Source: Amoeboradix gromovi X-113 (Eukaryota > Fungi > Sanchytriomycota). From it: 25,774 bases of DNA. The notes below the pieces were generated by a model. It saw only the letters and a list, made by a program, of their open reading frames with translations, was not told the origin of the DNA and did not search any database. Below are positions 1 through 25,774 of the stretch, piece after piece. The translations under genes were made by a program, and so were the position numbers. Numbering within the stretch: the first letter of the stretch is position 1; the number at the start of each line of letters is the position of its first letter. The stretch is taken from positions 1-25,774 of the forward strand of contig JADGIF010000056.1 in NCBI GenBank assembly GCA_018985225.1, read 5' to 3'.

Positions 1-81
1 CGATCACTGTAACGGAGCATCTAGCATTAGTTTCTCTGTGGAAATTCTCGATTTTCTCGGAAATAAGGAATTTTAACGAGG
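1..81 (+). mobile_element. Right end / omegaRNA-like scaffold of IS607-Fanzor2 derivative, copy B (truncated by window start)
   Basis: Near-identical to 23752-23832 and to the reverse complement of 22678-22760. Similarity stops abruptly after TTTTAACGAGG. Confidence 0.85.
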
Positions 82-1323
82 AGGAGGGATATAGAGTGAG
101 AAAAGTTTTAGCGAAGATTATCAAAAAGGTTCAACTTAATGCACTATCTGATCGCTGAATGCCAGCCATATTAACCAATCCCAAAAAGGAAGCAGGTTAT
201 TGTTGAAGTACGCAGTGTTATAATAATAACCAATTCGCAAAACTTCTTCAAACTATTGCTCAATTTGGAATATTAGACTTCTAATCTTGCTATATAGCAG
301 TTTCTCTTGCAAATTTTATTCCGCAAAAAGGTGGAATTTTAGCCTTGAAGAATTTCAAAGGTTATAAAACTGAGTGGAAGAAGCGTTTAAAATTTAAATA
401 CGGTAAATATGATTTGTATACTGGAAATATGCTGAGTGGTGGTCCTATGCTGATTATGACTTTTAAAATTAGCTGAAAGGTATCAATTTTACAGGTCCAA
501 AAAATAATGTTACAAATTTCCATCGCATAGTTGAAATAATGAAGCATTTTTGTGCGAAAATATCACTGCTGACTGTTCCAAATTTTGTCAGAAATGTTAC
601 TAGGCTGACAAATCAGATGAAATCCGATAGATATGCGATGGAAGCTTACTTCGAGATTAGTGACAGCAGATTTTTTCCACCAGAAAATTATAACAATGAC
701 TCTTTATTTTCAAGATTCTAGCACTTCTCACTTATCTGCACCAGATAAGGATGGAAATTCGGTAAGTCGCACTATCAGTTTGGAAGCTGCATAATGGAGC
801 CGTCAACCGGTATGATCCTGCACTATCTGATGGACAACTTCAATGTTAGTAATCAGAAAAATGCTATTGCTCTGGCACCATCAGCTACTGCCTAAATTGC
901 ACCATTAAAACGATCAAGATGTAGTGCAACTCCTGCTGCAATCAAAATAAACAATGATGTTCATCTTTTTATTGAAGGAAGTGGTATTACCGAATATGAT
1001 ACACTGTATTTAAAACTATTTTAGATGTTTTAGTTTTGAAAACGGATGTAATAAAAGTACACAAATTAGCAGATTACATCATCAGTTGCTCCCAAATCCA
1101 GTGTAAATTGAAGAATATTTGGAGTTTTATTATAAATGAGGATTGAAGTCGAGAAGCCATGTGCTGAAGGCTGGTAATATTATTTTTAGTGCTTTTAAAT
1201 GCATATTGGTCAAGAAGAATGGCTTTATATACGCAGCTGCGAAAAAAAAGAATGAAATTGCAGGCGGCTACTGAATTTTTCAATAAAAAAGTATTCAAAA
1301 TCCAAATATTTATTGGGACCGGT

Positions 1324-1500
1324 TTATCCAGCTGCTAAAGAACATATGCCAGTGGTGTCCTTTCCATTTGCGTCAACGCAACATACAGGGGTCTCATCAG
1401 AATTTTCACCAAAACAGCAATTTCCACCTCCTAATGTTGGAACGCACTTGTAAGCAAATGTGTTACATAAAAGTAAAACTAAGTTGAATTTCAAATCCAT
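1324..1500 (-). CDS. Small secreted cysteine-rich peptide, 58 aa
   Basis: Manual translation MDLKFNLVLLLCNTFA-YKCVPTLGGGNCCFGENSDETPVCCVDANGKDTTGICSLAAG*. It has a signal-like N-terminus, 6 Cys in the mature part and AATAAA about 10 nt after the stop. It is shorter than any ORF in the supplied track. Confidence 0.7.
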   Translation of the reverse strand: MDLKFNLVLLLCNTFAYKCVPTLGGGNCCFGENSDETPVCCVDANGKDTTGICSLAAG

Positions 1501-1848
1501 TGAAAAAATGGTTTTGTCTCCCTTTTAAATGGTTTCCTAAATTATCTAATATAGCAAATATTTGTAACAATATAATGTTAAAATATTGAAAATTAGAATT
1601 AACAATATGATTGGCGGACTTATTAAATTAATATAAGCAGTGTGAAAGGTGTAAGAACATTCTCACAAATGCATCAATTCCATTATCTTGCATGGAGAGC
1701 GGCCATTATTCAGTGGGAATTAATTTAAATCATATTTATTTACTTGTTGCATTACATCATTAGTCTTTTGTTAGTTGTGTTTTAGTTGTTAAAAAGATTT
1801 CTTTATTTATGTTATAGTATTCTAGATACTTCTTTATTTCCAAAACAC

Positions 1849-2348
1849 CCTCGTAAACTACGGCTCTCCCGGATGCTGAATATCACGTTCCAGTTCAGAC
1901 ACTATCAAATCACAAAGTGGTATGAAACACTGGCGAAATATTGTGTTCTCAGACCGTAATCTAAAATCTCTGAACTTGCCAAGTCTGTCTTTAAGTCGAT
2001 TTCCATCCATTCAGATAGTCTGAGAGGCCATGATTTGGACAGTTGTACAGCTTTTTACTCTTAAATAATCGTATGAGTTTTGAGACTGTCGGTCTCGAGA
2101 TATCCTTGGTGCGGTAAGAAGGACTGAGAAATAAGGTGGGTGAATGAGGGCCCCAATAGGCTAGTCTGCATATATTTTACTGTGAAAGAACGGTAGGGAG
2201 AATAGATAAGTATTTAGAAGCAAGCTATTTCAGGAGAAATTACATAATCAGTCTTATGAAGGACTGTAGAGAGCTCTGCGAGATTGTTACATGCATACAA
2301 TTCAGGATATTTATTAGCAGTTTGGATGATCCTGCATGCTCGATTAAA
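1849..2348 (-). ncRNA. Candidate long omegaRNA-like region of copy A (about 500 nt)
   Basis: Lies between the Fanzor stop and the ACGAGG end. Complementary segments: 2293-2339, 2082-2096, 2018-2025/1947-1954, 1969-1976/1892-1899. Confidence 0.45.
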
Positions 2349-2561
2349 CTAAACAAATCCCATATGCTTCAAGTAAATGTTCATTGCTGCCGTGTGGTCT
2401 CTATCTACTTCCAAGCGACAGTTGGTACAAGTTTAGGTTTCTTAGTTGGTTTTCTTTAGAGTACCACACCTTGTACATGTCTGACTAGTAAATGATTCAT
2501 TACATTTGATTATCGTCTTTCCTCTTTGTTTACATTTGAACTTCAAGCGTTCCTTGAATAA
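2349..2561 (-). pseudogene. tnpB: Fanzor2/TnpB C-terminal remnant (relocated RuvC-II Glu, zinc finger, RuvC-III)
   Basis: LFKERLKFKCKQRGKTIIKCNESFTSQTCTRCGTLKKTN*ET*TCTNCRLEVDRDHTAAMNIYLKHMGFV*. Contains E-x6-C, CxxC...CxxC and DRDxxAAxNI motifs, with two internal stops. Confidence 0.9.
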
Positions 2562-2713
2562 ATTGTACAGAAATCGCTTCCTGGCGTCGAAAGACAACTA
2601 ATTCTTCCATTTCTGCACCAGTTCCTCAGCGTTGATGAATGTATGCTGTACCTGTTAGTTATTTATATGGATTTGACATATTCAGGATTACATCCATTGA
2701 TTCCATTTGCCAT
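2562..2713 (-). pseudogene. tnpA: IS607-family serine recombinase TnpA, N-terminal MerR-like HTH remnant
   Basis: MANGINGCNPEYVKSI*ITNRYSIHSSTLRNWCRNGRISCLSTPG/KRFLYN matches the IS607 TnpA pattern (TLRxW..xGxI...TPGGxRxY). It has one stop and one frameshift, and the catalytic domain is deleted. Confidence 0.8.
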
Positions 2714-3032
2714 TTGGGAAAAGGAAAAATATCGAGTATTTAAGCTATTAAAAAAGTCACGAAATTATACAAAAATGCATACAAATTCGCGATAAATGAT
2801 TTATTCAAGAAAATAATCGAGCTGTTTGTCAGCTATGGTAAAAAAATGCTAAACGATTTATTTCCTCTCCAATATTCTACTCGATGTAAATAAAGAACTA
2901 ATTCATCTATTTTTCTGGTATGCAGTGGTTAACAAATCACTGCTGCTCTGAATTATCAACGGAATCAAGCCGATCACTCGACAATTACTTCATAGTACTA
3001 AAAATTCTCAAGGAACTTGTAAAATTACAAGG

Positions 3033-4184
3033 TTAAGGCATATACCTAGCTTCAAAAGCTGAGTCTCTTTCTCCAGGAGCCGATGTAACTCTGCGCGTGG
3101 CATCCTGTTGAGTTTGAACGGGCAATACATCTTTGATAACCGCCTCTGCTTGAAATGGTTTGTTTAAATCATCAGGCGATCTGGCAATTCCACTCGACAA
3201 TAAATTATCGCCCGGCTTCGCGTGAAATATTTCATATTCTCTTTTTCGATACTCTTCTCCTTTTTCAGCCAGCAAATTGTAGTAGTTAGAATCTGGATCA
3301 ATTGCAAGTCCCATCACCGACTGAAGCTCTACTAATCGGAAAGCAACCGACTTTGCAATATCTGGGTAGTACTTTTTAACAAACTCGTCCAGCCTCACGT
3401 TAGCTTCTTGAGATAAATCCACGTCATACCCACGCCCTAAGTCTGCAAGATGCTTAGTTATAATCTCACTTATTTCTTTCTCAGAGCTTATAATCTCAGA
3501 TTGCAATAAAAACTCATCAAGGTCGATAGTTTTTATTGCCATCCCAGACAATTTGTTGAATTCCTCGATCATCTCTATAGTGCGCTCAAGGCTTTGCAAT
3601 CCGGGATTTATAAGATTTTCTATCTTGTGGCCAAATTCTGGACTATAATGGGACTTGATGACCAAAGAGTTGTAATATGACCGCAATCTGACCTTCCTAG
3701 CCATTATGTTATCAGCTGGTATCTTATGCTTTGCCTCTTGAAACTTTTCTAATTCCTTAATAAATTCAGCATAATACTTTCCGGCAAAATCATCAAAGGT
3801 CCTGCATAATATTTCATGTTTATCAATCATAAATTTTAGCTTTTTACCGTTTCTAATACTCTCGTCAAGTGCACTAGTTTTCGCGTCTAGAATTGCCTGA
3901 TATGTTAGGACTCTTTCAATTATTAGACCTTCGATAATCCCAGCAACCGCATTCTCCTCAATTTTATCATTTGAACGCTTCATCGCTACTGCCAGAACAT
4001 TGAAATCTCTCAAGAGTTCGCGAGGTTCTGTGCGCTTAAAGGTTTTGAAGAGCTTTGCTATTCGTGAAAAAATACTATGAGGGAGATTATTTCGCGATGA
4101 AGGAAGTCCAGACATTGGATCATTTGTAGGTGCGCTTATCAAAGGTAGTGCCATAACAAGTTGAACAATGAGTCTAACTCGCAT
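3033..4184 (-). CDS. Hypothetical, probably secreted, charged helical protein (about 383 aa)
   Basis: Long uninterrupted ORF (upstream Met at 4229). Met at 4184 gives the signal-like MRVRLIVQLVMA-LP. No recognised domain. Confidence 0.7.
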   Translation of the reverse strand: MRVRLIVQLVMALPLISAPTNDPMSGLPSSRNNLPHSIFSRIAKLFKTFKRTEPRELLRDFNVLAVAMKRSNDKIEENAVAGIIEGLIIERVLTYQAILDAKTSALDESIRNGKKLKFMIDKHEILCRTFDDFAGKYYAEFIKELEKFQEAKHKIPADNIMARKVRLRSYYNSLVIKSHYSPEFGHKIENLINPGLQSLERTIEMIEEFNKLSGMAIKTIDLDEFLLQSEIISSEKEISEIITKHLADLGRGYDVDLSQEANVRLDEFVKKYYPDIAKSVAFRLVELQSVMGLAIDPDSNYYNLLAEKGEEYRKREYEIFHAKPGDNLLSSGIARSPDDLNKPFQAEAVIKDVLPVQTQQDATRRVTSAPGERDSAFEARYMP

Positions 4185-5360
4185 AAGAGCCTGCACAGTC
4201 CTACAATTTTGTTCGTGTCCTAAGGCCATGTTCCTGAAAACATGCGATCTGATTCGTCCTAAGGTCTTTGAATTCTTGTTGAGAATAATGCTACAAAGCA
4301 GTAAAACTATGCCGTTTCTGTCATTTTCTACCTCGCTGTTGTAAATAATCCAGCGGTCTTATAGCAAAAACTTTGAGCATATACGCAACTTTTGTTTTTC
4401 AAGTTGGGTTGATCAGATGTCAACACCGCAAGGAAGTGTAACCATTGTTTTTTCTGCATTGCATACGCACTAACGACATCGTTTTGGTCCAAGAGAACGC
4501 CATAATGAGTGTATTATAGCTTGATCTACTTGATAATTTGATTATTCCAAAACTCAAAAATGCTAATGAGTAATTAGAATTGTTATTATTCGAACCGAGT
4601 TACAAACTCGAGAAAAAGAAATATGCCATAATGTGTGATTTTGTTTCAAAAATAATATGTATCGTCGTAAAAGTACGCGCAAATGCAATTTTGGCGAGTG
4701 ATGATATGAAGACTTAGAAGCTAAACCATCTGCTAGAATTTTGGCACTAAAATGCTCAAACTAGATTGGTTGCTTATTTAGAGCCTGTCACTGCATATCC
4801 GTTTTGTTGAAAACTTTAGTCTGACCAGCTTTTTTAGATACGATTCAAAGCAAGAGGTCTTTGTGTATATACACAGTGTGATTTCGTGACTGTCCTTTCA
4901 TGTTTTATGAGTTCCAGCGCATGATTCGGCAATCTCGATACATATTCCTCCACATATTCTTTGAATCGAAGAAACCTTGTTAAAAACTGTGCAAAACACA
5001 CATCCAATTTTTTACTTCAGATTGGGTAGGCTGCAGTTTGAGATGGCGGAGCCTTTCCATTTCTTAGAACGTTATTGGCTCCAACAATACTCCGCTTCGA
5101 AAATTATCTAGCTTCTGTTCAATAAACTATCGTCACGGAATGTCTTAGTGACTTATTCCTTATGTTTTTAATTATAAATTGTGGAATCGAGAAACTTGAG
5201 ATAATAGTTTGAACTAATTTCAACAACTTATGCTTTTTCCTTGTCATTGGACTAACTCGTTTGTGGATTTGGACATTGTCCCACAAGCTACTTTCGCGTA
5301 AAGATGTCCAATAAACATCACAAATATAAACAATAAATTTATTAGCATAATCTGAATTTC

Positions 5361-7356
5361 CTATTGATATTTTTTGAACAAGTCGTTATTAAACAACTGG
5401 CTTACTTCCCCATCATCTTTATAGCAGGAATTTTGAATCAAGACTTTCAAAAAGGACTGCTCATATTTTGTATTTTCAAATATGGTCTGTGGGTTGTCAC
5501 TTGGGCATCTTAGAAAGTTGGGTCCAAAAACCATAGCTACATTGTTAACCGTCATTTTAGTTATTTTGGAATATTGTGGCATACTGAATATTTGAAGCAC
5601 TCTAATCACATATTTACAAACTCTTCTATTATTTGGGCTTAGTTGTTCTATTACATTTGCTGCCTTTTCATAGCTCTCGCAGTTTTTGATGCATTCCTCA
5701 TAAACACTAGGTGGTATCAAAGGCGTAGTAAGTTCTCTCATCCAGAGCTTAAGAAGCGATGAGGGCACGTTCGGGTCTTGAATATCTCCCAATTCGTATT
5801 TGCCTGATTCGCATTTTACTTTCTATATTAGTCAGAAATACAAGTGCTCCAACCTTGTCCACATCTCCAGGTACTCTAAATATACCTTCGGTTGTTGTTC
5901 CACCTAGTTGTAGCAAACTTTCACTTAAAAATATCAAGATCCTCGGTACTGTCAATTGAGGCTCAGATTCCGCCTGATTTAACATCAGATCATCCAGAGT
6001 CTCCCCAAACAGGCTTAGAGTAAATGCAGCATCCCACGCTTTGTCTATTTCCAGTTTGGATGGATTCTTACCTCTAGGGCCAACAATACAGATTCTCTTA
6101 CCCTTTTTTAAACAGTGCTTTCCTAGTGTAACAATATTTGGATCCATCTCTAGAGCTTTCTTTGCCCATTCTTCGGTTGCCTTTGCTCGACTAATACTGG
6201 CTAAGGATTGGCTGACTTGAGAAGTTTCTACATCTACATTCGCATGTATCCTGAAGTAGTTCAACAAGTAAGACTCGAAGTTTTTAGAGGGAGGAAAGCA
6301 CGTTAGAAGAACTCCCATTAACTTCCATCCTCTAAGTAACGATTCTGAGCTCGGATTGCCATTACACTGTTTCACAAGTTGTACATAAATCTCATCACGA
6401 ATTCCTCCGGTTTGTATTCCTAGTTCACATACATTGGGGATAAAACTGAGGTCATTTTCATCCATAATCTTAGATATGAACTTGAAGTTACGCAAAGCGT
6501 CCTTGTACAAAGTTTTATTAAGCTGCATCAAAGGTTGACGAAGATGTTGCTTTGTATACCAAAGAAGCTCTTGGTTAGGTATTCTCTTCTTAAAAATAAT
6601 GCCCTTTTTATGCACGGTAAAGTACTTATCGGCGAATCCATCCATGTGAAACTGCGAAATATCGTCTTTAACAGATTGCGGCAAACTTGGCAAAGAAGAG
6701 AGATCACTGTTGCTATGTTCGTGTGGCAGAAACGGATTTTGGTCTTGAGCTAAATCTTGTCTAATCGCAACTGGGTTAGAAATGGGGCCGACTGAAGAGG
6801 ATTTAATTTCTATTTTTTCTGGACGGCCTTGTATCCTACTGGCTTGCAAACGAGGTGTCTTATCTTGTAGCAGCTTACATTGTAGCACTGTAGCAAACGA
6901 AGGTTTCGACCATGTAGCGGCTTTTGTAAAAACATTAAAATAATATAATTGCTTATATTCATAATGCCATAACTCTAACCAACACTCCTTATCTAAAATA
7001 GAAGGAACCTCTTTGTCGTCCTGTTGTGAGTAAATAAAATTTGACCTATTGGGGTCCAAATACCAACCAGTGCTCTCTTCGCTTGGATAGAAAAAAGATT
7101 CAGGGATGAAAAACCAATTAGATTTGTCAACTACGGTTTTAGAAGTTAGATCATTCATGATTAGATTACCTTTAACTTGGGTTGAACGTTTTACTTCATG
7201 CCTGTTGATCTCGTCTTCGGTCGTCGGGTTTGAGGAGCCGGGAATATTTTTGGGTTCTTCTTCTATGTGAGTTACGCGACTTAATGACAATTCACTATCT
7301 AAAGTGGTTCCTTCTATTTTGTTATAGTAGCTGGGTAAACGTTCCATATCTGACAT
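5361..7356 (-). CDS. WW-MyTH4-RhoGAP protein (ARHGAP39/Vilse-like); exons 7356-5842 and 5822-5361, 658 aa
   Basis: WW motif (WLELW..YYFNVFTKAATWSKP), MyTH4 (RDEIYVQLVKQ..RGWKLM..FPPS), RhoGAP (EGIFRVPGD; LLKLWMREL..PLIP; KMTVNNVAMVFGPNFLR). Two track ORFs are joined by a 19-nt intron. The start could also be 7443. Confidence 0.9.
5823..5841 (-). other. 19-nt spliceosomal intron GTATTTCTGACTAATATAG
   Basis: Removal restores the frame inside the RhoGAP domain: GDVDKVGAL|KVKCESGKYELGDIQDPNVPSSLLKLW. It has GT-AG ends and a CTGAC/CTAAT branch-like motif. Confidence 0.85.
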
Positions 7357-7689
7357 TTTTAAAACGTTTCGTGAAAAAGCCCCACAGCCATCTAAAGAAT
7401 TTATTTTGATGATTACAAATGAATACATGCAGAGATGCAACATTTCACGGTAAGATTAGAATTCTCTCTTAAGGCTCTTTTAGAATATATCTTAAGAATC
7501 ATGAAGCAAAAACATATCGTGTTCTTTAAATAAGCCAATAAATTTGCGATTTATTATGCAATAGTTCTTAACTATCTTTATTATTTTTCTTGACGTGTAT
7601 ACGTATAGAACTTGACTCGACACGTCTATAACCTAACAAACCTGATTGGTCAAAATTGCTATAAGACCGTTCTTAAGATAATGGGCTAG

Positions 7690-10600
7690 ATGATTTACTG
7701 GTTCAACATTCTAACTGCATATGCGGATAACACGAACAACGAGTCAGTTGGGAACAACTCAAGTGGCACCAGTGATAATGGTTATAGCTACCAAGCAATG
7801 TATGGCGATGAATGGTATAACACTACAGAACCAATTCCCTATACCACCAGACCTGAAGCTAACGGTCCAGAACCTATTAAAATTGAGGTGAGAGTCAGCA
7901 GAAATGTTTCAATTGGAAGTGATGGTGACCGTGATATGCAGCTTGATTTTGCGGAAGTTCTTATTGATTTCGATCAGAACTTGTTTGTAGATGACATTCT
8001 GACAAGAAGCCCTATAGATATATTCTCAGAGCAATTATTTGTATCTTATGGAGGTTACTCGCAATCCACTCAGCCCAAGTCTACCTCATTCAGCAAAAAC
8101 CTTGTTCAGCTGAAGTGCGGTGAGAGACTTTTGAAACCCTTGGCTTATGATGATCAGTCCAACGGACCGAATCCTAATGGTATTTATGTAACTGCCAGCG
8201 TCACTTCACCGTTTTCAAGTTTCTTGATGGCAATGAATCAAAACATGATCAAAGAGCCAGCAATAGCAAACAGATTTACGTTTCTGGTTCTTTTAGGATT
8301 TAATGGTCAAGTACTCAATAAGTTTGACTTTTCTTCATGTACACTGAAATTTAACAACCCTAATTCGCCATTTCAAAGTAGCCAGGCACTCCAAAAGAGA
8401 TTTGTTAACATTCCTCACTACATTGTCAACAAAGATGGAACTCCAATCACGCAGGAAATACAGCTGGTTGCGGGTACTGAAGCTCAATGCACTTCAAGCG
8501 ATCTTAATAAGTTCTATGATCTGGCTCTGAGTGTCATTCAGCAGTTTGAAGGTAAGGACATAACTCAGAACGATTTTTATCGTATCCCATCAGTCTTTCA
8601 AGGTTTGAAGGCCAATGTAGCTTATGCGTCTTGTTTGCGTTATGTAACTTCATTGTTTACCAAGAGACAGGAGATGATTAACGTTATGACAAGTGCCAAC
8701 TGTCAGTACAATCAGAACGACACGCAATATTTATCAGATCCATGCTGCAATCAGCAACTAGGAGACACCCAATGCTGTGCACCACGTGTCAGATTGGTAC
8801 CTTTCACAATGGTTGATACTTTTAAGGATCAAGAAATTAACAAGTGCAGAAGCCCTTCCAAGGTGCAGTCCCTAATAACCAGTACAATGGAAATGATGAG
8901 ACAGCAGTCGATGCAATCAAGTAGCTACGATGCTCAAAAAGAATATGAGAAGTACAGCGACTTCTTTTCCACATGCAATGACCAAGTTTATAACCAGGAT
9001 TGCACTTCTGACTCACAGTGCTTAAGCGGTGTGTGTGCAGATTATAACCGCAAATGTTTGGTTCCATGGGGAAAAGACTCTACCTTGTTGCTACAGTGTT
9101 ATCTAAACCAAATGAAGCCGGAAATATTTTTTCAAATTAAAAGCGAATTGAGATTGCCATTTAGCAATAACGTTACTGAACAAGACTTAGCTCTTATAAA
9201 ATCAGATATAGAATCAAAATTGAGCGATTTTGACTGCGTTGGTAACAGTGCTTACCAAAGTGGGGGTACCAAGTCTTGCGACTACGTTCAGAACAGCGAT
9301 GGCTACTTTGTTCAACAATGCCATCCAGCAAATCAGGATAAATGTCTAGCTACCAAGAGCTGCAGTCTACAAAGTTATCCACCTTACAATGAGGATCAAT
9401 GTAATCAAATGAAACAAAAGCAACCAAATTTCTGCGCAAAATGTGATTATGGCTATTGCTACAATGTTGGCTATCCTTCTGTCTGTCAAGCTTATGTTCA
9501 ATCTGAGTCTCTCTGCGCCACTATAAATGGTACATTTACCACAAACAACTGGGGATATTCACAATGTACATTTAGTGCGCAAACCCGAAAAGATTGCGTA
9601 GGTGATTGCAAAGGTGATTATTGCAGATCGTATGCATATACCAACGATACCACCATGGATTCATGTTATGAAAGGCAACAGATGAGAAACAACAATAATG
9701 ACTCAGCACCAAGCTTTTATTGGAGTAATTACAACCCAGATGAAGCACCACGATGTGAAGTTTATTACAACAATAACTTTGGGGACTCCGCGTTTACTAA
9801 CGCATTAATGGATGGATTTATGATAAATATTGGAAAACAATTTCAAGCAGGTTTCTTAGATACTAGCGATACATGTACCAGTGGATTCTGCGACAATAGA
9901 AGAATTAGTACCACTAATAAAACTGAATGTGAAAACAGTGGATACTGCAACCGTGGATGCTCTAAATGTGTGAGCAACAACTATGAAAAAAACAAACAGT
10001 CAGCTTGTATTTACACTACGACAAGTAATAACTGTACAGTATCAAGTGGAACATATGAGGACGGTAAATGCTTATTGCAAGGAATTACGAAGGAAGAGTG
10101 TGATTTGAAGTCGGGTGAGCTAAAGACATGCGGTGACTATAATCAAATGCAGTGTGGAAAAGACAGCAGAACCGAATTTATGGACTGCAAATGGAATCAA
10201 TGGACCGATTGTGCTAGCAAGGACGAGTGTGAAGGAAATGGGGAGTGTGATGACTATGAATTCCAGTCCGATTGCCAGATGTCGAACTCATGTACCCCAG
10301 AAAACGATGGAGTGTGTTTGAACGACTTTTCTTACGCAAACGGATACAAAAGCTGTCCAATGAACAGCCAATGGAGCAGAACTGGATGTATCAGCAAAGG
10401 TGTGAAACGGGCAGACTGTGGTGGTATTTGGAAAAAAAGAGCCACAACTAAAGCAGAATGCAGTGCACATGGAAAGGGATGTTTTGAGAAAAGATACTAC
10501 CAGTACTCAAACAAGAATCAGACTGAATGCGATAAATGCAATGGTAAAGAAGTCGATTTGTATCGCTGGAGTAGCGGAATATGGAGAAATGGTAAAATGG

Positions 10601-11466
10601 TGCCTGGGGATTGGAAACCGGTTGCTTACAAGACGGAAAATCAGTTTATCAAAGTAGTGTCACGAGAAAGACTACAAGTTACAATTCAAAATAGTATTTC
10701 AGCAATTGTGGGAGCTAAAATATTAAACAGTATCAAGCAGTCATTTTTGGTTCCTTTACTAGCCATTAAGCAAATTGCTTGTTCTTGTAAATCAGACTCG
10801 GATTGCTTTTCAACTGACACTGTGCCATTAATGCAATGCAGAAGTGACCCTGGTATTCCTAATGACTGTGGAGTTACCACAAATGGTAGTTCGAACAGTT
10901 CAACTGGTACTCAGACAGGATTATTAACGGCGGCTGGATTCCTTGGAGAGTCTAACCAAACCAGTTTCAAATTGGTTAAGAGATTAACTTCGTCTGCTTA
11001 TGCAGTTGTTGTTGTCAGCGGCACATTGGTGGGACAGCTTATTGGAGACGGAAAAAGCTTCAAGTTTGATTCACCAATTTCTAGTTTTGTAGGATGTTTA
11101 GATGTTAACCAGCAGATTACACAGGATGCGCAGTATACGGTTTACGATGCGGTTATGGTACTGCCAAATGGAAAACTAAGTGCACCTTTACATGCTACAA
11201 TTACTATCAATGGTCTACAAATTTGTGGAAGTTTTACAAAAGAAGGGACTTACTTTCCTATAAAGAGGATTGAGAATGATGTGCAATATCAAAAATTGGA
11301 GACATCGCTGGATAGCAAAATGATGAACACAGATATTAAGAGCATTGGCGCCTCAGACTCAACAGTTTATTTAGCAACAACCACTAATATTCAGGGACTA
11401 GGAAACTCAGGAGTACAGATGGTTTGGGGAATTACCGTAGTAGTGTTTTTGCAACTCTTTTTATAA
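7690..11466 (+). CDS. Large cysteine-rich secreted / probably GPI-anchored surface protein, 1258 aa
   Basis: Uninterrupted ORF with a short signal peptide (MIYWFNILTAYA), very Cys-rich middle, many N-x-S/T sites and a terminal hydrophobic tail after GNSG with no cytoplasmic extension. Confidence 0.85.
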   Translation: MIYWFNILTAYADNTNNESVGNNSSGTSDNGYSYQAMYGDEWYNTTEPIPYTTRPEANGPEPIKIEVRVSRNVSIGSDGDRDMQLDFAEVLIDFDQNLFVDDILTRSPIDIFSEQLFVSYGGYSQSTQPKSTSFSKNLVQLKCGERLLKPLAYDDQSNGPNPNGIYVTASVTSPFSSFLMAMNQNMIKEPAIANRFTFLVLLGFNGQVLNKFDFSSCTLKFNNPNSPFQSSQALQKRFVNIPHYIVNKDGTPITQEIQLVAGTEAQCTSSDLNKFYDLALSVIQQFEGKDITQNDFYRIPSVFQGLKANVAYASCLRYVTSLFTKRQEMINVMTSANCQYNQNDTQYLSDPCCNQQLGDTQCCAPRVRLVPFTMVDTFKDQEINKCRSPSKVQSLITSTMEMMRQQSMQSSSYDAQKEYEKYSDFFSTCNDQVYNQDCTSDSQCLSGVCADYNRKCLVPWGKDSTLLLQCYLNQMKPEIFFQIKSELRLPFSNNVTEQDLALIKSDIESKLSDFDCVGNSAYQSGGTKSCDYVQNSDGYFVQQCHPANQDKCLATKSCSLQSYPPYNEDQCNQMKQKQPNFCAKCDYGYCYNVGYPSVCQAYVQSESLCATINGTFTTNNWGYSQCTFSAQTRKDCVGDCKGDYCRSYAYTNDTTMDSCYERQQMRNNNNDSAPSFYWSNYNPDEAPRCEVYYNNNFGDSAFTNALMDGFMINIGKQFQAGFLDTSDTCTSGFCDNRRISTTNKTECENSGYCNRGCSKCVSNNYEKNKQSACIYTTTSNNCTVSSGTYEDGKCLLQGITKEECDLKSGELKTCGDYNQMQCGKDSRTEFMDCKWNQWTDCASKDECEGNGECDDYEFQSDCQMSNSCTPENDGVCLNDFSYANGYKSCPMNSQWSRTGCISKGVKRADCGGIWKKRATTKAECSAHGKGCFEKRYYQYSNKNQTECDKCNGKEVDLYRWSSGIWRNGKMVPGDWKPVAYKTENQFIKVVSRERLQVTIQNSISAIVGAKILNSIKQSFLVPLLAIKQIACSCKSDSDCFSTDTVPLMQCRSDPGIPNDCGVTTNGSSNSSTGTQTGLLTAAGFLGESNQTSFKLVKRLTSSAYAVVVVSGTLVGQLIGDGKSFKFDSPISSFVGCLDVNQQITQDAQYTVYDAVMVLPNGKLSAPLHATITINGLQICGSFTKEGTYFPIKRIENDVQYQKLETSLDSKMMNTDIKSIGASDSTVYLATTTNIQGLGNSGVQMVWGITVVVFLQLFL

Positions 11467-11676
11467 ATAAATGTTAATTGCATCATTTTAGTAGTTCTAC
11501 TTTTCCTAATTTCATTAAATTGGTGCTTTTCAGAGCGACTTTGCTAAATTGGCTCTTCAATACTAAATAGTTAAAAAGCAAATGGAACATCAAACATAAA
11601 AACTGGACTAACTTTCTGAAATAGTTTGAATCATTATTTCAGCTTTATTACTTTATGGATTTAAGAGACGAGTGGA

Positions 11677-12063
11677 CATTCACTAGTTGCGGAGTTGACG
11701 AGTATAAAAGGAAAATAAATATTCTGTACAGCTATTCTCTTACTCTTTCATCCAATCTTTATTTCAAATAAAATATCACTATTACTCTGTAAAAACTAGA
11801 ATAGATAAGAGTAATGATGTTAGTATAACATTACAAAATGACTCTAGAAATGAGTACCGTCTAAGAAAATGCACCTCTTGCTTAGAGGCTCAAAGACCTC
11901 ATATATTTGAACGAGATGCAGGATTTTTTACTTTTATTTTGAAGAGGGAATACAATCAATGAAAGAAAATTGGTATAACAGAAGATCTTTTATTAATGAT
12001 TTCCTGCGTATGGAGCACCTCCTTTAAAAACGAGTTAGTCTAGTTTTTATATTTGGTGTCCCA
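11677..12063 (+). mobile_element. Non-autonomous Fanzor1-like element, copy 1
   Basis: Direct degenerate repeat of 21629-22302. From 11801 it encodes IDKSNDVSITLQNDSRNEYRLRKCTSCLEAQRPHIFERDAG (second CxxC plus RD). Shared end TTTGGTGTCCCA. Confidence 0.7.
12011..12063 (+). ncRNA. Candidate compact omegaRNA scaffold at the Fanzor1-like right end
   Basis: A GCACC/GGTGT closing stem surrounds the hairpin TAAAAAC-gAG-ttagt-CTa-GTTTTTA (12025-12049). Conserved at 22252-22302. Confidence 0.4.
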
Positions 12064-12504
12064 CATACTACGGGATGTGATCCAAGCGAATCCGTCAAGT
12101 ATTGAGAGTTCCACATTAAATCTAAAAATCGTAGCGATTTTGTATTATTTTCTTAAAGTAGTGCTAAATTGAAAAACAGAACGATAGGTGTTAATGAACA
12201 GATTCGCGTTAGTGTTTATAAGCAGTTCTTAGTAGTCTAATTCGGTGCTCTTCACTTGGAGTATATTCGCATAGAACACGCAATATAAATCACTTTACCA
12301 CTCGTTAAATAGTGCTGAAGTTACTGTTAGCACCACTTGTCAACATTTTAATCCAATAATCTTCAGGTAGTCAAGTACACCTTGTAGCAATAATATCTCA
12401 TCTGGATTTGATAGTTATTTTTTATCAATCGGTTGTTGGCACTTGAGAGCCAATCATCATAATTGCCATTGTTGCTTAAAGCAACTCGAGCGCGTTTAGA
12501 TAAT

Positions 12505-13605
12505 ATGTTCACTCTACTCTTCAGCCTAGTTACGTCTACATCTGATGACTGCCCTGACTTGATAAGTTTCGCTTATGGTTTGAATATGCATATAAAGCAA
12601 CCCGCTGTCATGGCGAGTCTACTGGTGGATTGCTGCGTATATGCCAAGACCAAGGTCGTGTGCTCAGCAGATACCAACAGAGTGACCGGATTTGACTGGT
12701 ACAGAATGTCGCTAAACGGAACCATGAATGGGACTGCTATTCCATCTGCGATGACTGGAATATACTTGTATCAAAACACCTTGACAGGATCACTACCAGT
12801 CCTTCCTTCATCATTAGTAAGCATAAACATTTACGGTAATCGTTTGAATGGTACCATTATGTCTCCACTACCTGTGAGCATGCAGGGATTCTCTATTTCA
12901 AACAACTACTTAGTTGGCGGCTTGCCGAATCCCTTACCTCCAAAACTTCAAGAATTGGCTGTACAAGTGAATAAACTATCAGGTCTGGTTCCTCCTTTAC
13001 CAACCTCGTTGACAATTTTAGATTTGGGCAATAACAAGTTCTCCGGAATAGTAGAGATGCTAAAACCCACGACTTTGAATGTAAATGATAACTTCATCAC
13101 AAACGTTATCATTCAGAATTTCAACTCACTCAACCTCTTATTAACTAGCTGTGATATATCAAACAATCCTCTTTTGGAGCACTTCAATGATACCAACTTA
13201 CAAAGATGCACCAAAAACGACTTGTACAGCATTAACGACTTGCCTGTAACTATTAGCAGTTCCTTAGGGCTTGCAACTTCTACTAGCAAATTTACGACAT
13301 TTAACTTCAAATCCACTTTTATTCAGAAACCTAATCCTCAAACCACTGTCAAAACTTCTTCAGTATATCTTTCCAGTACCGAGAATGTCAAGTATGTGGG
13401 CTTATTAACTATAAACCCGCTAATCCGTTTTTCTAAATTGAGTGTACTAGAGTGGGTAGGAATAGTTATAAAATGGATTATTGGCATTGTCTGTATCCGA
13501 ACAATTATAAGTTATACTCCGTTCAAAAGAGAATGGAAAAACTACTCCTCCAGGCAACACCAAGCTTCTACAAGCAGCGGCTTTTCTATTTCAGTGGTTC
13601 GATAA
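12505..13605 (+). CDS. LRR receptor-like membrane protein 1
   Basis: Signal peptide, Cys-containing N-cap (DC..CC..C..RVT..W), plant-type LRRs (LxxNxLxGxLP), Ser/Thr stalk, one TM and a short tail with TPFKREW. ATG 12505 is preferred over TTG 12463. Confidence 0.85.
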   Translation: MFTLLFSLVTSTSDDCPDLISFAYGLNMHIKQPAVMASLLVDCCVYAKTKVVCSADTNRVTGFDWYRMSLNGTMNGTAIPSAMTGIYLYQNTLTGSLPVLPSSLVSINIYGNRLNGTIMSPLPVSMQGFSISNNYLVGGLPNPLPPKLQELAVQVNKLSGLVPPLPTSLTILDLGNNKFSGIVEMLKPTTLNVNDNFITNVIIQNFNSLNLLLTSCDISNNPLLEHFNDTNLQRCTKNDLYSINDLPVTISSSLGLATSTSKFTTFNFKSTFIQKPNPQTTVKTSSVYLSSTENVKYVGLLTINPLIRFSKLSVLEWVGIVIKWIIGIVCIRTIISYTPFKREWKNYSSRQHQASTSSGFSISVVR

Positions 13606-13655
13606 TAAACATCTTACAAATCAAAATTTGAGCAGTATGGGTTTTAAATAATAAT

Positions 13656-15389
13656 TTATTTTGTGTCGCTGCTTCCTGAACTCTCATCAATCAATCCCTT
13701 CAATTCTTGCAACGAATCTCTGGACATCATTTCATCCATTAATGCTTGTGAATTGTGAACTTGCAACATGTCCTCATTAGTTTCTGCACTTATTCTGGGT
13801 CCTCCCCAACTTCTTGTATTAAATGTGTAGATTCCATAAATATAAATCAAAGTATAAACAAAAGAGTTAACTAGACACATCAATGGGAACACAACAATCA
13901 TGGACCAAAATCTATATCTAATGCTATAAAATATTAAAATTATCCACTGAGCGATAAAAGGTAATGAGAAGAAAAGCAATACTTTGAATCCTGACTGATA
14001 GCCAGAACCATAACTTAAAGCAAATATAACCACAGTAACCGCAATAAATCGACTGCAATATTCCAATACTTTCCATAACAACAAGAATGGGATTCTCTGC
14101 CACAGATCAATCGAAATGATCATCCATGCTTCGTTGGCAACAGCACCCAGCAACCATCGCCTGCGTTGTTTCAGCAATGATTTTAGATCACCAACTGCTC
14201 GAGTAGAGGCGTGTGCATGAATGCACATACCGTTAGCAAATGAGTCGTAGTTCTGCATTAGCAAATGGGTCAAATATCTATCTTCACCTAGATGAAAACG
14301 GTGATAGTCCATCGCAGTGTCTTGCTTTAAATCACTGAAATAAATCTTACCAACACGTCGAAATGCGCCGTATCTAACCATAGTCAACGCTCCTGGCAAA
14401 CAAGTAACACCACCCAAAGAACTTTCCATAACACGAACTACCATTTGACCCTGCATGTACTCTGCGTTTTGATAATGCTGCAAAGGATCCCACCAATGTT
14501 TACTAAAACAGCTAATGTAGCCAGTTATGGCCTTTCTTCTTGCGTCTCTACTCATCATAGAAGCCATGTTATGCATCGCAAACTTGTCTAAGACAATGTC
14601 ACTATCTACCAGTAATATATGATGGTCATTCAGCATATCATCTGCGCCAACATTTCTCTCTCTGATAATCTCCCAAGCAGATTTTTGAGCGATTCTCTTG
14701 CCTCCATGGACTGATCGAGTTACAATCATTTCGTTTCCGTTATTCACTTGAAAAACTAAGCTTCTAGGCATATCTTGACATAAAGGAACCTTGAACTCTT
14801 TCAATAATGCTAAATAAAGGATGCTGATCTCTTCGCTGTCAAAAGTGCAGTACAAACTAATTTGGCCTTCAAACTTGCTATTAATGATGCTATATACCGC
14901 AGCAAGCAAATCATTAATATCCTCATTGTATATAGGCATAATTACACTGATTTTAGGCGCATATCCTTCCATTTTGGTTTTTCTACGCCATCCTTTTTGA
15001 TGGAAGAAAACCAAAAAAGTACAAATAACAGGAAGAACACCAAAAAATGTGTATGTTATAAACACAATATAAAATGACTGTTCTTTTAAGAAATATGGCA
15101 TTTTGAGAGTATACTCTATAGGAAGCAAGGCGTACACAATAGGAATATACATTACTCTAATGTAAATAAATAGAATAATTAAAAACAAAGACGGAATTCT
15201 GTGCTTAACATTTCCTAAAAACACCAACTTCACCGGCACTAACGTAAATATGGCAGTAAAAGATATGAATTCCACAACACCATATGCGATAATAATCCAG
15301 CTCACTATTTGCAGCCACAGTGGAGGAACATCTGATGTTCTCTCTGAAGATCCAATAAACTGGGACACAATATCGGGAAGATCACTCAT
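13656..15389 (-). CDS. chs: Chitin synthase (GT2), short form resembling class VI/ChsD
   Basis: DSD, VTCLPG, LGEDRYLT and QRRRW motifs, with N- and C-terminal TM segments. The class is a tentative call from QRRRWLLG..NE and the length. ATG 15389 is preferred over GTG 15473. Confidence 0.9.
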   Translation of the reverse strand: MSDLPDIVSQFIGSSERTSDVPPLWLQIVSWIIIAYGVVEFISFTAIFTLVPVKLVFLGNVKHRIPSLFLIILFIYIRVMYIPIVYALLPIEYTLKMPYFLKEQSFYIVFITYTFFGVLPVICTFLVFFHQKGWRRKTKMEGYAPKISVIMPIYNEDINDLLAAVYSIINSKFEGQISLYCTFDSEEISILYLALLKEFKVPLCQDMPRSLVFQVNNGNEMIVTRSVHGGKRIAQKSAWEIIRERNVGADDMLNDHHILLVDSDIVLDKFAMHNMASMMSRDARRKAITGYISCFSKHWWDPLQHYQNAEYMQGQMVVRVMESSLGGVTCLPGALTMVRYGAFRRVGKIYFSDLKQDTAMDYHRFHLGEDRYLTHLLMQNYDSFANGMCIHAHASTRAVGDLKSLLKQRRRWLLGAVANEAWMIISIDLWQRIPFLLLWKVLEYCSRFIAVTVVIFALSYGSGYQSGFKVLLFFSLPFIAQWIILIFYSIRYRFWSMIVVFPLMCLVNSFVYTLIYIYGIYTFNTRSWGGPRISAETNEDMLQVHNSQALMDEMMSRDSLQELKGLIDESSGSSDTK

Positions 15390-15488
15390 GAAATGAAATG
15401 CGTATTGAGGGGTTACTTTGGTAAAACACTTGGATTCTGTGTGTGTATTTGATAGGGTAAGCATTTGCATCACGGAGATGGATAAAAC

Positions 15489-15641
15489 ATGGAAAGCGAG
15501 CAGTTAATTACTATCATTGTGGGATGCGTGATAGTGTTAGCATTGATAGGACTAGTAGCCATCTGCCCGTTAATAAATAAAGTCAAAAATAGAAATAGAT
15601 TGAAAATTAACGCGGATTTAGCTCCTGTCGTACACGACTAG
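15489..15641 (+). CDS. 50-aa single-pass membrane microprotein
   Basis: MESEQLITIIVGCVIVLALIGLVAICPLINKVKNRNRLKINADLAPVVHD*. It has a TM followed by a basic stretch, AAAC-ATG context and AATAAA about 11 nt after the stop. Confidence 0.6.
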   Translation: MESEQLITIIVGCVIVLALIGLVAICPLINKVKNRNRLKINADLAPVVHD

Positions 15642-15726
15642 TGATAAGTTTAAATAAAATGATTATGCTTAACAAACTGCTTAAATTTTGAAGCTAATTT
15701 TTAAAACTGTAATTTATTAACTTAAA

Positions 15727-16263
15727 TCATAGTGTTTCGATTGTTGAATTAGAATTTTTTAGTTTTAACTTTGAACTAACATGCCTCAAAATCATAAGAG
15801 AGTGCTTTTTCACTAAACTTTGTTGATCAGGTGAAGTTGGAGAAGGAGCATCAATAAACTTTGAGCTTCTTGTCTTTCTTAGTTTGAAATACACGGGACA
15901 GCCAAAAAGCATTAATATAAGCAAAACACCAATTATTATTCCAACCAGAGCAATTCCTACTTGCGCTGAATTAGTGGGACTCAACACGTCTTTATACCCA
16001 TAATCTGAGCATAATTTCTCGTTGGTCTCCGGGCAATTGTGGCATATATCCTTTGTAGTGTTGAACCCACAGTCTATTTTAGTTATAGGGGCCTGAGGTT
16101 TACAGTCGCCAAACTCCGCCTGGCAACCACTACCACAATGTAAGCGACTAATTCCACAATATCCGGTTGCAGAACAACAGTAATTATTGGGACACCTTGC
16201 CTCTTTCTTGTTAATTGTTCCACAGCGTCCATCCTTTGCAAATGCTAGTGCAAGGTAGATCAT
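15727..16263 (-). CDS. Hevein/CBM18 chitin-binding type I membrane protein 1
   Basis: RCG..CPNNYCCSATGYCG....CGSGCQAEFGDC, then a second 4-Cys module and a TM ending GCPVYFK. Confidence 0.9.
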   Translation of the reverse strand: MIYLALAFAKDGRCGTINKKEARCPNNYCCSATGYCGISRLHCGSGCQAEFGDCKPQAPITKIDCGFNTTKDICHNCPETNEKLCSDYGYKDVLSPTNSAQVGIALVGIIIGVLLILMLFGCPVYFKLRKTRSSKFIDAPSPTSPDQQSLVKKHSLMILRHVSSKLKLKNSNSTIETL

Positions 16264-16744
16264 ACGTAAATACTCCTAAAGGAGATTTGTACAACGCCCA
16301 TTTGCCCTCCTGCAACAACTGTTACCTGAAATGAGGTTTCAACATTTAATGCGAAGCGGTATTAAGTACCAAAAAGCTTCAATTATGTAGACGAAATCTA
16401 AATCATTCTTGTTCTTTTTTCGCCATTAGCTGTAGTGTAAAATTCGGTATGCTAGTTATAATTTTATGCTGCCGCCAATGTTTTGCAGATAATCTTGTAA
16501 GACTGGCACATTATAGCTATAATTTGTGTTCTTATTCATGCAAATTCCAAATAAGAGCAAGACATAAGCTCTGAGTAAGAGAAGAATGAGCAGCGGACAA
16601 ACGCAAATGATGCGAAAGGAACATTGTTTATGTTCCTAATTTTTGCGAATACTGATGTTATCAAGTAGTGATTGGCAAATTCACGTGCGGATTATAATTT
16701 CATAATGTTAGTAGCTACATAACACGGAGAAAGCCATTGTTGAG

Positions 16745-17254
16745 ATGATATTTCAGCGATGTGGGATTATTACCAGCAACACAACTTGCAATGAAGGCTA
16801 CTGCTGTTCAGAATATGGCTTTTGTGGCAAAGATAGTTCGTATTGCGGAGCTGGTTGCCAACTTGAATTTGGAACGTGTGGCGAAATTGATACGAAAAAC
16901 AATACCAAAGTAGACTTGAAGTGTGCTTATACAGAATTAAAAGATATTTGTCAAAACTGTGAGGCCCCAAACCAGGAACTGTGTGCACGTTATGGTTATG
17001 ACCAAAGTAGCAAATATGGCACTATCAAAATTGGTATAGCCACACTTGGAATTACTATTGGCGTAATGTTGCTAATTATGATGATTGGATGCCCATTGTA
17101 TTTTAAGTGGACAAAGCGAAAAGGTTTTAATTCGCTGTCAAGGTCATTATCAAGAAAAACTACGAAAACCATTAAGCATGAACTTACTTATCTAAACCTG
17201 GTCGGTAATAGAAGATCAGTAATCGATTCTAAGAATCCACTAGAGAAAATTTAA
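16745..17254 (+). CDS. Hevein/CBM18 chitin-binding membrane protein 2 (paralogue of 15727-16263)
   Basis: CNEGYCCSEYGFCG....CGAGCQLEFGTC, the same 4-Cys module (KDICQNC..LC..YGY) and a TM ending GCPLYFK. No clear signal peptide, so the start is uncertain. Confidence 0.85.
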   Translation: MIFQRCGIITSNTTCNEGYCCSEYGFCGKDSSYCGAGCQLEFGTCGEIDTKNNTKVDLKCAYTELKDICQNCEAPNQELCARYGYDQSSKYGTIKIGIATLGITIGVMLLIMMIGCPLYFKWTKRKGFNSLSRSLSRKTTKTIKHELTYLNLVGNRRSVIDSKNPLEKI

Positions 17255-18577
17255 ATCAATAAATATTTTAGATGAAATCTCATTTCATATATAAAACTCT
17301 TCTTAGCAAATGGGCCAAGCACTATGAAAAGCAGACTGAGTGGGAAGGTCAAGGCATAACATGAGGAAATAAGTAACTGATTTGTTAGATATCATGATTG
17401 GAAAAAAGGACTCAAACTATATTGTGCAAGTCTTTTCAGACGCTCACAACGTCCTGAAACTACTATTAACTTCGGCCGTTTAAGAAGAGCAGATCTAATT
17501 TACAAAGGTCCGGGGTTAAATAAAGCACATCACTACGAATATCAAATATGATGGTACAGAGGAAACAAGATATGAGAATCTGATGAAAGAGTTTCACTAT
17601 GTAGCTGCAAGCTATCGCGGCATTGTTAGGGTTAATCCGGGACTTTAACAAGAGGTTGATCTATGCACTAGGAAGGAAAGCATCACTTTGACTTAACGAT
17701 ATAATGCTGCCGAATTATGACGCAGCTGCAATGGGAATGACGAGACTTGTGTAAACATTCGCGTTCAAAGAGCCTTTGGCTACGCTAGTATACCAAATAT
17801 GGCTTAGCAGTGGAAGGAAATGTAATTTGGAGCACCAACGATCCCGAAGTCTTATGATGCATGTTAAAAGATGGTGAAAGACCGAGCGAGCAGTATGTGC
17901 ATGACTATGCAGCCATGTCTTTTATTCTTTAGGTGGTTAATAAGCATTTACCGTGGGTGCCAGCTATTAAAACTATCAGGGATCATCATATGGGACCCAA
18001 CTTCAGAAAATGTCCGCAATCTAAGTTGGAGGACCTTCTGCAAAGTCTCAACCGATAACAATTTCCATGTTCTGTCTTGATGTTTGTAGTGCTTTTCCTG
18101 TATCATGTTTTCTGCTCTTTGCGATGGACTCTTTTTCCTGGTTTTCATATCTTTGTTGTGCTGGGCATGATATATTGACGATAATGGGTAACCTAGTGTG
18201 GTTTCTAGGTGTTCCTCCTACTTTAAAGTGACGACATTTTTTCTGAAATAGCTCTCATAAAACGAAAGAACAAAGACATATTTATGGACCCATATAGGTT
18301 AAAATGATAATGAAAGAGATCCATTGGTGCTCCAGCAAGGGAGGATTTAATTTAAGTATAAATTGTTCTTCATGCACCGATGGTGATAATTTATTAATCT
18401 GTTGCGGTTATAACGAGTAGTTGATTTGCAATGAAAGTCCAGGTAGCAAAAAAATTGAAGGAACTATGCTTTTTGAGCATTACTATTTTGTTTAATGATA
18501 TTCTATCCAAATTGATGGGCAAAGTTTTGATTGCGCGTATCTATCTCTGTGCTTCCGAAGGATCAAACACGTTGAAA

Positions 18578-18733
18578 ATGTCCAACAGCAGAAATGTAGC
18601 CACTCCAAATAATGCTAAAAGCAAAACCAACACTAAGAAGCAAAACCGAAATAGAGAACCTGTTAAGACCACTGAAGAATTAGATAGAGAAATGGAAGAA
18701 TTTATGAACGCTGACGTAAAAAAACCAGAATAA
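18578..18733 (+). CDS. 51-aa basic microprotein ending in a Yra1/ALYREF/CHTOP-like UAP56-binding motif
   Basis: MSNSRN...REPVKTTEELDREMEEFMN resembles KTxEELDxEMxxY/F. AAA-ATG context and AATAAA overlapping the stop. The ORF is open upstream to 18431. Confidence 0.6.
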   Translation: MSNSRNVATPNNAKSKTNTKKQNRNREPVKTTEELDREMEEFMNADVKKPE

Positions 18734-19380
18734 ATCTATTAGATATCCACTCTAGCTATTTGGCCATAGCGCTTTCCTTGCTAATCTTTTGTTCTATGAA
18801 ATTACTTTTAATTATTCTTTATTTAACGCATGGAATCAGTTCTAGGGAGAGATGATGTAAAGTAGTTAGTGCACAAATCCCCATTGACGATCAACCAATT
18901 TGATTCATAAAGAAGGAAGTCTACACTTACTAATACGTCTCGTACGGAAAGGCGAAGAGGTGATGGTTTTAAGGAAGATGAATTGCTAGATGATCTTACT
19001 AAATAAAGTCGTTCTTCGTACATTGTCTACAGTCTTGAAGATCTTAGTCATAAATGAGAGCTCTTCAGAGTTCAAGGAACGATGCATCATGCTGCTTTAT
19101 GGTCGTATTTGTTTTTAATTGCTTATTTGAATCGTATAATTTGATCTTTGATCCAATAGGCGGACTCGGTAGAAATGAGTGCTGTTTAAGATTCTTATCT
19201 AATGACATTTCATTGTCAACCATTCCATAAAGTCTTTTGGCTCACTAAAAAGCTGTATTCAATGAACCTACATGATCTTTATGGGCTAAAGCCACACAAA
19301 AACCAGCACAACTTTGGAGAATCAAGTATCAACACTTCTTGTAAGAATTGTTGGCCATAACATAATGATGAGCCTGCTTG

Positions 19381-19826
19381 TTTAGAGCACGCATTCAAGA
19401 AAATACGCTGGAACATGAACTAGATGGATTGATTAATGGGCTAAAAGGTGTTCAACCAAGTCAAGATCGATTACATCATTTCAATAAACAACTGGTATCG
19501 TTTCACCAGATGCATCGCCGTTAAGATACTCTCCGTGTTCAAAATTTGGTGTAGGGTAAATTGGTATTAGTTGTTTTCTTGAATGTTTTGGTAACAATTT
19601 GGAGTGGGAACAGCCTTTGAATAAGAAAACTGTATTCAATAATGTTACCGCCATGGTGACTGATAAATACTCATGCCATGCTAGTTATTGTAAAGAAGTG
19701 AAAGGTGCTTATAGAGCAGCCAAGAGATTCATGACGATTGAAGATCTACTATCAAAAGAAAAGAACAGTTCTAATTGGAACCATGCACGAAGAAGACGAA
19801 TTGTTTTTATTATCAGAAATGCTTGA
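19381..19826 (+). pseudogene. Degraded coding remnant, possibly paralogous to the 3033-4184 protein
   Basis: RIQENTLEHELDGLI aligns by eye to KIEENAVAGIIEGLI. DKY..HASYCKEV...AAK aligns to GKYYAEFIKEL...EAK. Multiple stops and frameshifts. Confidence 0.3.
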
Positions 19827-20299
19827 ACCAGTGACGATTTACGCGATATGAATTATAGCAAAAGATCAAGGTTGAGGTGGTTAATATTCTTGAGATGGTG
19901 ACAAGGCTCACGTTGAATGATGTGATGCAGATTAAAATAGATTTCTATTTCTCCAGTTCTCAAAATGAGGACAAGTAATCATTTTACCTGAAGATGCACA
20001 TGCAAGAGATGTTATAGATAGTGTGAGCATTAAATATACAAGAAGTAGTCCAAAATCACAAGGACATCTGAGTCAGACTCCTTGACCACAGATATGGATC
20101 AGAATGTCAGTTTCATATCAGAGATGTATTTATCAGTTATACATCATAGAATGTTTATGAATCAAATCGTCCTCGAAAAGATGATCTCGATATAGGAGCT
20201 CACCGTTCCGATGGAATACTATATAACGTATATTTTAAAATTAGGCCAATCTGACACAATTCAGTGTTGCTCGCGAAATTTTAATTGAGCCATTCTCTG

Positions 20300-21538
20300 A
20301 TGATTATATTCCATTTTATACAGTTCTGCTTCTCTACATCTATAGACTGCTCAGATGTCATCAATTTGGCATTGGGACTAAATATGAACGTGAAGCAGCA
20401 AAGCCGCATGATAGCAATTAACGATGATTGCTGCAGTATTAACACAGGTGTCACGTGCAGTAATGATAGAGTAACTGAAATAGAATGGCCTCTACTCCAC
20501 TTGGACGGAACCATAAACAGCACTGCTATTCCAAAGCTACTTTCCATACTCATTCTAAATGACAATGCCATTTCAGATGTGTTCCCTAAAAGCTTATCAA
20601 ACACGATTAAGCAACTAGATCTCAGTAACAACTTTTTCAAAGGCCCTATGCCATCAGTGCTATCAACATCTCTTCTATATTTATACCTTCATTATAACAA
20701 GTTAAATGGTACACTGCCTGAAATCTTGCCACAAAGTTTAACTAAGTTTCATATGCATTATAACAAAGTCACAGGGTCTATGCCCAGAGTACTCCCTTCA
20801 AACATGAAAGAATTGTCGCTTTATAACAATCTTCTAACAGGTCATATGACAAATCCCCTTCCAAAAACGTTGATTGATTTACATATTGACGGGAATGCAA
20901 TGACTGGGCCATTGCCAGAAATTCCCGGCACAATAAACATTCTTTATCTTGGCTTCACTAAAGGCGTCTCAAACAGGTTCACAGGATCTTTGGAACTGAA
21001 CAGCCCTCGTATTGTTTATATCAATGACAACTTTATATCAGATTTTAAAATAGTTGGCGATTACAGCTTAATAATAGATTGTGATTTATCAGGTAACCCA
21101 CTTTTAGAACACTATAATGATCCAAGCTTGAAAAAATGCACTAAAAATGGGTTATACAGTGTAGATAAAATACCGATTGAAAGCGATATCCTTGTTGAAA
21201 GTACTTCTACAAAAACTTTGAACAAAATAACGACGCTAAAGTTTAAGACAACCAAAACAGTTAAAATAAGTTCGACCTCGGATGCTGTTACGGATCGCTT
21301 CTTAAGTTTAAGTTCTACAGCTGTAGTTGCAATTATGCCTCAATTCTATCTTCACTTTGGGTTTACCACTTTTGAATGGATACTAATACTTGTAAGATGC
21401 ATAATCAATTTGTCTTCTATAAGAACTGTTGTGCACTATGCGCCAATCACAAGGGAATGGCGGGCAAGAAAAGCTAGGTTGAGCAGCATAGCATATCTTG
21501 GCTCTATTAAATCACGAACAACTGGTAGTATGGCATAA
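20300..21538 (+). CDS. LRR receptor-like membrane protein 2 (paralogue of 12505-13605)
   Basis: Same N-cap (DCSDVINLALGLNM..CC..C..RVT.I.W..L.GT.N.TAIP), LRRs, CDLSGNPLLEH..CTKN.LYS C-cap, TM and APITREW tail. Confidence 0.85.
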   Translation: MIIFHFIQFCFSTSIDCSDVINLALGLNMNVKQQSRMIAINDDCCSINTGVTCSNDRVTEIEWPLLHLDGTINSTAIPKLLSILILNDNAISDVFPKSLSNTIKQLDLSNNFFKGPMPSVLSTSLLYLYLHYNKLNGTLPEILPQSLTKFHMHYNKVTGSMPRVLPSNMKELSLYNNLLTGHMTNPLPKTLIDLHIDGNAMTGPLPEIPGTINILYLGFTKGVSNRFTGSLELNSPRIVYINDNFISDFKIVGDYSLIIDCDLSGNPLLEHYNDPSLKKCTKNGLYSVDKIPIESDILVESTSTKTLNKITTLKFKTTKTVKISSTSDAVTDRFLSLSSTAVVAIMPQFYLHFGFTTFEWILILVRCIINLSSIRTVVHYAPITREWRARKARLSSIAYLGSIKSRTTGSMA

Positions 21539-21760
21539 GAAAAAAGGCTAAGCTTGTTAAATTAAAATGTTATTAGTAAAAAGTTCAACTAATGACAAGT
21601 AGCTTTATTTTTCATCCATGTTGCCACTCATTCAGCTAGTTGCGGAGTTGACGAGTATGAAAGGAGAATAAATAACTTTTTGTATCGAAATTTCAGAAAT
21701 AAATATTCTGTACAGCTATTCCCTTACTCTTTCATCCAATCTTTTTTTCAAATAAACCTC

Positions 21761-21864
21761 TGATTCATAATACTAACTCATAGTACTAATTCATAATACT
21801 GATTCGCAGTACTAATTCATAATACTGATTCATCATACTGATTCATAATACTGATTCATAATAG
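21761..21864. repeat. 13-bp tandem repeat x8, consensus TGATTCATAATAC
   Basis: Eight contiguous units counted directly, with no spacers. Confidence 0.95.
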
Positions 21865-21913
21865 GGTATATTTTCATTTAAGAACTATCCAGAAAGAACT
21901 GTCTTGCACATAA

Positions 21914-22282
21914 ATAGAGACCTTTAAATCAAAGAAGAAAAAGCCGGACACTGACATTGACACTGAAGAAGATGTAGTTGTTGGAACAGTTAAAAAGAAG
22001 CTGAAATTCAGCAAGACAAGAGTCAGGGAGACTGTCCATAGATTACACTTCAAAGAAATGTAGTATCTATGAGAATGAAATAGATAAGAGTACCGTCTAA
22101 GAAAATGCACCTTTTGCTTAGATGCTCAAAGACCTTTCATGTTTGAACGAGATGCAGGGTCTTCTAGTTTTATTTTGAAGAGGGGACTGAAAGCAATGAA
22201 AGAAAATTGGTATAATAGAAGGTCTTTTATTAATGATAGCATTTCCTCTGTATGGTGCACCTTTAAATACGAGTTAGTCTAG
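21914..22282 (+). pseudogene. Fanzor1-like nuclease remnant (N-terminus joined to zinc finger/RuvC-III end)
   Basis: 21914: (I/M)ETFKSKKKKPDTD..VVGTVKKKLKF. 22041: DYTSKKCSIYENEIDK. 22088: EYRLRKCTFCLDAQRPFMFERDAGSSSFILKRGL. Confidence 0.6.
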
Positions 22283-22302
22283 TTTTTATATTTGGTGTCC
22301 CA

Positions 22303-23354
22303 AATTGTAATAATAATATAAGCACCATCACTTCAATACGCTCTCATTCTGTATTTAAACAGAACCAAGCCTAACATGCTTTTTTCATTAATTGCAGATG
22401 GCTTCAGATCGTCCCATCTTGAATACGTCAACTCTAAAGAATTTAGTGGCGGATGCGAACCATACTCTTTAACTCTCAGAAACTGGTCCAAGAAGTTTCT
22501 CAAGACTAAGAAGAGTGCTTCAAAATTTAAAAGACTCCAAGAGGCCTTTGCGCTTCCATATCTTTCTAAAAAAAGGCCGCATTATGTGTGAGATTCTGAT
22601 GTAATAAACACATTGATACTAGTCACTTGGATTTATAAAAAACCCTATACTTGAAGTATATGCAATATTATCTATAACCTCGTTAAAAGTCCAAATTCCC
22701 GGGAAAATCGAGAATTTCCACAGGGAAACTAGCAGTGCTTAGATGTTCCGTTACAGTGATTGCCCACGCTTTCATTACCCTGAGGTGGTGCAGAATAAGG
22801 GTGTATATACTTATGTATATTCCTTGCTGCCATGTGGTATCTATCTCTAAATGTCAATTGGTATAAGTGTAGCCCTCCAAATAGGCTTTCTTAAGATTTC
22901 TACAGCTTTTAGATGCATAATAAGTATTAAGATATCGCATTGTTGCACACGCAAGACATACGGATTATTAAATAAATGCTTTAAAGGTTTATTTATCGTT
23001 GATCTTTTTCCAGGCATTAAAACACATCTAATTGTTCCATTTTTGGGCCAGTTCCTCAGCGCTGATGTATACTGTAACTACTAGTTATTCTTTAGATTTG
23101 GCATATTCAATATGACATCCGCTGATTCCATTTACTATTTACGAAAATGAAGAATATCGAGTGTTTAAGGTATTTGAATAATCTAGAATGGTCACGCATA
23201 GAAATACACACAAATCATCAATGACTGATTATTTTGCAATGCTCAATTACCTCTGGGTGGTGGTGGAATGAGCAACCACTACAACATAGCAACTGGATTT
23301 GTGATTTGCCTAACTTAATTCTTGACTTTCTGCTAAATAAAGACTTTTAATAAG
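22303..23354 (+). mobile_element. Old IS607-Fanzor2 derivative, copy E, split by insertion of copy C
   Basis: 22394 onward ADGFRSSHLEYVNSKE...TLRNWSK (tnpA HTH). 22645-22662 LYLKYM (Fanzor end). 23250-23354 aligns to the copy D scaffold (TGAGC.A.CACT..AAC..AG.AACT; AATTCT.GA.TTTCT...AAAT.A.GACTTTTAA). Left boundary approximate. Confidence 0.65.
22678..23251 (-). mobile_element. IS607-Fanzor2 derivative, copy C, nested in copy E
   Basis: Minus strand encodes LRNWPKNGTIRCVLMPGKR, YYASKSC, HLEID/HMAARNI, then the scaffold and TTTTAACGAGG. CC (GG on minus) is present at both junctions, 22678-79 and 23250-51. Confidence 0.85.
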
Positions 23355-23832
23355 ACTTTTGCAGCTTGATTATTTTCTTGAATAAATCATTTATCGCGAA
23401 TTTGTATATATTTTTGTATAATTTCACGACTTCTCCAGATTTTTCTAATAGCTTAAACACTCGATATTCTTCCTTTTCGCAAACGGCAAATCAATTCTAA
23501 ACAAATAATTAACAGGTACAGCATACATTCGTCTCAGACTGATAATCTGGTCCAAACATGGAAGAATTAGATGCCTTTCAATGCCTAGAAAGAGATCTAC
23601 CATAAGTAAACCTGTAAACCATTTATTTAATAATTCATCTGTGATTGGTCTACCGAATATGCGACAATAGAGACCATATGGCTGCAAGGAACATATACAT
23701 CAAGTATATGCATCCTTATTCAATCCCGCCTCAGGGTATTAAAAGCGTGAGCGATCACTGTAACGGAGAAACTAGCATTAGTTTCTCTGTGGAAATTCTC
23801 GATTTTCTCGGAAATCAGGACTTTTAACGAGG
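23355..23832 (+). mobile_element. IS607-Fanzor2 derivative, copy D
   Basis: Left end matches copy A. Encodes NRYSIHSS/WSKHGRIRCLSMP (tnpA) and RDHMAARNIYIKYM at 23669. Ends TTTTAACGAGG. Confidence 0.85.
23711..23832 (+). ncRNA. Candidate omegaRNA scaffold (copy D); guide would be the 3' flank from 23833
   Basis: CCC-gcctca-GGG hairpin, GTGA-GCGA-TCAC GNRA hairpin, 12-bp hairpin 23763-23790, further hairpin around 23801-23816, terminal GAGG. Conserved in copies B, C and E. The 5' end is unknown. Confidence 0.65.
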
Positions 23833-24000
23833 AGTCGACTACATGGTCTTCCTAGTTTTTTACATCCTGTAGTCATAACATTTACTAATTTGATAACACT
23901 TTGAAAGTAGCGAAATTACTCGTCTTCTGAAGTAATTTTTTCCCTTTAATAAATTCAATGGTCATACTATTTCAACGACTAACAGGGGTACCTGAAACAG

Positions 24001-25103
24001 ATGAAGGCTTTAATTCTAGTTGGTGGATTTGGAACTCGATTACGACCACTTACGTTAAGCAAGCCGAAGCCTCTAGTAGAGTTCTGCAACAAGCCCATGA
24101 TACTGCATCAAATAGAAGCATTGGTCAAGGTAGGTGTTAAAGATATTATTTTAGCAGTCAACTACCGACCAGAGTTAATGAAGCAAGAAATGGATCAAAT
24201 AGCTACTAAACTAAACATCAACATCCACTTTAGTATAGAGAGTGAACCACTTGGTACGGCTGGTCCTTTGGCATTAGCTCGCGACTTATTAACAAAGGAT
24301 GATTCACCATTCTTTGTTTTGAACAGTGATGTCATTTGTGAATTTCCTTTTGAAGAGATGTTGAAGTTTCACAACAAACATGGGAAAGAGGGTACCATTA
24401 TTGTCACCAAGGTTGAGGAACCGTCTAAATATGGTGTTGTTGTAAATAAATTAGATTCCACAGAGATTGACAAGTTTGTAGAGAAGCCCCAAATCTATGT
24501 TAGCAACAAGATCAATGCTGGACTGTATGTTTTTAATATTTCCATGCTAAAGCGAATACAGCTGAGACCAACTAGCATCGAAAAAGAGACTTTTCCTGAA
24601 ATGGCTAATGATCACCAATTACACGCCATGGAGCTCCAAGGTTTTTGGATGGATGTAGGACAGCCGAAAGACTATTTAACTGGAGTTGGCTTGTATCTAA
24701 AATCCATGTCAAAATACCATCCAGAGCAGCTAGATGATGCAGAGTACACAAGCGGGAATGTACTAATTGATGGAAGTTGCAAAATTGGTTCCAACTGTAT
24801 TTCTGAATTCATTTAGGTAAAATTGGTCCAAATGTCATTATTGGTCCTGATGTAGTTGTTGGAAATGGTGTACGGTTAAAGAATTGTGTGCTACTACAGG
24901 GATGTGAAGTAAGGGATTACGCCTGGATCGAAAAGACCATTGTTGGATGGCAAAGTATTATTGGCTCATGGTGTAGATTAGAGAATGTGACGGTATTGGG
25001 AGAAGACGTCCAGATTAAAGACGAAATTTATGTGAATGGAGCAAAAATTTTACCACATAAAGGAATTAGTGAGTGTATTCCAGAGCCGAGAATTGTTATG
25101 TGA
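24001..25103 (+). CDS. PSA1: Mannose-1-phosphate guanylyltransferase (GDP-mannose pyrophosphorylase); exons 24001-24796 and 24817-25103, 360 aa
   Basis: [48 protein letters not shown] and a hexapeptide C-terminus. The spliced length matches the family. Confidence 0.97.
24797..24816 (+). other. 20-nt spliceosomal intron GTATTTCTGAATTCATTTAG
   Basis: Removal gives [32 protein letters not shown], the conserved family sequence with no missing or extra residues. Confidence 0.9.
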
Positions 25104-25266
25104 AGTAATAAACTATTTATCAAGATTTAGATGTCTTTACAACTTATATTTACTCGAGCCTCTTGATTTTAGAAATATGTTACTACCTTGCTTGGATTGC
25201 GTAATTCATACGATAACCTGTAAATAAATCTTTAGTACTTTGGTATTAGTGATATATAGAACAAAT

Positions 25267-25572
25267 TTAAATCCAAGCCAAATCTAGAAAATGCAGATTA
25301 AACTGCGACAAATTTGTGACAGTACCGCTCAAGTACATACTGATACACTGCTTACTATGAACTTGGGGTAATTTCGGCGTCTTAGAAAGCGCAGCATATA
25401 TTACCATCATCAATGAGTGGACACAAGAACGTAAGTGTCCCCTCTTTGTTTCAACAGTAAGATGAGAGAGGATCCGTTCTACTGAACTATCTAACCAATC
25501 TGTCCTTGCTAAAGATGAAATGATATATTTCACTAGATTTGTGCAAATTTGTGAAGCAGTTTCACTAAACAT
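25267..25572 (-). CDS. Hypothetical protein, 101 aa
   Basis: ORF with TTTCA-ATG context similar to neighbouring genes. No recognised motif. Confidence 0.35.
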   Translation of the reverse strand: MFSETASQICTNLVKYIISSLARTDWLDSSVERILSHLTVETKRGHLRSCVHSLMMVIYAALSKTPKLPQVHSKQCISMYLSGTVTNLSQFNLHFLDLAWI

Positions 25573-25707
25573 TGAAATTAATCAGTTAAATATTGTATGG
25601 ATTTCTCGCTCCGTAGGGTACACTAGGTAAATTGATCCGGTACCAATCACTGGCGAGCAAGTATTGCAGAAGATTCAAAAAGAAGAATAGGATCGTCGCC
25701 AAAAGAG

Positions 25708-25774
25708 ATGCTTCTTGCAATTGTAACTATTCTGTATGCGCAATCCCCGTTGTTCCACCAGCAGCACCCGAACT
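25708..25774 (+). CDS. Possible start of a secreted protein running off the window
   Basis: MLLAIVTILYA-QSPLFHQQHPN resembles the short signal peptides seen elsewhere here. Only 22 codons are visible. Confidence 0.25.
   Translation, partial: MLLAIVTILYAQSPLFHQQHPN

Follow-up and report, generated by a model that had tools for sequence, protein, structure and literature searches.

The window analysed here is a complete 25.8-kb contig (25,774 nt) of the alga-parasitic fungus Amoeboradix gromovi X-113 (Sanchytriomycota), taken from an assembly of 10.55 Mb in 1,319 contigs. The 10.5-Mbp genome was obtained by MDA and SPAdes assembly of 2x100 reads, and transposons are unmentioned in the text of the genome paper (PMC8371127). 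Self-comparison and end profiles identified five related relics, A to E, which make up 8% of the window (Table 1) and are almost certainly non-autonomous, internally deleted derivatives of IS607-Fanzor2 elements. The genes around them are fungal and encode MyTH4-RhoGAP, chitin synthase-like GT2, chitin-binding, LRR and NTP transferase proteins. The LRR membrane proteins are paralogues (12463-13605 and 20285-21538), and the chitin-binding proteins form a divergent pair (15727-16263 and 16745-17254) adjoining the chitin synthase-like GT2 gene. Frame breaks at about 5823-5841 in the MyTH4-RhoGAP gene and at about 24797-24816 in the NTP-transferase gene fit GT-AG introns of 19-20 nt. A separate, unrelated high-copy repeat with TIRs of about 30 nt ending in GTCCCA is present once in full (11583-12063) and once in part (21629-22302), the partial copy containing a 13-bp tandem array (21747-21870). 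This TIR repeat yielded about 745 candidates genome-wide and is often found near IS607-Fanzor2 copies; a fixed link between the two was rejected, as the distances vary and show clustering only.

Table 1. Relics of the window, junction classes and related loci. Positions are those of the window unless a locus is named.
Feature	Position or occurrence	Strand	Evidence or details
Copy E, right-end fragment, the rest cut off by the contig start	1..83	+	ends ACGAGG then AG; right-end profile E 2e-24
Copy A: left end, TnpA HTH stub, junction J2, Fanzor2 tail; without right end	2361..2823	-	left-end profile E 9e-30
Copy A Fanzor2 C-terminal stub: E-x6-C, zinc finger, RuvC-III RD; two stops	2361..2558	-	PF07282 66.6 bits, E 2e-17
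Copy A TnpA N-terminal winged-HTH stub: start codon 2713, one stop, TLRNW motif	2560..2713	-	HTH_17 E 0.017
Copy A left end, begins at core AG with C before	2709..2823	-	end profile
Copy B 5' part: TnpA HTH and linker joined to right-end start; left end missing	22303..22677	+	score 164 vs null 62+/-8 against C818 TnpA piece
Copy C, inserted within B and facing the other way; filler at junction J3	22678..23243	-	profiles E 7e-40 and 2e-13
Copy B 3' part, decayed right end	23244..23354	+	score 73 vs null 23+/-4; profile E 2e-19
Copy D, whole element of 472 bp with both ends, C[AG]...ACGAGG[AG], junction J3	23363..23834	+	ends and profiles
Copy D right end with presumed omegaRNA scaffold	23700..23834	+	fold z -2.4, 5/200 shuffles
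Copies near an older right-end relic	window 23354/23363; L006, L054, L067, L070		
Open 671-aa Fanzor2 on C542, EukProt P004065	L031:1476-3488	-	DPG, E-x6-C, RD motifs
Junction J1	about 25 of 33 copies		3-nt microhomology ACA
Junction J2	copy A and two others		
Junction J3	copies C, D and three others		filler of about 80 nt
Junction J4	includes the L007 and L008 copies		
Family-2 loci	C459, C578, C373, C392, C420, C689, C1028 and others (L032-L042)		

The initial annotation had described five related relics with at least three different deletion junctions, one of them shared by C and D. Both statements were borne out, A and B having other junctions, and the relics themselves are real, but their limits had to be redrawn: copy A starts at 2823 and not at 2865, copy C at 23243, and copy D occupies 23363-23834. 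Copy E is 95% identical to the right end of copy D (23752-23834) across 83 nt. Copy B is old and diverged; its 5' part gave a peptide match of 44% across 34 aa (E 6e-9) and abuts the partial TIR repeat, which ends at 22302. Copy C is 78% identical to a copy on C459 (L012), and its right end is followed by TT where AG is expected. Copy D was inserted 8 nt beyond the right end of copy B.

Copy A matches a family copy (L024) at 73% across 468 nt and, in its left part, other family copies at 73-80%. Both peptide remnants reported for it, the TnpA HTH and the Fanzor tail, are present; in profile searches the TnpB-type tail was clear (PF07282, and NF040570 with E 1e-13), whereas the HTH piece alone gave a weak match (HTH_17). 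Broken frames were compared as separate pieces or with X at stops. The HTH stub is 27% identical to full IS607 TnpA across 26 aa (E 4e-5), and a TnpA 5' piece on C818, which shares 68-84% DNA identity with family copies, matches the IS607 TnpA profile NF033518 (E 6e-12). As separate pieces the Fanzor2 stub matched with E 5e-10 and 1e-4, and it is 52% identical to the open Fanzor2 on C542. The E-x6-C motif before the zinc finger, as previously described, is found both in the stubs and in C542.

Copy A had been taken to run to position 1849, with a non-coding tail as its right end. Family similarity ends at 2361, however, and the tail bears no likeness to the family right end (score 26.5 vs 31.7 for shuffled sequence). 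A DNA search of the genome for a second copy of 1845-2365 found none. This tail can be aligned with a 153-aa ORF on C777 (L066:543-1004), the alignment crossing the ACGAGG at 1849 and continuing beyond it (score 124.5 vs null 69+/-8.6, maximum 92.5), and the window at 1803-2360 on the minus strand is a decayed paralogue of that ORF. We therefore rejected a long special 3' region of copy A and regard the ACGAGG at 1849 as a chance occurrence, as the alignment continues straight across it. ACGAGG also occurs at three further unrelated places in the window.

A genome-wide count, proposed in the initial annotation, yielded 708 right-end, 540 left-end and 560 zinc-finger candidates of this family (family 1), which are first-look candidates and not scored copies. 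At a mean of 578 bp per copy, family 1 accounts for about 3-4% of the assembly. Copies lie on hundreds of contigs among fungal genes (chitin synthase, RhoGAP/MyTH4, NTP transferase), and dozens of annotated A. gromovi proteins of 100-140 aa are in fact these stubs. In length-limited searches no Sanchytrium homologues were found, and every EukProt match checked belonged to A. gromovi. We collected 33 two-ended copies of 454-623 bp, which were chosen as best hits and therefore lean young. They share one plan: left end, TnpA HTH stub, Fanzor2 tail and right end. The copies had been called MITE-like, which suits their short length, non-autonomous nature and high copy number; they are not MITEs in the strict sense, as TIRs and TSDs are lacking. 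Among the 25 copies with the commonest junction pairwise identity is 85-94% and no pair is nearly identical, so the burst of family 1 is not very recent, and the family now looks mostly inactive. The mutation spectrum of these 25 copies shows neither RIP nor CpG bias. Five of the 33 copies have an older right-end relic no more than 25 nt away, by a rough count about 10 times the local expectation; as copy C also lies inside the right end of B, old right ends may attract new insertions.

Sequence conservation in family 1 begins at C-AG-CTYGA on the left, ends two bases past ACGAGG on the right, and then drops to background. The exact 14-nt right end was found 196 times genome-wide, followed by AG in 165 cases, by A and another base in 16 and by other bases in 15, so that AG accounts for 84% compared to about 6% expected by composition and 0 in the reversed control. 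On the left side, 239 of 261 ends genome-wide are preceded by C-AG and 22 by AG after another base (92% vs 20% background). The ACGAGG boundary put forward earlier is thus conserved at the right end throughout the genome, but the full conserved boundary is ACGAGG plus AG. TIRs and TSDs were looked for at the family-1 ends and not found. AG on both sides, sharp ends and the lack of TIRs and TSDs point to a serine-recombinase crossover on a 2-bp core, and the crossover dinucleotide appears to be AG and not GG. A GG core with GAGG as target was rejected by the genome-wide end counts. At copy C, a GG core was likewise rejected: the bases outside its left end match the right end of B, and in a sister copy the start lies at this AG as well. 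GG is typical of most IS607 members (PMC6188088) and has been called strict for IS607 (PMC13565253); we treated it as a common trait and not as a definition. The core appears to be AG in family 1 and CG in the second family described below, and GG does not precede the left ends. The C preceding the left-end AG is most readily taken as host sequence, with CAG as the target. A search for an empty paralogous site found none, and a joined right-end/left-end circle junction was found neither in the assembly (one match with 2 mismatches) nor among the contig joints listed. A search for repeated 8-mers inside the ends, as candidate TnpA-binding motifs, gave AT-rich words only. Two of the 33 copies carry a flank duplication of 11-15 nt: in L008 the 15 nt that open the downstream flank, and in L007 the corresponding 11 nt, recur at the left end in place of its initial bases. 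Junction J4 is common to the two copies, and the duplications possibly stem from staggered-cut repair.

The initial annotation had further proposed that a full-length TnpA and Fanzor2 element exists or existed in this genome. The NF033518 profile found 24 TnpA matches, 9 of them above the cut-off, and the full TnpA of longer relatives matches Resolvase (E 3e-17), with IS607-family TnpA structures as best PDB matches. In C542, C459, C46 and others a Fanzor gene lies downstream of tnpA and overlaps it. The Fanzor2 on C542 is open and, aligned to ApmFz2, shows D471-P-G with P at the canonical glutamate site, E605-x6-C612 and D637; it has C-x-C in the first zinc pair and is about 55% identical to family-1 stubs. 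Its best solved relative is the mimivirus Fanzor2 ApmFz2 (PDB 9B0L, E 2e-13), and Fanzor1 matches were none. The overlapping TnpA of C542 has one premature stop, at the W of TLRNW. On C385 lie the 3' half of a Fanzor2 gene, including DPG, and a family right end; they are 90% identical to the short copies, and on sequence grounds C385 is identified as carrying the 3' half of the direct family-1 parent. E-x6-C and RD are retained in the short-copy stubs. C385 also has an inverted piece resembling an MDA chimera. According to the genome-search coordinates C565 and C977 extend in the same way as C385, and longer copies lie on C565, C977, C1, C878, C1033 and C1262. C818 and C46 carry TnpA and Fanzor 5' pieces from a sister subfamily. 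The proposal thus stands as far as a full-length element is concerned (24 NF033518 matches, C542, C385), but an intact direct family-1 parent and an intact family-1 TnpA are absent from the assembly. This parent may have disappeared, have failed to assemble or have been removed as bacterial by filtering, and mobilization in trans, as originally suggested, would apply to the past.

A second IS607-Fanzor2 family (family 2) has the right end TTTAACGTAGG followed by CG, with 81 exact matches, and CCG or a near match precedes most of its left ends. On C459 it is represented by an open 204-aa TnpA, which matches IS607-family TnpA structures, and a Fanzor2 interrupted by one stop. For both families, the target has the form C-N-G and the right end of the element itself the form G-N-G, which resembles the GGG vs CGG contrast of ISXfa1 that shields the element from its own TnpB (10.1101/2023.08.09.552727).

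At least four junction classes (J1-J4) occur among the collected family-1 copies, and copy B has yet another. The filler of J3 was matched only in J3 copies among the loci compared. A shared 29-nt deletion assorts freely over classes J1, J3 and J4. Within J1, linkage at 54 shared biallelic sites falls with distance (permutation p 0.0005), r2 declining over successive distance bins from 0.205 (<=15 nt) through 0.104 and 0.070 to 0.051 (>100 nt), compared to 0.046 under a free-recombination null and 0.39 (minimum 0.21) in a clonal simulation. The J1 copies are mosaics in which linkage is gone past 100 bp. In the Fanzor stub, alleles common to at least 4 copies comprise 25 synonymous and 10 non-synonymous changes (pN/pS 0.09), whereas private changes are near neutral (30 synonymous vs 95 non-synonymous, pN/pS 0.74; Fisher p 5e-7 for the split). 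As the stub sits behind one shared deletion, selection on it as a nuclease is impossible, and the shared synonymous alleles are most simply explained by recombination from several working Fanzor2 genes. The recombination is evidence of repair from homologous templates and does not itself name what made the breaks. A hairpin in the right end (window ~23764-23791) has two common alleles, one of them a perfect palindrome, as from template-switch correction.

By its position, which follows that of the right-end scaffold in PMC10711439, the right end may encode an omegaRNA, and the guide of copy D would be the flank from 23835. For copy D hairpins and a possible pseudoknot between a CCUC loop and GAGG were predicted, while the right ends of copy C and C385 fold no better than shuffles. 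RNAalifold on 40 copies gave no consensus fold, and over these copies the covariation score of the named structure was at chance level; double-sided changes numbered 12 vs 4.4 in shuffles, an excess that relatedness alone can cause. An Rfam search gave no matches.

The best explanation of these data is probably that nuclear IS607-Fanzor2 deletion derivatives were amplified to 500-700 copies in A. gromovi, and it is likely that they transposed by TnpA at an AG core. To the anatomy, ends, copy number, CAG insertion, junctions, parental pieces and mosaics observed in the genome we add an excision and insertion cycle modelled on bacterial IS607 (10.1101/2023.11.20.567912, PMC6188088, PMC10711439). 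TnpA supplied in trans by full-length elements would bind the retained ends, excise the element as a circle by crossover at the AG pair and insert the circle at CAG targets, and excision would restore CAG plus the flank at the donor joint. Because IS607 excision is scarless, copy number rises only if the donor site is refilled, and the break must come from elsewhere, for example from Fanzor2. With right-end RNA and a flank guide, Fanzor2 would cut the CAG donor joint (predicted TAM CAG) and spare the element's own GAG right end. Repair from a sister or ectopic copy could then refill the donor site and raise copy number; aborted copying during this repair could generate the internal deletions, and ectopic templates could supply alleles borrowed from full-length coding copies. 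That Fanzor2-driven homing in the native nucleus, with own-guide omegaRNAs, cuts at CAG joints and ectopic repair, spread and shuffled the family is a serious but still tentative possibility. If true, it would provide population-genetic evidence for a natural function of Fanzor, and the TnpA core and the Fanzor TAM would have shifted together from GG/GGG to AG/CAG and CG/CCG in one genome.

The mosaicism fits Fanzor-triggered gap repair, and Fanzor2 is possibly, though by no means securely, its cause. The main rival is ectopic gene conversion by the host, or repair of breaks made by TnpA, with Fanzor2 and omegaRNA uninvolved and the 3' part kept as a TnpA binding end. We consider this somewhat doubtful. 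It agrees with the right end being no better conserved than the rest (4-10% per 40 nt throughout), with the lack of a consensus RNA fold and with the dispensability of TnpB in IS607 transposition (PMC3627910, PMC6188088). However, all 33 two-ended copies, which were collected by matching the right end, keep 120 nt or more of it, while ends of 40-60 bp are enough for bacterial IS607 excision (10.1101/2023.11.20.567912); the target CAG differs from the own GAG as expected where a nuclease must distinguish them; and serine recombinase excision leaves no free breaks. Recurrent formation of J1 at a hot spot on already recombined full-length parents, with no exchange between short and long copies, would likewise yield synonymous shared alleles and could draw on the 3-nt microhomology at the junction, but a base-exact junction would be needed anew in about 25 of 33 copies, and the assortment of the 29-nt deletion over J1, J3 and J4 itself needs recombination. 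This makes it unlikely.

Because the genome derives from MDA and SPAdes assembly of 2x100 reads (PMC8371127), the mosaic might be an artefact of whole-genome amplification and short-read repeat assembly. Even among 25 copies 11% of 55-mers are shared, and assembly chimerism may contribute to the long-range part of the signal; the inverted piece of C385 is like an MDA chimera. Such an artefact could nevertheless not bias shared alleles toward synonymous changes, linkage drops by half from <=15 nt to 15-40 nt, which is under typical assembly word length, and independent Logan contigs agree with the assembled copies B and C without differences; we judge this explanation very unlikely. Least credible, at an extremely low probability, is an origin of the relics from bacterial or viral contamination or as Fanzor2 fragments within a cut-and-paste DDE transposon (Fanzor2* type); the end structure and the flanks largely refute such an origin. 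The TIR repeat with its roughly 745 candidates often lies nearby and a close full-length relative is found on a giant-virus contig, but the distance to the TIR repeat varies, the ends lack TIR and TSD, a TnpA-Ser stub lies within the copies, and the copies are located between fungal genes on hundreds of contigs.

By gene content, motif and end type the A. gromovi elements belong to the eukaryotic IS607-Fanzor2 group (IS607EU), from which the non-GG core departs. The known cases, Acanthamoeba ACa-1/2, mimivirus ISvMimi (ApmFz2) and ISvNY2A (PMC3627910, PMC3673617, PMC10530073, PMC13565253), likewise have a TnpA-Ser overlapping a Fanzor2 with DPG and E-x6-C and lack TIRs and TSDs. The cases found have few copies (three in mimivirus), a GG core and a GGG target, in contrast to 500-700 short derivatives with unique flanks and an AG (or CG) core with a CAG (or CCG) target in A. 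gromovi. Bacterial IS607, ISXfa1 and the C. botulinum IStron share with A. gromovi the 2-bp core on both sides and the difference between target and own right end at the base preceding the core (PMC6188088, PMC10711439, 10.1101/2023.11.20.567912). Their core is GG and their TAM GGG/TGGG, as opposed to AG, and CAG vs own GAG, in A. gromovi, whose elements are also distinguished by a nuclear host and the lack of an intron. Ghost loci of Fanzor in the zoosporic fungus Spizellomyces punctatus are similarly short (about 550 nt) and non-coding and keep both ends and the omegaRNA region; they belong to Fanzor1, have 30-nt TIRs, are not known to have a transposase, and their scaffolds are functional (PMC10432273). 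The A. gromovi copies, in contrast, are of the Fanzor2/IS607 type, keep coding stubs and have a putative scaffold. Several junctions, microhomology and filler DNA (J3 in A. gromovi) are also known from internal deletion derivatives of the Ac/Ds type. These are made by abortive gap repair after DDE excision, which leaves a break, whereas IS607 excision is scarless.

It had been stated that no conclusion was possible on IS607 transposition in any eukaryote (PMC3673617); IS607EU was later reviewed as a group of eukaryotic transposons (PMC13565253), and arguments on what Fanzor does for the element that carries it still draw on bacteria (PMC10432273, PMC13565253). With unique flanks and ends exact to the base, the hundreds of insertions in A. 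gromovi argue strongly for IS607 transposition in the nucleus of this fungus. A published account of the A. gromovi family was not found in the literature; Repbase, which lay outside the search, may hold other multi-copy IS607EU cases. The target motifs CAG and CCG with their non-GG cores are testable predictions for the two families, and the open Fanzor2 (C542) and open TnpA (C459) are candidates for assays. The synonymous and freely recombined alleles of these dead copies bear the imprint of template-directed repair and could be used to test the homing model.

A quick tree, built without named references, places family 1 and C542 together with two metagenomic proteins (SH-aLRT 99), one of which comes from a giant-virus (NCLDV) contig. 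A close full-length relative (L075, JGI 3300025632) adjoins NCLDV capsid genes and is without TnpA, and another close relative (L076) has TnpA; these relatives suggest giant-virus traffic.
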